Assembly (NCBI GenBank): GCA_965204345.1
Contig: OZ241981.1
Location: 1,440,001 to 1,504,000 of the forward strand
Reading direction: 5' to 3'
DNA length: 64,000 bases
Source of the DNA: Nitrosopumilus sp.
GTDB lineage: Archaea > Thermoproteota > Nitrososphaeria > Nitrososphaerales > Nitrosopumilaceae
In this document: piece by piece, positions 1-64,000 of the stretch
Numbering within the stretch: position 1 is the stretch's first letter
How the letters are laid out: every line of letters starts with the position of its first letter
The notes under the pieces: generated by a model
The model's input: the letters and a program-made list of their open reading frames with translations, nothing else
Told to the model about the DNA's origin: nothing
Database searches by the model: none
Program-made: the position numbers and the translations under genes

Positions 1-74
1 GTATGATGCGTGGTCAAAATGCTCTGAAAGATTTATTCAGTGAAAACATAGACAGCAGTATGCGCTGCCAATAC

Positions 75-1116
75 TGTATTATATGAAAATCATATCCGCT
101 AGTCATTCATGTCTGCCTCCATCCATTTTTGGTTGCTTTTTCTGATCGCATCAGGAACCTTTTTGGCCTTAAATGCCATCAGAGGCACCTGGCAGTTCTC
201 TATGTCCAGAGAAAAATGCAGCCTATCCTCATTGTAAAAGTCGATGAATTTCCCTACCGTCTTAAAGTGTACAAGCTCATCCTCAAGTGTCCTAAAGAAT
301 CTCTCAATCTTGCCGTTGGCCTGCGGGTGGTGGGAGCGTGAGTCAATCAGGGCAATACTCCTCTCCAGAGCTTCTTCCTCAAACATGGTGAGCCTCTATC
401 CCTTGGCAGGTACACCGCGGTTTCTGGATGTGAACTGGGCTCCATTGTCTGAAAGTATTTGACCTGGCGTGCCAAATGACTTGATAGCCTTGCGCAAAAC
501 GGCTACAGTGTTCTGGCTTGTGGCACTATCAAATATCTCGAATCCCGTTATGCATCTGGGATGCATCATCCAGATATGCCACAAGTTGCAGTCCTTTCAG
601 GCGTGGATCCTTCATTTCGTGCCAGTCCACATGCCACATTGCATTGGAATACAGTCGCTCATATCTGACGTACTTTCTCTTCTTGGATTTTTCAGGAGAC
701 AGTCTGGCCAGTCCGTTGGATTTCATTATTTGGTATACCGTATGGTAGCTTATATGAGATGACTTTCTGAGGTGGCGAGTCGTGCGTACTACTCCTGCAT
801 GAATATCATCATATGTCTTAAGAACACGACGTACATCCTCAGATGATATTGTCTTTCTGGGTCTTCCTGGCTTTCTGTGGGAGTTTATTGTTCCGGTCTT
901 GCGGTAGGCTGCCCATATGCGTCTGACGTGCCTTGCGCTGACCTGCATGGTTTGGGCCAGAACAGATGCAGCTGTGCCCTTTTGACGCTGACGTATGATG
1001 TATCTGGTCTGATCCTCCTTTAGTCTGATTCTCTTCATTATTCGTGATCGGTATATGCGGTAATAATCCCTTGCCTGAAGCCTGAGCTTAGGCGGACATA
1101 ATTTTCGTACAATAGA
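75..1116 (-). mobile_element. IS481-family-like insertion sequence, inactivated
   Basis: Imperfect 25-bp terminal inverted repeats: 75-99 TGTATTATATGAAAATCATATCCGC vs reverse complement of 1092-1116 TCTATTGTACGAAAATTATGTCCGC (20/25 match). They enclose HTH + rve/DDE transposase fragments. No clear target-site duplication. Confidence 0.8.
99..1038 (-). pseudogene. DDE (rve) transposase pseudogene with one frameshift and one in-frame stop
   Basis: Three ORFs join into HTH...WHVDW...YLDDAS|RCITGF...ILSDNGAQF...HPQANGKIERFFRTL. There is an extra base near 558-560 and a TAG at 396-398. Confidence 0.85.
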
Positions 1117-1236
1117 CTGCCCCCAATTATCACAATCTTCATTATACTTTCACGATCATTGAATAATGCAAACTCTCATAATAAAACTTTGAAGACACGT
1201 TAACTTTTTATATTGACATAGGAGGGTGAAGGTTAC

Positions 1237-2217
1237 TTGGATTCTGAGGAGTTTAAAGACCTTAATGTTTTAGTTACGGGAGCCGACGGCTTCATTCCAG
1301 GCTATGTCTGTGAAAGACTAGTTGAGTTAGGTGCAAATGTCACGGGACTGGTCCGAAGAAACTCAAGCAACGTACTAAAGTCAATTCCTCACCTTATTGA
1401 TAAAATTAATTTTAGATGGGGCGATATCACTGATTTGTCGTTACTGGCACGAGAGACCAAAGGGATTGACATCATATATCACTTGGGTGCCCAGAGCCAC
1501 GTCCAGTATTCACTGCATAATCCGCTTGAGACATACCAGACCAATGTCATGGGAACAATCAACGTCTTAGAAGCAGCCAGGCTAAATGATGTAAGGCGCG
1601 TGGTTCATGCGGGAAGTTCAGAAGTGTATGGCAAGCCTGAAACGGTTCCAATCACAGAGAACCATCCACTGGCCCCTCGCAGTCCGTATGCAGCAGGCAA
1701 GGTAGCCTCAGACAGGCTCTTGTTCTCTTACTATTGCACGTATGGAATGTCAGTTGTCACATCGAGGTTCTTTGGATATTACGGTCCAAGACAGAGCATA
1801 GAAAAGGCTATTCCAAAATTCATTTTAAACATTCACAACGGCATTCCTCCTACGGTTTACGGTGACGGCAGTCAGAGTCGTGACCTGATGTTTGTAACTG
1901 ATGCTGCTGATGCCTATACGAGGCTGGGTCTGGCCGACAACGTTGATGGCAAGGTGCTCAACGTGGGAACCGGCGTGGAATCTACAATAAAGGATCTTGC
2001 CTTGTTGATTTTGAAATTGATGGATTCTAAGCTAGAGCCGGTCTTTACAAAGAACCTTCATCCTGGCGAGGCAGGCAGGCTTATCTCTGATCCTGCACCT
2101 GTAATGGAACTCTTGAACTGGAAGCCAAGCATAAGCCTGGAGGAAGGACTCAAGAGAACCATCGATTACTATCTGCAACACACACATCTATTCAAACACC
2201 TCAATGTCGTAGTATGA
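1237..2217 (+). CDS. NAD-dependent nucleotide-sugar epimerase/dehydratase (extended SDR)
   Basis: VTGADGFI Rossmann motif, HLGAQSHV, SSEVYG, YAAGK (YxxxK), GDGSQSRD. Confidence 0.9.
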   Translation: MDSEEFKDLNVLVTGADGFIPGYVCERLVELGANVTGLVRRNSSNVLKSIPHLIDKINFRWGDITDLSLLARETKGIDIIYHLGAQSHVQYSLHNPLETYQTNVMGTINVLEAARLNDVRRVVHAGSSEVYGKPETVPITENHPLAPRSPYAAGKVASDRLLFSYYCTYGMSVVTSRFFGYYGPRQSIEKAIPKFILNIHNGIPPTVYGDGSQSRDLMFVTDAADAYTRLGLADNVDGKVLNVGTGVESTIKDLALLILKLMDSKLEPVFTKNLHPGEAGRLISDPAPVMELLNWKPSISLEEGLKRTIDYYLQHTHLFKHLNVVV

Positions 2218-2232
2218 CATGACATGACATGC
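2213..2232 (+). repeat. (ATGAC)n pentanucleotide microsatellite at the SDR stop codon
   Basis: atgacatgacatgacatg read directly. Confidence 0.6.
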
Positions 2233-2285
2233 ATGCCCATTGATATTGTTACATGACGTTTTGATGATAATATGGTATCCTCATC

Positions 2286-3440
2286 ATGAAAGCCGTGCTG
2301 TTAGCTGCCGGCAAAGGCAGCAGGTTAAGTCCCATCACAGATGATCTGCCAAAGCAGATGATATCTGTGGGCGGCAAGCCCCTTCTCCAGTACATTATAG
2401 AGGAGCTAAAGTCTTGTGGAATAGATCAGGTTTGTATCGTCATCAGCAGCAGTGGTAATAATAATAATAATAGTGATGATGATGCTGCCGCTGATGATGA
2501 TGATGATGACAGCAGCAGCAGCACCGGCAGTACAACTGCTCACAAAAGCAAAATCCAACGATACTTTAAGAATGGGATGTCCCTTGGCATTAAAATTACG
2601 TATGCTGAGCAAACGACACTTGACGGAACCGCAGGTGCGCTGCGACTGGCCGAAAAATTCGTCAAAAGGGACAGCTTTGTCTTGTGCCTTACAGACATCC
2701 TGATTCCAGAGGGACTGGGCAATTTTTTTAGAAACATTGATCCAGACTCAGAGGCCACAATTCTGTCATCTAAGGTATCAAAGGCGCAAGCCAAAGTCTC
2801 CGGAACAATCCACACCAGCAAAAGTGCAAGTGATAATAATAATAATAATAATAATGATGATGATGATGATAATGATGTTAGTAACAACAGCGGCCAATAC
2901 GTGAGAAAACTAAAGGAAAAAGACCCAAACCCCACAAGCAGGCTCGTATGGGCAGGCCTGGCACATTTTGCCTCAGATGAAATCTTTGAAGCAATAAAGT
3001 CAATAAAGAAATCATCCCGGGGCGAGTATGAGATTACCGATGCAATGAACTACCTGATCTCATCTGGGAAGAAGACGATCAAAAACCAACCCTGCAAAAA
3101 ATACCTGGACTTTGGCACTCCTCCCGGACTACGCGATGCCCTGAGATTCATCCTCAAGGAAAAAGAGAGACAAAAAGAACAAGCAAATCAAAAAGAGAAA
3201 CAAACCCCCAAAACCAGAAAGAATCCTTCTGCTACATTTGGCCCAAACCACATATCCCGAGGCGTAAAAATCGGCAAGGGCGTCAAGCTTGGGCCCTTTG
3301 TCTCAATAGACAAGGATGTGAAGATTTCCGACTCTGTTCAGATCAAAAACAGCATAGTGCTTGCAGGCGCATCCATTCCAAAAAATGCCAAAATTGCCGA
3401 CTGCCTGGTTTCAAAAAACAGCATTCTAAAGCTAGCTTGA
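2286..3440 (+). CDS. Sugar-1-phosphate nucleotidyltransferase (RmlA/GlmU-like) with low-complexity insertions and C-terminal hexapeptide repeats
   Basis: MKAVLLAAGKGSRLSPITDDLPKQ signature, GTAGAL, SRGEYEITDA, LbH-like tail, poly-N/D/S inserts. Confidence 0.88.
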   Translation: MKAVLLAAGKGSRLSPITDDLPKQMISVGGKPLLQYIIEELKSCGIDQVCIVISSSGNNNNNSDDDAAADDDDDDSSSSTGSTTAHKSKIQRYFKNGMSLGIKITYAEQTTLDGTAGALRLAEKFVKRDSFVLCLTDILIPEGLGNFFRNIDPDSEATILSSKVSKAQAKVSGTIHTSKSASDNNNNNNNDDDDDNDVSNNSGQYVRKLKEKDPNPTSRLVWAGLAHFASDEIFEAIKSIKKSSRGEYEITDAMNYLISSGKKTIKNQPCKKYLDFGTPPGLRDALRFILKEKERQKEQANQKEKQTPKTRKNPSATFGPNHISRGVKIGKGVKLGPFVSIDKDVKISDSVQIKNSIVLAGASIPKNAKIADCLVSKNSILKLA

Positions 3441-3541
3441 TGATATGCTGATAATAATAATGATGATGATGGTTGATAATGTCAAATAATTTAGTTTTGT
3501 CGGGCAAAGATTCAAATTCTAATCAGATAGAAAGTCTCTAA

Positions 3542-4506
3542 ATGGAAAAAGGACATGATGATTCACTTTTAGATTTGGTTATAGTTATTCCTACATTAAA
3601 TGAAGAAAAAGGAATTGGAAGTACTATTGATTCTATAAACAAATCACTTGCTGGAAAGCTTAGATTTGAAATTTTAGTAGTTGATAATAATTCTGTTGAT
3701 AATACAATCAAGATTGCCAAATCAAAAGGTGTAACAGTAATTAAACATCTAGTAAAGGGATATGGAAATGTGTTACAAGCTGGATTTCATTTTGTAGATA
3801 ATAATCGTAAAACCCTAGCCGTATCAATGGTTGATGCAGATGGAACCTATGAAGTAAAAGACATAATTACTATGGTCCAAATGATTAAAGATGAAAAAGC
3901 AGATTTTGTTATAGGTAATCGTTTTGCAAATATGAATAAAGATGCTATGAGCTTTACAAACAAATTTGGAAATAAAGTTACATCTATTCTTTCAAAATGG
4001 ATTTTACGAATCAACATAGTTGATTTTTCTTGTGGAATGAGAACATTTAGATCTGATCTGTTAAAATTTTACCATGGTAGACAAGGTAATTTTTCGTTTG
4101 CAATTGAAATGTTAGCAATTGCTCAAGTATGTAATGCAGAAATAAAAGAAATTCCAACTTCATACTATAAGAGAATTGGAGATACCAAGCTTAATCCCCT
4201 TCAAGATGGTGCAACATTGTTTACAATTCTTCTAAGGTTGATGCGAGATATAAGACCACGATTTTTTTTTGGAGGTATCGGTATTATATTGACCTTATTT
4301 GGAGTGATGTTTGGATTGTTATTGTTCTAGAATGGTTCAATACTCGAACAATGAATAGAATTCCAACTACAATTCTTTCAATGTTGTTAATTGTTTTGAG
4401 AATACAGACTTTGACTGTAGGACTGTTAACTTATATGTTAAAGGAAAAGAACTCTCAATCTTTTTACAAGGTTATTACTGCTGATGATCTCTCAACTAAT
4501 AGATAG
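3542..4506 (+). pseudogene. GT2 dolichol-phosphate glycosyltransferase (Dpm1/AglJ-like), frameshifted before the last TM helix
   Basis: IPTLNEE, VVDNNS, GYG, VDADGTY, DFSCGMR. The ORF stops at 4330, but another frame from about 4321 reads IVLEWFNTRTMNRIPTTILSMLLIVLRIQTLTVGLL to TAG at 4504-4506. Confidence 0.7.
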
Positions 4507-4671
4507 CACACATTAAAATTATTCTTTGTTAATTTATACAATCTATGTTGCTATGATCTATGAGCAGAAAAACCATCATGTACACAATTTGTACCTGACA
4601 GATTGAGCATAGAATCTACCTTGATTTAATTTTGTTTTTTAATATTTTGCAATTCTGCTGATCTTATTTAC

Positions 4672-5688
4672 CTATGATATATGAGATTTTACAAAATTAA
4701 TTGATTTTGTAGGATATGGATCTATTTTTTCAAGAATCGCTTTGTATATGGTCGCCATATCTAGTAGATAAATTAAATTAATATTTTTCGAGAGAGTATC
4801 ACCTTTAATTGAATGCACCTCCCAATAATCAATATTATTTTCTTTAAAGAAACTTTTAATGATCTCCCATCTCTCTTTTGTTTTTAAATTACCTCCTGTT
4901 TCCTGAATAAGTATTGGTTTAATGTTTGACTTTACTTCCCATGAAACAATCCCATTATGACATGTTTCAATTATATCTTCAATCATGGCATGGCATTTCA
5001 TATTTTCTTGTATGGAATTTTTGAATCTAGTAGATACTGCCTGTAGTCCATGTGGATAATAAATTAATGATATTTCATTTAGCCAGTTTGCTAAAGAAAG
5101 AGATGGATTTGTTTCAGATAAATTTTTTGTAGAAATTTTTTCTGAGAGTATTTCCATTTGTAATATGGAATTCTTAATAGATTCTTTGTTTACTGGCATG
5201 ATGTTTTTTAACACATTCAATATCGTATAAACAGCTGATGGAAAAGATGAACGAGAATTTGCATAATATTGTACTTTTCTATGTTCTATACTGTTTTGAT
5301 TACAATATTGTTCTAATTTACCTCCAACTGAAAAACAAATAATTTTACATCCAATCTCATTTGCAGTTTTTATTGCATGTAATGTTTCAACGGCATCTCC
5401 TGATATACTAATCCCCACTACTAATGATTTTGAGTTAACTGTTTTGGGTAATACATATCCCTTTACACATGCTACATGAATATTTGTTTTAGATAGTATT
5501 GAGAACAATAAATCACAAATAGAACCAGAACCCCCCATTCCAGCAAATACAATATGTTCAATATTCTCATCAATGGGAAATACTGGTAATTCAGACTCGT
5601 ATGCCTCTTTGGCAATTTTTGGCCATATGGCATAGATTTTATGCATTTCCATTGAATCAAATTTGTTAACTTGAGAATAGTCAAACAT
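4672..5688 (-). CDS. Bifunctional phosphoglucose/phosphomannose isomerase (SIS domain)
   Basis: AGMGGSG, SISGDAVET, RFKNSIQENMK, ETCHNGI; start set at ATG 5688. Confidence 0.8.
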   Translation of the reverse strand: MFDYSQVNKFDSMEMHKIYAIWPKIAKEAYESELPVFPIDENIEHIVFAGMGGSGSICDLLFSILSKTNIHVACVKGYVLPKTVNSKSLVVGISISGDAVETLHAIKTANEIGCKIICFSVGGKLEQYCNQNSIEHRKVQYYANSRSSFPSAVYTILNVLKNIMPVNKESIKNSILQMEILSEKISTKNLSETNPSLSLANWLNEISLIYYPHGLQAVSTRFKNSIQENMKCHAMIEDIIETCHNGIVSWEVKSNIKPILIQETGGNLKTKERWEIIKSFFKENNIDYWEVHSIKGDTLSKNINLIYLLDMATIYKAILEKIDPYPTKSINFVKSHIS

Positions 5689-5849
5689 TACAAATATCAA
5701 AAATCTTATTCTATAAAAATTAAAACCAGTAATCATCTAATTTTTTCTTGCTTGTAATATATCGTCACAATTTATGATTCTGGGCTTGATTTGCGATCAA
5801 GTTATGATCATCATTCAAAAATCTTATTAATACCTACTTTTGTATAAAA

Positions 5850-8800
5850 TTGAGTATTATGGGTAGTATCACAAACATTAGATTAAAGTCTAAACGAGAG
5901 TTTGTACCAGTAGTAGTAGCAATAGGTATACTTGCAGTGCTTTTTTCACCATATCCTGGAATTGATGCTGTAACCATATCTTTGAGTGATACGAACACTT
6001 TTGTCGATTTTACTAATGGTGTGCTTACTGATATTGATGATATATTGTCCATGGAAATTATCCTAAGAAACCCTGCTGATAATGGTATAACTTTTACATC
6101 ATCTACGGGTTCCACATTCAATTCAGAAACTCTTCTTGCTGATGTCTCTATTGTCAGAGTAGTCCTCAACCCTGGTGAATCTGATGAAGTCGTTGCATTC
6201 TTTGATTTATCTGGTAATCGTCTCTCAAACACCCTTGCCGCAACCTTTGGACAAACCGCTGATGTTGACGGTAAAATTGTAGCATTGAACTTTGATGGTA
6301 TTCGTGCTAATGCCTTAGGTGGCGATTATGGTAATTATGGCTACTTTGACTATGGTTACTTTGGTGCTTATGGTAATTATGGCTACTTTGACTATGGTTA
6401 CTTTGGTGGTTATGGTTATGGTTACTTTGGAACTGGATTTGGTTATGGTAGTTTAGGTTCTGGCTCTTATGGATATGGATTATCATCTAACCCAATAGCT
6501 AGAGACACAAAAGCAAGTTATGATATTCAAGTCAATTCTGCGTTACTAAAAGATGGAGATAACACTGTTAGAATTGATGTCTTGCCATCTGCATCATCTA
6601 CTCAATTTTTCTCATCAGTGCCATCTACTTTCACCAATGTGATTACTGGAACCGTTATTGAGGTCAATGTCCCGGTTGGAAGTCCTCATGGCGGAGTAAT
6701 ATTTACACCATCTTCTGATTTGAGTACCCTCAATGTAATATCTAACACATTACCTGACACAATTGCCGCTACTGATGGCCAGATGCTTGACTTTAATGGC
6801 GCTCCAACATTTGATGTTAGTGAGGACGGAACAAAGAGTGTGATAATTTCTGATTCTGTTACTGTCGTTAATTCTATACTCTCTGATTCTCAAACAATAA
6901 CTGTCACCTATCCAGGTGGTGTAGTTGTAAGTGGCTCAGGTGACTGGGCTGGCACTATTGCAGTTCCATCTCTTTCTACTGGTACTGCTGACCCTCCAAC
7001 CTCAAATGATGAGATAGGACTGGCATTCTCTGTAGGTGATGACAACACTAGATTAACATTTGATCAGGCAGTCAGGTTACTCTTGCCTGGTCAAGGAGCG
7101 CAGGAAGGTGCCTTCTTCTCAGGAGAAGATGCTGATGGTAATCTAGTATCACGATCACTAGATATATGTCCATTTGTTCCTGCCAATCAGGCTACTGCCA
7201 ATACTAATCTTGAAGCTGGCACTGCGTTGGAATCATGTTTTGTTCGTGACGGCTCTGATATGATCATCTGGACCACACACTTTAGTTCATTTGGCTCATT
7301 CTCTACCCTTAGATCTGCCCCAACAGTCTCTGTGACTTCAAATGTAGGCGCCAGTAGCAACTCTGATACGGTAGCATTTACTGTAACCTTTAGTGAGGAT
7401 GTCCAGAACTTTATCCTGTCTGACATTACAGTAACGGGTACTGTCAACGACGGCAATCCGGTAGCATCAAACCTTCTTGGATCTGGTGCCGAATACACCT
7501 TTGATGTTGCTCGCGGCTCTACAGACGGAACCGTAACTGTGTCAATTGCAGCAGATGTGGCAACAGATCTTGCAGGCAACTCCAACACCGCATCTAATTC
7601 AGTTACTGTCACCATAGACACTCGTACCCCAACCGTACCTTCTGGTGGTGACCGTGGTGACCGTGGCGGTGGTGGCGGCGGTGGTGGCGGCGGCGGCGGT
7701 GGTGGCGGCGGTAGTAGCAGTGCCTCTAGAATCTCATCTATTGCAGATAATGTCTCTGGCGCTGTTTTGTATGACGTACAGTGGGATGTCTGTGAAGCAA
7801 ACACAATCAATATAATAGCTGGACCTGTAACTGACAATCTATCTGTAAAGATTAGAACCAACGCAGGCATAATCCAAGCAGAACGCTCTGATGACCAGTC
7901 CTATCCCGGAAGAATTTCATTTGATGCAAACCTCTCACCAAATGAGTCATTTGTATACGTACAAGTAGAAAATATTGCATCAAGAGGACCGACAGTTGAT
8001 TCAAAATCACTTAACCTTAACGAATGTTCTGGTTCTGTATCTGTAAACAAATACGAGTCATCATCAATAATAACAAGCAAAGATAATGACAGTAGAGTTG
8101 TAACACCTCAACAGCCATCTAGAGAAGTAGATTCGGCAACTAACATTATACCTGGTCTAATCCCCGTACAAACGCCAGGCCTAGTACATGAGTTCATCAC
8201 TGACTTTACTGATATTACAAATGATAACACTGGTATGAAATTGACTGACTTCCAGACATTGCAATCCAATACTGACAAATATGCCGAAGTCGTCCTGGGA
8301 ATCAGCGGACAGACAGTTACCACCGTTGCATTGATGGATAGGCCTGATTCAGAGGAGAGTAACAACAATGCAAACCTCTTCTTACAAATTTCATCCACCG
8401 GTGATAAGGTCAACTCCATGAGAGGCGTTCTCTTGGGCGGTGATACAATTGAGATTATGGCAGGAGACGGAAGCAAGACTATTGTTCCAACATCTGCAGA
8501 AATTGCAATTGCATCTGAGGATGCAGTGGCAGTATCTCAAAAATCAAGCATGAAAATTAATGACAAATCAACCCAGGTTGACCTCCCAGATGTGGTCAAA
8601 GAATTCCTCAATACTAGTATTGAATTTACAAACGAGGATACCGGTGAGACACTAACGCAATACATGGTACTGCAATCAGTACCGGATGTGTTTGCAGAGA
8701 AGGAACTTGACATCTCCGGACAAACCGTAACTACCATAGCGTTCCCAGACAGATATGGCAGGGCAGACAGCAATGATGACCTGAATGTCTTTGTACAATT

Positions 8801-8927
8801 CACGCACACTGATGAGCAGGTCAACTCCTTGAGAGGCATCCAGCAGGGCGGCAACGCAATCAGCGTTAGTACCAACGGTGTTGAGCAGGGAACTCTGACA
8901 CAGACAGTAGAGATTCCGCTAGGCTAG
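5850..8927 (+). CDS. Large secreted/surface protein: Gly-Tyr-rich segment, Ig-like domain, poly-Gly linker, duplicated C-terminal domain
   Basis: N-terminal signal peptide-like segment, YGNYGYFDYGYFG repeats, IWTTHFS, FTVTFSEDV...ATDLAGNSN Ig-like fold. Alternative start at ATG 5859. Confidence 0.75.
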   Translation: MSIMGSITNIRLKSKREFVPVVVAIGILAVLFSPYPGIDAVTISLSDTNTFVDFTNGVLTDIDDILSMEIILRNPADNGITFTSSTGSTFNSETLLADVSIVRVVLNPGESDEVVAFFDLSGNRLSNTLAATFGQTADVDGKIVALNFDGIRANALGGDYGNYGYFDYGYFGAYGNYGYFDYGYFGGYGYGYFGTGFGYGSLGSGSYGYGLSSNPIARDTKASYDIQVNSALLKDGDNTVRIDVLPSASSTQFFSSVPSTFTNVITGTVIEVNVPVGSPHGGVIFTPSSDLSTLNVISNTLPDTIAATDGQMLDFNGAPTFDVSEDGTKSVIISDSVTVVNSILSDSQTITVTYPGGVVVSGSGDWAGTIAVPSLSTGTADPPTSNDEIGLAFSVGDDNTRLTFDQAVRLLLPGQGAQEGAFFSGEDADGNLVSRSLDICPFVPANQATANTNLEAGTALESCFVRDGSDMIIWTTHFSSFGSFSTLRSAPTVSVTSNVGASSNSDTVAFTVTFSEDVQNFILSDITVTGTVNDGNPVASNLLGSGAEYTFDVARGSTDGTVTVSIAADVATDLAGNSNTASNSVTVTIDTRTPTVPSGGDRGDRGGGGGGGGGGGGGGGGSSSASRISSIADNVSGAVLYDVQWDVCEANTINIIAGPVTDNLSVKIRTNAGIIQAERSDDQSYPGRISFDANLSPNESFVYVQVENIASRGPTVDSKSLNLNECSGSVSVNKYESSSIITSKDNDSRVVTPQQPSREVDSATNIIPGLIPVQTPGLVHEFITDFTDITNDNTGMKLTDFQTLQSNTDKYAEVVLGISGQTVTTVALMDRPDSEESNNNANLFLQISSTGDKVNSMRGVLLGGDTIEIMAGDGSKTIVPTSAEIAIASEDAVAVSQKSSMKINDKSTQVDLPDVVKEFLNTSIEFTNEDTGETLTQYMVLQSVPDVFAEKELDISGQTVTTIAFPDRYGRADSNDDLNVFVQFTHTDEQVNSLRGIQQGGNAISVSTNGVEQGTLTQTVEIPLG
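6326..6408 (+). repeat. 42-bp tandem duplication encoding YGNYGYFDYGYFG
   Basis: ttatggtaattatggctactttgactatggttactttggtg at 6326 and 6368. Confidence 0.8.
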
Positions 8928-9000
8928 ATTTTTTTTGTTCTTTGTTATTTTACAGGTATTTTTGATCAGTCAAATTGCAAAGTTATTCTTCCCTAGTTTA

Positions 9001-9516
9001 TCATCCTATCTTGCAACAACTTTTACTTTGTAATCCTCTGACAATCCAAAAGATTGAAAATAAAAGTACCCCAACTGAAACAAATTTCAATTCTAATCCC
9101 TGCATTGGAAACAATGATAGTCCTCCTACTGCTCCCAAAATTACTGCCAGCGGTGCAGTACATGCAGGACATCCCGGTGTGAACGCTGCAAATGCCCCAC
9201 CCAGTGCTGCTGAAGAATTTGATTTTACAGAGCTTACCATCTTCATTCTTTTTATTTTAAAGGCCATCATTGCAAAATTAATACCGCCTAACGATGCAAT
9301 TACTACTGTTAATCCAATAGATGAGCCAATGTAAAACGGTGATATCTCAATCATGCTATCAAAGTGAGTTGGCAGCATTGACATTGTCAAATAATAATAG
9401 ATTATCCCTAATCCTATACTGCTAATTACGGCAATACTTGCATATCTTTTTGTAGTCAATACATTTGAGATTATCTGTAATTTACTTACCAAGTAAGTCT
9501 GTTTAGTATTTGTCAT
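9001..9516 (-). CDS. Membrane protein with CxxC (GCPAC) and C-terminal CC, possibly metal/thiol related
   Basis: About 4 hydrophobic helices, TPGCPACTAP, SKSCCKIG. Confidence 0.7.
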   Translation of the reverse strand: MTNTKQTYLVSKLQIISNVLTTKRYASIAVISSIGLGIIYYYLTMSMLPTHFDSMIEISPFYIGSSIGLTVVIASLGGINFAMMAFKIKRMKMVSSVKSNSSAALGGAFAAFTPGCPACTAPLAVILGAVGGLSLFPMQGLELKFVSVGVLLFSIFWIVRGLQSKSCCKIG

Positions 9517-9524
9517 ATTTTAAC

Positions 9525-9546
9525 TATCTTTGAATAATCAAAGATA
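9525..9546. promoter_or_regulatory. Perfect 9-4-9 inverted repeat, putative operator between divergent genes
   Basis: TATCTTTGA-ATAA-TCAAAGATA, 8 nt from the 9516 start and 25 nt from the 9572 start. Confidence 0.6.
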
Positions 9547-9571
9547 TTACACGCAAATTTTATCAAAAACC

Positions 9572-9823
9572 ATGACAGAATTTTCATCAGAAGAGAAAAT
9601 TATACTCGTTCAATATGGAATAAAAAAATATGAAAATGAAGAGACAATAACTGAGAAACTAAAAACCATCCTATCTGAAAAAGACATTCAAAGAAATATT
9701 GACACTTTGATTGGAACTCAAAGAGTCAGACGAATTGGTTCAAAGGCACTTCAAAACAATGAAAGTCATACTGAGTTACCAGGCTTGCCTGAGCACCTAA
9801 AGCCAATAATTGACTCTTTATAA
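9572..9823 (+). CDS. Small hypothetical protein
   Basis: Clean ORF with normal composition; start at ATG 9572. Confidence 0.65.
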   Translation: MTEFSSEEKIILVQYGIKKYENEETITEKLKTILSEKDIQRNIDTLIGTQRVRRIGSKALQNNESHTELPGLPEHLKPIIDSL

Positions 9824-9864
9824 CATGAAAAATTATTAAACCACCAATAGTTCATTCTTAACGT

Positions 9865-10316
9865 ATGCTGAAATTCATTTTATTTTCGTCTGCCCTGTTT
9901 ATGCTAGTTGTATTGCCATCCTCAATGGATGCTGCTTTTGCTCATCCTCATTTTGATCAAGTGATGATAAATGATCACACACACAACCCACAAACTCAAA
10001 ACATTCCATTAAATGACATGATGAAACTTCAGACAGCTACAATCCCATTTCATTCCCCTCAAGAAAACAAGCTACCTTGGGCTTTTGTTGAGGGCAACGT
10101 ACCAAATCATGTTAAGGGATATCCGGTAATAATCCAAATCTTCAAAGATATAGTCCAATTCACTTTGCTCAAACAAATGTAGAGCCAAACGGGGATTATG
10201 AGTACAAGTTCAGAGTCTTGTATTCTAATGGTGACATTACAAGCGAAATTTTTGATGATGATTACTCAATTAAAATCTTCAAGGTCGTATACCAAAGTCA
10301 AGAGAATTTAATTTAA
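9865..10316 (+). pseudogene. Secreted His-rich hypothetical protein, frameshifted near 10150
   Basis: Signal peptide followed by AFA-HPHF..HTH. After GYPVIIQIFKD another frame continues PIHFAQTNVEPNGDYEYKFRV...QENLI* to 10316. Confidence 0.65.
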
Positions 10317-11194
10317 AATCCTCGCAATCCCTCTGGACGAACAGTTTCTGGATGCTGTTTCATCCATCTTACTTTTTCTAACATCTCTTGTTTGTCTTGT
10401 GGGAATGTTCCCCTTACTGTATATGCATTAGAGCCATGATTTACCCTAAAGACAATCTCATTCTTTGTCTCAATCTGATTAACCAATTCATATAGTTCTT
10501 CTAGCGATTCATCATCATTGATTCTAACAAATTCTCCTTGATATTTCTCAATGAATTCTTGCTTGATTCCATTTTCTAGGTAGAGTGTCAATGCTCCAAC
10601 ATAATGTGGTGAGCATGCATTGAGCACCTCTGCTGTTCCCCTGATATGATCTTTTGAATATGTTTTTCCACCCAATCCCAAAATTACCATACATGACATA
10701 ACATATCCAGCTTCTTTTGCCTTGTTTACAGACTTGATTATTGTTTTAGATATTGCTCCCTTTGTGACTTTTTTCAAAACTGTGTCTGAGCCACTCTCAA
10801 TTCCCAAATAGAACATGTCCAACCCTGCCTCGTTGATCTGTTTTAGCTCCTCAGGCGTTTTCTTTAGAATATTCATAGGCATTGCATAGCAAGAAATTCT
10901 TTCAATATTTACAAATTTTTCCCTGATGTATTTTACAATTTTAATCATGTACTGTGAATCCAAATTCAAAGCATCACCATCTGCAAGAAATACCCGCTTT
11001 GTATCAGGCAGATATCCTGCCATCATGTCAATCTCTGCCTTGACATCTTCCCATGGTCTCTCTGAATATTCTTTTGATCTATACATATCACAAAACGAAC
11101 ATTCGTTAAATGAACAGCCCAAAGTCACTTGAAAAATTAATGATCTAGCCTCTGATGGTGGTCTGTATAAGGGCGCATCATAATTTAGCATCAT
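10313..11194 (-). CDS. Radical SAM protein
   Basis: CSFNECSFC (CxxxCxxC), FLADGDAL, LGIESGSD. Confidence 0.88.
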   Translation of the reverse strand: MMLNYDAPLYRPPSEARSLIFQVTLGCSFNECSFCDMYRSKEYSERPWEDVKAEIDMMAGYLPDTKRVFLADGDALNLDSQYMIKIVKYIREKFVNIERISCYAMPMNILKKTPEELKQINEAGLDMFYLGIESGSDTVLKKVTKGAISKTIIKSVNKAKEAGYVMSCMVILGLGGKTYSKDHIRGTAEVLNACSPHYVGALTLYLENGIKQEFIEKYQGEFVRINDDESLEELYELVNQIETKNEIVFRVNHGSNAYTVRGTFPQDKQEMLEKVRWMKQHPETVRPEGLRGF

Positions 11195-11295
11195 TTTTAT
11201 CCGTTGAGATTTGTTTGATTATGTTTTTTATATTTTCTACTATATTTGTCCCAGAATACCTTTTAGTAGTAAATTGGAGATGAATCTCGTAATAT

Positions 11296-11598
11296 ATGGC
11301 AAATGATCCTTATGCAAGAAGGCTTCTCTGGTTTGTATTTGCAGGCTCTAGAGGAGGATTAAATCGATTAAAAATAATTTCTAAATTAAAGGAAAATCCA
11401 TTCAACATAAATCAACTGGCAAAAGAATTGAATCTTGATTACAAGGCCATTCAACATCATATCAGAGTACTGGAAAAAAATAACATGGTAAGCAAAGTTG
11501 GAGAAAAATACAATGTAACCTATTTTGTATCCACTTTTCTTGAAGTCAATATGGAGACATTTGAAGAAATTGAAGAGAAATTGGATAAAAGTAAATAA
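11296..11598 (+). CDS. ArsR-like winged-helix transcription regulator
   Basis: GSRGGLNRLKII...NINQLAKELNLDYKAIQHHIRVL. Confidence 0.85.
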   Translation: MANDPYARRLLWFVFAGSRGGLNRLKIISKLKENPFNINQLAKELNLDYKAIQHHIRVLEKNNMVSKVGEKYNVTYFVSTFLEVNMETFEEIEEKLDKSK

Positions 11599-11623
11599 AA
11601 GCTCAAGCGGTGTCTGTGACTAA

Positions 11624-11908
11624 ATGGAACCCACCTCACTGATCCTATCAGTTGTCTCAATGGCAAATATGGGCATATTGGGTATCTTGATTGCAATTTT
11701 TGGAAACATGTATCGCAAAACCCAAGCGCAGCTTCCTTTGGGAATGATCGTCGTTGCTGGAATGCTAATTTTACATAATGTAATTGGCGCCATTGGTTAT
11801 TTCTCTCATGAGATGATCTTCTCTCATGACATATTCCCATATATGTTGGGGGTAGGTATTGCAGAACTTGTTGGATTAATCATATTTCTAAGGATCACTT
11901 TGGACTAG
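11624..11908 (+). CDS. Small 3-TM membrane protein paired with the wHTH regulator
   Basis: Three hydrophobic helices; resembles 36652-36954. Confidence 0.75.
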   Translation: MEPTSLILSVVSMANMGILGILIAIFGNMYRKTQAQLPLGMIVVAGMLILHNVIGAIGYFSHEMIFSHDIFPYMLGVGIAELVGLIIFLRITLD

Positions 11909-11943
11909 TCTTAGTTTATTTGTAATAAATTATTTTTTAAGCT

Positions 11944-12387
11944 GTGCTACGAGAATATCTAAAACTTAACAAAAATATTCTCATAGCATTTGCTGCATCA
12001 ATTATTATCTCTGCAGTCATTGCCCAAATCTTATCTGATCAAAGCGCTTTTCTGAATACGACTTATACGACAATTTCCGATTATGCAATATTTTTTTCAG
12101 TTTTTAGCAGTATGTTTTATTTGGATAACAGAAAAAAATACAGATTAGAGTCTGGAAACACTGATACTGCCAAGCTAAGACATGATCTAAAAAAATTAAT
12201 CACTTCATTGGGTATTGCAGAAATTGTATACACTGCAATCAGATGGGCACTTCAGTATTACTTCCTAACCATCAACTATGATCCATATTTGGCATCTGTT
12301 GCATCCCAAGGAATCTCTACAATTATTTATATGATAACTCTGAACCTAATTATAAAAATAATGAGGTTATACAAAGATGGGAATTAG
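11944..12387 (+). CDS. Membrane protein (GtrA-like topology)
   Basis: About 4 TM helices; overlaps the start of the RNase H gene. Confidence 0.6.
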   Translation: MLREYLKLNKNILIAFAASIIISAVIAQILSDQSAFLNTTYTTISDYAIFFSVFSSMFYLDNRKKYRLESGNTDTAKLRHDLKKLITSLGIAEIVYTAIRWALQYYFLTINYDPYLASVASQGISTIIYMITLNLIIKIMRLYKDGN

Positions 12388-12736
12388 TATTTACGTTGAC
12401 GGTTCTGGTGGAGATGATAGTGGATATGGATACTTTGTTAAGGAAACAGGAGAATCGTTTTATGAAAAAAAACCTGATCTAACCAACAACCAGGCTGAAT
12501 ATCTAGCAATAATCTCTGCACTAAACAAATACGTTGACTCTGATGATCAAATTATCATTTACAGCGATTCTAAAAATACTGTAAACCAACTAAACCATGA
12601 ATTTGCAATTAATAATGAGCATCTGCGAACTCTGGCACGAGAAGCATGGCAAATTATTGGAAAATTTTCTGACAACCTCTCCATTGTTTGGATTCCAAGA
12701 AAAGATAACCTGGCAGGAAAAATGCTGGGAAGCTAA
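12377..12736 (+). CDS. rnhA: Ribonuclease HI (archaeal type)
   Basis: YVDGS, TNNQAEY, YSDS, WIPRKDN. Confidence 0.85.
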   Translation: MGISIYVDGSGGDDSGYGYFVKETGESFYEKKPDLTNNQAEYLAIISALNKYVDSDDQIIIYSDSKNTVNQLNHEFAINNEHLRTLAREAWQIIGKFSDNLSIVWIPRKDNLAGKMLGS

Positions 12737-12800
12737 AAAACATAGATCAGAAATTTTCAAGAATAACTTTATTATACAAAAATCTTAAAATTAAATCATC

Positions 12801-14897
12801 ATGGCAGAATCTCCGATCTTATCTCCAAAATCAATTGCAGTAATTGGTGCGTCTGATAAGAGGGGCAGTGTTGGTGCCACAATTACATCAAATATTATGA
12901 ACGGATTCAAAGGAACAGTCTACCCAATCAGTCCATCAAGAGACAAGGTCTTTTACAAAAAGGCATACAAGTCTGTTTTGGATGTTCCAAAATCAATTGA
13001 TCTTGCAGTTATCGTCATCAAAAACACCCTAGTTGCACCTGTACTAGAAGAGTGCGGAAAGAAAAAGATCAAGGGTGTCATCATAATCACAGCTGGTTTT
13101 AAGGAAGTTGATGAGGAAGGGGCCAAACGGGAACAGCAAATAAAGGATATTGCCAAAAAATACAGCATCCAAGTTATTGGGCCAAATTGTCTTGGTGTCA
13201 TGAATCTTGATCCAAAAACAATGATGAATTCTACGTTCCTTAAGGTCACACCAAAGTCTGGAAAGATTGCACTCGTTTCCCAAAGCGGTGCCATATGTGC
13301 TGCATTGGTAGAGGATGCAAGTGCGCAAGGAATTGGCTTTTCAGCCGTTGTTAGTTTAGGAAACAAAGCCGTAATGAGCGAAGTAGACATTCTAAAAATT
13401 CTTGCAAATCACAAGCAGACCAGAGTCATTGTAATGTATCTTGAAGATATGGGGAATGGCCAAGAATTTCTTAAGGTTTGCAAAAACATTACTAAAAAGC
13501 TCAAAAAACCAGTATTGGTTCTCAAATCTGGACGCAGTCCGGAGGGTGCAAAGGCTGCAATGTCCCATACTGGTGCATTGATGGGCTCAGATGAAATCTA
13601 TGATGCACTACTCAAACAGTCCGGTGCAATCAGAGTTGATACGATGGAGGAACTGTTTGACTATGCAACTGCATTTTCAAAACAGCCACTTCCGTCAAAA
13701 GGCCAACTTGTAATTGTTTCAAATGCAGGCGGACCTGCAATTATCTCAACTGATGCATGCTCCAAAATGAAAATTAAGATGGCAGATATTACAAGTGTAA
13801 GAAAAAAGATTGATGCGGTAATTCCTCCTTGGGGAAGCTCTGGAAATCCTGTTGATATTGTAGGTGATGCTGATTTTAACAGATTCCACAATGTGCTGGA
13901 TAGGGTTCTTGCACATCCCAAGGTCGGCTCTGTGATTTCAATGTGTACACCATCTGGAACACTGGACTATGACAAACTGGCCGAAGTCATCGTTTCAATG
14001 TCAAAGAAATACAAAAAAACAATGCTTGCAAGTCTAATGGGGTTAGATGAGGGTATTACAAACAGAGAAATCCTGGCAAGGGGCAACGTTCCATATTACA
14101 CGTATGCAGAAGGCGCAATACGAACGCTTGCTGCAATGATCAAATTTTCAAACTGGACCAAAGCACCAAATGGCAAAATTACAAAATTCAAAGTAGACAA
14201 GACAAAAGCTCAAAAGATATTTGATAAAGTAAAAGGTGAAAAACGACCAAATCTTCTAGAAGAGGAAGGACAACAAGTTCTCAAAGCTTATGGATTGCCA
14301 CTACCAAAAAGTGCTCTAGCTACATCAGAGGCAGAAGCTGTAAAAATTGCAAAAAAGATTGGCTATCCTGTTGTAATGAAGATTGCATCCCCACAAATTA
14401 TCCACAAGTCTGATGCAGGTGGTGTTAAAGTTAATTTGACAAACGATGCTGAAATCAAATCTGCATTTAAAACAATAATCAAAAACGCAAAAAGCTACAA
14501 CAACAAAGCCAAAATCAAGGGAGTCTTGATTGTAGAGATGGTAAAAGGCGGCAAAGAGCTCATCATAGGCTCAAAACTCGAGCCTGGATTTGGTCCTGTT
14601 ATCATGCTTGGAATGGGCGGAATCTATGTTGAGGTTCTCAAAGATGTAACCTTCAAGCTTGCACCGGTAACTGATAGGGAATCTGATGATATGATCGCAT
14701 CAATTAAAACTCAAAAATTACTGCAAGGAGTTAGGGGTGAGAAGCCATCTGATATTGCAAAACTGTCTGAATGTATTCAGAGACTATCTCAACTGGTCTC
14801 TGATTTCAAAGAGATCAAAGAATTGGATATGAATCCAGTGTTGGTCATGGAGAAAGGAAAAGGCTGCAGAATTCTTGATGTCAGAATTGGACTCTGA
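12801..14897 (+). CDS. ADP-forming acyl-CoA synthetase, probably 4-hydroxybutyryl-CoA synthetase (3HP/4HB cycle)
   Basis: CoA-binding domain, GPNCLG, SQSGA, SHTGAL, ATP-grasp HKSDAGGV; adjacent to 4HB-CoA dehydratase. Confidence 0.88.
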   Translation: MAESPILSPKSIAVIGASDKRGSVGATITSNIMNGFKGTVYPISPSRDKVFYKKAYKSVLDVPKSIDLAVIVIKNTLVAPVLEECGKKKIKGVIIITAGFKEVDEEGAKREQQIKDIAKKYSIQVIGPNCLGVMNLDPKTMMNSTFLKVTPKSGKIALVSQSGAICAALVEDASAQGIGFSAVVSLGNKAVMSEVDILKILANHKQTRVIVMYLEDMGNGQEFLKVCKNITKKLKKPVLVLKSGRSPEGAKAAMSHTGALMGSDEIYDALLKQSGAIRVDTMEELFDYATAFSKQPLPSKGQLVIVSNAGGPAIISTDACSKMKIKMADITSVRKKIDAVIPPWGSSGNPVDIVGDADFNRFHNVLDRVLAHPKVGSVISMCTPSGTLDYDKLAEVIVSMSKKYKKTMLASLMGLDEGITNREILARGNVPYYTYAEGAIRTLAAMIKFSNWTKAPNGKITKFKVDKTKAQKIFDKVKGEKRPNLLEEEGQQVLKAYGLPLPKSALATSEAEAVKIAKKIGYPVVMKIASPQIIHKSDAGGVKVNLTNDAEIKSAFKTIIKNAKSYNNKAKIKGVLIVEMVKGGKELIIGSKLEPGFGPVIMLGMGGIYVEVLKDVTFKLAPVTDRESDDMIASIKTQKLLQGVRGEKPSDIAKLSECIQRLSQLVSDFKEIKELDMNPVLVMEKGKGCRILDVRIGL

Positions 14898-14969
14898 TTA
14901 CGATTCCTTCCTAAGTTTTCGACATTACTAATCTAGAATATTTATACAACGTCAGAATAATAGTATTAC

Positions 14970-16496
14970 ATGGCTAATGTCTTAAAGACAATTAGAACAG
15001 GTGATGATTACATTGAAAGTCTTAGGGGACGGGATCTAAAAATTTACCTCTTTGGGGAGCTGGTAAAAGAACCAGTTGATCATCCAATGATTAGGCCATC
15101 AATTAATGCAGTTGCAGAGACTTATGACCTTGCAGTACGTGAAGAATCATTGGCATCTGCTGACTCCTCAATTACCGGATTAAAGGTTAACAGATTTTTA
15201 CACATTGCAGAAAGTGCAGAAGATTTAGTCTTACAAAATAAAATGCAACGAAAGTTAGGACAAAACACGGGAACCTGTTTCCAAAGATGTGTTGGCATGG
15301 ACGCAATGAATTCTTTGCATTCTACAACATTTGAAATTGATGAAAAGCACGGAACTGATTATCACAGACGATTCTTGGAATTTGTAAAGATGGTTCAGCA
15401 AGAAAATCTTGTAATTGGAGGTGCCATGACTGATCCTAAGGGAGATAGAAGCAAGGGCCCTGCTGAACAAGATGACCCTGATTTGTTTACAAGAATAGTT
15501 GAAACTGACGATAGGGGTGTCTATGTGTCAGGCGCAAAAGCCCACCAAACCGGCTGTATAAACTCGCACTGGATTATCTTAATGCCAACTATTAGACTAA
15601 CAGAATCCGATAAAGACTGGGCAATTGTCGGGGCAATTCCCGCAGATGCAAAAGGTGTCACTTACATTTACGGTAGACAATCCTGTGATACGCGAAGTAT
15701 GGAGGAGGGCGATATCGATGATGGCAATGCAAAATTTGGAGGACAAGAGGCACTAATCATTTTAGACAGGGTGTTCATTCCCTGGGACAAGGTCTTCATG
15801 CATGGAGAATATGAGTTTGCATCCATGCTTGTAGAGAGGTTCACATGTTATCATAGGCGCAGTTATGTATGCAAAACAGGTCTTGGCGATGTGTTAATTG
15901 GGGCAGCTGCAACTATTGCAGATTACAATGGCGTACCAAAAGTATCTCACATTAAGGATAAAATTATTGAGATGACTCATCTTAATGAGACAATTTTTGC
16001 TGCAGGCATTGCATCATCTCATCAAGGTCAGAAAATGAAATCAGGCGTGTTCCTAAATGATGACATGCTTGCTCAGGTTTGCAAACACAATGTAACTCGG
16101 TTCCCCTATGAGATTAGTAGATTGGCTCAAGATATTGCAGGTGGTCTGGTAGTTACATTGCCGTCTGAAAAAGACTTTAGGCATCCAGAGGCAGGACCGC
16201 TACTCAAAAAGTATCTTGCAGGACGAAAAGGGACTGATGTTGAAAATAGGATGAGAATCTTACGGTTAATTGAAAATATGACTTTGGGTAGAAATGCAGT
16301 TGGATATCTTACTGAATCTATGCATGGAGCAGGTTCCCCACAAGCACAAAGAATTCAAATCCAGAGACAGATGCAAGTAGGCTACAAAAAGAATCTAGCA
16401 AAGAATCTAGCCGGTATTACAAATGATGTTGAAGAGCCACTAGAACCCTCTGATTACTTTAAACGAGTTTTCAAAACAAAGGATTCCGTTCTTTAG
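14970..16496 (+). CDS. abfD: 4-hydroxybutyryl-CoA dehydratase
   Basis: TCFQRCVGMD, AMTDPKGDRS, CYHRRSYVCK, ESMHGAGSPQAQR. Confidence 0.95.
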   Translation: MANVLKTIRTGDDYIESLRGRDLKIYLFGELVKEPVDHPMIRPSINAVAETYDLAVREESLASADSSITGLKVNRFLHIAESAEDLVLQNKMQRKLGQNTGTCFQRCVGMDAMNSLHSTTFEIDEKHGTDYHRRFLEFVKMVQQENLVIGGAMTDPKGDRSKGPAEQDDPDLFTRIVETDDRGVYVSGAKAHQTGCINSHWIILMPTIRLTESDKDWAIVGAIPADAKGVTYIYGRQSCDTRSMEEGDIDDGNAKFGGQEALIILDRVFIPWDKVFMHGEYEFASMLVERFTCYHRRSYVCKTGLGDVLIGAAATIADYNGVPKVSHIKDKIIEMTHLNETIFAAGIASSHQGQKMKSGVFLNDDMLAQVCKHNVTRFPYEISRLAQDIAGGLVVTLPSEKDFRHPEAGPLLKKYLAGRKGTDVENRMRILRLIENMTLGRNAVGYLTESMHGAGSPQAQRIQIQRQMQVGYKKNLAKNLAGITNDVEEPLEPSDYFKRVFKTKDSVL

Positions 16497-16725
16497 AATT
16501 AATCTTTGGCTTTTCTCTGATTTTGTAATATGAGTTTATTACTGTAATCTTGATGTAGTAGAGTCTGTTATTTTTGAACTGACAGGTCTTCATATTGAAA
16601 ATAGTTCCGGCATTGGAATTCTTTTCAGAAGATCCGTTTGTAGATCCAATCAAGGGAGAATTATTGCAAAATGTAAAACAATACCCCCCTACCTGACTTG
16701 TTTGCCTAATTTTTTGTCGATTTTT

Positions 16726-18159
16726 TTACTCTTTATCCTTTTCAGATCTTACATCCGTACTGTCATCTTCAATGGGCTCTTCTGTTTCTTGCATCTCTTT
16801 TTTAATCCCTTCAGACTTCTTGCCTGCTGATTCATCTAACTGATCCAAATCTTCGGATTTAGGCATGTGTTCAGAGTATTCTGAATCCTTTTCCATCTTC
16901 CCAATACCTGATAATTCCTCACTTGGTTCAGAGTATTCTGAATCCTTTTCCATCTTCCCAATACCTGATAATTCCTCACTTGGTTCAGAGTATTCTGAAT
17001 CCTTTTCCATCTTCCCAATACCTGATAATTCCTCACTTGGTTCAGAGTATTCTGAATCCTTTTCCATCTTCCCAATACCTGATAATTCCTCACTTGGTTC
17101 AGAGTATTCTGAATCCTTTTCCATCTTCCCAATACCTGATAATTCCTCACTTGGTTCAGAGTATTCTGAATCCTTTTCCATCTTCCCAATACCTGATAAT
17201 TCCTCACTTGGTTCAGAGTATTCTGAATCCTTTTCCATCTTCCCAATACCTGATAATTCCTCACTTGGTTCAGAGTATTCTGAATCCTTTTCCATCTTCC
17301 CAATACCTGATAATTCCTCACTTGGTTCAGAGTATTCTGAATCCTTTTCCATCTTCCCAATACCTGATAATTCCTCACTTGGTTCAGAGTATTCTGAATC
17401 CTTTTCCATCTTCCCAATACCTGATAATTCCTCACTTGGTTCAGAGTATTCTGAATCCTTTTCCATCTTCCCAATACCTGATAATTCCTCACTTGGTTCA
17501 GAGTATTCTGAATCCTTTTCCATCTTCCCAATACCTGATAATTCCTCACTTGGTTCAGAGTATTCTGAATCCTTTTCCATCTTCCCAATACCTGATAATT
17601 CCTCACTTGGTTCAGAGTATTCTAAATTATCCTGCAATGGATCTGAAAGTACTGTTTCTTTTTTCCTTTTTGCAAACTGTTTAGCAATCATAATTCCGAT
17701 GACTACAGCAATTATGATGTAATTGATTGGCGGTTTTATTATCTGAGTAACATATCCTATCTGTGGAAGTATATATTCTACTTTTCCTATGTATTCTTCT
17801 TCTGTAATTGGAAAATCAGTGCCTGGAATTGATCCTGGATTTGCGTCTCCTTGTGTTTTTACCGTCTTTGGATCGTGTGATTGAATTTCTACTACTCTGT
17901 GTACAATTACTCTGTCATGGTCCGATGGCCGATTAAACACAATGATATCCCCAATCGCGATATCCTCAAACGGTTCGTTACCTTGAACTATCAGAATGTC
18001 ATATACTTGTAAAACTGGAACCATACTCCCACTTGCAACAACATAAAATGGATTCTGCGTTCCAAATGCTACTTGCAGGCCTATCCAAATCACCAAAACT
18101 CCAACACCGACAATTATGATGTCTTTTACTATTCCTTTTGAGATTGATATTTTTGTCAA
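16726..18159 (-). CDS. Signal peptidase I (Sec11/S26) with an acidic tandem-repeat C-terminal tail
   Basis: VVASGSMVP (Ser), GDIIVF, IVHRV (His), TQGDAN; second TM helix followed by repeats. Confidence 0.9.
   Translation of the reverse strand: MTKISISKGIVKDIIIVGVGVLVIWIGLQVAFGTQNPFYVVASGSMVPVLQVYDILIVQGNEPFEDIAIGDIIVFNRPSDHDRVIVHRVVEIQSHDPKTVKTQGDANPGSIPGTDFPITEEEYIGKVEYILPQIGYVTQIIKPPINYIIIAVVIGIMIAKQFAKRKKETVLSDPLQDNLEYSEPSEELSGIGKMEKDSEYSEPSEELSGIGKMEKDSEYSEPSEELSGIGKMEKDSEYSEPSEELSGIGKMEKDSEYSEPSEELSGIGKMEKDSEYSEPSEELSGIGKMEKDSEYSEPSEELSGIGKMEKDSEYSEPSEELSGIGKMEKDSEYSEPSEELSGIGKMEKDSEYSEPSEELSGIGKMEKDSEYSEPSEELSGIGKMEKDSEYSEPSEELSGIGKMEKDSEYSEPSEELSGIGKMEKDSEYSEHMPKSEDLDQLDESAGKKSEGIKKEMQETEEPIEDDSTDVRSEKDKE
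16870..17623 (-). repeat. 57-bp perfect tandem repeat, 13 copies plus a partial copy (EYSEPSEELSGIGKMEKDS)
   Basis: TCAGAGTATT recurs every 57 nt from 16871 to 17612. Confidence 0.95.
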
Positions 18160-18197
18160 TTGTATTATCGCCTATACTGTAATTGATTACTTTTTCA

Positions 18198-18941
18198 TTA
18201 GATTTTTGTTCCACACTCTTCGCAGAATTTAGAGCCCTCTTTGTTTACAAATCCACAGCTAGAGCATCTTCCTGGCGTGGATGCCTCTTCTGGCTTGCCT
18301 AAGAGAACTACCTCCCCTATTTTCTTAATGCTATTCCATGATATGCTGCCTTCAGTACCATCTTCTTTTGTAATTACCAAAACCATAGTCTGTGCAGAGT
18401 CAATCCCTACTTGTTTTGCAGTTCCGACTTTGTTTGCATTTTCATCAAACACTATTTTTCCCTCAATTGATGTAACAGACGTTGCCGGACCTGGTCTTGT
18501 AGATGACTCTTGTGGAGTCTGTACTGCAGGTTCTGTATCTTGTTGTGGCGTGGATTCTGTCTGTGGAGCAGTTTGCGTCTGAGGCTCTAATGGCTTTGCA
18601 CTCCCTACTTCTTCTGCCTCATCTTGCTTTTTAAATTCCCTATATTCTGCTATGGTTGAATTACATGAATTACAATTGTACTGTCCTCGTTCTGCAAGAA
18701 CCAGGTTTTCTGCGACTTCCTCATTTGGATTCTCAAATTCTATTTTTGGAGAACCGTCAAATTCCTTCTCACAGGTATTGCAAAAATGTTTAGTAATTTT
18801 TTCTGCATCCAATCTTCCAATTGGTGCCAAAAACAGATCAGGACCTCCTAGATTACCCTTCATTTGCTGCTCATCAGTTACTGAAGCCATAACGTAACCT
18901 CCAGATCCTCTTAATTTTTTAAGTCTCAGTTCCGAACTCAT
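18198..18941 (-). CDS. Zinc-ribbon protein with PRC-barrel-like domain
   Basis: CNTC/CNSC, IEGKIVFDENANKVG PRC-like segment, C-terminal CSSC..CEEC. Confidence 0.75.
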   Translation of the reverse strand: MSSELRLKKLRGSGGYVMASVTDEQQMKGNLGGPDLFLAPIGRLDAEKITKHFCNTCEKEFDGSPKIEFENPNEEVAENLVLAERGQYNCNSCNSTIAEYREFKKQDEAEEVGSAKPLEPQTQTAPQTESTPQQDTEPAVQTPQESSTRPGPATSVTSIEGKIVFDENANKVGTAKQVGIDSAQTMVLVITKEDGTEGSISWNSIKKIGEVVLLGKPEEASTPGRCSSCGFVNKEGSKFCEECGTKI

Positions 18942-19056
18942 ATCTGGGCTTTAGCAAAACGTCATTTAAGTATATATCAAAATTAATTTTACAACAAAAA
19001 ATATGGTGATAGTTCTGGTGAACGTTTTTAGGTACGGTCAATAAAATAATGTTACA

Positions 19057-19383
19057 ATGGCTGTTACACAAATTTCAGACGCAAAATCATGGGAAATAGA
19101 TGTAATCAATTCTGATATTCCTGTATTTGTGGACTTTTGGGCCGAATGGTGTGGTCCGTGTAGGATGGTAGGTCCGGTAGTTGAAGAACTTGCAGCTGAC
19201 TATGATGGCAAAGTAAAATTTGTCAAGGTTAATGTTGATGAGGCCAATGAATTGGCATCAAAATATAATGTATTTAGCATTCCAACTTTAATCCTACTTA
19301 ACAAGGGTGAGATAGTTAGCCAACAAGTAGGTGCAGCTTCTAAAGAATCATACCAAGGTATGATTGATAGAGCACTTGCATAA
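19057..19383 (+). CDS. trxA: Thioredoxin
   Basis: WCGPC active site. Confidence 0.95.
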   Translation: MAVTQISDAKSWEIDVINSDIPVFVDFWAEWCGPCRMVGPVVEELAADYDGKVKFVKVNVDEANELASKYNVFSIPTLILLNKGEIVSQQVGAASKESYQGMIDRALA

Positions 19384-19573
19384 CTGACTTACATACACAC
19401 ACGTTTTTCTCTTTTTTGATTTTTATTGTGATGGCAAAAACTAACTAAATGCTTGTTTTTTAATCTGGGCATATGCTATAAAGGAAAGTGTACTGGATGT
19501 GAGAGTAACTGACCTAATCATAAACTCTAATCTGATCCTAAAGTAATTAATATTACAAAAATTGAGTGGGATT

Positions 19574-20107
19574 ATGTCATTTGGTGAAGTGGATACGCTT
19601 GGTATGTTATTTGACAAACTGCAGAGTCTGTTTGACGAGTCTCAAGGATACTATGAGTCATTCCTAGATACTAACAACATGTACAAGAAAGGCCAAATTG
19701 GCGATAAAGAATTCTTTCAAAAATTAGGTGATTATACAGTTGCATATTCTGCATTAGAATTTCTGGCCATCAAAGTACTTTTTGAATTAAAAAAATCTGT
19801 AGATGGTGGAACTGGAAATACACAATCGCCTGGTTTGATGCCAGGTATGGGTCAGCCAGGAATGATGCCAGGTGGTATGGGTCAGCCTCCACGAGCAGGA
19901 ACTGCACAAAATCCTGTGGGTGGCGGACCTCCCGGAATTGTATCAGCTCAGGAAGCATTTGGAGATGTCGGAACTTTGCCGTCACCAGATCCTGCATTGA
20001 TGCCAAGACAAGCAGCACAACCACAATCTGGCAATGGATGTTCTTCTTGTGGTGCATCACTTAGACCAAATGCAAAATTTTGTACAAAGTGTGGCTCCAA
20101 AGCCTAA
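19574..20107 (+). CDS. Zinc-ribbon protein with P/G/M-rich linker
   Basis: C-terminal CSSCG...FCTKCG. Confidence 0.75.
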   Translation: MSFGEVDTLGMLFDKLQSLFDESQGYYESFLDTNNMYKKGQIGDKEFFQKLGDYTVAYSALEFLAIKVLFELKKSVDGGTGNTQSPGLMPGMGQPGMMPGGMGQPPRAGTAQNPVGGGPPGIVSAQEAFGDVGTLPSPDPALMPRQAAQPQSGNGCSSCGASLRPNAKFCTKCGSKA

Positions 20108-20132
20108 AACCAATTAAACAAAACCTGTTTTC

Positions 20133-20510
20133 TTATTCTTGTGTTGTTCCACATTCAGGACAGAACTTTGCAGTAGCTGATAAACTAGTTCCACATTCAG
20201 AACAAAAGTTTCCATTTGGAATTTGCTCATTGTATGCATTTCCAACGTTTGCTGAGCTTTTTACTGCTCCTGATGGTACGTATGTATCATCATCAATTAA
20301 TACAGGTTCAAAGTCTTGTTCTGTCAAAAATGTCATCATTCTTGGAATTCCTTTGCCATCATTTTTTGGATCTGGTACCGAATCACCCAGCCAGAATGCA
20401 AATCTCATCAGGGTCAACTCCGGAGTAGAGAATGCCAGTGTATGTTTTGACATGTACTCTTGTGCCGCTTTTTTGCCGTCAAACACTTCCATGAGGATGG
20501 TATTTTTCAT
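20133..20510 (-). CDS. Zinc-ribbon protein
   Basis: C-terminal FCSECG...FCPECG. Confidence 0.75.
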   Translation of the reverse strand: MKNTILMEVFDGKKAAQEYMSKHTLAFSTPELTLMRFAFWLGDSVPDPKNDGKGIPRMMTFLTEQDFEPVLIDDDTYVPSGAVKSSANVGNAYNEQIPNGNFCSECGTSLSATAKFCPECGTTQE

Positions 20511-20535
20511 TTATGTATAATAGTTTATGCGAAAG

Positions 20536-20607
20536 TGGACCGGGAGGGAATCGAACCCTCGACATCCTCGTTGCGAACGAGGCATTATGCCCCTAAACCA
20601 CCGGCCC
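20536..20607 (-). tRNA. tRNA-Ala(CGC)
   Basis: GGGCCGG/CCGGTCC acceptor stem with G3:U70, anticodon arm CCTCG-TTCGCAA-CGAGG, GTTCGA T-loop. Confidence 0.95.
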
Positions 20608-20681
20608 CCAAATTACCTCTTTGGGTTGTTCTTTTATTCATTTTCTCAACGCATAATAGCCTCAATCAGCATGATTTCCAT

Positions 20682-22073
20682 ATGACCTATGACACTGTAA
20701 TTGCTGATTCACACGTTATTTTACCCATGGGAATGGTTGAAAAAAATATCATAATTGATGAGGGAAAAATTGTGGGACTCTCCTCTGATGTCCCTGCATG
20801 TGAGAATAAAATTAATGGTCTTGGCCTAGTTTCAGTTCCAGGACCAATTGACACTCATGTTCATTATGGGGTTTACTCTCCAATTAATCAAGCCGCAAAA
20901 ACTGAATCTCATGCTGCGGCAATCGGTGGAATTACCACAATGATGCGAATGCTCAGATTAGGCGATCCATTCTCTAATTCTTTGCAAGCTCAGATAGATT
21001 CTTCATCTGAAAATCATTATGTCGATTACGCAATGCATGCCTCAATTTTTACACCGCAGCAAATCAGTGAGATGGATCTCTGTGTGGAAAAAGGGATTAC
21101 TTCGTTTAAAATTTACATGAATCTTGGCGGCGATGTCGGTCATGTGTATATGGATATGCCGCCAAATTCACCAAGTCTTATTGCAGCCCAAGTGGATGTC
21201 ACTGATGAAATAGTTGAACAAACGGTAAAGACTGCTGCAAAACTTGGATGCCCCGTACTAGTTCATGCTGAGGATTATGAGTCATGCGGATGTGGAATTA
21301 AGACTGCAAAAGAAAAAAAACAGGATGGACTTTCTGCATGGTCTTCTAGTCGTTCCCCAGAGTCCGAGGCTAAAGCAATAAAAACTGTATCCCAATTTGG
21401 TAGGGATTATGGCTGTGTGATTTATTTTGTACATATTGGTTCTCAACGTGCGCTAAAACAAATTGAAGAGGAGAAAAAACTTGGAACAAGAATCTTTGTA
21501 GAAACATGCCCGCACTATCTAACATTATCTTATGAGAGGCAATCCGGATATCTTGCCAAAGTAATGCCTCCTATTAGAACTGAAAATGATCGTAAAGCTG
21601 TTTGGAATGCTCTATCAAATAATTTCATTGATACGATAGGAACTGATCATGTTGCAAACCAACTCAAACTAAAACTTGAAGGAGACGATGTGTGGAGTGC
21701 ACTTGCAGGCTTTCCTGGGATTGGAACTGTTATCCCAATCTTACTTAATGATGGTGTGAATCAACACAAAATCACACTAGAACAGTTTGTCCATTTTACC
21801 AGTCATAATGCTGCCCGAATCTTTGGAATGTACCCTCAAAAGGGCACTCTTGAAAGAGGCTCTGATGCTGATGTTCTCCTCATAGACTTGAAAAAAGAAA
21901 AAAAAGTGACATCTGAACTGTTTGGCGGCTTTTCTGACTATATTGTATATGAAGGAAGAAGTCTGACCGGATGGCCTATCAAAACAATAGTTCGGGGAGA
22001 ACTAGTTGCTGATAACTTTGAGGTGGTTGGGAAATTAGGTCATGGCAAACTAGTTAAAAGAAAGGTCAGCTAG
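20682..22073 (+). CDS. Cyclic amidohydrolase (dihydroorotase/dihydropyrimidinase/allantoinase family)
   Basis: IDTHVH, SFKIYM, VHAED, ETCPHYL, PPIR, GTDH; start moved to ATG 20682, downstream of the tRNA. Confidence 0.85.
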   Translation: MTYDTVIADSHVILPMGMVEKNIIIDEGKIVGLSSDVPACENKINGLGLVSVPGPIDTHVHYGVYSPINQAAKTESHAAAIGGITTMMRMLRLGDPFSNSLQAQIDSSSENHYVDYAMHASIFTPQQISEMDLCVEKGITSFKIYMNLGGDVGHVYMDMPPNSPSLIAAQVDVTDEIVEQTVKTAAKLGCPVLVHAEDYESCGCGIKTAKEKKQDGLSAWSSSRSPESEAKAIKTVSQFGRDYGCVIYFVHIGSQRALKQIEEEKKLGTRIFVETCPHYLTLSYERQSGYLAKVMPPIRTENDRKAVWNALSNNFIDTIGTDHVANQLKLKLEGDDVWSALAGFPGIGTVIPILLNDGVNQHKITLEQFVHFTSHNAARIFGMYPQKGTLERGSDADVLLIDLKKEKKVTSELFGGFSDYIVYEGRSLTGWPIKTIVRGELVADNFEVVGKLGHGKLVKRKVS

Positions 22074-22075
22074 TT

Positions 22076-22750
22076 TTAGACGATATCGTACTTGCCGTTT
22101 TCTTTAGCCCTGTAAATCACATCTGGTTTTTTAAGAAATATTCCTGATTCTAAAACTCCTGCTGTCTGTTTGATTTTTTGAGCTAGTGCTTTGGGATTTT
22201 TTATTATTCCAAAGTCACAATCCAAAATAATATTTCCATTTTCTGTAAAGAATGGATAGCCCCTATCCAATGAACGCACTTGTGCGATTCCACCCATCTT
22301 TTTTATTGATTTTGTAACTGAATTTCTTGCTAGTGGGTGGATTTCCACAGGAACTGTTCTATTGAAATTTTTTACAAACTTTGTCTTGTCTGCCATTACC
22401 ACAACTTTTTTTGCAAGACTAAACAGGATGTTTTCTCGCAATAATGCTCCTCCCCCTCCCTTGATTACATATTTTTGTGAATCAATCTGATCTGCACCAT
22501 CAAAAACAATGTCGATGTATTCTACTTGATCAGCCTCTACTAGTGGGATTCCTCCTTTTTCTGCAATTAATTTAATTTGTAATGATGTTGGAACTCCTTT
22601 AACATTGTATCCTTTGAGTTTGATTAGCTTTGAAAGTGACTTAACAAGCGCAGTTGCGGCTCGCCCGCTTCCCAACCCAATAACATAACCGTCTTTTACA
22701 AATTTTAATGCATCATTTGATAATGCCTTGATGGCATCATCGTATGTCAA
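22076..22750 (-). CDS. rpiA: Ribose-5-phosphate isomerase A
   Basis: GLGSG, DGADQ, IKGGGGALLRE, TENGN. Confidence 0.93.
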   Translation of the reverse strand: MTYDDAIKALSNDALKFVKDGYVIGLGSGRAATALVKSLSKLIKLKGYNVKGVPTSLQIKLIAEKGGIPLVEADQVEYIDIVFDGADQIDSQKYVIKGGGGALLRENILFSLAKKVVVMADKTKFVKNFNRTVPVEIHPLARNSVTKSIKKMGGIAQVRSLDRGYPFFTENGNIILDCDFGIIKNPKALAQKIKQTAGVLESGIFLKKPDVIYRAKENGKYDIV

Positions 22751-23692
22751 TTATTCTACCTCTGCTTGATCAATCTTTGACAATACTTTCATGATATCGC
22801 CCTTAATTTTATCCAAATCATCTGCATCATCATCATCATCAAAGTCATCATCTAATGTCGCTGATCTTTCTTTTATTGGTCCTGGCAGCGCCTTGTGTGC
22901 TGTAATTTTTGCAACTTCTTTATTGATATCTGGTCTTGTCTGAAGATTGATTTCAGAACTTTCTGCTACTGCTACTGACTGAACAATCCCAATTTTATCC
23001 TCAACTTTTGGTTTTGGCCGTCTAGTCTCTTGTACTATCTCTTCTTTTGGCTGTGACGCTGGTTTTCTGATTTGTTTTACTTGTTCTCCTTCAAATAACG
23101 GGAATTTCGGCTCTTTTCTTGAAATATTTGTTAACGTAGTCAATTCAAATGACTGTCTTGGTTTTGTTGGAGGAATCTCCACTGGGTTTATCTTGCTCCC
23201 TACAGGTTTCTCAAAGTCGAATACTTTGGGATGTTTTGGTTTTGACTCTTGTTTGGTTTCAGGCCTTGTTTTGGTCTGTGTTTGAACTTTTGGACTAGAT
23301 ATTTTTGATGAGAGTTCGTAGAGTCTATCGTCCAATTTTGATAATTTTTGATCCATCAATGTTATCAAGCCATCTCCTACCGGGCCCAAGTCCGGATGGC
23401 TACTTGCCTGTTCAAGTTTTTCTAGCTTGGCTAAAACAATTCCCAACTGATGCTGGTATTTTAATAACAATTTACCCTTTTGAACTTTGGAAAATTCAGA
23501 TTCTGCTTGATATAGCCTTGAAATAGTCTTGGTAAGAATGTCTTTTTCAATTCTTAATGAATTGATTTGGGTTTTAATGTGTGAACTTGCGCCAAGACTA
23601 AGCAATTGGTTTTTTTCTTTTGGCATTTTTCTTACAGCTGCTGCTGTGGCAACACCTGCTAATGAACTAAGAATTAAAACAATTTCTTGCAT
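22751..23692 (-). CDS. Hypothetical protein: N-terminal anchor, coiled coil, acidic tail
   Basis: Long ORF in the Lsm-rpl37e-rpiA run. Confidence 0.7.
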   Translation of the reverse strand: MQEIVLILSSLAGVATAAAVRKMPKEKNQLLSLGASSHIKTQINSLRIEKDILTKTISRLYQAESEFSKVQKGKLLLKYQHQLGIVLAKLEKLEQASSHPDLGPVGDGLITLMDQKLSKLDDRLYELSSKISSPKVQTQTKTRPETKQESKPKHPKVFDFEKPVGSKINPVEIPPTKPRQSFELTTLTNISRKEPKFPLFEGEQVKQIRKPASQPKEEIVQETRRPKPKVEDKIGIVQSVAVAESSEINLQTRPDINKEVAKITAHKALPGPIKERSATLDDDFDDDDDADDLDKIKGDIMKVLSKIDQAEVE

Positions 23693-23860
23693 CTATGTAT
23701 ACCATTTAATCCAGGAATATTTTCTGCGTTTGGCCTCTGGGTATCCACAACTTGCACATTGGTGGTGACGCTTGTGAAGTGAGTTTTTCCCACATCGTCT
23801 GCATCTGATGTGAACTTTCTTCTTTGTAAAACCACCCATCGAAGTTGTACCTTTTGTCAT
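23693..23860 (-). CDS. rpl37e: 50S ribosomal protein L37e (absent from ORF track)
   Basis: Manual translation [41 protein letters not shown]...; follows Lsm. Confidence 0.93.
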
Positions 23861-23870
23861 TGCAAATCAC

Positions 23871-24107
23871 CTAATTTTGTGCGGGTGGAGGAGATATCAT
23901 AACTACATTGTCTCCTCTAACTACAATGTTACCAAGGCTCTTAGACTCGCCCTCAGCGGGAATTTCCTCTGAAGAGTCAAGTAGCAGGTTCATGTGTTGG
24001 TCAAAACCTAGAAGATTGCCTCTAATGGTCTTGTTTCCTTTGAGTTTTATCAATACAACCTGATTGATACTCTCATCCAATACTTTTACTGCCATATCAA
24101 CGGACAT
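23871..24107 (-). CDS. Sm-like archaeal protein (Lsm/SmAP)
   Basis: [26 protein letters not shown]. Confidence 0.92.
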
Positions 24108-24164
24108 CTATTTCACTTATTGACTTGGATATCAAGGGATTATATTAAATTTCCATTGGTGAAA

Positions 24165-24887
24165 CTATGAGCTATGCTCAGTAAGGCAAGTTTGACACTT
24201 TTTTCCAAGATTTTTGACGATTTCAGCTAAAATCGTCTGTCCTTCTTTCTTTGTAGCTTTTCTTGGATCCCCCCAAATTCCATTTTTGGTTACTTTGGGA
24301 AATGATTTGTTTGCCTGTTTTCCAAGTTTTGATATTTCTTGCTTTGTCATTCCATCTGTAATCAGTCCTCTTTTAGCCAAATTCATCTTGACATTCTTTG
24401 AGATTGCCAGCATTAGTGATGTTTCCACAAATCCTGCATGGTCAAATTCCCTACCCATAAAATGCCAATATGATAACGGGAACACTTTGAGTTTGTTTTT
24501 TGAAATCTTTTTGAGATTAGCATCTAATTTTGATATTGGTCTTAGATTGCCATGATGACCATTAATTATGAAAACCGTTTTGATATTATTTGATAATAAT
24601 GATAGACACAAATCGACTAGCACTAGACGCAAAGTTGATTTTTTAATGCTGAGATTGAAAAAGGGTGCATGCTCATATGATACCCCGTAGTTGAGTGTGG
24701 GCAATAGCAGATATCCGTGTTTTTCTGATATCTTTGTTGCAATCCCTGTTACTATCTCCGAATCCGTTGATATTGGTAAATGTGGTCCATGCTGTTCAAT
24801 GGAGCCTACTGGAATCACTGCAACATGTTTTTTCCTTGATATTGATTTTCTAAGAATAGGATCAAACTGGGTCTTGATGCTCACCAT
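24165..24887 (-). CDS. Creatininase-family amidohydrolase (ArfB-like)
   Basis: PVGSIEQHGPHLP..TD, NGHHGN, HAGFVETS. Confidence 0.88.
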   Translation of the reverse strand: MVSIKTQFDPILRKSISRKKHVAVIPVGSIEQHGPHLPISTDSEIVTGIATKISEKHGYLLLPTLNYGVSYEHAPFFNLSIKKSTLRLVLVDLCLSLLSNNIKTVFIINGHHGNLRPISKLDANLKKISKNKLKVFPLSYWHFMGREFDHAGFVETSLMLAISKNVKMNLAKRGLITDGMTKQEISKLGKQANKSFPKVTKNGIWGDPRKATKKEGQTILAEIVKNLGKKCQTCLTEHSS

Positions 24888-24892
24888 CTAAT

Positions 24893-25735
24893 TCACTTTG
24901 CTTTAATGTGAACTTTTCTCCAACGAACCTCGAGCTTGTTCTCCAGATGCATTTTCATTGCCTTGAGCAACGTATCAGATTCTAATTTCTGTCCTTTTTC
25001 TTTCATTTGTTCTAATGTATCACTTGGATCTACTTTAAATGAATCCTGGAATATAATTGGTCCTTGATCCAGGTTTTCTGTTACATAGTGAGCTGTTACA
25101 CCAACAATTTTTGTACCCCTCTCAAAGGCTTGCGCATATGCTGAAGCTCCTGGAAACGCAGGAAGTAATGACGGATGAATGTTAATTATTCTATTTGGAT
25201 ATCTCCAAACGAAATTAGGGCTAAGGATTCTCATATATCTTGCAAGTGATATTAAATCAATGTCATATTTTTTACATACCTGAATAATTTTCTCTTCTGC
25301 CTTATCCTGAATTTTTTCCTCTATTAGTACAAATGGAATTTTGGCCCTTTTTGCCAATGACTCTAACGTTTTCTCCGTACCAACAATTACTGAAATTTTT
25401 CCTTTAAGTGATCTTGAATTTGCAAGGATTGTTTGAAGACACAGCGGTTCTTTAGTTACTAGTACTGCGATATTTTTCTGTAAATTTGTTTCATGATGGG
25501 TACTTACGTCCATCTTTTCTTTTTTTGCCAAACTTTGAATGTCCGAGTCAAATTTTTTTACATTTACTGCCCTTGAGAATGATACCTCTAGATACATGCC
25601 AAAAAGACCTTTGATTACGTTTTGATTTACTTTCTCAATGTTTCCTCCTTTGGAAAATGCAAAGTTTGTAAATGTGGCCACAATTCCTTCTCTGTCTTTG
25701 CCAACCACCGTAATGCCAACTACTATCCTTTTCAT
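24893..25735 (-). CDS. purU: Formyltetrahydrofolate deformylase
   Basis: ACT domain, LARYMRILS, INIHPSLLPAFPG, LDQGPII. Confidence 0.9.
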   Translation of the reverse strand: MKRIVVGITVVGKDREGIVATFTNFAFSKGGNIEKVNQNVIKGLFGMYLEVSFSRAVNVKKFDSDIQSLAKKEKMDVSTHHETNLQKNIAVLVTKEPLCLQTILANSRSLKGKISVIVGTEKTLESLAKRAKIPFVLIEEKIQDKAEEKIIQVCKKYDIDLISLARYMRILSPNFVWRYPNRIINIHPSLLPAFPGASAYAQAFERGTKIVGVTAHYVTENLDQGPIIFQDSFKVDPSDTLEQMKEKGQKLESDTLLKAMKMHLENKLEVRWRKVHIKAK

Positions 25736-25788
25736 GACTTTGTTTGATGAGGATTTTCTCATTATTAATCATTCACAGAAACTAATGG

Positions 25789-25873
25789 TGCGGGAGGTGG
25801 GATTCGAACCCACGAACTCCTAAGAGATAGGGTCCTAAACCCTACGCCTTTGACCAGGCTGGGCGACTCCCGC
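25789..25873 (-). tRNA. tRNA-Leu(TAG)
   Basis: GCGGGAG/CTCCCGC stem, loop TTTAGGA, long variable arm; CCA encoded at 25786-25788. Confidence 0.95.
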
Positions 25874-25922
25874 AACGGATTTGCCAATAAACACAAATTT
25901 ATCTATTATTGCACACAGTATC

Positions 25923-27269
25923 ATGGCAAAATTTTTTGGAACTAACGGAATCCGTGGCGTTTTTGATGAAGATTTTACATTGGAATTTGTTCACGATATG
26001 ACATTGGCAATTGGAACTTACTTTGGAAAAGGACCCGTGTTAATCGGCTATGATGGCAGGGATTCAAGCCCTGCTATTTGTAAAGTTGTTAGTTCCGCTC
26101 TTAATTCTATTGGAATAGATTGCAAAGTTGCAGGCCTTGTTCCTACTCCGTGCCTTGAATTTGCAGTAAAATCTTTGGGATATTCTGGTGGAATGATGAT
26201 TACTGCATCACATAACCCACCACAATATAATGGAATTAAACCTGCTGCAAAAGACGGAGTTGAGATTTCACGTGAAGACGAACTAGTAATTGAAAATATC
26301 TACTTACAAAAAAAATGGCCAGATACCAAAAAATGGGGAAATACCGGAACTGACAACAGAACAATTGCAACATATCTTGATGGAATTATCTCCAACATTG
26401 ATTCCAAACTAATAGAATCAAAACATTTCAAGGTTGTTTTGGATTTGGGTAATGGTGCCCAAGCGGTATCCGCGCCTGATTTTTGTAAAATGTTAAAGTG
26501 TGAAACATTCCTCATCAATCAAAACGTTGATGGTTCGTTTTCAGGGCGTGGGTCAGAACCAACGCCACAAAATCTTTCAGAACTATCAAAAACAGTTATA
26601 GAAAATAATGCAGATATAGGAATTGCATTTGATGGCGATGGAGATCGAAGTATTTTCTGTGACAACAATGGTAATATTTTAACTGGGGACAGGTCTGCCC
26701 TAGTACTGGTTCGGCATTTGCTGAAAAAAAATCCAGATTCTTTGGTTGTAACTTGTTTGAATTCCGGTTCTAGCATTGAAGTTTTGGCTGATAAATTTAA
26801 TTCAAAAGTTATTCGGACCAAAGTTGGCAGTGTTGAGGTCTCACGGAAAATGGTTCAAACTGACGCACTAATTGGATTTGAGGAGAATGGAGGTTTCATG
26901 TATGGAGAGCATAATCAGGTTAGAGATGGATGTATGACTTTGGCATTGATGCTTGATCTTTTGGCCGCCTCTGAGAAATCCATATCCGAAGAGATTGCCA
27001 GTTTGCCTCCTTCTTTTACAACTAAAGACAAAATTGCTTGTTCTTCTGATAAAGTAGAAAATTTGATTTCTACATTAAAGGAAGAATTCCCAAATTCTGA
27101 TACCACTGATGGCATCAAGATTTCCATTGATCCTAAAAATTGGGTTATGATCAGACCCAGTGGTACAGAACCCATTGTTAGGGTCTATGCAGAATCTGAA
27201 AGTCAGGAGAAACTAGATACCTTACTGTCTGAATATCTTCAAAAAGTCAACTCTATAATTTCCAGATAA
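25923..27269 (+). CDS. Phosphohexomutase (phosphoglucosamine mutase/PMM family)
   Basis: FGTNGIRG, TASHNP, DGDGDR, RPSGTEP. Confidence 0.92.
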   Translation: MAKFFGTNGIRGVFDEDFTLEFVHDMTLAIGTYFGKGPVLIGYDGRDSSPAICKVVSSALNSIGIDCKVAGLVPTPCLEFAVKSLGYSGGMMITASHNPPQYNGIKPAAKDGVEISREDELVIENIYLQKKWPDTKKWGNTGTDNRTIATYLDGIISNIDSKLIESKHFKVVLDLGNGAQAVSAPDFCKMLKCETFLINQNVDGSFSGRGSEPTPQNLSELSKTVIENNADIGIAFDGDGDRSIFCDNNGNILTGDRSALVLVRHLLKKNPDSLVVTCLNSGSSIEVLADKFNSKVIRTKVGSVEVSRKMVQTDALIGFEENGGFMYGEHNQVRDGCMTLALMLDLLAASEKSISEEIASLPPSFTTKDKIACSSDKVENLISTLKEEFPNSDTTDGIKISIDPKNWVMIRPSGTEPIVRVYAESESQEKLDTLLSEYLQKVNSIISR

Positions 27270-27306
27270 CACTTTTAAAACCAAACTCATCGATGGATAG
27301 AATGGA

Positions 27307-27328
27307 GAATGAACCCCTAGGGTGACGA
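27307..27328 (+). promoter_or_regulatory. Putative kink-turn/K-loop in the rpl7ae 5' UTR overlapping the SD
   Basis: GAATGAA-CCC-CTA-GGG-TGACGA directly before the ATG, with the GGTGA SD inside the stem. Confidence 0.5.
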
Positions 27329-27331
27329 AGT

Positions 27332-27718
27332 ATGGGAAAAGCATATTATGTTAAATTTGAAACGCCAGAGGATCTCATAAATCCAATTTTGGAAGCCGTT
27401 AGAGTAGCATCAACTAGCGGTAAGGTCAAAAAAGGGACCAATGAGGCAACCAAGGCAATTGAACGTGGTACCAGCAAGCTAATTGTTATCGCCGAAGATG
27501 TTGAACCACCAGAGGTAGTGGCACATCTTCCAATTCTATGTGAGGAACAGGGTGTTGCATATGCATTTGTACCAAGCAGACAGGAATTAGGAAGTTCATT
27601 GGGTATTGACATTACTTCTGCCGCTGCAGCAATTTTGGATGCCGGTGATGCACAACACATTGTAGACCAAGTTGTCGCAGCCATTGCTAAAATTAAAGGC
27701 GGTAAGACCGAAGAATGA
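27332..27718 (+). CDS. rpl7ae: 50S ribosomal protein L7Ae
   Basis: [29 protein letters not shown]. Confidence 0.96.
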
Positions 27719-27927
27719 GTGCAACAACTGACGAAGTAGTTCAATCTGAAATTATTCAAATTGTTGGCAGAACCGGCATTGCTGGCGAAGTCATTCAAGT
27801 TAGAGTTAAAGTTCTTACTGGAAAGGATAAAGGAAGAATTCTTACCAGAAACGTCAAAGGTTCTATTAGGTCTGGGGAAATCTTGATGTTAAGAGAAACA
27901 GAGAGAGAAGCAAAGAAAATCAAGTAG
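27715..27927 (+). CDS. rps28e: 30S ribosomal protein S28e
   Basis: [23 protein letters not shown]. Confidence 0.95.
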
Positions 27928-27938
27928 CAGGTGTTTAG

Positions 27939-28139
27939 ATGAGTCTTTTAGTTAAACCATGTAATTTCTGTGATAGGCCAGTTGCCAAAGGTTCCGGTAC
28001 AATGTATGCTAAAAATGACGGAACCGTTCAGTGGTTCTGCTCTGCAAAATGTAAAAAAAATGCACTAGTCCTAAAGCGTGATCCAAGGAAATTAAAATGG
28101 ACAAAAAAATACGTTAAAGGCGGAATTAAAAAGAAGTAA
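27939..28139 (+). CDS. rpl24e: 50S ribosomal protein L24e
   Basis: CNFC...G.G...FCSAKC...PRKLKWT. Confidence 0.95.
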
Positions 28140-28141
28140 AA

Positions 28142-28543
28142 TTGACTGAGCAATCACTATTCATTGTAAAACCAGATGCTGTATCTAGAAACCTAGTTGG
28201 CGAAGTTGTATCCAGATTTGAAAGAAAAGGATTCAAAATATTAAAACTAAAGATGTTTACATTTACTCAAGCACAGGCAGAGAACTTTTACGGTGTACAC
28301 AAAGACAAACCGTTCTTTGGCGAACTGACATCATTTATCACATCAGGTCCTGTAGTAGCTGCAGTTATTGAAGGAAACAATGCAATTGCCACTACACGAA
28401 TAATGATTGGTGCAACCAAGTCATTTGAAGCAGACCCTGGTTCCATTAGAGGCGACTTTGGATTAGGATTCAGTGAAAATATCATTCATGCGTCTGATTC
28501 ACAAGAAAGTTTTGATCACGAATCGAGGGTAGCATTTGAGTGA
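28142..28543 (+). CDS. ndk: Nucleoside diphosphate kinase
   Basis: [20 protein letters not shown]. Confidence 0.95.
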
Positions 28544-28549
28544 TCTGAT

Positions 28550-30331
28550 TTGCAAATCCGTCAGCCCATAGTGGCAGTTCTTGGTCACGTAGACTCTGGA
28601 AAAACGTCTCTTTTAGATAGAATACGTGGTACTGGTGTTCAAGGTAGAGAAGCTGGGGGAATTACCCAGCATATAGGTGCGAGTTTTCTTCCAACTGAAA
28701 CAATTAAAGAAACATGTGGTCAACTATACAAAAAACTTGAAGAATCAGAGAACAAAGTTCCTGGATTACTAGTAATTGATACTCCTGGCCACGAAGTATT
28801 TACAAATCTTCGCTCTAGAGGCGGCTCTGCTGCTGACATTGCAATACTGGTAGTTGATGTAAATCGTGGATTTCAACCACAAACAAATGAGAGCCTGAAA
28901 ATTTTACAGAACAGAAAGGTTCCATTTGTCGTTGCACTAAACAAATGTGATCAAATATCCGGATGGCGAAAATCCGACACCAAGTTCATTTCACATGCAA
29001 TCAAGGAACAAGATGCATCCATTCAAACTGATTTAGATCAAAAAATTTACGATGTTGTAGGCACATTATCCATTCTAGGTTACAAATCTGAGGCGTTTTA
29101 TCGTGTTGAGGACTTTAAGTCAGAAATTGCCATTGTTCCAATATCTGCAAGGTCCGGAGTTGGCGTGCCTGAATTACTTGGTGTTTTAGTTGGTCTGACC
29201 CAACAATATCTTCAAAAAAGATTAGATCAGCAAGAAAAAGAACCTCGTGGAATAGTTCTTGAAGTCAAAGACGAGGTTGGGTTGGGCCAAACTGCAAATG
29301 TTATACTGATTGATGGTACCATCAAGAAGGAAAACAGCATAGTTGTTGCAAAACGTGATGCAGTCATTGTTACAAAACCCAAAGCACTACTCTTGCCAAA
29401 ACCTCTTGATGAAATGCGTGATCCTAGAGATAAATTCAAGCCTGTTCCCCTAGTAGTTGCAGCAGCTGGCTTGAAAATTGCATCACCTGAACTTGAAGGC
29501 GTACTTCCAGGAAGTACCCTTTATGTTGCATCAAATGACGAAGAGGTTGACAAATTCAGCAAACTTATCGAATCTGAAATGCAATCGATGTTTATTGATA
29601 CTGAAACTAATGGAGTTATTCTAAAGTGTGATACTATAGGATCACTTGAGGCTATAGTTGAGATGCTCAAGCGCTCTCAAGTGCCTGTTGCAAAAGCCGA
29701 CATTGGTCCCGTAAACAGACGGGATGTAATAGAGGCAAAAGCAATCAAAGAAAATGATAGGCATTTGGGAATTGTTCTAGCCTTTAATGTCAAAATATTA
29801 CCTGATGCAAAGGAAGAATCAGAGGCAAGTCACATAAAATTATTTGAAGACAAAGTAATTTACAGTTTAATTGACAGTTACAACGCTTGGGTAGAGGAGG
29901 ATTCTGCAAATCAAGAAGATGCAATCTTTTCAGAATTTACCCCAATTTCAAAATTTTCATTTATGAAGGGCATGGTGTTTAGAAACAACAATCCTGCAGT
30001 TTTTGGCGTGCATGTGGATGTTGGGAATCTGAAACATAAAATTCCCTTTATGAATATGGCAGGACGTAAGGTTGGTTACATACACCAGCTTCAACTAGAC
30101 AAAAAAACCGTATCCTCTGCAAAGACAGGTGATGAGGTTGCATGTTCTGTCAAAGATGTTACCATTGGCAGACAGATCTTTGAAGAAGAAGTTTATTATA
30201 CATTTCCTCCATCTCATGAGGCCAAGCAAATTCTAAACAGGTTTATGCACAAGCTGAGTCCCGAAGAACAACAAGTATTCAATGATATTGTTAGGATTCA
30301 AAGAGAGATTGAACCTGTTTATGGCTACTAG
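28550..30331 (+). CDS. infB: Translation initiation factor aIF5B
   Basis: GHVDSGKT, EAGGITQHIGA, DTPGHE, NKCD. Confidence 0.96.
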   Translation: MQIRQPIVAVLGHVDSGKTSLLDRIRGTGVQGREAGGITQHIGASFLPTETIKETCGQLYKKLEESENKVPGLLVIDTPGHEVFTNLRSRGGSAADIAILVVDVNRGFQPQTNESLKILQNRKVPFVVALNKCDQISGWRKSDTKFISHAIKEQDASIQTDLDQKIYDVVGTLSILGYKSEAFYRVEDFKSEIAIVPISARSGVGVPELLGVLVGLTQQYLQKRLDQQEKEPRGIVLEVKDEVGLGQTANVILIDGTIKKENSIVVAKRDAVIVTKPKALLLPKPLDEMRDPRDKFKPVPLVVAAAGLKIASPELEGVLPGSTLYVASNDEEVDKFSKLIESEMQSMFIDTETNGVILKCDTIGSLEAIVEMLKRSQVPVAKADIGPVNRRDVIEAKAIKENDRHLGIVLAFNVKILPDAKEESEASHIKLFEDKVIYSLIDSYNAWVEEDSANQEDAIFSEFTPISKFSFMKGMVFRNNNPAVFGVHVDVGNLKHKIPFMNMAGRKVGYIHQLQLDKKTVSSAKTGDEVACSVKDVTIGRQIFEEEVYYTFPPSHEAKQILNRFMHKLSPEEQQVFNDIVRIQREIEPVYGY

Positions 30332-30733
30332 CTAACTAGAGTGCTTTTTACAAATCATATGAATTCCGGGAGCGCCTACTGCACCCATCATTTTGTCTAC
30401 AATTTGACCTGATTTGAACATGATGAATGTTGGAATCGACTGAACTGCAAATCTCATAGAAATGCCTTGATTTTGATCAACATTGACTCTTGCAAATTTT
30501 ACATTTGGATACTTTTTTGACAAGCTCTCAAAGACTGGATGCATTGATTTGCATGGGCCACACCACTCTGCCCAAAAATCTACCAATGTTGGATTCTCAG
30601 CAGATGTCACTTGATCAAAATTAGAGTCATTCAAATCTATAATTTCCGGCTCAGTTTTGGGCTCTGGTTTTGGCCTTAGCATCTCCTCCATCTTTTTTTG
30701 CATAATTTTTGCAATTTCTGGATCTTCGGACAA
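30332..30733 (-). CDS. Thioredoxin with N-terminal extension
   Basis: WCGPC. Confidence 0.9.
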   Translation of the reverse strand: MSEDPEIAKIMQKKMEEMLRPKPEPKTEPEIIDLNDSNFDQVTSAENPTLVDFWAEWCGPCKSMHPVFESLSKKYPNVKFARVNVDQNQGISMRFAVQSIPTFIMFKSGQIVDKMMGAVGAPGIHMICKKHSS

Positions 30734-30777
30734 TACCTGTCCAAAACTGTCTTTACTAAAAAATCTATGTTGAAAAG

Positions 30778-30924
30778 CTATTCGTCGTCCATTTTTATTG
30801 GAATCGCTTCAAATCTTCTTGATTTGCAAATGGGACACTGATCAATGTATTTTGTAAAGCTGACAGACGTGTATGCAATTCCACAATCACCACAAATTCT
30901 AAGATTTCTTGCCAGCTTGCCCAT
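30778..30924 (-). CDS. 48-aa zinc-ribbon microprotein (absent from ORF track)
   Basis: MGKLARNLRICGDCGIAYTSVSFTKYIDQCPICKSRRFEAIPIKMDDE*. Confidence 0.7.
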   Translation of the reverse strand: MGKLARNLRICGDCGIAYTSVSFTKYIDQCPICKSRRFEAIPIKMDDE

Positions 30925-30969
30925 TATTGACTACCAAAAAGCATTGTGATTAAAACTTAGCTTTAGATT

Positions 30970-33900
30970 CTACCAAAATCGCCACCAAGGCTTTGCAGAT
31001 GATGGATTATCCACAATTTTACATACTCCATCAATTAATTTAGTACCAGGACCACAGATTCCAAACTTTTTCTCTTCTATTTTAGGTTCCTCCAACCCTA
31101 CTGCCTGATAAATTGAGTCATATTCCGAATATGTCTTATCAAACCACTCTTTGTAGGCATCCTCCGTATTGTATCTATCAACATAGCTTTGCACATCTTT
31201 GGATTCATCTACAAATGGTGCAGGAACCGGCAGTGGCTCCTCCAACCCTACTGCCTGATAAATTGAGTCATATTCCGAATATGTCTTATCAAACCACTCT
31301 TTGTAGGCATCCTCCGTATTGTATCTATCAACATAGCTTTGCACATCTTTGGATTCATCTACAAATGGTGCAGGAACCGGCAGTGGCTCCTCCAACCCTA
31401 CTGCATGATAAATTGAGTCATATTCCGAATATGTCTTATCAAACCACTCTTTGTAGGCATCCTCCGTATTGTATCTATCAACATAGCTTTGCACATCTTT
31501 GGATTCATCTACAAATGGTGCAGGAACCGGCAGTGGCTCCTCCAACCCTACTGCATGATAAATTGAGTCATATTCCGGATATGTCTTATCAAACCACTCT
31601 TTGTAGGCATCCTCCGTATTGTATCTATCAACATAGCTTTGCACATCTTTGGATTCATCTACAAACGGTGCAATTCCTAACTCTTTTGGTTGTGAGTCAT
31701 CTACCACGTCATTGACAGTTACAGTTACAGTTGTTCTGTCTGAGAGCCCACCTTTTTTTGCAACTATATCAAAGGTGTATGTTTTCCCACCGTCTGATGA
31801 TGTTGGTGTCCATGAGAACATGCCTGTATTTGGTGTGATTTTAGCTCCTGCTAGGGAGCTTTTCTCCAAACTAAATACTGCATCTTTTATTGAATTATCC
31901 ACTAGTTTTACTGTAAATGATAGTAATTTTCCTTCATCTATGGTTAATTTTCTTATTGGGCTGATCTGGATATTTGTCAATTCTGGTGTTGCAGAAGATT
32001 CATTTGATGGATCGCCTATGCCTACATCATTTATCGATGAAACCCTATATGTGTACTGAGAACTTGCTATCAAATTTTTATGCGAATACTTGGTTGCAGT
32101 ACTTTTCGTATCATCCACTATTGGACTAAATGAACCGTTGTCTATTTTTACTTCAATTTTGTAACCCAGAATTTCAGAATTCCCATCTTCTGCTGGCGGA
32201 CTCCATGCTAAGTCAATTTGGGTAGATGAGGTACCACTCGCAGTTAATTTTATTGGAGATGTAGGAACTGTCTTCTGAACTACAGTTGATTTTATTGATT
32301 CTTCTGTAGTATCTTCTGAGTCGTCTCTTGGAGTGGCTGATGCTGATATTGATTCATCAGTGGAACCAATTCCCAGTTTTGCACTAACTACGTATGTGTA
32401 TTTTTTATCAGTCTCCAAGTTTGGTACAGTAAATGTGGTTGTTTTACTGTCAGTATCTCCAATAATACTATAGACATCTTGCTTATTTTCACGTTTAATG
32501 TCATAACCGGTAATTGTTTGCCCAAAAGTTTCAGATGGTGGCAACCAAGAAAGCTTAATTTGAGTTGGCGAAATTGGAGTTGCAGTCAAAGCTGCCGGTT
32601 CTCTTGTATGTCCAGGTTTTGTTGAAGCACTTGATGATGTACTTGTACCTTCTGAATTAATTGAATAAACGCGATAAGAGTATGTTTCACTGGAATCCAA
32701 TCCCTCATGAATAAACGATGTTGCACTGCTTGCAGTATTGTTATTTATTGTGGTATAACTTCCTGAGCCCATTTTATACTCAATTTTATATCCTGAAATT
32801 GATGGAATACCCTCAGCCATTTCTGGTTCGTCCCATGAAGCTATTATTGAGGTTGGGGAAACTGGTGTTGCCTTTAGATTGTCTGGTCTGTCTGGAAGTA
32901 AAACAACTGGCCCTGGATTTAGATTAAATACCTGAATCCTATTATTCTTTGAATCTGCAACATACAAAAAATCATTAGTTTTATCTAATGCAATTCCAGT
33001 TGGGGTATCAAATTCCCCATTATCTGATCCTGATGTTCCAAACTCTTCGACAAAACATACTCCGTTAATTATCTCTACCATTCCACTTGGACAGGTATTT
33101 GCATTTACAATCTCAAAGATCTGAATCCTATCATTGTTTGTATCTGCCACGTATAACAAATCATTGGATAAATCAAACGCTAACCCTGTTGGATTATCAA
33201 ATTTGCCCTTGTCATTTCCTGATGATCCAAACTCTTCGACAAAACATACTCCGTCTGCTGCTTTTACTGTATCATCTGGACAAGTATTTCCTGTCACTAG
33301 TTCAAAGACAACAATCCTATCTTTGCCTGAATCTGCAACATACAATTTTTCCTCTGAATCATCAATTATCATGTTTGTTAGATTTTCAAAACTATCATTT
33401 CCGTTAAACGAATCAAAGTTAACCAGAAAGTTTTCATCCTTATCAAAAACTGATATGGAATCTTTTTCTATGTTTGAAACAAGTATCTTTTTTGTTGAAT
33501 CCTGTACTACTATTCCTTTAGCAGAGCCTAGATACTCATCTACTCCAGAATCTGATGAACCAAATTCACGTTGAAATTTACCCTTGTCATCAAACACTTG
33601 AATCCTGTTATTATCTGAATCTACTACAAAAAATTCTTTTAATGCATCCTCCCTTGCAATGCTAATTGGGTTGTTAAATTGTCCTTCCCCATCCCTACTT
33701 GCTCCACTTGCATCATTGTTACAATCTTGAATTTTTGCAATGTCACAAAATGTTCCATATTTAAAGTCATGATCTCCGTTCTTCTCAAATACATTAATTC
33801 TGTTATTGTTACTATCAACTACATAGACCTTATTTGATCTTTTATCTAGTATTACATCTGTAGGATTGTTCAGATTATCGTTTCCTGTGCCAGTTGAACC

Positions 33901-33993
33901 AAATTCCAACGAAAATTCAGGCTCTGCATAGGCTACTTGAACTAGTGCTATACAAAGCGTAACGAGTAAACTGAAGATTATTTTATCTTTCAA
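30970..33993 (-). CDS. Secreted NHL-repeat / 3x fibronectin-III / cadherin-like surface protein with four 50-aa repeats
   Basis: Signal peptide, FxxPxGIA..YVADSxNNRIQVF repeats, LSW..P..GYKIE..Y.YRV FN3 motifs, C-terminal KPWWRFW. Confidence 0.88.
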   Translation of the reverse strand: MKDKIIFSLLVTLCIALVQVAYAEPEFSLEFGSTGTGNDNLNNPTDVILDKRSNKVYVVDSNNNRINVFEKNGDHDFKYGTFCDIAKIQDCNNDASGASRDGEGQFNNPISIAREDALKEFFVVDSDNNRIQVFDDKGKFQREFGSSDSGVDEYLGSAKGIVVQDSTKKILVSNIEKDSISVFDKDENFLVNFDSFNGNDSFENLTNMIIDDSEEKLYVADSGKDRIVVFELVTGNTCPDDTVKAADGVCFVEEFGSSGNDKGKFDNPTGLAFDLSNDLLYVADTNNDRIQIFEIVNANTCPSGMVEIINGVCFVEEFGTSGSDNGEFDTPTGIALDKTNDFLYVADSKNNRIQVFNLNPGPVVLLPDRPDNLKATPVSPTSIIASWDEPEMAEGIPSISGYKIEYKMGSGSYTTINNNTASSATSFIHEGLDSSETYSYRVYSINSEGTSTSSSASTKPGHTREPAALTATPISPTQIKLSWLPPSETFGQTITGYDIKRENKQDVYSIIGDTDSKTTTFTVPNLETDKKYTYVVSAKLGIGSTDESISASATPRDDSEDTTEESIKSTVVQKTVPTSPIKLTASGTSSTQIDLAWSPPAEDGNSEILGYKIEVKIDNGSFSPIVDDTKSTATKYSHKNLIASSQYTYRVSSINDVGIGDPSNESSATPELTNIQISPIRKLTIDEGKLLSFTVKLVDNSIKDAVFSLEKSSLAGAKITPNTGMFSWTPTSSDGGKTYTFDIVAKKGGLSDRTTVTVTVNDVVDDSQPKELGIAPFVDESKDVQSYVDRYNTEDAYKEWFDKTYPEYDSIYHAVGLEEPLPVPAPFVDESKDVQSYVDRYNTEDAYKEWFDKTYSEYDSIYHAVGLEEPLPVPAPFVDESKDVQSYVDRYNTEDAYKEWFDKTYSEYDSIYQAVGLEEPLPVPAPFVDESKDVQSYVDRYNTEDAYKEWFDKTYSEYDSIYQAVGLEEPKIEEKKFGICGPGTKLIDGVCKIVDNPSSAKPWWRFW
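31085..31687 (-). repeat. 150-bp tandem repeat x4 (APFVDESKDVQSYVDRYNTEDAYKEWFDKTY.EYDSIY.AVGLEEPLPVP)
   Basis: tccaaccctactgc at 31091, 31241, 31391 and 31541. Confidence 0.92.
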
Positions 33994-34091
33994 CGTATAA
34001 TTTTTCCAGCAGAATTGAATTTAATAAACTGAATGATAAATTTACCTACCCATTTGATCAACTGAGATTTACTTTAATTCGTGATTTTTAT

Positions 34092-35015
34092 CTAAATTTT
34101 GATATATTTTCTAGTCTTGAAAACTATGATTGCAGGAATTCCCACATACATTCCCAGATTCATCACAATAACTCCAATTCCATATGATAGCACTTCTGAG
34201 TCAGATTCTGCATATTGCATTAGATATAGGGTAGACAACATTGGAGTAATTGAGAATTTAACCATTTCCTTGAATGCTGGATTTTCTCTTTGCATGTCTG
34301 CAATGTATGGTGAGAATGAATAGTACAATTGGTTAAATCCACTCATAAATGAAACACCCGAATCTGTCTTCATTAGTTGATTATCTCTGATTTCTCTGAG
34401 TAACTGAACTTGTGGTGCCATCTCTGAATCATATGCAGCTGTTGCAATCAAACAACCTCCTCCTCCTCTTCCTCCAGAATTATCTATAATCATACACATT
34501 CCATCAACAAGATCTGTTCCTTTTCCACATTCTCCAACTTCCGGTTCTCCAACTTTTGGTTTCATAACTTCCCGTTCCATAACTTCCGATTCCATAACTT
34601 CTGGTACTTCCGGTTCTCCAACTTTTGGTTCTTCCAACCCTACTGCATGATAAATTGAGTCATATTCTGGATATGTATTATCAAACCACTCTTTGTAGAT
34701 ATCCTCCGTATTGTATCTGTCAACATAGCTCTGTGCGTCTTTGGATTCATCTACAAACGGTGCAGGAACCGGCAGTGGTTCTTCCAACCCTACTGCATGA
34801 TAAATTGAGTCATATTCCGGATATGTATTATCAAACCACTCTTTGTAGATATCCTCCGTATTGTATCTGTCAACATAGCTCTGTGCGTCTTTGGATTCAT
34901 CTACAAACGGTGCAATTCCTAACTCTTTTGCTTCTGCTGCTACATTGGCATAATTTGGAACCACCATTAATACAAGTAATGAACATACTGCGAATAGTCC
35001 TAATTTTGTTCTCAT
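34092..35015 (-). CDS. CFI-box-CTERM domain surface protein with two 50-aa repeats
   Basis: GGGCLIATAAYDSEMAPQVQLLREIRDN...YYSFSP.IAD and a C-terminal TM helix; start at ATG 35015. Confidence 0.85.
   Translation of the reverse strand: MRTKLGLFAVCSLLVLMVVPNYANVAAEAKELGIAPFVDESKDAQSYVDRYNTEDIYKEWFDNTYPEYDSIYHAVGLEEPLPVPAPFVDESKDAQSYVDRYNTEDIYKEWFDNTYPEYDSIYHAVGLEEPKVGEPEVPEVMESEVMEREVMKPKVGEPEVGECGKGTDLVDGMCMIIDNSGGRGGGGCLIATAAYDSEMAPQVQLLREIRDNQLMKTDSGVSFMSGFNQLYYSFSPYIADMQRENPAFKEMVKFSITPMLSTLYLMQYAESDSEVLSYGIGVIVMNLGMYVGIPAIIVFKTRKYIKI
34625..34928 (-). repeat. 150-bp tandem repeat x2, homologous to the 31085-31687 unit
   Basis: tccaaccctactgc at 34633 and 34783. Confidence 0.9.
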
Positions 35016-35094
35016 AATGATGATTGTACGATTTAGACTTTTAAAAAACACGTATAATTTGTTCTATAAACTTGCAAAGAAATCTTTACCAACT

Positions 35095-35514
35095 TTACAG
35101 ATCAAGTAAGAATCTCATATAGGTTTCCTTGTCTTCTTGCCTTATTTCCATGTCATAAAATGTTGGGGCTTTGATCTCTACTTTGAAATTATGTTTTACC
35201 ACATCTAATGGCTCACCAAATGCCCTGGCATTAATTACGTATCCGTTCTCTTCTTTGATCTCAAACTCTGTTCTTCTTATTGCAAAACCTTCTGTGATTA
35301 GAACAAATGAAATTTCTTCCAACCAACTAAACAAGAGATATCTCAAATCTTTTCCACTTGCAGAAAATTCCTTTTGATCTTTTTCTTCTATTTTGTCTTG
35401 GTCTAGTGTTAGGCTGATTTCTGCATCTGCTGCTACTGCAAATGCTTCCTTGAGGTTTTTGGCTGTAACCTCAATTATTGCATCTGTTGCATGATCTAGA
35501 AATTTGTAACTCAA
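35095..35514 (-). CDS. Archease
   Basis: YKFLDHATD, VEIKAPTF, C-terminal LDL. Confidence 0.9.
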   Translation of the reverse strand: MSYKFLDHATDAIIEVTAKNLKEAFAVAADAEISLTLDQDKIEEKDQKEFSASGKDLRYLLFSWLEEISFVLITEGFAIRRTEFEIKEENGYVINARAFGEPLDVVKHNFKVEIKAPTFYDMEIRQEDKETYMRFLLDL

Positions 35515-35845
35515 TTATAATTTTGTAGTCTTTGTTGATTATTAATTTAGATGGTTTACTCTGCTTTCTCATCTATTTTTATAATGCCAAACATCTGCCT
35601 TTAGTATTTGTGCATTGTGCAAACTATCCAGTCTTGGGAATTTCTATTTGGGAATAGGTAACTGTCTTCTGTTCTCTACAATCTTTTCTGAGAACAACAA
35701 GTGAAAAACAATAATTCCAAATGCCTTGCTACACAAGGCTACAAAATGAGATCTCAAAGAGGCTACAGAATCCCATAATTTGGGAACTGTCAAACTATAT
35801 TTTTAAATAAAAATAAAAAAATAATTCCAACTAGTGTTAGAAAGA

Positions 35846-36589
35846 TTATTTCATTCGTACAATGTCAATCTTGACTGCTGGGTTACCCCATGCATGAACA
35901 CTTTTCAGTAAATCATTATCACCCATTATGCCTGGATGTGGAATGACTACTCCACCCTCTGCAATTGCGTCATTACTTGCACCTGTTCCTTCATCACCAT
36001 TATCTGAAGAAATTCCAATAGCTCCTTGACAGGGAGGAACCAAGTCTGCAAAGTTTTCTGTATTCATTTCAGTTCTTGCATCATATGCTTTTGCGTAAAC
36101 TGTTTTTTGGTTAATTGGAAGTCTGATTGTATCAGCTCCTGCAAAACCATCATTTGTACAAACCAACATGCTTGCAAATGAAAGATATCTCATGTTACCC
36201 TCAGATGACACGATAAACGTCTCTGAATGACTCAAGCCTGTATTTCCAGGATCATTTGCTGGAACTAGAGGAGCTTCACCTTGAACAATACTCAAAACAC
36301 CTGATTTATCTTGGAGCATTTTGACTAGCGGTTCTGAATTTCCGTTTTCAACCAACTGCTGAACGTTATCACTTGCCATCTCACCTACTGTAAAAAATCC
36401 CGCATTCATAGAATGTGTAACTAGCAATGGTGGAGTGATTGGTTGTCCTGGTGTGAGATTTGTAATTGTAACCTCATACATCTTTGTTTTTGCAGCACTA
36501 GACTCGGGTATTCCTGATACACTTACAACAGCTAACATTGCAACTATTGCAGTTATTGCAAGAACACTTGTCTGCTTTGTTTTCATCAA
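35846..36589 (-). CDS. Secreted Spondin_N domain protein
   Basis: YEVTITNLT.GQP.TPP, SMLVCTNDGFAG, YDARTEMNTE. Confidence 0.85.
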   Translation of the reverse strand: MMKTKQTSVLAITAIVAMLAVVSVSGIPESSAAKTKMYEVTITNLTPGQPITPPLLVTHSMNAGFFTVGEMASDNVQQLVENGNSEPLVKMLQDKSGVLSIVQGEAPLVPANDPGNTGLSHSETFIVSSEGNMRYLSFASMLVCTNDGFAGADTIRLPINQKTVYAKAYDARTEMNTENFADLVPPCQGAIGISSDNGDEGTGASNDAIAEGGVVIPHPGIMGDNDLLKSVHAWGNPAVKIDIVRMK

Positions 36590-36622
36590 GATTATGACCC
36601 TGAAAAATCACCTTAAGTGTTT

Positions 36623-36641
36623 GCCCACTTTATACCCCAAT
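36623..36641 (-). promoter_or_regulatory. Conserved upstream motif, copy 1 (ATTGGGGTATAAAGTGGGC)
   Basis: Ends 34 nt before the Spondin_N start and is followed by ACTTAAG (TATA position). Confidence 0.65.
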
Positions 36642-36651
36642 CCTACCTGAG

Positions 36652-36954
36652 TTATCTTCTGGTAATCCAGACAAGAACTGATAATCCAATTGTTTGAATT
36701 ACATTTATTGCAAATAAATAATGTGACACCATGTCAGCTGATACCATTAATGCTTTATTGTGCATGTATAGCGTAGGCCAGAATAAAATAATCACAATAT
36801 TTTGTAGCATTAATAGTGATGCAACCAATACTAGGCCTGAAGTATAGTATGATCTAATGACTCTCATGTTTTGGACATAGGTTCCAATCACAACTAGTAG
36901 TAATGCAATGTTGAGAAATGCAGATATAACTGCAGCGAGCATAAAGTCTATCAT
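36652..36954 (-). CDS. Small 3-TM membrane protein paired with the wHTH regulator
   Basis: Three hydrophobic helices; motif spacing (N...Y..N...GL...L.N) similar to 11624-11908. Confidence 0.75.
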   Translation of the reverse strand: MIDFMLAAVISAFLNIALLLVVIGTYVQNMRVIRSYYTSGLVLVASLLMLQNIVIILFWPTLYMHNKALMVSADMVSHYLFAINVIQTIGLSVLVWITRR

Positions 36955-36981
36955 GACTCTTTGCCTCTAAAATTCATTAAT

Positions 36982-37374
36982 TTACTTTGTTCCAATTTTT
37001 TTCATAATCTCTTCTAAAACATTTTGATTCTCTTTCATAATCTGTGTTAATTCATATTCTGCTGCATACTCTTTTTCAGCTTTGATTACAAGCTCATTTT
37101 TTGCAAGAATTTTTACATGATGGATTACTGTTTTATGATCTAAATTCAACACAGTTGCAATTTTGTTTGCATTCATTGGGGTATCCTTGACTAGATTGAG
37201 GATTTTTGCTCTGTTTATGCCTCCTCGGGTGCCTGCAATTATAGACCAAAGTATCATTTTGAATCTGGGATTTGGATTTGTTTCTCCATCTGTTTGCCCT
37301 GAGAATGAAAATAATCCCTTTGGAATAATATCTGAAAGTAAGAATGTTGGTAGGGTAATTGTTGCTGCAAACAC
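36982..37374 (-). CDS. ArsR-like winged-helix transcription regulator
   Basis: LWSIIAGTRGGINRAKIL...NANKIATVLNLDHKTVIHHVKIL; in-frame GTG at 37374 about 25 nt after a CTTATAT box. Confidence 0.82.
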   Translation of the reverse strand: MFAATITLPTFLLSDIIPKGLFSFSGQTDGETNPNPRFKMILWSIIAGTRGGINRAKILNLVKDTPMNANKIATVLNLDHKTVIHHVKILAKNELVIKAEKEYAAEYELTQIMKENQNVLEEIMKKIGTK

Positions 37375-37435
37375 TGATTTTTCAGATTTTGTGTAGGATA
37401 TAAGAAATTCCTTTTGAGGTTTTTTAGTAGTGTTT

Positions 37436-38482
37436 CTAAGGCGATAACTCTGCGCTTCCAAATAATACACCAAATGCTTTGCACCAAATCAGGACTTTGT
37501 TGTATTTGGTCAAGTCGGTGTCATCTGGAATTTCATAGTTCTGATTTCCATTATTTGCCTTGAGTTCTCCCAAGTTAACAAATTCTGATGCATTATCATC
37601 TGTTGATAAATAGACATACAAGTCTGGACCATTTGTTGATTTGAAATTCTCTAGTCTTAATACAGTACTTGTGTCTTCTAATGGTATTGTGTATGCATCT
37701 CCTTGTGCATCATGAACTCCATCACCAACACCGATGAATTTTCCTGTATAAGATATTGGAATGGTTTCTTTTACCATTTCATCTTCCATCATCATCATCT
37801 CCTCTTCCTCCATCATCATAGCATCATCTTCCATCATCATCATCTCCTCTTCCTCCATCATCATAGCATCATCTTCCATCATCATCATCTCCTCTTCCTC
37901 CATCATCATAGCATCATCTTCCATCATCATCATCTCCTCTTCCTCCATCATCATAGCATCATCTTCCATCATCATAGCATCATCTTCCATCATCATCATC
38001 TCCTCTTCCTCCATCATCATAGCATCATCTTCCATCATCATCATCTCCTCTTCCTCCATCATCATAGCATCATCTTCCATCATCATCATCTCCTCTTCCT
38101 CCATCATCATAGCATCATCTTCCATCATCATCATCTCCTCTTCCTCCATCATCATAGCATCATCTTCCATCATCATAGCATCATCTTCCATCATCATCAT
38201 CTCCTCTTCCTCCATCATCATAGCATCATCTTCCATCATCATCATCTCCTCTTCCTCCATCATCATAGCATCATCTTCCATCATCATCATCTCCTCTTCC
38301 TCCATCATCATAGCATCATCTTCCATCATCATCATCTCCTCTTCCTCCATCGTAGATTGACTAATTGCACCAGCTGGCAATGCCTCATCGATAGTTGATT
38401 CTGTAAAGTATGGGGATAATGCAAATGCTGAAACTGTTCCAACTATAATTACTGCAATAGCAATTCCAACTAGCTTATTCAT
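37436..38482 (-). CDS. Membrane-anchored DM13-domain protein with Met/Glu/Asp-rich repeat linker
   Basis: N-terminal TM helix; C-terminal GKFIG..HDAQG...LRLENFKSTNGPDLYVYLS...VLIWCKAFGVLFGSAEL. Confidence 0.88.
   Translation of the reverse strand: MNKLVGIAIAVIIVGTVSAFALSPYFTESTIDEALPAGAISQSTMEEEEMMMMEDDAMMMEEEEMMMMEDDAMMMEEEEMMMMEDDAMMMEEEEMMMMEDDAMMMEDDAMMMEEEEMMMMEDDAMMMEEEEMMMMEDDAMMMEEEEMMMMEDDAMMMEEEEMMMMEDDAMMMEDDAMMMEEEEMMMMEDDAMMMEEEEMMMMEDDAMMMEEEEMMMMEDDAMMMEEEEMMMMEDEMVKETIPISYTGKFIGVGDGVHDAQGDAYTIPLEDTSTVLRLENFKSTNGPDLYVYLSTDDNASEFVNLGELKANNGNQNYEIPDDTDLTKYNKVLIWCKAFGVLFGSAELSP
37778..38350 (-). repeat. 45-bp tandem repeat (EEEEMMMMEDDAMMM) x11 plus a partial copy, with two 21-bp inserts forming a 201-bp higher-order unit
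   Basis: Pattern 4 units + EDDAMMM + 4 units + EDDAMMM + 3 units + partial, read from the translation. Confidence 0.92.
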
Positions 38483-38516
38483 GATTGAATCCTATGTTCT
38501 TGGTATATAGTGCATT

Positions 38517-38535
38517 TTCCACTTTTGACCCCAAT
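38517..38535 (-). promoter_or_regulatory. Conserved upstream motif, copy 2 (ATTGGGGTCAAAAGTGGAA)
   Basis: Ends 35 nt before the DM13 ATG and is followed by CTATATA. Confidence 0.65.
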
Positions 38536-38596
38536 CTTTAGACACTAATATGCTTACCAGTAAGGTAATTTAGTGAGGGTTTAATCTCAAAATCAA

Positions 38597-39145
38597 ATGG
38601 AACCATTTGATTCGTTGATTCCTTGGATTACTAATTTTTTAGGTGATCATCTCTATGAAGGTGTATTTTTGGCAGCTTTGCTTGAGACAATAATTCCTCC
38701 TATTCCCACACTAGCGATATTTCCAACTGCTGGATTCTTGGCATCTCAACAAGGAATTATATTAATTGGATTAATACCGATGATTATCTTTGGTGCTAGT
38801 GGTGCTACTGTTGGAAATATTGTAATTTATCTAATAGCACTAAAACTAGGACGGGTTGTTTTACTTCGCTATCTGAAATATGTCAGGATTTCAGAAAAAA
38901 AATTAGGCAGAGTCGAAGTTTGGTTTGAAAAATATGGTGACAAGGCAGTATTTTTGGGAAGGATGGTTCCTGTAATGCGAGAGATGATTTCAGTTCCTGC
39001 AGGATTATTAAAAATGAAATTTCTAAAATTTGTATTATACACATTTGCGGGTTCATGTGTTTGGGCTACTGCAACTATTTTGGCAGGATATTATTTTGGT
39101 GAAGCAATAGGTCTTACCACTAGCGCTTTGGAATCATTACCTTAA
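38597..39145 (+). CDS. DedA-family membrane protein
   Basis: LETIIPPIP, FEKYGDKAVFLGRMVPVMR..ISVPAG. Confidence 0.9.
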   Translation: MEPFDSLIPWITNFLGDHLYEGVFLAALLETIIPPIPTLAIFPTAGFLASQQGIILIGLIPMIIFGASGATVGNIVIYLIALKLGRVVLLRYLKYVRISEKKLGRVEVWFEKYGDKAVFLGRMVPVMREMISVPAGLLKMKFLKFVLYTFAGSCVWATATILAGYYFGEAIGLTTSALESLP

Positions 39146-39362
39146 ATATCATAAACACCATATGTACATTAACGTCCTATGCTTAGCTGGATGGTTTCCA
39201 GGGATTCTTCAATACTCCCCTAATAGTTGAAGAATTTCTGTTTATTTTTTTATCTAGTATCTGAAATTTTGCCCTTTGCATTTTTTTATCCTAATTCTTT
39301 AATTCCTTTCTTTGCAGTATAGTCAATATTTCCATGATCCATCCATGATTCATAAAGTCATA

Positions 39363-40154
39363 CTAAAAACTTCCTAGTGTTTTTTGTTTTTTCTCATCCC
39401 AAACCAAGTCTTGCATTCCTAATTGCATCCTTAGTGAATTAGCAGTATCTGCTGCAAATCCTTCCAAGTGATTGTTGGCCATTACCATTGCTAATGGAAT
39501 ATTTTTAATCTCTTTGAGTTTTTTTGCCCAGTTTACGATCAATTCTTTTTTATTTTTTGTAACTTTTCCAAATTCTGAATCTGGAATTGAGCGGTCTCCA
39601 ATCAATCTAACGTAGAGATAATCCGTTGTAATTGGCATTGGATTATTCACTCCTGTAACTTCATTCCATACAAGACAGTGTTTGTTTTGTTTTAGATATG
39701 TTATGGCCTCATCTGAAAACCATGATTGATGTCTTCCCTCAATTGGATATACAAAATCTTTGGGAAGCATATCAAATAGTTCTCCTAGTCTTGGTTTTGC
39801 CTCTTCAAATGATAATGATGGGGGCAATTGCAAAACCAAAGCTGAAATCTTTTCATGAATTGGAACTAGTGATGATAAAAATGAGAAAATTTCTGAATTT
39901 ACTCCATCTAGCCTCTTTTCGTGCGTAATTGTGGATGGAAATTTTGCTGTAAATTTGAAATGCCTTGGTGTATCTGCATTCCACCGCCTAACTATTTCTT
40001 GTGCGGGAATTCTGTAAAATGTGGAATTTATCTCTGTAATACTAAAAAGCTGAGAATAATATTTCAGCCATTGAGAACTCTTTAGATTTTTGGGATAAAA
40101 AGTTCCTGACCATCCCTGATAGCTCCATCCCGTACATCCAATTTTGAATTCCAT
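39363..40154 (-). CDS. DUF72 (YecE-like) protein
   Basis: IGCTGWSY..W...FYP, EINSTFY, LQLPPS, YVRLIG. Confidence 0.9.
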   Translation of the reverse strand: MEFKIGCTGWSYQGWSGTFYPKNLKSSQWLKYYSQLFSITEINSTFYRIPAQEIVRRWNADTPRHFKFTAKFPSTITHEKRLDGVNSEIFSFLSSLVPIHEKISALVLQLPPSLSFEEAKPRLGELFDMLPKDFVYPIEGRHQSWFSDEAITYLKQNKHCLVWNEVTGVNNPMPITTDYLYVRLIGDRSIPDSEFGKVTKNKKELIVNWAKKLKEIKNIPLAMVMANNHLEGFAADTANSLRMQLGMQDLVWDEKKQKTLGSF

Positions 40155-40276
40155 AATGACATTTATTTTTGATTAGAACTTAAAATTCCTATTATTTTGA
40201 TGTCGTAGAATTGCTTAGATTTATGTATTAAGTGATCTTTGAAATTATTTTTTACATCTATTTTTCTTTCCAAAAG

Positions 40277-40292
40277 ATTGGGTCGGTTGGAA
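40277..40292 (+). promoter_or_regulatory. Degenerate upstream motif, copy 3 (ATTGGGTCGGTTGGAA)
   Basis: 3 nt shorter than the other copies; ends 36 nt before ATG 40328. Confidence 0.45.
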
Positions 40293-40327
40293 AATTGGCC
40301 TAATATCAATATTGAAATTTTTATTCA

Positions 40328-40990
40328 ATGACGAACAAAATAGTTCCAGTCTTATTCATTATGACTGCTCTTATGAGATCTGCTACAGTAGAATCTGTAG
40401 AATTAATTCCAAATGCTGAAGCTCTTTAGCATAAAGGTAACAATATCTGTCTTCTTTGGAGAATCCAAACTGATACTTGGGATAATCCTGATAGTGCAGA
40501 TTTTCTAAGGACTGTAGGTGAGGTTACTAAAGAGCATCTGATGAAAAACTTGAAAATGGACTAGTAGCTGGGTTTGTGGTAAACTGTTCATTTGTTAAAG
40601 TGGATTCTAAGATGAATAAATGATGAAAGAGGATCACATGATGGATAACAGAGTGATCAAATCCAGTCACATGAAAGATGATTTGACTGCTTTTGTAGGC
40701 GATGCTCCATTTGGATGTAAAACTGTTGGAACCTACTTTATGGCAGTTCAAGCAAATGATCAAGTCAAAGTAGTCACAAACATCAAAAGCGTTTCATCAG
40801 GAATGGTTCTTGAAGGATGGCTTGTCGATGTGGATTCTGACTATAAGCTAAGAATTGGCAAAGCAAATCATAATGGAAAACTCTTCTCCTCACAACCAAT
40901 GGCAAATCCTGTATTTATGGTCCCAATTTTGTTAACAGAGGGAGACCAATAGGAGATACAAGCCCTGTGTCACCCGGCATGCCTGTTGGT
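40328..40990 (+). pseudogene. Decayed secreted protein with a Met/His-rich patch and RskA-C-like domain
   Basis: MTNKIVPVLFIMTALM...PNAEAL* signal fragment, several stops, then MMKEDHMMD...SGMVLEGWLVDVDSDYKLRIG. Confidence 0.55.
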
Positions 40991-41062
40991 GGAATCTCAC
41001 TTTTTATCCCCTTTGGACTCTGGTCCAATTTCTTATTTTTATTGTATAATGATATATTTTCA

Positions 41063-41081
41063 ATTGGGGTCTGATTTGGGA
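41063..41081 (+). promoter_or_regulatory. Conserved upstream motif, copy 4 (ATTGGGGTCTGATTTGGGA)
   Basis: Ends 38 nt before the first ATG (41119) and is followed by TTAATTAT. Confidence 0.65.
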
Positions 41082-41105
41082 TTTTGGTTAATTATCCGAG
41101 TTCTT

Positions 41106-41171
41106 TAAAACCTAATCAATGACCTTGCTAAAACCTAATCAATGACCTTGCTAAAACCTAATCAATGACCT
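41106..41171 (+). repeat. 23-bp tandem repeat (about 2.9 copies) spanning a start codon
   Basis: TAAAACCTAATCAATGACCTTGC at 41106, 41129 and 41152 (partial). Confidence 0.9.
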
Positions 41172-43003
41172 CATTAGTTGTTAATTTCTCATTAAGAAAA
41201 GAAGTATTTTTTATCACTTTGGGCTCATTGTTTGGAGCCTTTGTCATGTTTATCCCCAATTTTCTCTTGGATGCATTTACAAATTCTGAATTTTACTTGT
41301 TTTGGATAGTAGCCGCTAGGCTTTTTGGTTCTAGTGACTACCTGGTTGGAGTGTTTGTACATTTTGGAGTAGCTACCATTATTGGAATAATTGTTGGGTT
41401 GATACTATACAAAACAAAAATACTCAACATTTCAAAATTAACCAATGGAATAATTTTTGGAGTTTTAGCAGGAACCGTTGTTACTGTTGTTTTTACAATT
41501 CCCGTTCAATATTTTTGGATTCAGCCTATCATGGCAGAACTAAACAATACTCCTGTAGGTAATTTTGTTCTATCAGAAGAATTTCTAATAAAATCATTTT
41601 TGACGCATTTTCTTTGGGGTGGAACCTTGGGAATTTTGGCATCCTTTTTGACTGCAAAAAAAGGAATGAATTACAGATGCCATAAATGTGATATAGAATT
41701 TTCAAAACTTAGCACGTATGAAGAACATTTTCAATACATCCATGTCTCACCTCATCCCCATACACAAAAAATTGTTATCTTAGGTGGCGGTTATGCAGGT
41801 GTAGGCGTATTAGAAAAAATCCAAAAGCAATTTCAAAAAGATGTTGATATTGACATTTCTATTATTTCAGAACATAATTTTTTTCTTCACACTCCAATGC
41901 TGCCAGAACTATCTACTGGAACTATTGAACCACGCCATATTGCTACTCCGATTAGAAATTTCTGCAAACGTGCCAGATTTTATCAAGCCAAAATAATGAG
42001 TGTTGATTTGGACAAAAAATTTGTAACCATTGATAATTCTGGAGGCAAAAAACAGCTAGAGTATGACTATCTGGTCATTGCAACTGGAACTAAAACAGGA
42101 TTTTTTGGAAATGAAAATCTAAAGAAACATTCTCTTACAATTAAGACTTTAGATGATGCTAATGTACTTAGAAATCAAATAATAACTCAATTAGAGTTAG
42201 CTGATCAACAGGAAATCTCAAAACAACCTGAACTTTTGTCTTTTGTTGTAGTTGGTGGTGGATTCTCTGGAGTTGAAACTGCTGGTGAAATCAATGAATT
42301 TATTCGTGAATCTGCTGAGAAATACTATCGAAATATTGAGCCTGATTCTATTCAGATCAGCCTAATTGCAGCACGAGATCATATATTGCCTGAAATTGGA
42401 ACTCTTGGAAAATATGCTGCAAGTTCTTTAGAAAACGCAGGTGTGAATATAATTTACAATACCAAGGTAACTGATGCTAATACCACACATATCTCACTAA
42501 GTGATAATGCTGAATTGTATTATTCCATGTTGATATGGGCAGGCGGCAATGAATCCCAGGACTTTGTACAATCACTTGACGTTGAACATCATAAATCAGG
42601 GAGAATACTAGTTGACAAATATCTTAGGCTGCCAGAATATTCCAATGTATTTGCATTGGGTGACTGTGCATATATTTTAAATTCTAAAAATGAGCCATAT
42701 CCTCCAACTGCACAGCACGCCATAAGAGAGGCAAAGACCGTGTCTAAAAATCTGATTTCATCAATTCGCAACAATGGCAAATTATCAATATTTGATTATT
42801 CATCAAAGGGCTCTATGGCAAAAATTGGAAAACGGGATGGGGTTGCTAGAATGCTTGGAGTTAATCTAACCGGATTTACAGCTTGGTTTGTGTGGAAGCA
42901 ATACTATTTGTCAACTCTTCCCGTAATGGAGAAACGAATTAGAGTCGGTCTTGATTGGTTTGTGGATCTTTTCTTTACTCGTGATATCACTAAACTAAAT
43001 TAA
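41165..43003 (+). CDS. Fusion: multi-TM domain + C2H2 zinc finger + NDH-2-type FAD/NAD(P)H oxidoreductase
   Basis: About 5 TM helices, CHKC..F.....EEHFQYIH, ILGGGYAG, FLHTPML, VVGGGFSGVETAGE, FALGDCA, PPTAQHA. Confidence 0.88.
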   Translation: MTSLVVNFSLRKEVFFITLGSLFGAFVMFIPNFLLDAFTNSEFYLFWIVAARLFGSSDYLVGVFVHFGVATIIGIIVGLILYKTKILNISKLTNGIIFGVLAGTVVTVVFTIPVQYFWIQPIMAELNNTPVGNFVLSEEFLIKSFLTHFLWGGTLGILASFLTAKKGMNYRCHKCDIEFSKLSTYEEHFQYIHVSPHPHTQKIVILGGGYAGVGVLEKIQKQFQKDVDIDISIISEHNFFLHTPMLPELSTGTIEPRHIATPIRNFCKRARFYQAKIMSVDLDKKFVTIDNSGGKKQLEYDYLVIATGTKTGFFGNENLKKHSLTIKTLDDANVLRNQIITQLELADQQEISKQPELLSFVVVGGGFSGVETAGEINEFIRESAEKYYRNIEPDSIQISLIAARDHILPEIGTLGKYAASSLENAGVNIIYNTKVTDANTTHISLSDNAELYYSMLIWAGGNESQDFVQSLDVEHHKSGRILVDKYLRLPEYSNVFALGDCAYILNSKNEPYPPTAQHAIREAKTVSKNLISSIRNNGKLSIFDYSSKGSMAKIGKRDGVARMLGVNLTGFTAWFVWKQYYLSTLPVMEKRIRVGLDWFVDLFFTRDITKLN

Positions 43004-43100
43004 TTTCTGCGTGTTTTCATCCTCAGAACAGTATCTGAATCCTTGTAATTGAATCAAAGATGAAATTATTGTTTAAATTAAACAACATGCCAGTTATCTT

Positions 43101-43205
43101 ATGAAACCTCAATCATGTAGAAATTGTGGAAAAGAACTATTTCAAAACCAAAGAACATGTCCTAACTGTGGCAAGGAAACTGGTCACGATGATATTGAAA
43201 ATTAG
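43101..43205 (+). CDS. 34-aa zinc-ribbon microprotein (absent from ORF track)
   Basis: MKPQSCRNCGKELFQNQRTCPNCGKETGHDDIEN*. Confidence 0.6.
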   Translation: MKPQSCRNCGKELFQNQRTCPNCGKETGHDDIEN

Positions 43206-43530
43206 TTTTTATCGTAGATTATTACTGTGAATTTGTAATTTTCTTTATAGCTAAAGGTGTCTTCTTGATAAAGAAAGACTCCAAATGATACAAATTAAGG
43301 GAATCCATAAAAATCCAGTTAAGACAGATGGATGTGTATTGCAGATTTTGTGATACTTGTTCTACACTTTCGTTATCAGAGGCTTGGATGACAAATGTTG
43401 CTAAGACTTGGCCAAACAGGGGAGGTGCTCCAAATAGAAAAAAATAACACTGTGGATATCACTGAACTAGAGATATCCCATTGGGAATCAATTTTTGTTC
43501 TTAAATGAGTTTAATTCCTATTTTTCCAAG

Positions 43531-43745
43531 ATGGGATGCGATGATGTGTGCAAAAACTATCGTGCAGTAGACCTCGTATAGGTAGAAGATATGAAAATGG
43601 ATACAAAAGATATCAAACGTGCAAAATCTCTGTTCATTATGAGGGATTATTTTGCCCCTGCTGTAGCGTTAGACTCTGTCACTCTTCTAGATACATAAAA
43701 CCAAAAGAAAAGAATCCTCATCTTATAAGAATTAGTCTGCAATGA
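43531..43745 (+). pseudogene. Frameshifted small Cys-rich protein
   Basis: MGCDDVCKNYRA then a frame change to RPRIGRRYENGYKRYQTC...FCPCCSVRL, resembling a thaumarchaeal C..C/KRC..C/CPCC family (recognition from memory). Confidence 0.5.
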
Positions 43746-43752
43746 TATTGAT

Positions 43753-45420
43753 TCATGCTCTGTTTTTTGATATTGTAGCATTATTGGGATCTAAATCCTC
43801 CCAAGTTACCTCATAACCCATTTTTGATAACAAATCAGCATGACATGGATCAGGAATTTTTTGTGATGATAATATATTACATGCCTCAACAAATTGAGAA
43901 ACTTTGTCAAGTTTATCTGCAATAGAACTAATTTTCTTTTTTGAAATCAGATATGATTCTGCCACTATGTAATCGTCCGGGTAATCTGTAAGAAGAATCT
44001 TTAATGTTGCAGCTTCCGGAAGAGAATTTTCAAGAGCAGTCTGTTTTACTGAAATCAAGTCCGAATTTTTTTCATCTATCTTTATTTTTGTGCGAATCTT
44101 TTCTTCAACTATTTCAGCATCAATCTTTTTCAAATGTTCTAAAATGGGCTTGATTGAGACATCTTTTTGAAAAGTAAATATTCTATCTTTTGAAATTGTT
44201 TTAATCTGTGAGCATGACAATTCAGAGTTTACGGCTACTAGCAAATCAATATTTTTGTGGTTCTTATCAAACAACACCTTCAATTTAGAGGCTTTTCTTT
44301 CAAGATACTCTCTTGTCCAAAAACCTACAATTTCAAAATATACTTTTCTTCCAAATCTTTCAAAAAGAAAATCAGGAATCATTGCTTTGCCATCTGCAAC
44401 CAAGGGATCCGGCTCTCTGGATATTTTCCATCCAAACTTGTCATTTTGATCAAAGTGTTGGTAGAATTTTTTTGCAAATGCTGCTTCTGTAGAACTGTCA
44501 TACACAGAATCATCAATTTTCATGCTCCCTTCATTGTCTTGACGTGTTGAATCTATCACTGAACGAAGAAATTCCTTGGTACTTTCATTTGATAGTTCAA
44601 ATGAATAGATTTTTTGTCCATCTTCTGTTTTTTTCACTATAGAACCATTGATTTTCCACGTTGGCGTGCCTACAATTGAGGGTAGTAGTTTGGCCATTGA
44701 TGTTCCATACCTGTCAGTCATTTTGAAGAGACTAAGCGGTCCCTCTAAAACACATTTTATTGAATCATTATCAGAGTTCTCTTCTGAATTATACTGATAT
44801 TCTAGATTATACATCAAGCCGCATCTTTTGATATTGCGTAAGACCTGCTTCCAGTATATTCCCCCCTTTACATAAAATTCTAATTTTGTACATTTGAAAA
44901 GTAATGTCTGAAATAACGAAAGATTATACCATAAAATTAGATCCTTGGCACTGATGATATCAAATTGTGCTAGTATCAAATTCTCATCTTTATCACTCCA
45001 CATTATAGTCTCAATATTTTCTGATGAAACGTGCATCTGATTTGCAACTTTTTGTATGATGCCTTGTCTCTGCGAATCAGACAAGGCCAAACCTTGTTTT
45101 GATGATTCTTCAAATAACTTTTGTCTTATGAGCATTGGTGTTGCATTGGATGTTGATGTGTTTAACCTCTCGAAAATAGAACGTCTTTCCAATAAAGCGA
45201 AAAATCCGCGTACTAGCTTGTAATCATGCTCTGATTCAAGTTTTCTAATCTTTTGCAGTAAATCTCCTTTATGCCGTTTGTCTTTTTGTGCATTTGTAAA
45301 AAATACAATGAGTTTGTTTGCAAGCTCATAATCAGTGCCATTACCAAAATCACCGCTACAAAATAATGGCGTTATGTTGCCTCGACTAATTTTGGTACGT
45401 AACAGCTCAGATGAAAGCAT
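43753..45420 (-). CDS. Bax1-like nuclease (DUF790)
   Basis: MLSSELLR, YNLSLFQTLLF, GPLSLFK.T.RYG, DSSTE, IPDF...FEIVGFWT.EYL. Confidence 0.88.
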   Translation of the reverse strand: MLSSELLRTKISRGNITPLFCSGDFGNGTDYELANKLIVFFTNAQKDKRHKGDLLQKIRKLESEHDYKLVRGFFALLERRSIFERLNTSTSNATPMLIRQKLFEESSKQGLALSDSQRQGIIQKVANQMHVSSENIETIMWSDKDENLILAQFDIISAKDLILWYNLSLFQTLLFKCTKLEFYVKGGIYWKQVLRNIKRCGLMYNLEYQYNSEENSDNDSIKCVLEGPLSLFKMTDRYGTSMAKLLPSIVGTPTWKINGSIVKKTEDGQKIYSFELSNESTKEFLRSVIDSTRQDNEGSMKIDDSVYDSSTEAAFAKKFYQHFDQNDKFGWKISREPDPLVADGKAMIPDFLFERFGRKVYFEIVGFWTREYLERKASKLKVLFDKNHKNIDLLVAVNSELSCSQIKTISKDRIFTFQKDVSIKPILEHLKKIDAEIVEEKIRTKIKIDEKNSDLISVKQTALENSLPEAATLKILLTDYPDDYIVAESYLISKKKISSIADKLDKVSQFVEACNILSSQKIPDPCHADLLSKMGYEVTWEDLDPNNATISKNRA

Positions 45421-45468
45421 CAGAAATCAACTCTCCATCTCGTTTTGTCATTTTATCATCCAACATCA

Positions 45469-46917
45469 TTATACTCCTCCATAGGATGATGAGTTTTCGT
45501 TGTTAGTAGAATTTTTTTTCAACAAAGTTATTCTTTTTGCACTGGTGTTCGTCTCTCTAGTGTGTCTTGATATCAATTCCACTAATCTGGCCTTTCTACC
45601 GTCCTGTTTTGGCCTTAGAATTCTACCCAGCCTCTGGATTAGCTCCCTTCCACTGCCTGTTCCACTCATAATTATGCCTAATTCTGCGTCTGGAACGTCT
45701 ACTCCTTCATCCAAAACCCGTGAAGTGACTACTGCGTTATATCTGCCAGATCTGAATCCTTCAAGAACATCCCGCCTTTCATCTTTTGTAGTCTTGTATG
45801 TTATGTGTGGAATCAGAAATTTGTTTGAAAGATCATAGACCATCTTGTTATTCTGGGTGAAAATTATTGTCTTTGTTTTTTTGTTTTGTTGCAATATTTT
45901 TTGTAATTCATCCACTTTTGATTGGCTGTTTAATGCAATCTCATTTGCCTTGTTTCTTGCAAGCATTGCTTCTCGTGCAATCTTGTTTTTGTTTGACATC
46001 ATGATTAGGCGTTTAAGATTATACATTGATGGAACTTTGAATCCTAACTGTCTGAGATTTGCCAAGAATTTTTTATGATTAACTTCATATTCCCTTTGTT
46101 CTTGAGTGGTTAGGGTAACTTGTATCCTGTCAATTGTGTATTCTGCTAGATGTTTTTGTTCTGAGAGTCCTTGTAAGCCAAGGCGAAATACCACTCCTCC
46201 GGTTAGATATGGAATCAACTCATGCAGTTCATCTTCCCTCTCTATTGTTGCAGTCAAGCCTAATCTGTATGGAGAAATGAACTGTTCTGCAATAGAGCGG
46301 TATCCTGGAGCAGGCAGATGATGAACTTCATCAAAAATAATCAATTTGAATTGATTTCCAATTGCTGATGCTCTAAGATATGCAGAATCATATGTTGCAA
46401 CAGTAATTGCTTGAATGTCATCTTCTCCACCTCCCAATTTTCCTACAGAAACGTTTTGAGAGGTTTGATTGTTAATTGTGAGATGTTTTGAGATGCTGTT
46501 TTCCCACTGTTCCATTAAATCTATTGTTGGAACTATCACCAATGCAGACGAATTTACTTTTTGAATTGCTTTGATTCCGATGGCCGTCTTTCCAGCACCT
46601 GTAGGCAAAATAACACATCCTCTCATGGATGATTTTTCCCAGTTTTGTATGGCTTGCTGTTGATAGTCGCGCAACTCCAAATTCTTTATTTGAAATACCG
46701 GGGAATCAATAAAATCATGTACATTATCGATAAAATCCAAATCACTATTTGTTAGATAATCTACAATTTCTTGATAGTTCAGACCGTAAGATCTGAGAGA
46801 TTTCGTTCTATCGTCATATTTTGTGTTTGGGATTCTAACTAGATTACTATCTTCAATACGTATTGAGCCTTTCTCAAAGAATAGTCTTGGTTTTGTTGAT
46901 GATGATGATGATGGCAC
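45469..46917 (-). CDS. xpb: XPB/Rad25-like SF2 DNA helicase
   Basis: LRDYQ, PTGAGKT, DEVHH, LTAT.ERED, LDEGVDVP, QRLGRILR; upstream of Bax1. Confidence 0.9.
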   Translation of the reverse strand: MPSSSSSTKPRLFFEKGSIRIEDSNLVRIPNTKYDDRTKSLRSYGLNYQEIVDYLTNSDLDFIDNVHDFIDSPVFQIKNLELRDYQQQAIQNWEKSSMRGCVILPTGAGKTAIGIKAIQKVNSSALVIVPTIDLMEQWENSISKHLTINNQTSQNVSVGKLGGGEDDIQAITVATYDSAYLRASAIGNQFKLIIFDEVHHLPAPGYRSIAEQFISPYRLGLTATIEREDELHELIPYLTGGVVFRLGLQGLSEQKHLAEYTIDRIQVTLTTQEQREYEVNHKKFLANLRQLGFKVPSMYNLKRLIMMSNKNKIAREAMLARNKANEIALNSQSKVDELQKILQQNKKTKTIIFTQNNKMVYDLSNKFLIPHITYKTTKDERRDVLEGFRSGRYNAVVTSRVLDEGVDVPDAELGIIMSGTGSGRELIQRLGRILRPKQDGRKARLVELISRHTRETNTSAKRITLLKKNSTNNENSSSYGGV

Positions 46918-47006
46918 TCTGTCTCATTTTTGTAAATGTCACTATAATCATTTTTTGATCGTCTATTAGATCGCCCTAGTCAACAAAAAATAAAAATTTA
47001 CGCTCG

Positions 47007-47675
47007 TCATTTAATCAGTCTTTTGGCTCTGGCAAATACAACAGACCATTGATTCCAGGTTAGTCTACCCGTCTGTGTATTTTGTTTTGATGGATGATAT
47101 GATGTGAGAATCTGGATGGAGTCATGCTTGAATAGTTTATTGTGGCCAAATTTCTCTGGTTTAGTCTCATACAATTTACACGTGGCATCATATGCGATTT
47201 TTCCAAGACACAAAACTGTTGTAACATTTTTTAGAATTTCTCTTTCTTGCTTTAAATACCCAAAACAGGCATTCATCTCTTCTCGTGTTGGTTTGTTTTG
47301 TGGCGGTGCACATCTTACTGCTGCTGTAATGTATGCATTTTTTAGCACTAGTCCATCATCAACAGTCTGACTGGTTGGAATCGATGCAAATCCATATTTG
47401 TGCATCACTTTTGCAACCCAATCCCCTGATGAATCACCTGTAAACATTCTACCTGTTCTGTTTCCACCATGCGCTGCGGGTGCTAATCCAACAATCAGTA
47501 ATTTAGCTTTAACATCTCCAAACCCTGAGAGTGGTTTGCCATAGTATTTTTCCTCTTTGAATCGCCTGATCTTATTTCTTGCAACATCTCTGATGTACAC
47601 TGAGAGTCTTGGACATTTTTTGCAGCTTGCAATCTTTTTGTTTAGGGATTTGATGGTCTTCAATGCTATTCTCAA
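47007..47675 (-). CDS. Uracil-DNA glycosylase family 5 (UdgB-like, Fe-S)
   Basis: CKKCPRL, GLAPAAHGGNRTGRMFTGD, YHPSKQNT. Confidence 0.9.
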   Translation of the reverse strand: MRIALKTIKSLNKKIASCKKCPRLSVYIRDVARNKIRRFKEEKYYGKPLSGFGDVKAKLLIVGLAPAAHGGNRTGRMFTGDSSGDWVAKVMHKYGFASIPTSQTVDDGLVLKNAYITAAVRCAPPQNKPTREEMNACFGYLKQEREILKNVTTVLCLGKIAYDATCKLYETKPEKFGHNKLFKHDSIQILTSYHPSKQNTQTGRLTWNQWSVVFARAKRLIK

Positions 47676-47694
47676 ATTCTTCTTCTTCTTCTTC

Positions 47695-48300
47695 TTATGG
47701 GAATTTATCCGTAAAAACTACTTTTTCCAATGGTAACTGTCCTCCACGTGGCATTGCAGGTTGCACTTGCTTTCCTACTGCAATCATCATTGATATTACA
47801 TGATTTTCTGGAAGTTTGATTATCTCGGCTACTTTATCAGGATCAAAACCTATCATCGGATTTGAATCATATCCCATTGATTTTGCAGTAAGCATAATGG
47901 TTTGAGCTGCAATTCCACAGGATCTCATGGCTTCATCTCTTTGCAGTTCGTCTTTTCCCTCATAAAATGATCCCATTGCAGATACTAGAAAATCTTGATC
48001 TTCTTTTGGAGCATTCTTCCAGTATTGAACAGGATCATCTTTCCATGCTTTCAAATCAGCACAAACTATTATGAGTAATGACGAATCAGTAACTTGAGCT
48101 TGATCCGATGATGCTGCACGGATTTGTTTTCTAGTTTCAGAATCTTTTACTAGAACAAATCTCCAGTTTTGCATGTTAAATGACGTTGGTGATAAAACTG
48201 CTAATGACATTATTTTGTTTATTTCATCATCTGTCAGATTGTAATTTACATCATAGTGTTTTACAGAACGACGTTCTTTAATTGCATCAAATGTATTCAT
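47695..48300 (-). CDS. Nitroreductase family protein
   Basis: RRSVKHY, SPTSFNMQNWRF, MIGFD. Confidence 0.9.
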   Translation of the reverse strand: MNTFDAIKERRSVKHYDVNYNLTDDEINKIMSLAVLSPTSFNMQNWRFVLVKDSETRKQIRAASSDQAQVTDSSLLIIVCADLKAWKDDPVQYWKNAPKEDQDFLVSAMGSFYEGKDELQRDEAMRSCGIAAQTIMLTAKSMGYDSNPMIGFDPDKVAEIIKLPENHVISMMIAVGKQVQPAMPRGGQLPLEKVVFTDKFP

Positions 48301-48320
48301 ATATCTATAATTCTGTGTTG

Positions 48321-49015
48321 CTATTTATTTTTATAAAAAATAAAAAACCAGATTAAAAAAAATTCTAGTTGGCTTGTTGCTTCAGTTAATATTGAAGAGA
48401 TCTTACTGCGCAGTTCTTGTTCTGATTTTAAACAGCAGAACCCATTTTTTATAAGAACTGTCTCAACCATTGCATTAGCACCCTTGTAGAATGTTTCTCC
48501 AAATGATTTTTCTAATCTTGATTTGATTCTGTCTTTTTTAGATCCCAGTATTGCAGTCAATCTTAGGGTATTTCAAAGAAGATTTGGATACAGAGGAGGC
48601 AGAAAAATGTGACCGAATTCAGATTCTCAAGTAATCCTGTTGTTGAACATAATTTGGAAATATAAAGAAGAACCATCATCTTTGTCAAGAAATTTACGCG
48701 TTATCCTACCTGCCGATTCATTAATTTGAACAACTCACAAGCTTTCATCAGTAACAATATCTCTATAATCACATGTAGATGGATTAACATTTTATTGTCA
48801 TTAACTAGTTACCTTATCATTCCAGAAAAAATCATTTTTTAGGATCTGATAATGAATCTCTAATTTTATCAGCAACTCAAACCATGCCAGTATTTCAGCA
48901 GATACTCCAAAGATTTCTTGAGAATTAGCAAGTTGGGGAGTAAGAATGAAAATCCATGCAAATAAGATAATAATCCCCGATTGCTAAAACAGACACAAAA
49001 GCAACATGTTTCATA
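48321..49015 (-). pseudogene. Eroded coding remnants of unknown function
   Basis: Short interrupted minus-strand frames, including a hydrophobic start near 49014; no intact gene. Confidence 0.3.
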
Positions 49016-49198
49016 AAATAATTTGTTTAGAAACAAGAATAAAATCTCTCATTTATAAAATTCAATGATTTTTTATTGAAATCATTTTTTTTTGAGCCTA
49101 AATTCTATAAAAAATAGATGCTGCAAAAACATATCGTAATTAATGTAAAAAATAAAATGCTGCAAACAACTTTATTCTAGTTTGACAATTCTAAAGCA

Positions 49199-49813
49199 TT
49201 GGCATTAAAAAACGTAAAGACATCATTAAACAAAATTTCAAAATCTTTAGGAGAGATTCAGGATGCACGAGAATTTTTACTCAAAAATACAAGAGAAATT
49301 ATTATCCTATGCAGTAAATCAATCATTGCTGTTCATAAAGAAGATTTAGCAACTGGGAAAAAAAATCTAAAAGATGCCGAACAACTTTTAAAAAAATATA
49401 AGAAAAAAGCAACCGGGGATCTTAGAAGATATCTTATTACTCCAGAACAAGAGTTTGTAGAAGCGACATGCTTAATTGCAATTGTAGAACAAAGAGAAAT
49501 TCCTTCAGATAAAAAACTAGCAGTGATGCCAGAATCATATGTTTTAGGATTATTGGATTGTGTAGGAGAATTAAAAAGGCAGGTATTAGATAAGATTAGA
49601 ATTGGAAAAATTGATGATGCCACAAGGATTTTTGAAACAATGGAAAATCTCTATCTTCAATTATACACTTTTTCAATGTATGATAAAGTAGTAAAAGAAG
49701 CTAGAAGGAAAATCGACGTCAATAGAATTCTAGTGGATGATGTTAGATCCATAATTACAGAAGAAAAAAGACGCACAGAATTGATTAAAACTTTAGAAAA
49801 ATTAGAAAAATAA
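49199..49813 (+). CDS. Translin/TRAX-like (C3PO) family protein
   Basis: ARE, EQEFVEA, YVLGLLDCVGELKR, RRKID. Confidence 0.82.
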   Translation: MALKNVKTSLNKISKSLGEIQDAREFLLKNTREIIILCSKSIIAVHKEDLATGKKNLKDAEQLLKKYKKKATGDLRRYLITPEQEFVEATCLIAIVEQREIPSDKKLAVMPESYVLGLLDCVGELKRQVLDKIRIGKIDDATRIFETMENLYLQLYTFSMYDKVVKEARRKIDVNRILVDDVRSIITEEKRRTELIKTLEKLEK

Positions 49814-49826
49814 TCTTGTTGAGCAG

Positions 49827-49911
49827 TGCGGATGATGGGATTTGAACCCACGAACTCCTGAGAGACTAGCCCCTCAAGCTAGCGCCTTTGGCCAGGCTGG
49901 GCGACATCCGC
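49827..49911 (-). tRNA. tRNA-Leu(GAG)
   Basis: GCGGATG/CATCCGC stem, CTAGC-TTGAGGG-GCTAG anticodon arm, long variable arm. Confidence 0.95.
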
Positions 49912-49961
49912 AATAAAACTCTCTTGCATGGTTTTTATAATCCTTGATTACTTTTTTGTTC

Positions 49962-50198
49962 GTGCTAATTTCTGTTAGATGTTTAACATGTGGAAAACTA
50001 ATATCAGACAAGTTTGATGATTATCAAAATAAAATTAAGGCAGGCGAAGATCCTACAAAAACTCTTGATTCCTTAGGAATAGAGAGATACTGTTGCAGAA
50101 GAATGCTTTTGACTACTGTTGAAACAATTCAGCAAGTAATCCCATTTTATGAAGCAATTCAGAGAAGAAAACAAGAAGTTCAATCTGAGTTAGAATAA
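49962..50198 (+). CDS. rpo10: RNA polymerase subunit Rpo10 (N)
   Basis: VRCLTCG...RYCCRRMLL; GTG start. Confidence 0.93.
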   Translation: MLISVRCLTCGKLISDKFDDYQNKIKAGEDPTKTLDSLGIERYCCRRMLLTTVETIQQVIPFYEAIQRRKQEVQSELE

Positions 50199-50199
50199 C

Positions 50200-51438
50200 T
50201 TGGCTAAAATTTCTTCAATTGAAGGACGTATTCTATACAATAGTAGAGGAAGTAAAACAATCGAAATAGATGTTCAAACAGACAATAAATTTCTAGGAAG
50301 GGTATGTGCACCATCAGGTGCAAGTGTAGGAAAATATGAAGCAGTTAATTTTCCAAATGAAAAGCCCGAAGAAAGTCTCAGAATTTTAAAAGAAAATTCT
50401 CAAAAGTTTATAGGAGTAGAATCATCGGATCTAAAAGCAATTCATGATGTACTAAAAAAATTAGATGAAACTAGTAATTATTCAACAATTGGAGGAGCAC
50501 TAGCTTTTGCAGTAACAATTGCATCGATGGAATCAGCAGCAAAAGCATCAAGCGAACCATTGTTTAAAATACTCTCACCTAAATCAGAATTCAAATTTCC
50601 ATTTCCATTAGGAAATATTTTGGGTGGTGGAGTACATGCAGGTCCTGGAACCCCGGATATTCAAGAGATACTGATTTGTGCCACAGGCTCAAAAACTATT
50701 GAAGATGCAATTAAAACTAATTTGTTAATTCATAAAGAATTACGTAGTGTTTTAGAAAAAGAAGATCCTAACTTTACAAATGGACGCGGAGATGAGGGTG
50801 GGTGGGCACCAAAATTAGAAAATCACAAAGCATTAGAAATATCTGTAAAAGCATGTGAGAATCTAGGATTTACTCTAGGAAAAGAGGTAGCGCTAGGAGT
50901 AGACTTTGCATCATCTACCCAATGGAATGAAGAAAAAGAAAAATACGTTTATGATAGGGCAGGGTTTGAAAATTCAACTGGAGAACAAATTGATTTTGCA
51001 GCAAACATTATTGAGAAATTTAAATTGATTTATGCAGAAGATGCCGTTCATGAAGAAGCATTTGAAGACATGGCAGAATTAACCAAAAAATTCCCAAAAA
51101 CGCTGATTACTGGTGATGATCTGACAGTTACAAATACGGATATTTTAGAAAAAGCAATAAATGCAAAAGCATGTAATGCGGCCATCTTAAAAGTCAATCA
51201 GGCAGGAAGTCTTTTTGATGCTTTAGAGTTTGCAGAAAAGGCAACTGAGAACAATATCAAATTAATCACATCACACAGATCAGGAGAATCTACAGATTCA
51301 CAAATATCTCATATTGGCTTAGCTACAAAGTCAAAAATGCTCAAAGTTGGCATAGTTGGAGGAGAAAGGGTGGCAAAGCTCAATGAATTATTACGCCTAT
51401 CAGAGCATGATTTAATATGCGGTATGGCGGAGATTTAA
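50200..51438 (+). CDS. eno: Enolase
   Basis: NSRG, PSGAS.G, GDEGG, GDDL, LKVNQAG, SHRSGES. Confidence 0.93.
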   Translation: MAKISSIEGRILYNSRGSKTIEIDVQTDNKFLGRVCAPSGASVGKYEAVNFPNEKPEESLRILKENSQKFIGVESSDLKAIHDVLKKLDETSNYSTIGGALAFAVTIASMESAAKASSEPLFKILSPKSEFKFPFPLGNILGGGVHAGPGTPDIQEILICATGSKTIEDAIKTNLLIHKELRSVLEKEDPNFTNGRGDEGGWAPKLENHKALEISVKACENLGFTLGKEVALGVDFASSTQWNEEKEKYVYDRAGFENSTGEQIDFAANIIEKFKLIYAEDAVHEEAFEDMAELTKKFPKTLITGDDLTVTNTDILEKAINAKACNAAILKVNQAGSLFDALEFAEKATENNIKLITSHRSGESTDSQISHIGLATKSKMLKVGIVGGERVAKLNELLRLSEHDLICGMAEI

Positions 51439-51445
51439 AATCGTC

Positions 51446-52069
51446 ATGAGCCAACAAACCGAAGGAACAGACATAAAAAAGAAAGTTCTAGCAACAGGAA
51501 TCCGGGTAGGAACACAAGTAAAAACAAAATTCATGGTGCCATTTATCACACAAGCCAGCCCTGAAGGGCTATACATGCTAGATTTAGACATTACACTAGA
51601 AAAAATTCAAACTGCCGCCAAATTTATCAATAGGTTAGGCGCAGATAATCTCATTGTTTGTTCAGGCAGACAACATGCAGAAACCCCAGTTGAGAAATTC
51701 TGTGAAGCCCTGGGAGCAAAAAAACTATTTGGAAGATTCATGCCAGGCACTTTGACAAACCCATCTTTACCATATTACATTGAACCAAAACTGCTTTTAA
51801 TTTCAGATCCACAAGTAGATGAACAGGCAATTATTGAGGCAACAAATGCGGGAATTCCAATAATAGGAATTGCAAATACAGATAATATTACATCAAACCT
51901 AGATGTAATTATTCCGGCAAACAATAGGGGAAGAAAAGCTCTGGCAACAGTTTACTGGCTATTGGTACGCCAAGTCCTAATTGAAAAAGGAGAGCTAAAG
52001 GAAAACGATTCAATGAAAGAGGAAATAGATGATTTTGAAACAAAGATTACCGAAGAGGAAACCGAATAA
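51446..52069 (+). CDS. rps2: 30S ribosomal protein S2
   Basis: GRFMPGTLTNP, IPANNRG. Confidence 0.95.
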   Translation: MSQQTEGTDIKKKVLATGIRVGTQVKTKFMVPFITQASPEGLYMLDLDITLEKIQTAAKFINRLGADNLIVCSGRQHAETPVEKFCEALGAKKLFGRFMPGTLTNPSLPYYIEPKLLLISDPQVDEQAIIEATNAGIPIIGIANTDNITSNLDVIIPANNRGRKALATVYWLLVRQVLIEKGELKENDSMKEEIDDFETKITEEETE

Positions 52070-52092
52070 GTATCAGAATCCAAAGTGTTTAC

Positions 52093-53037
52093 TTGAAATC
52101 TAAAGCTTCTGCACCAGGAAAAGTAATTCTTTTTGGAGAGCATTTTGTAGTATATGGAGTAAAGGCAATACTTTGTGCAATTAACAAAAGAGCTAGCGTG
52201 ACTGCAGAAAAAATCCAAGAAAATAAAATTTCTATAAAGTCAAACATTGGAGATTTAACATTAGAACTGAACAAACCAATCACAGATATTAATTCGCCGC
52301 TAAAACCATTTTATTATCTAGCAAACAAAATGATGAAAAATCAAAGTGGAGGGATTCAAATTAGTGTAGAATCCGACATACCATTAGGCGTTGGATTGGG
52401 ATCATCATCAGCATGTTGCGTTGCAGGGGCTGCTGCAATTTCTAGATTATTTGCAGAAACATCCAAAAAAGAGATACTTGAGCTTGCAATTGAAGCTGAA
52501 AAAACAATTTTTAAAAACACGTCAGGAGCAGATTGCACTGTCTGTACGTATGGAGGAATAATGGAATATGATAAACAAAATGGTTTTAGAAAGATTGAAT
52601 CCGAGCCCAATTTTGATCTAGTAATTGCCAATTCAAACATAGAGCACTCTACAGAATCAATAGTATCCCAAGTCAGCGAGTTTAAAGAAAAAAATAAAAC
52701 GGAATTTTCTATACTATGTGAGAATGAATCAAGGCTGATAGATGATGTTTTAGAAAGACTGAAAGAAAACAACATCAATGAAATAGGCATTAAAATAAAA
52801 CAAAATCAAGAATATCTTGAAATTATAGGAATTTCCAATGATAAATTAAGAAAAATGATCCACATAGCTCAAAATGAATCATTTGGCGCAAAAATTACGG
52901 GGGCCGGTGGGGGAGGATGCATTTATGCGCTTACTGATAAATCTAATCTTGATCAAACCATAAATCAATTCAAAAAAGAAAATTATGATTGTTTTTCAGT
53001 CAAAATTGATTTTGAAGGACTGATACTTTATAATTGA
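52093..53037 (+). CDS. mvk: Mevalonate kinase
   Basis: APGKVILFGEHFVVYG, PLGVGLGSSSA, SGAD, KITGAGGGG. Confidence 0.93.
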   Translation: MKSKASAPGKVILFGEHFVVYGVKAILCAINKRASVTAEKIQENKISIKSNIGDLTLELNKPITDINSPLKPFYYLANKMMKNQSGGIQISVESDIPLGVGLGSSSACCVAGAAAISRLFAETSKKEILELAIEAEKTIFKNTSGADCTVCTYGGIMEYDKQNGFRKIESEPNFDLVIANSNIEHSTESIVSQVSEFKEKNKTEFSILCENESRLIDDVLERLKENNINEIGIKIKQNQEYLEIIGISNDKLRKMIHIAQNESFGAKITGAGGGGCIYALTDKSNLDQTINQFKKENYDCFSVKIDFEGLILYN

Positions 53038-53047
53038 TCAGATAATT

Positions 53048-53809
53048 TTGAACAACATGATTCTAATAAAATTAGGTGGCTCGATTATCACAAATAAAGA
53101 AAAACCATTATCTGTAAGAAGAAAAACCATTGAAAATTTATCCAAAAGTTTGAAAAAAATCAAAGAGCCCATGATTGTTGTTCATGGAGGAGGATCTTAT
53201 GGGCATTACTGGTCTGTCAAATACGATATGCATACAAAAGAAAAAAAATATGATCCAAAAGGGGTTGCAATTGTTAAAAATTCAATGATTGAGCTAAACA
53301 AAATAGTTTTAGATTCCATGTTGAAAAATAGGTTAAATCCATACTGTCTGCCGCCAACAGATTTTATGGCTGGGAATAAGCCAATCCCAAAAAAAATCAA
53401 AGAAATTCAAATGATTGCAAAATCAGGACTGGTTCCAGTCACATATGGGGATGCGTTATGGTATGGCCAGAATAAAACATACATCTTGTCAGGAGATAGG
53501 ATAATGACTCATATTGCAAAGATACTAAAACCCAAACTTTGTATTTTTGCATTAAATGAAGATGGATTGTATTCAGACTTGAAATCAAAAAAACTAATTT
53601 ATGAATTACAAGGCGAACATACAAAAATTCCGGAAAATAAAATGGATGTTACCGGTGGAATGAGACGAAAAGTGGACGAAGCTACAAAAATTGCAAAGAT
53701 GGGAACCGATGTGTTATTTACAAATGGAAACAAGCCTGAAAGAATTGTAAAGGCGGTTAAAAATAGGAAATTTGAAGGAACGTTGTTTAGAGGTAAAAAG
53801 AATGTCTGA
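53048..53809 (+). CDS. ipk: Isopentenyl phosphate kinase
   Basis: KLGGSIITNK, HGGGSYGH, SGD, DVTGGM..K. Confidence 0.9.
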   Translation: MNNMILIKLGGSIITNKEKPLSVRRKTIENLSKSLKKIKEPMIVVHGGGSYGHYWSVKYDMHTKEKKYDPKGVAIVKNSMIELNKIVLDSMLKNRLNPYCLPPTDFMAGNKPIPKKIKEIQMIAKSGLVPVTYGDALWYGQNKTYILSGDRIMTHIAKILKPKLCIFALNEDGLYSDLKSKKLIYELQGEHTKIPENKMDVTGGMRRKVDEATKIAKMGTDVLFTNGNKPERIVKAVKNRKFEGTLFRGKKNV

Positions 53810-54455
53810 GGAATTTGTAATTCTAGTGGATGAAAATGATAATCCAATTGGAAGTGAAGAAAAAGTAAAATGCCATCAGCCCAATGGAAAATTACATAGG
53901 GCATTTACCGCATTATTATTTGATAATGAAGGGAGGCTAGTTCTCACAAGAAGAGCAAAAGAAAAAATGTTGTGGCCAAATGATTGGGATGGAACGTTTG
54001 CAAGTCATCCAAGAGAGTCAGAGACCTATGTTTCGTCAGGAGAAAGAAGAATGCCAGAAGAATTAGGCATCAAAGGCACGCTTGATTATTTGCATAAATT
54101 CGAATATCATGTCCCATACAAAGACGTAGGTTCTGAGAATGAGGTATGCGGGACCCTTATTGGAATAATTGACAAACCTACAGAATTAAAAAAAATTGCA
54201 GGAGAAATTGATGAGATTAAATGGATTTCCTCTAAGGAACTACTTGCAGAACTGAAGATGAATCCACAGATTTATTGTCCTTGGATGTTAATTGCCTTGG
54301 AATTACTAGATAAATCAGAAAAATCCATGCTTGAAAAATATGCAAATGTCTTATCTACATGGATAAACAGTGAAGAAGTACATGAAGAACTACAAAAAGC
54401 AATCAAGATTCATCTGCCAAATGACAAATGGAGATTAGTAAATGAAAAAAACTAG
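53802..54455 (+). CDS. idi: Isopentenyl-diphosphate isomerase type 1 (Nudix fold)
   Basis: K..CH...GKLHRAF, ASHP, EELG, ENEVC; start at ATG 53802. Confidence 0.85.
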   Translation: MSEEFVILVDENDNPIGSEEKVKCHQPNGKLHRAFTALLFDNEGRLVLTRRAKEKMLWPNDWDGTFASHPRESETYVSSGERRMPEELGIKGTLDYLHKFEYHVPYKDVGSENEVCGTLIGIIDKPTELKKIAGEIDEIKWISSKELLAELKMNPQIYCPWMLIALELLDKSEKSMLEKYANVLSTWINSEEVHEELQKAIKIHLPNDKWRLVNEKN

Positions 54456-55422
54456 GCAAATCGAGCAAAATGCAAAAACTGTAAACAAATATCTGAATTC
54501 AAAATTAAATGGCAATCCCAAAAAATTGTATGATGCAGCAGGACATTTGATTGTAAATGGCGGAAAAAGACTCAGACCATATATGGTGATCAAAAGCTGC
54601 CAGATTTTAAAAGGAAAGACATCCAATGCGATACCAGCTGCTAGTGCAGTAGAAATGGTTCATAACTTTACCCTAGTTCATGATGACATTATGGATAATG
54701 ATGAAATGCGTCATGGAGTGCCAACAGTTCATAAAAAATTTGGTATGCCAATTGCAATTCTTGCAGGAGATGTATTATTTTCAAAAGCATTTCAGGTCAT
54801 TACAGACTCGAAACTAACAGCAAATGCTACAACACAGTTGGTTTCCAGACTTGCAAAAGCTTGTGTGGATGTGTGTGAAGGACAATTGTTAGATGTAAAA
54901 ATGGCAGAAGAAAAAAAGATTCCATCACAAGCAGAATACATTACAATGATTGGTAAAAAAACTGCGGCATTATTTGATGTATCATGTGCAATGGGAGCAA
55001 TTTGTGCCACAAACAAAATAAAAGATATCTCAAACCTCTCATCATTTGGAAGAAACCTGGGAATCGCCTTTCAAATCACAGATGATCTTATTGGGGTAAT
55101 GGGAAATCCAAAAATAACAAAAAAGCCGGTAGGAAATGATCTTAGAGAAGGTAAAAAATCGCTTCCTATTCTGATGGCAATCAAATCAGCAAAAGGCAGT
55201 GATAAAAAGGCAATTCTAAAGGCATTTGGGAATTCAAAAGTATCAAAAAAGGATCTTAGTAAAGCAGTAGATGTCATTTGTTCGTTGGGAATTGAAAAAA
55301 ATGTTCGAAAACAGGCTCTAAAATATGCTGAAAAGGCTGAAAAATCACTGACAAAGTATTCCGGTTCAGCAAAAGCAGAATTAATGTCATTATTGGATTT
55401 TGTAGTTAAGCGAAGTGTATAG
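54442..55422 (+). CDS. Geranylgeranyl diphosphate synthase
   Basis: GGKRLRP, HDDIMD..RHG, GQLLD, KTA, FQITDD. Confidence 0.92.
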   Translation: MKKTRQIEQNAKTVNKYLNSKLNGNPKKLYDAAGHLIVNGGKRLRPYMVIKSCQILKGKTSNAIPAASAVEMVHNFTLVHDDIMDNDEMRHGVPTVHKKFGMPIAILAGDVLFSKAFQVITDSKLTANATTQLVSRLAKACVDVCEGQLLDVKMAEEKKIPSQAEYITMIGKKTAALFDVSCAMGAICATNKIKDISNLSSFGRNLGIAFQITDDLIGVMGNPKITKKPVGNDLREGKKSLPILMAIKSAKGSDKKAILKAFGNSKVSKKDLSKAVDVICSLGIEKNVRKQALKYAEKAEKSLTKYSGSAKAELMSLLDFVVKRSV

Positions 55423-55443
55423 TTATAACAAACAAGAGATATC

Positions 55444-57156
55444 ATGAATGAAGAACTAAAAAAAGAAATTAGAAAAATGGCTCTTCAAAATGCCTTTGAG
55501 CACGGAGGGGAAACACGAGATAAAATAATTTTAGGAAAAATTCTTGGAGCAAAACCGGAATTTAGAAATCAAATAAAAGAGATTTCTGAAGAGATTTCCG
55601 AAATTGTTACAGCAGTAAACAAATTATCATCAGGCGAGCAAGAAAAAGAAATTAAAGAAAATTTTCCCGAATTGTTAGCACCAAAAGAAAAAATTGAAGA
55701 AAGAGAGGGATTGCCGGAATTAAAGGATGCAGAACAAGGAAAAGTTATCACAAGATTTCCTCCAGAGCCCAACGGTTATCCGCACATCGGCCATGCAAAA
55801 GCTGCCATCATTAATTCTGAATATGCCAAAATGTATGGTGGAAAATTTATCTTAAGAATGGATGACACCAATCCTGAAGCAGAAAGAATGGAATATCATG
55901 CAGCCATCAAAGTAGGCTTAGAGTGGTTAGGAATAGAATTTGATACAGTAAAGAGTACCTCAGATGATATGGAGTTATTTTATGAGAAAGGAATGGAATT
56001 AATCAGTTCAGGAAAAGCGTATGTTTGTACTTGTAAAAGAGACGATATCAGTAAAAATAGAAGAGAAAGAAAGGCATGCAAATGCAGTACGGCAGATATT
56101 GAAAAAAACAATAAAAATTGGACAAAGATGAATGAAAAATTCAAGCCAGGGGATGCGATTGTAAGATTTCGTGGGGACATGAAAGCAGACAATGCAGTTA
56201 TGCGAGATCCGGTTTTGTTTAGAATTATTGAAGGAAAACATTACACATTGGGTGAAAAATATCGCATTTGGCCCAGTTATGATATGGCTGTTGCAATAGA
56301 GGACAGTGTTGATGGGGTAACTCATGCCTTTCGTTCAAAAGAGTTTGAATTGAGAAAAGAGCTAACTGACACAATTTTAGACGCATTAAACATGAGAAAA
56401 CCTGCCCAGGGGTTTTTCTCAAGGCTAGAATTCAAGGGAATGCCAATCTCAAAGAGAATTATCAAGCCATTGATTGAAGAAGGCAAGGTATCATGGTATG
56501 ATGATCCAAGACTTCCAACACTTGAAGCATTAAGAAGACGGGGCATCAAGCCTGAGGCCATCAGAAAATTCATCATGTCTTTGGGATTAACAAAGGCAAA
56601 CACATTAGCGCCGTTTGATTCACTTGAAGCATTTAATCGAAAATTCGTAGATGCAAGCAGTATCAGATTGTTTATGGTAAGCCATGCAAAGAAACTACTA
56701 GTAAGAAACTTGTCATTATCATCTGTTGAAATTCCAAACCATCCAACTAATGATATGGGACAGAGAAAAATCGAAATCGATGGGAACTTTTACATTTCAG
56801 GCGATGATGCACAAAATATCAAAGAAGGGACACAAATTCGTCTTTTAGGCCTTGGAAATGTGTCAATAACAAAAGAAGGAAGTGAGCTAGAGGGAGAATT
56901 TGTAAAAAGCGAGGATATTACAAACATCGCAAAAATGCAATGGGTTCCTCAAAAGACAGCACATGGAATTAAAATGATTATCCCAAAAACACTGTTCAAT
57001 GATGATGAGGAATTTAATGAAAATAGTCTGAAGGAATTAGACGTTTATACAGAACCGCATTATCTACAATTAAAAGAAGGGGAAGAAATACAATTTGTTA
57101 GATTTGGATACTGTAGAAAAGATTCACAAACTCAAGCAATTTTTACACACAAGTGA
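55444..57156 (+). CDS. gltX: Glutamyl-tRNA synthetase
   Basis: RFPPEPNGYPHIGH, DDTNP, ISKR, QFVRFGY. Confidence 0.95.
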   Translation: MNEELKKEIRKMALQNAFEHGGETRDKIILGKILGAKPEFRNQIKEISEEISEIVTAVNKLSSGEQEKEIKENFPELLAPKEKIEEREGLPELKDAEQGKVITRFPPEPNGYPHIGHAKAAIINSEYAKMYGGKFILRMDDTNPEAERMEYHAAIKVGLEWLGIEFDTVKSTSDDMELFYEKGMELISSGKAYVCTCKRDDISKNRRERKACKCSTADIEKNNKNWTKMNEKFKPGDAIVRFRGDMKADNAVMRDPVLFRIIEGKHYTLGEKYRIWPSYDMAVAIEDSVDGVTHAFRSKEFELRKELTDTILDALNMRKPAQGFFSRLEFKGMPISKRIIKPLIEEGKVSWYDDPRLPTLEALRRRGIKPEAIRKFIMSLGLTKANTLAPFDSLEAFNRKFVDASSIRLFMVSHAKKLLVRNLSLSSVEIPNHPTNDMGQRKIEIDGNFYISGDDAQNIKEGTQIRLLGLGNVSITKEGSELEGEFVKSEDITNIAKMQWVPQKTAHGIKMIIPKTLFNDDEEFNENSLKELDVYTEPHYLQLKEGEEIQFVRFGYCRKDSQTQAIFTHK

Positions 57157-57162
57157 TCAACA

Positions 57163-58032
57163 ATGAAGATAGCACGACTATTATATGATAATAATGAAAC
57201 ATATGGTTTTGTTAATGGTAATAAAGTATCTACAAAAAATGAGATTACTTATTTAACAGGGGTTCCAATTCCTGAAAACGTCAAAGATTTTCTTTTTGAT
57301 GGTTGGTATGACGAAATCAAAAATAAAATTAAGGATTTGCCATATGGGGAAGATATTTCAAAATACAAACTGTTATCGCCCATTCCAAATCCCAACAAGA
57401 TTATTTGCCTAGCATTCAACTATGTAGACCACGCTAAAGAGCAAGGATTAAAGGCACCAGATGATCCGGCCCTAGTCATCAAGCCACGAACAGCATTAAA
57501 TGGTACTGACTCGGATATAGTTTGTCCAGATTTTGTTACACAATTAGATTATGAGGTTGAATTAGCCCTGATTATCGGAGAAAACTGCAAAAATGTCAGA
57601 GTTGAGGATGCACCAGATAAGATATTTGGTTATATGATATTCAATGATGTATCAGCAAGAGACATTCAGTTCAAAGATAAACAGTTCACAAGAGGAAAAA
57701 GTTTTGATTCCTTTGCACCGTGCGGTCCATGGATAACAACAAAAGATGAAATTCAGGATCCTCACAATCTCAAAATAACCACCAAAATTAACGGAGAATT
57801 AAGGCAGAACTCATCATCAAGTAACATGTTTATCAAAATTCCAGAAATTGTCTCAAAAATTTCCAAGGTTATGACATTGGAAAAAGGAGATATTATTTCC
57901 ACAGGGACTCCTGCAGGAGTGATGCTAAACAAACCAAATGCAGTATTTTTGAAAGATGGAGATAAGGTAGAAATGGAAATTGAAAAGTTGGGAAAATTAA
58001 ATAATACGGTAAAAATTGTCAAATCAGATTAA
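57163..58032 (+). CDS. Fumarylacetoacetate hydrolase family protein
   Basis: NYVDHAKE, DYEVEL, NDVSARD, GKSFD, TGTPAGV. Confidence 0.92.
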   Translation: MKIARLLYDNNETYGFVNGNKVSTKNEITYLTGVPIPENVKDFLFDGWYDEIKNKIKDLPYGEDISKYKLLSPIPNPNKIICLAFNYVDHAKEQGLKAPDDPALVIKPRTALNGTDSDIVCPDFVTQLDYEVELALIIGENCKNVRVEDAPDKIFGYMIFNDVSARDIQFKDKQFTRGKSFDSFAPCGPWITTKDEIQDPHNLKITTKINGELRQNSSSSNMFIKIPEIVSKISKVMTLEKGDIISTGTPAGVMLNKPNAVFLKDGDKVEMEIEKLGKLNNTVKIVKSD

Positions 58033-58079
58033 TGATTTTTTCATTCAATAAAATGATATTTTCTGTTCTAAAGAATTAA

Positions 58080-58790
58080 AACTAGATAACCTCTCTTTGG
58101 TTAAAGTTTGAATACGTCCACAATTTTTTTCCTATTCCAAAATTTTCTAAGAATGACAGAATATTGAAAGTTAAAGTATCAGAATTAAAAAAACCCAAAG
58201 TGATAATCAATGTTTTTTGAAAATGTTGCGAATCAGCCAAAATTGCAAATGGATTTATTTCCATCAATACAAGATTTAAGAAGATTAATTTTGTTTAGAA
58301 AGTAATGACAATCATCAGGAGAAAACTGCCTCCAAGATTTTGCATAATGTGAATACGACTTGCAATCGACTGTTTTTTCAAAATGGACATCATCATGATC
58401 AGAATTAATTTCTAGATCTGATGAGTAAAAATTCCAAGTTTGAAAAGTATCATAGTCTAAAGAACTGATAGAGATAGAATTCTCAGTATCAATCAACATG
58501 TAAGAATAAGACAAATTCTTGTTTATGCCAAATAATTTTGGCATGTTTTACTAGTTCAAATGCAGTATTTTGAGATTGGAAATAGCATCAATTCAAATAC
58601 CTTCAATCCAACTTGTTCATGAGAGTAAGATGCATGACAAATTCCAATTGGGGATTTTTTCTCATCCAAAGATGAAATGTCCTTCAGATAACCTAAAATC
58701 CCAAAACATGTTCAGTATATTGCCCCAGGAAAAAAGTATTTTTACAAAATTTTCAAATCGGATTTTTTTAATCTAAACTGCCTGTATTTC
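58080..58790. pseudogene. AT-rich interval with fragmented frames, probable gene remnant
   Basis: Only short overlapping ORFs with no recognisable motif. Confidence 0.25.
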
Positions 58791-58839
58791 TAATTGTCAT
58801 GGCATACAAAAAATTATTAAGAATAATCAGATAAGGGTT

Positions 58840-59151
58840 TTGATGGGTAAAATTATTGCAGGTAAAACATCAGATATTCCGCCTGGAAAAATGATCAAGG
58901 TGTCAATTGACGGTAGGGATGTGCTAGTTGCAAACATTGATGGGGAATATTGTGCCACAGATGATTCATGCACGCATTCCGGGTCTAGTCTGTCCGAAGG
59001 AACATTAGATGGATGTACTATTACATGTGGCTGGCATGCAGCAGAATTTGATTGTAAAACTGGAAAACTAGTTAAATTTCCGGCAAAAATTAGAGATTTA
59101 ACATCATATAATGTTGTAGTAGAATCAGACAGTGTATTTGTAGAGATGTAA
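58840..59151 (+). CDS. Rieske-type [2Fe-2S] ferredoxin
   Basis: CTH...CGWH. Confidence 0.9.
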   Translation: MMGKIIAGKTSDIPPGKMIKVSIDGRDVLVANIDGEYCATDDSCTHSGSSLSEGTLDGCTITCGWHAAEFDCKTGKLVKFPAKIRDLTSYNVVVESDSVFVEM

Positions 59152-59187
59152 CTATATACTCCTATTTTTTAAGAAAAAGTGTAAAAA

Positions 59188-59457
59188 ATGACTGACGATG
59201 CTCAAAATAAGGAATCAATGAAGGAAGCAATTGAAACATTAGAACAGATTACTGCAAGTAATTCAACACCAAAAACAATTAAAAAATCAGTTACGGATTT
59301 AATTGCAGATCTAAACAATCCAGAATATTCATTGTCAGTTAGGGCAGCAAATACAATTAGCTTGCTAGATGATGTTACACAAGATCCTAACATGCCATCA
59401 TATGTACGGACACAATTATGGCAAGCAGTTTCAAAATTAGAAAGCATAAGAGAATAA
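59188..59457 (+). CDS. UPF0147 family protein
   Basis: VRAANTISLLDDVTQDPNMPSYVRT.LW. Confidence 0.85.
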   Translation: MTDDAQNKESMKEAIETLEQITASNSTPKTIKKSVTDLIADLNNPEYSLSVRAANTISLLDDVTQDPNMPSYVRTQLWQAVSKLESIRE

Positions 59458-59482
59458 ATTCTCATGTACAGTACTTACAATA

Positions 59483-60247
59483 ATGAAGATTGAAGAATAT
59501 TTAGAAACCCTTCCAGACAATTTACTTAGTGGGGAAGACGTTCAATTACCTGAGAAATCATTCAGGGAGATCTTTAAATTTGTCAAATTAGGCAAAAATG
59601 ACATTTTTTATCATTTGGGATGCGGGAATCAAAAAGGCGTTGAAATAGCGATTAAAGAATTTCAAGTGAAAAAGGCGATAGGGCTTGACAATAATTTAGA
59701 GAAGATAACTAATGCTAGAAAAAACCTTGGTGATGATAAAAAAAATAATGTAAAAATGATCTGCCAAAATATTACAGAGTCCAATATCTCAGATGCCACA
59801 GTAATTTTGTTTTGGTTTACAGATGAGAATGTGATAAATAAAATGCTAGAAAAATTTCAAGCCCTAAAACCTGGAACAAAAATAATCACAATTTGGGGGC
59901 CCCTTCCAGATTGCATACCGGATGAAGTAAGCTTTCCATACATCATAAACAAAGTCCCATTCAAAAAAGCACAAAACATGCAAGAGCAAGTATTAGCAAT
60001 ATTTGGTGTAAAGTGCATAGACTTTGTTACAGCATGGGAATATGCAGAAAGATATACCAAATCCATAGGATCTCCGGAAATTAAAAATGATCGATTTTTA
60101 ACAATTATACAAACATTGACTATTTGGATTAATGCAAAAAAGCTAGGAATAGCATGCGGCGATAAAGTTCCAGAATCAATTCAAACATATATTAACATAA
60201 TGAAAATGCATTTTGACATAGATTTTGAACACCTACTAAAAGAATAG
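59483..60247 (+). CDS. SAM-dependent methyltransferase-like protein
   Basis: FYHLGCG motif I variant, DATVILFW, LKPG. Confidence 0.7.
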   Translation: MKIEEYLETLPDNLLSGEDVQLPEKSFREIFKFVKLGKNDIFYHLGCGNQKGVEIAIKEFQVKKAIGLDNNLEKITNARKNLGDDKKNNVKMICQNITESNISDATVILFWFTDENVINKMLEKFQALKPGTKIITIWGPLPDCIPDEVSFPYIINKVPFKKAQNMQEQVLAIFGVKCIDFVTAWEYAERYTKSIGSPEIKNDRFLTIIQTLTIWINAKKLGIACGDKVPESIQTYINIMKMHFDIDFEHLLKE

Positions 60248-60287
60248 CCTATGTAATCCTTTTATTTTGTTTTTACACAATAAAGAC

Positions 60288-60635
60288 ATGGAAGAAAGAT
60301 TACACATCAATGTATCAGCAGTAGATTATGACAAAACCAGCAAGGCATTAACTCATCAATTAACTTTACTGGAGGAAATGATGCATGGCCAGGAAGATTT
60401 TGTTATGACGGATTCAGAGTTTGCTTTTGGTTGGCATTTTTTTGTTCTAAGCGTAAATAAATCACTAGTTAACAAATTGGTTCAAACGATGGGGTCAGAT
60501 TTTGAACGATTAAAGGGCAAGGGAACAGAAAAGAAATTTTTGGCATGGCTAACAAAAAATATAGAAAACAAGTCGCCCAGATTCAAGCTTGCTATCAAAG
60601 AAGAAATGGAATCCAGTAAATTTGGAATTTTTTAA
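60288..60635 (+). CDS. Hypothetical protein
   Basis: Clean ORF co-oriented with its neighbours. Confidence 0.65.
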   Translation: MEERLHINVSAVDYDKTSKALTHQLTLLEEMMHGQEDFVMTDSEFAFGWHFFVLSVNKSLVNKLVQTMGSDFERLKGKGTEKKFLAWLTKNIENKSPRFKLAIKEEMESSKFGIF

Positions 60636-60969
60636 AATGATTAAATTCCTCATATAGGCTAATCGATAAATACATTGGTACTAAACGAAAACAAAAAAAA
60701 TCTAAAACAACTAAGGCAATTCCTTAAAAGAGAGGAAATCAAAAAATGAGCAAGCTTGAGAAAAGAATAACCGTTTTTGAAAATTGCATTGGCAATCTTG
60801 AATTATTATGAATCTTCTCAAAAAGAAAATAGACGGTTTTGAAACCATGAAAAAGCAAAAAAGACAATGCCCATGTATGGAGACATGGACAACAAGCCCA
60901 AAACCAGTATTTAGAAGAAATCTTAAGTTATATTTCCACATTGGAAACCAAAAAGAACGAGTTGGTACA

Positions 60970-61330
60970 GCTCTATAATTTTATGAGAAACACCCAAAAC
61001 GAGTTTCAAGAAATGCGATAACAGATGTTTCTGTTGTGACTTGCATCATTGCATCTATATCAAATACAGCATCTGTGTTAGTTCGTGCTATGCCTTTACT
61101 TGATATGATAAGCCTGCAAACAGAAACTTTCAATAGTCTTGTTTGGGCTGACAAAATATCTTGCTTTTAATTTCAGATGATTTATGAGCCATGTTGTTTG
61201 ACATTACAGGAGTAGAGTCAGAATCGCCAGTCTCAATACGCCTATTTTTACGCCAATCTCGTTGGGGACAAGTTTTATCGACATTCAGTATGCCAGTTCC
61301 ACAATTTTTACATTTATCAATTCCTAAATC
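60970..61330 (-). pseudogene. Remnant of a zinc-ribbon protein
   Basis: Minus strand reads LGIDKCKNCGTGILNVDKTCPQRDW (fourth Cys lost), followed by stops. Confidence 0.4.
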
Positions 61331-61626
61331 TTTTAATAGATTATTTTTGAAGTTTTCTTACAATAGTATTCAAATGTACATTATGAAATTACTATTTTTG
61401 AGATGAAATAAAGCCGATATCGGCTTGAACCATTTTGGTGCTTTGAAGAGAATTGCCGCTTTAGTTGATGACTCTTGGAAATGCAAAGGGATTCAAACTT
61501 CTTGCATGGAGGCCTAATAGGGATGAAATGATTGTCCAAATCCCCAACATATTTTTCGAAATTATGAAGAAGGATTTGGAAAAATAATCTAACTAGACGT
61601 TAGGAATCTTTAACGAAAAAGAGAGG

Positions 61627-61699
61627 GGCCCTCGAGGGGAATCGAACTCCTGTCCGAGGATCCACAATCCTCTATACTAACCACTGTACTACGAAGGCC
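61627..61699 (-). tRNA. tRNA-His(GTG) with genomically encoded G-1
   Basis: G-GCCTTCG/CGAGGGC-C acceptor, GAGGA-TTGTGGA-TCCTC anticodon arm. Confidence 0.92.
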
Positions 61700-61792
61700 A
61701 CAAAAAAGAGACTTGTGTATCCAGTAATAATCTTTAAGATATATGTGAAAAATATGCTGTAGATTTATTATTGACCATGTTAGAACGATGAT

Positions 61793-61873
61793 ATGCGTTT
61801 ATGGTGGGTAGCAATGGCAATTGCATCTGGACTTACATGGGTAGGAATTAATTATTTTCTCCCATGGCTATGA
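61793..61873 (+). CDS. 26-aa single-TM microprotein candidate
   Basis: MRLWWVAMAIASGLTWVGINYFLPWL*; TTTATTA box about 25 nt upstream. Confidence 0.45.
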   Translation: MRLWWVAMAIASGLTWVGINYFLPWL

Positions 61874-61985
61874 ATAATGTTCATTAGGCTCAGATACAAG
61901 GGGATGTCACTTTTGATTTAACCCGAAGATTTTAGATGACCCGTAGCGATCGCTTTAAATTTGTCAAATTTGGGTATGTTTCGAC

Positions 61986-63008
61986 TTGAAGAAAGGATTT
62001 ATCACCAGCAGGCTACGTTCAAATAAAAAATCAGTAGAAATACCTGTTGAAAATAAGATAGAAACCGTACAGGGCGGGAAATTTACATGGATTGATTTAC
62101 AAAATCCAGATAGAAACGATGTTGAAAAATTAGCTGAAAAATACAATTTCAATACACTGAACATAGAGGACTGTATGACTAAATTTGAACTTCCAAAATT
62201 GGATAGCTACGATGATCACTTTTTTGTAATTTTACATTTCCCCCCATTAGCACAAAAAATAGGCATATCAAAAAACAGTCAATTATCAATATTTGTTGGG
62301 AAGGATTTTCTAGTTACCGTTCATCAAGGAGATCTAAAACCCCTTGTGGAATTAGTAGATATATGTAAAACAAATTCAGATCAGCATAGAAAAGAAAGAT
62401 TACTGGGAAAAACTTCGGGTCTGCTACTTCACGAAATAATAGATGTTCTAGTAGATGATCTTTTGCATACATCAAGAAAGATCATTGCAAATCTGGACGA
62501 AATAGAGGATAGAGTGTTTGATGAAACAAAGCCAGTTGCAAGAAGCATTGCATTGTTAAGAAGGGAAATTAACAGACTGAGAAGAATAGCAAATCCATTA
62601 AAGAAATTTGTATTGGAAATTGCAAAAAATGTTAAAAAATTTTCAGGCAACGAAGATGAAGAACTTTCGTTATACTATGATGACGTAATTGACCATATTG
62701 ACAAAGTAATAGAAACACTAGAAGAATCAAGAGAAACTATGGAAATTTATAAAGACACGGATTTTGTGCTAAGTACTGAAAAAACAAACAAGGTATTGGC
62801 AGTTTTAACGATCATATTCACATTGGCAATTCCATCAACTGTGATCGGAACATTTTATGGAATGAATGTAGATTTGCCTGGGGGAATTGGAGATAATTCA
62901 ATGTTTTTGGGGCCATTTACAACCTTCATAATCATTATAATTGCATCAGCCATACCAGCAGTCATGATGTTCACGTATTTTAAGAAATTAGGCTGGATAA
63001 GTAGCTAA
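61986..63008 (+). CDS. corA: CorA-family Mg2+ transporter
   Basis: WIDL, PKLD.Y, YGMN signature between two TM helices. Confidence 0.93.
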   Translation: MKKGFITSRLRSNKKSVEIPVENKIETVQGGKFTWIDLQNPDRNDVEKLAEKYNFNTLNIEDCMTKFELPKLDSYDDHFFVILHFPPLAQKIGISKNSQLSIFVGKDFLVTVHQGDLKPLVELVDICKTNSDQHRKERLLGKTSGLLLHEIIDVLVDDLLHTSRKIIANLDEIEDRVFDETKPVARSIALLRREINRLRRIANPLKKFVLEIAKNVKKFSGNEDEELSLYYDDVIDHIDKVIETLEESRETMEIYKDTDFVLSTEKTNKVLAVLTIIFTLAIPSTVIGTFYGMNVDLPGGIGDNSMFLGPFTTFIIIIIASAIPAVMMFTYFKKLGWISS

Positions 63009-63094
63009 AATTAAAAATTATCATATTTTTCCAAAAAACCAAATTTTAGTGAAGTTATGAGCTTAGATAAATACAAGATAAATCAACCTAAATC

Positions 63095-63355
63095 ATGGGG
63101 AAAATTAGAATACGAACCGGTAGAGGTACAGGAACCATTGAAGTTGACGACGATCCTAAAAAGTGGTCTGGTGACGAATTTAAAAAAATCCAGGAAACAA
63201 GGAAAAAGGCAACATCAAACAGAACAGTATCTTCCGGCAGAGGAACCGGCTCTAGAAAATTAGGAGACATGCCTGATCCAAAAGCAAGACCTGACACAAA
63301 AGGCATGACTAGAAGTACAGGCAGAGGAACCGGCTCTAGAAAAAGCAGAGGTTAA
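63095..63355 (+). CDS. Small basic protein with three (T/S)GRGTG motifs
   Basis: TGRGTGT, SGRGTGSRK, TGRGTGSRK. Confidence 0.6.
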   Translation: MGKIRIRTGRGTGTIEVDDDPKKWSGDEFKKIQETRKKATSNRTVSSGRGTGSRKLGDMPDPKARPDTKGMTRSTGRGTGSRKSRG

Positions 63356-63411
63356 ACAAACATCATTGTTAATTTTTAGGATTTTTTCTTAATGATGTTT
63401 TCTAAATTTTA

Positions 63412-63999
63412 TTAAATTTTGATATCAGGGTTTCCGGCCTTGAGTCTTTCCCAATCTTTAAGAAAGTTTTCTAGACCAATTTTCGTTAATGGATGCTGCA
63501 ACATTTTATCTAATACACCGGGAGGCAGTGTCACCACATCTGCACCGATTTTTGCAGCATCAACTACGTGTACGGGATGACGAATACTTGCAACAAGTAT
63601 TTCGGTTCCAAAATCATAATTAGAGAATATTTCTTTAATTTCTTCGATTAGGTGCATCCCGTTTTGACCAATATCATCTAATCTTCCAATAAACGGACTA
63701 ACATATTTTGCACCAGACTTTGCTGCAAGTAAAGCCTGATTTGCAGAAAATATCAAGGTAACATTAACAGGTATTCCCTGGGATGAAAAAGACTTGCAGG
63801 CTCTTAGACCGTCAGGGGTCATGGGAACTTTAACTACAACATTATCACCATATTCACGAAGACGCTTACCTTCCTCCATCATTCCAGAATATTCAGTACT
63901 AACAACCTCCAAACTTACATCACCCCTGACAATCTTTGTAATTTCTTCCATGGCATCTTTTGGATTTCCACCTTCTTTTGACATAAGTGATGGATTGGT
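63412..63999 (-). CDS. Transaldolase / fructose-6-phosphate aldolase family (5' end outside the window)
   Basis: TNPSL at the window edge, VVKVP, NVTLIFS, YVSPFIGR. Confidence 0.92.
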   Translation of the reverse strand, partial: TNPSLMSKEGGNPKDAMEEITKIVRGDVSLEVVSTEYSGMMEEGKRLREYGDNVVVKVPMTPDGLRACKSFSSQGIPVNVTLIFSANQALLAAKSGAKYVSPFIGRLDDIGQNGMHLIEEIKEIFSNYDFGTEILVASIRHPVHVVDAAKIGADVVTLPPGVLDKMLQHPLTKIGLENFLKDWERLKAGNPDIKI

Positions 64000-64000
64000 G

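Follow-up and report, generated by a model that had tools for sequence, protein, structure and literature searches.

A conserved 26-nt promoter element and an adjacent wHTH–membrane protein gene pair in Nitrosopumilaceae

Gene cluster and motif copies in the window

The genes and promoter features described here lie within a 64 kb stretch of Nitrosopumilus sp. DNA (hereafter, the window) and are listed in Table 1. A sequence-only reading of this DNA had placed a shared promoter motif at four sites, all of which were recovered at the same positions. The core of the motif, ATTGGGGT-N6-TGG, has three exact matches on the two strands of the window versus 0.02 expected from 100 shuffles, and none of the shuffles (0/100) gave three. 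All three matches lie inside the cluster and correspond to the sites of the Spondin_N, DM13 and NDH-2 genes. They are oriented with their genes, as had been claimed, and end approximately 31–37 nt ahead of an ATG. No enrichment was seen in the window for looser versions: the core with up to two mismatches gave 21 matches versus 16.6 expected, and the motif octamer alone with up to one mismatch gave 53 versus 54.6. The extent first assigned to the motif proved too short, as the conserved element comprises 26 nt and starts with AAAG; its second half-site reads NTGG instead of KTGG (logo position 18: A5/C10/G15/T6).

Table 1. Positions of genes and promoter features of the cluster in the window
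Feature	Position	Strand	Sequence	Remarks
Motif site, Spondin_N gene	36623-36641	(-)	ATTGGGGTATAAAGTGGGC	
Motif site, DM13 gene	38517-38535	(-)	ATTGGGGTCAAAAGTGGAA	
Motif site, NDH-2 gene	41063-41081	(+)	ATTGGGGTCTGATTTGGGA	
Motif site, degenerate copy	40277-40292	(+)		
Exported spondin-domain protein	35846..36586	(-)		Pfam Spond_N 28.4 bits, cut-off 24; NCBIfam NF038123 E 1.1e-42
26-nt motif, spondin promoter	36620..36645	(-)	TAGGATTGGGGTATAAAGTGGGCAAA	Matrix score 31.9
Three-helix membrane protein (3TM), 100 aa, DUF8036-like	36652..36954	(-)		Atlas score 0.98 to DUF8036 clusters
ArsR/SmtB-fold wHTH protein, 130 aa	36982..37374	(-)		Pfam HTH_5 28.2 bits, cut-off 22
Motif-less promoter of wHTH and 3TM genes	37396..37418	(-)	CTCAAAAGGAATTTCTTATATCC	Conserved block in 17/17 sequences shown
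Membrane-anchored Met-rich DM13 protein	37436..38482	(-)		Pfam DM13 E 1.8e-20
26-nt motif, DM13 promoter	38514..38539	(-)	AAAGATTGGGGTCAAAAGTGGAAAAT	Matrix score 42.4
DedA/VTT-domain membrane protein	38597..39145	(+)		Pfam VTT_dom; divergent from DM13 promoter
Decayed motif	40273..40295	(+)	AAAGATTGGGTCGGTTGGAAAAT	Matrix score <12
Pseudogene, DUF7482 + Met-rich + RskA_C-like exported protein	40328..41020	(+)		tblastn of L018 orthologue
Core-only motif copy	41059..41084	(+)	ATTGGGGTCTGATTTGG (41063-41079)	Exact core match; matrix score <12
Perfect 23-nt tandem repeat, 2.9 copies	41106..41171	(+)		Triplicates NDH-2 start region
N-terminal membrane domain + C2H2-like zinc finger + type II NADH dehydrogenase-like flavoprotein	41165..43003	(+)		Pfam Pyr_redox_2 E 1.2e-42, NDH2_C

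The DM13 protein carries its DM13 domain at the C-terminus, together with a repeat linker of 216 aa that is acidic and Met-rich (41% Met); its gene contains a 45-nt repeat in 12.8 copies. In the DM13 promoter, 3 nt separate the motif from the TATA box, CTATATACC (38502–38510), and 5 nt from TATATA proper, and the ATG is at 38482. The divergent dedA gene has a conserved promoter block of its own, TACTAAATTACCTTACGAG. The spondin motif starts 6 nt past the stop codon of the 3TM gene and is followed by a weak TATA-like box, CTTAAGG (36611–36617), and the ATG at 36586.

One G is missing from the degenerate copy, which leaves its TTGG half-sites 9 nt apart instead of 12. Behind it, what had been described as a decayed RskA-like gene is indeed the remnant of a motif-headed gene, a pseudogene whose intact form is found in a related locus (L018); the RskA label is weaker than claimed, the Pfam match being below cut-off. 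A tblastn search with the 519-aa L018 orthologue returned five pieces in frames 1–3, with residues ~39–331 deleted and an in-frame stop at codon 34.

At the NDH-2 site a TATA-like box, TTAATTAT, occupies positions 41088–41095. The ATG 37 nt behind this site (41119), formerly taken for the gene start, opens an 8-codon ORF and is the first of three copies in the tandem repeat, which yields two such ORFs before the real start at 41165. The fusion ORF encodes 612 aa, and 76 proteins share its N-terminal 200 residues, most of them 584–660 aa long and a few shorter. The exact core match stands, but the site scores below 12 although it is itself among the 26 training sequences of the matrix described below, and its membership is weaker than claimed, the site being seen in the window only and the gene in none of the fetched loci. 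The NDH-2-like flavoprotein gene is perhaps a motif-controlled member in this genome.

A conserved site at a fixed position, linked to the wHTH and 3TM genes

Comparison of 30 related Nitrosopumilaceae loci revealed a near-invariant 26-mer, AAAGATTGGGGTCTAAASTGGAAAAT, located 4 nt before a TATA-like box. A matrix built from the 26 training sequences, mainly orthologous sites, was used to scan 584,379 bases (33 loci and the window), and returned 42 matches with a score of at least 12 versus none in each of five shuffles; these counts are descriptive only, because the matrix was trained on the same sites. Scores of at least 27 were obtained for 36 of the 42 matches, which comprise 29 different 26-mers. 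All 36 lie within approximately 1.4 kb of a wHTH gene in loci spanning up to 20 kb each, a closeness that within 10 kb is partly built in because the loci were fetched through this gene; the scan covered only genomes that have it. Locus counts here and below overstate the support, because related loci are non-independent samples. The sites were also listed independently of the matrix, by a plain heptamer listing and by an ATG-anchored alignment. The latter covers 22 DM13 promoters and shows near-invariance for the block CCTAAAGATTGGGGTCTAAACTGGAAAAY and for the CTWTATAYC box, whereas the flanks and the intervening 4 nt are variable. The invariant part of the motif is situated 19–30 nt upstream of TATA, and the BRE position is not conserved (0.1–0.6 bit in the logo). 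TATA-like boxes differ between gene classes and are conserved within each class.

At orthologous promoters, where the motif had been predicted to recur, it is present with a score of at least 27 in 20 of 23 assessable DM13 promoters; it is weakened in L004 and L027, and in L010 a deletion extends from mid-motif into the gene. The order DM13–wHTH–3TM is found in all 29 annotated Nitrosopumilaceae loci except L010, which has intact wHTH and 3TM genes and no motif at all, and the DM13 gene itself is broken in L001 and L027. MM(E/D) repeats occur in 20/20 intact DM13 orthologues (10–41% Met). L030 gave no match in the locus annotation; its wHTH gene (52% identical) nonetheless adjoins the same motif. 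The sequence scan and the locus comparison thus agree with the earlier proposal in tying the motif physically to the wHTH and 3TM genes.

The motif additionally heads DsbD/CcdA (DsbD_TM) genes in four other loci (L014, L018, L022 and L024), which strengthens the redox theme, as well as a DUF7482-like gene in L030 and RskA_C-like genes in L009 and L018. It is a conserved promoter-proximal element common to several transcription units encoding exported Met-rich or redox proteins, as the sequence-only reading had supposed. Among 30 sequences, 12 have a site scoring at least 27 behind the 3TM gene, and ten of these carry an intact ORF of at least 130 aa at 33 nt; among the 18 with lower scores such an ORF is found in only one, L015, where the spondin gene is intact despite a damaged motif. 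The motif behind the 3TM gene is decayed or absent where the following secreted gene has been lost, and is kept mainly where that gene is present.

The wHTH and 3TM proteins

The wHTH protein has 325 homologues, the best 120 of which are 71–85% identical. Its fold is that of ArsR/SmtB as judged by Pfam, a structure model and Foldseek (CzrA/SmtB), and it is preceded by an N-terminal tail of 35 residues that is conserved in the family and predicted to be disordered. In NCBIfam it comes closest to the SdpR autorepressor subfamily (E 1e-9; score 38.1, cut-off 100), and its sequence is devoid of Cys and of an obvious metal site. Its promoter has a strong TTTTTATAT box, with TATA at −29 to −24 from the GTG start, and lacks the motif, so that autoregulation is not implied. 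A second wHTH gene nominated earlier (11296–11598) turned out to be a paralogue, paired with a 3TM gene of its own and free of the motif. The wHTH protein of the cluster is the most likely candidate binder.

The 3TM protein, with 339 cluster representatives, has no match in the local Pfam copy. Alignments revealed that loop 1 is basic and conserved and the TM2–TM3 loop rich in Met; the short inward loop shows the highest conservation, and the Met-rich loop faces outward. Met occurs in the latter in 56 of 60 distant DUF8036-like proteins, with one column reaching 51% Met. The 3TM protein is probably a sensor and the partner of the wHTH protein.

The wHTH–3TM pair is also found in three distant archaeal loci. 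In L031 and L033 it adjoins Thioredoxin, DsbD_TM and Redoxin/Thioredoxin_10 genes, and in L032 an exported PMSR+SelR (MsrA–MsrB) fusion gene, so that a redox neighbourhood accompanies the pair in 3/3 cases. A cupredoxin gene is located near the L032 pair.

Proposed mechanism and alternative explanations

We hold with moderate confidence that the motif is the site of the adjacent wHTH protein and controls a local envelope redox/methionine-stress regulon with the 3TM protein as sensor. The motif would represent a predicted transcription factor binding site directly upstream of BRE/TATA, in promoters of leaderless or near-leaderless mRNAs, to which the ArsR-fold wHTH protein encoded in the cluster would bind. 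Since this protein lacks Cys and any recognisable metal site, its three-helix DUF8036-like partner, with which it would make contact, is probably what senses the signal. Under the signal, the pair may switch on or de-repress a small local set of exported proteins, namely the Met-rich DM13 and spondin-domain proteins and, in other genomes, the DUF7482/RskA_C-like protein and the DsbD/CcdA electron shuttle. The favoured signal is oxidative damage to envelope methionines and thiols. Activation rather than repression is favoured from promoter architecture: only 4 nt separate the motif from TATA, the promoters show no conservation at the BRE position and the spondin box is weak, as against the strong box of the wHTH promoter. 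No description of the motif or regulon was found in the literature searched, and a 26-mer before secreted Met-rich and redox genes suggests an envelope stress switch, not described so far, in marine ammonia-oxidising archaea. Points that run counter to this reading include the motif-free L010, the damaged motif of L015 and the motif-less wHTH promoter. In addition, ArsR-family proteins are repressors for the most part, and the 26-mer has no inverted repeat of the kind usual for them.

It is possible, if rather doubtful, that the same binder at the same site is a repressor, occupying an operator beside BRE/TATA until a signal causes the 3TM protein to draw it to the membrane and free the promoters. 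The precedent is SdpR–SdpI of Bacillus subtilis, in which a polytopic partner tethers an ArsR-type autorepressor to the membrane. As in that system, an ArsR/SmtB-fold wHTH gene without sensing residues of its own is paired with one encoding a small multi-pass membrane protein, SdpR is the best subfamily match (E 1e-9), and the 26-mer reaches to 4 nt from TATA, so the BRE position would be covered. However, the SdpR score is far under the cut-off (38 versus 100), and the 3TM protein is DUF8036-like and matches no SdpI model. The archaeal promoters, with their site upstream of TATA, and the absence of a toxin gene are further differences from SdpR–SdpI. The unconserved BRE and weak spondin box suit an activator-dependent promoter, and the wHTH protein is not an autorepressor through its own promoter, because no site is present there, which counts against repression.

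The same architecture might instead serve copper handling, by capture or buffering at the cell surface, and not repair of oxidative damage; we regard this as a tentative and less likely reading. Cu(I)-binding proteins are known to have a Met-rich composition of the MM(E/D) type, and such repeats are present in all intact DM13 orthologues. Ammonia oxidisers depend heavily on copper, and DsbD, here headed by the motif, is one of the genes most strongly induced in Nitrososphaera viennensis when Cu is limiting (PMC7785015). The cupredoxin gene near the L032 pair is in keeping with this. Against it, the distant pairs lie beside thioredoxin, peroxiredoxin-like and MsrA–MsrB genes and not copper transporters or chaperones, the wHTH protein lacks Cys and an obvious metal site, and the motifs described for Cu-responsive N. 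viennensis genes are different sequences. Copper handling and oxidant stress are equally compatible with the Met-rich acidic repeats and with DsbD.

Quite improbable is an extended core-promoter element read by a TFB/TBP paralogue, a sigma-like class with no role for the wHTH protein. The element does abut TATA in fixed register, and thaumarchaeal genomes encode multiple TFBs. TFB contacts, however, comprise only a few base pairs beside TATA, and the invariant part lies beyond them; moreover, 36/36 strong sites are beside a wHTH gene, and site and following gene decay together locally. Least credible, and already disfavoured, is that the copies are alike through recent promoter duplication or chance, with no shared regulator. 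Looser motif versions are unenriched in the window and the NDH-2 copy is a core match only, yet three exact matches stand against 0.02 expected, and the 26-mer is near-invariant across loci whose wHTH proteins are only 64–82% identical. Flanks, TATA spacer and leaders differ between loci with the same 26-mer, and the TATA-like boxes are class-specific and conserved within each class.

The proposed wHTH–3TM switch resembles the bacterial envelope oxidant responses SigF–NrsF with MrpX/MsrPQ, HprSR with MsrPQ, and SigK–RskA in that a membrane sensor would be coupled to a transcription factor, with exported Met-rich targets, electron shuttles for methionine or thiol repair and an RskA_C-like domain among the targets. 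It differs in having no sigma factor or histidine kinase and in its effector set (DM13, spondin, DUF7482); its RskA_C-like domain, a match under the Pfam cut-off, belongs to a target protein and not to the sensor. Ptr2 and TFB-RF1 are archaeal activators with sites immediately upstream of BRE/TATA; the site here likewise ends a few bases before BRE/TATA, where the promoters' own BRE and TATA look weak. Unlike Ptr2 and TFB-RF1, which belong to the Lrp family and to another HTH family, the candidate has an ArsR fold, and activation is proposed. OxsR of Haloferax volcanii is a single-domain TrmB-family thiol-based oxidative-stress regulator (PMC9426492), similarly a small archaeal winged-helix protein, the oxidant-stress tie being proposed here; OxsR senses through its own thiol, whereas the wHTH protein lacks Cys and has a membrane partner. 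In N. viennensis, genes that respond to Cu limitation share the motifs TTCSGSMTTTGWACYANT and an AT-rich 27-mer at −35 to −70 (PMC7785015). These also lie upstream of exported, DsbD and ArsR-linked genes, but differ in motif sequence, family (Nitrososphaeraceae) and gene set.

The promoter motif and its conservation

The four motif copies described in the sequence-only reading, ahead of the spondin-domain gene (spondin), the gene for the methionine-rich repeat and DM13-domain protein (DM13), the pseudogene and the gene for the NADH dehydrogenase-like fusion (NDH-2), were all found where that reading had placed them. Three of these sites are the only exact matches to the core ATTGGGGT-N6-TGG on both strands of the 64-kb window, against 0.02 expected (100 dinucleotide-preserving shuffles, none with three matches); the pseudogene copy has lost one G and its spacer is shortened. 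Looser patterns show no enrichment in the window (21 matches to the core with at most two mismatches versus 16.6 expected, and 53 matches to the octamer with at most one mismatch versus 54.6 expected), and the signal within the window therefore rests on the exact copies. Every copy is oriented in the direction of its downstream gene and is followed by a TATA-like box, as had also been described. The box reads CTATATACC at DM13, CTTAAGG at spondin, TTAATTAT at NDH-2 and CCTAATATC at the pseudogene, and the ATG lies about 27–31 nt past its start. Among the 45 window ORFs of at least 150 aa, TATA-like hexamers made up of A and T alone are most frequent at −33 to −24 relative to the ATG, and leaderless or very short-leader mRNAs thus look to be the norm in the window.

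A search with the ArsR-type winged-helix protein of the cluster (hereafter, wHTH) returned 325 homologues with E up to 1e-3, out of 501 candidates; of the 325, the best 120 share 71–85% identity across all 130 residues. Scanning of genome contigs with an alignment of 23 wHTH homologues matched 165 stretches and 33 loci were confirmed, comprising 30 from Nitrosopumilaceae (L001–L030; wHTH 64–82% identical, one 52%) and three from distant archaea (L031–L033; 33–46%). The gene order DM13, wHTH and three-helix membrane protein (hereafter, 3TM) is found in all 29 annotated Nitrosopumilaceae loci except L010, and L030 is without a match in the annotation. A plain listing of TTGGGGT places the motif before DM13 and behind 3TM in most loci. 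With its flanks the motif amounts to a 26-mer, AAAGATTGGGGTCTAAASTGGAAAAT, within which GATTGGGGT and TGG form blocks.

A matrix built from 26 distinct sites was scanned against 584,379 bases and gave 42 matches with a score of at least 12, of which 36 are strong (at least 27; 29 distinct sequences), versus none in each of five shuffles; the matrix was trained on the sites being scanned, and these counts are therefore descriptive and not a test. Conservation at orthologous promoters, on which the sequence-only reading had staked its regulon, is borne out independently of the matrix by an ATG-anchored alignment of 22 DM13 promoters. Here hardly any position of the 26-mer or of the TATA box varies, in contrast to the 4 nt that separate the two, the leader and the flank further upstream. 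A score of at least 27 is reached by 20 of the 23 assessable DM13 promoters, the eight loci left out being seven with contigs that begin inside DM13 and L030, which has no DM13. The motif is weakened in L004 (score 23.2) and in L027 (score 13.3, one G lost), where the wHTH match is shortened to 72 residues and the DM13 frame is broken after 16 codons. In L010 (9660–9720) a deletion has left the motif with its first half only, which runs straight into the central part of the DM13 domain; wHTH and 3TM are intact in this locus and the site behind 3TM is gone. One site is found at two or more transcription units and is conserved at orthologous promoters, as for a shared operator, and its position relative to the TATA-like box is that of a Ptr2/TFB-RF1-type upstream activating site, a type that sits immediately before BRE/TATA and is bound by factors that stimulate TBP/TFB recruitment. 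No further motif sites at the right distance from an ORF were seen in the locus flanks.

Directly behind the 3TM stop codon, a site scoring at least 27 is present in 12 of 30 sequences, and in ten of these an intact ORF of at least 130 aa starts 33 nt past it. Most of the ORFs behind the strong sites encode spondin, and those of L009 and L018 encode RskA_C-like proteins. Of the two remaining sequences, L001 has a frameshifted spondin and L016 has lost the start. The score falls below 27 in the other 18 sequences, with visible remnants in L003, L008, L012, L013, L027 and L029, and an ORF is kept behind the weak site only in L015. The loci are related, and hence these counts do not represent independent events.

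A mobile-element end, a terminator and an RNA element were each considered for the motif and rejected. The motif keeps a constant distance to TATA and ATG, is oriented with its gene and is lost together with the gene downstream, all of which speaks for a promoter element. An Rfam scan of 35000–43500 with E up to 1 returned no RNA family at the motifs, and its single sub-threshold match, snoRNA-like, lies within the DUF72 gene.

Genes of the cluster and of related loci

Genes of the motif-bearing cluster, with window coordinates
Feature	Coordinates	Strand	Remark
Exported spondin-domain protein	35846-36586	-	
Three-helix membrane protein, no Pfam match	36652-36954	-	
ArsR-type winged-helix protein	36982-37374	-	
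Membrane-anchored protein, Met-rich acidic repeat and DM13 domain	37436-38482	-	
DedA/VTT protein	38597-39145	+	
DUF72 gene	39363-40154	-	
Pseudogene, relative of the 519-aa protein of L018	40328-41020	+	alignment in five pieces
Membrane domain, zinc finger and NDH-2-like flavoprotein	41165-43003	+	

The Met-rich linker of DM13 (37779–38351, − strand) consists of 12.8 copies of a 45-nt unit, and the repeat is a recent expansion because it shows 100% identity at a 201-nt period. The linkers of DM13 orthologues range over 37–216 aa with differing repeat units and lengths, always with MM and acidic residues, and MM(E/D) repeats are kept in 20/20 intact orthologues.

The pseudogene had been taken for a decayed RskA-like gene. 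Decay is evident in comparison to the L018 protein, since the aligned pieces fall in three frames, a stop occurs at codon 34 and residues ~39–331 are absent. The RskA_C matches, of 18.5 and 20.6 bits, stay below the gathering cut-off of 29.4. The L018 protein itself has two DUF7482 domains, a Met-rich stretch and an RskA_C-like end that is below the cut-off in Pfam. No sigma-factor family was found among the cluster proteins scanned, and with it no RskA/ECF-sigma pairing; archaea are not known to have sigma factors.

Other genes lie under the motif in related loci. DsbD_TM/CcdA genes divergent from DM13 each have a motif copy of their own in L014, L018, L022 and L024, and in L030 a DUF7482-like exported protein is found under the motif, beside the wHTH with 52% identity, the recognition helix of which is kept as read from the sequence.

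The NDH-2 fusion is conserved, with 76 proteins having the first 200 residues in common; most are 584–660 aa long and a few are shorter, and the start of the 612-aa ORF at 41165 is consistent with the length of most homologues. A perfect 23-nt tandem repeat (41106–41171, + strand; 2.9 copies) triplicates the ATG region between the promoter and this true start, leaving two 8-codon ORFs there. The gene had been counted as part of the regulon, and its site fits the motif core only. The fusion gene is absent from all 33 fetched loci; the genomes to which L001 and L003 belong do encode orthologues, but more than 10 kb away. Membership of NDH-2 in the predicted regulon is plausible, though comparison lends it no support.

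The winged-helix protein and its putative membrane partner

The wHTH matches HTH_5 with 28.2 bits (cut-off 22), as an ArsR/SmtB protein should. Its AF2 model is confident for residues 36–127, the conserved first 35 residues being disordered, and has the helices, recognition helix, beta wing and C-terminal helix of the ArsR/SmtB fold. The highest Foldseek matches to the model were CzrA and SmtB (E about 1e-4, TM 0.7 on target), and the best PDB sequence matches were Phr and CzrA. In ArsR/SmtB metal sensors, the ligands are Cys at or close to helix 3, or Asp/His of the final helix. The window protein and 23 aligned homologues are devoid of Cys and have a C-terminal helix without His, and so the wHTH is unlikely to sense metal or oxidant itself.

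The wHTH and 3TM genes are served by a conserved promoter of their own, which is without the motif in 17/17 sequences. This block (37396–37418, − strand) lies in the short gap after DM13, with a strong TATA 24–29 nt ahead of the wHTH GTG; the aligned start codon is GTG in 15 and ATG in 2 of the 17 sequences. A paralogue of the wHTH (11296–11598, + strand; 39% identity) likewise has a 3TM partner (11624–11908, + strand), for which hhalign gave a probability of 98% against the DUF8036-like alignment. The paralogous pair (11296–11908) has no copy of the motif and is neighboured by radical SAM, RNase H-like and CoA-ligase genes.

The 3TM family numbers 339 cluster representatives, and 77 of these have an E-value of 1e-10 or below. 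In a local Pfam copy the window protein matched no family, DUF8036 (PF26119) included, and 67 relatives gave only scattered weak matches to unrelated families. The Atlas, which annotates DUF8036 under Pfam 38.1, returned feature-search values of 0.98, 0.96 and 0.92 for clusters composed wholly (100%) of DUF8036, a lead rather than an alignment. By the positive-inside rule, loop 1 and the C-terminal RR would be inside and the TM2–TM3 loop outside. Loop 1 is basic and the most conserved loop; the TM2–TM3 loop has 4–5 Met in Nitrosopumilaceae and contains Met in 56/60 distant members, with one column 51% Met. Prediction of a wHTH–3TM complex scored 0.00 in two runs with controls not folded, and speaks neither for nor against binding.

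In the three distant loci the pair is followed by repair genes. An exported thioredoxin, a DsbD-type membrane protein and a Redoxin plus Thioredoxin_10 protein are encoded after it in L031 (10626–13099) and L033 (8420–13639), the latter with AhpC-TSA and a ferric-reductase-like membrane protein also nearby; in L032 (8120–12240) the pair precedes an exported MsrA–MsrB fusion, with a cupredoxin nearby. All three distant pairs thus lie in clusters for extracytoplasmic thiol or methionine repair. The regions ahead of the pairs in L031–L033 showed nothing that resembles the motif.

Adjacent transmembrane-protein and regulator genes, one with DUF7521, occur in Haloferax volcanii as HVO_B0192/HVO_B0193, reported to show the strongest induction of all genes in a mutant of a quorum-sensing regulator (bioRxiv 10.1101/2025.11.10.687552). 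This hints that such pairs are a wider archaeal theme; DUF7521 was ranked near DUF8036 by the Atlas.

Predicted regulation and its signal

In the simplest reading, the motif would be bound by the wHTH encoded next to it, and the DUF8036-like 3TM protein would be the candidate sensor. We favour a role for the wHTH as activator at the motif promoters, as the invariant part of the motif is placed 19–30 nt ahead of TATA, the BRE position shows no conservation and spondin has a weak box. A serious rival, by analogy with SdpR/SdpI, is that the wHTH acts as a repressor that would be freed from DNA by capture at the membrane. The closest NCBIfam model to the wHTH is the SdpR autorepressor subfamily (NF033789), but far below the cut-off (38.1 bits versus 100), and no match to the SdpI/YhfL family was found for the window 3TM and 67 family members. 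As for the signal, gene neighbourhoods lead us to prefer oxidative damage to methionines and thiols of the envelope, with copper as the main alternative. The MM(E/D) repeats kept in every intact DM13 orthologue speak for copper, as does the response of DsbD to Cu limitation in Nitrososphaera viennensis; the motifs reported for N. viennensis, however, differ from the 26-mer (PMC7785015).

It is possible, if doubtful, that the wHTH and DUF8036-like protein constitute a two-gene envelope-stress signalling module that is widespread in archaea. The outer-loop methionines would then be oxidised by HOCl or H2O2, or would bind Cu(I), and their state would decide the access of the wHTH to its DNA site. 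The output in Nitrosopumilaceae would be sacrificial Met-rich surface proteins together with DsbD electron supply, and in DPANN-type archaea thioredoxin/DsbD/MsrAB repair operons. In function, such a module would parallel the ECF sigma/anti-sigma pairs of bacteria, or HprSR.

The sequence-only reading knew of no description of this regulon, and we likewise found no motif, regulon or pair function in the literature searched on ammonia-oxidising archaea, copper, DM13 and DUF8036/DUF7521. New here is the prediction of a local regulon in which the transcription factor, an archaeal protein of ArsR type, is partnered at the membrane by an uncharacterised DUF8036-like protein. Ammonia-oxidising archaea are drivers of marine nitrification and are notably sensitive to peroxide and copper supply; to our knowledge, almost nothing is known of their gene regulation. 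The analysis yields a defined and conserved 26-nt site, a candidate regulator, a candidate membrane sensor and a short list of predicted target genes, which opens a first thaumarchaeal stress regulon to direct testing. Because the regulator and DUF8036-like protein also adjoin thiol and methionine-sulfoxide repair genes in distant archaea, their pairing suggests a general way for archaea to relay signals through the membrane with neither sigma factors nor histidine kinases; if true, this would assign a function to an uncharacterised protein family.

A further exported protein is encoded in the window at 34092–35051 (− strand). It has no Pfam match, contains an exact internal duplication of ~50 residues and has a Gly/Cys-rich stretch ahead of its C-terminal hydrophobic end. 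Homologues are found within a few kb of the wHTH and 3TM genes in many loci.
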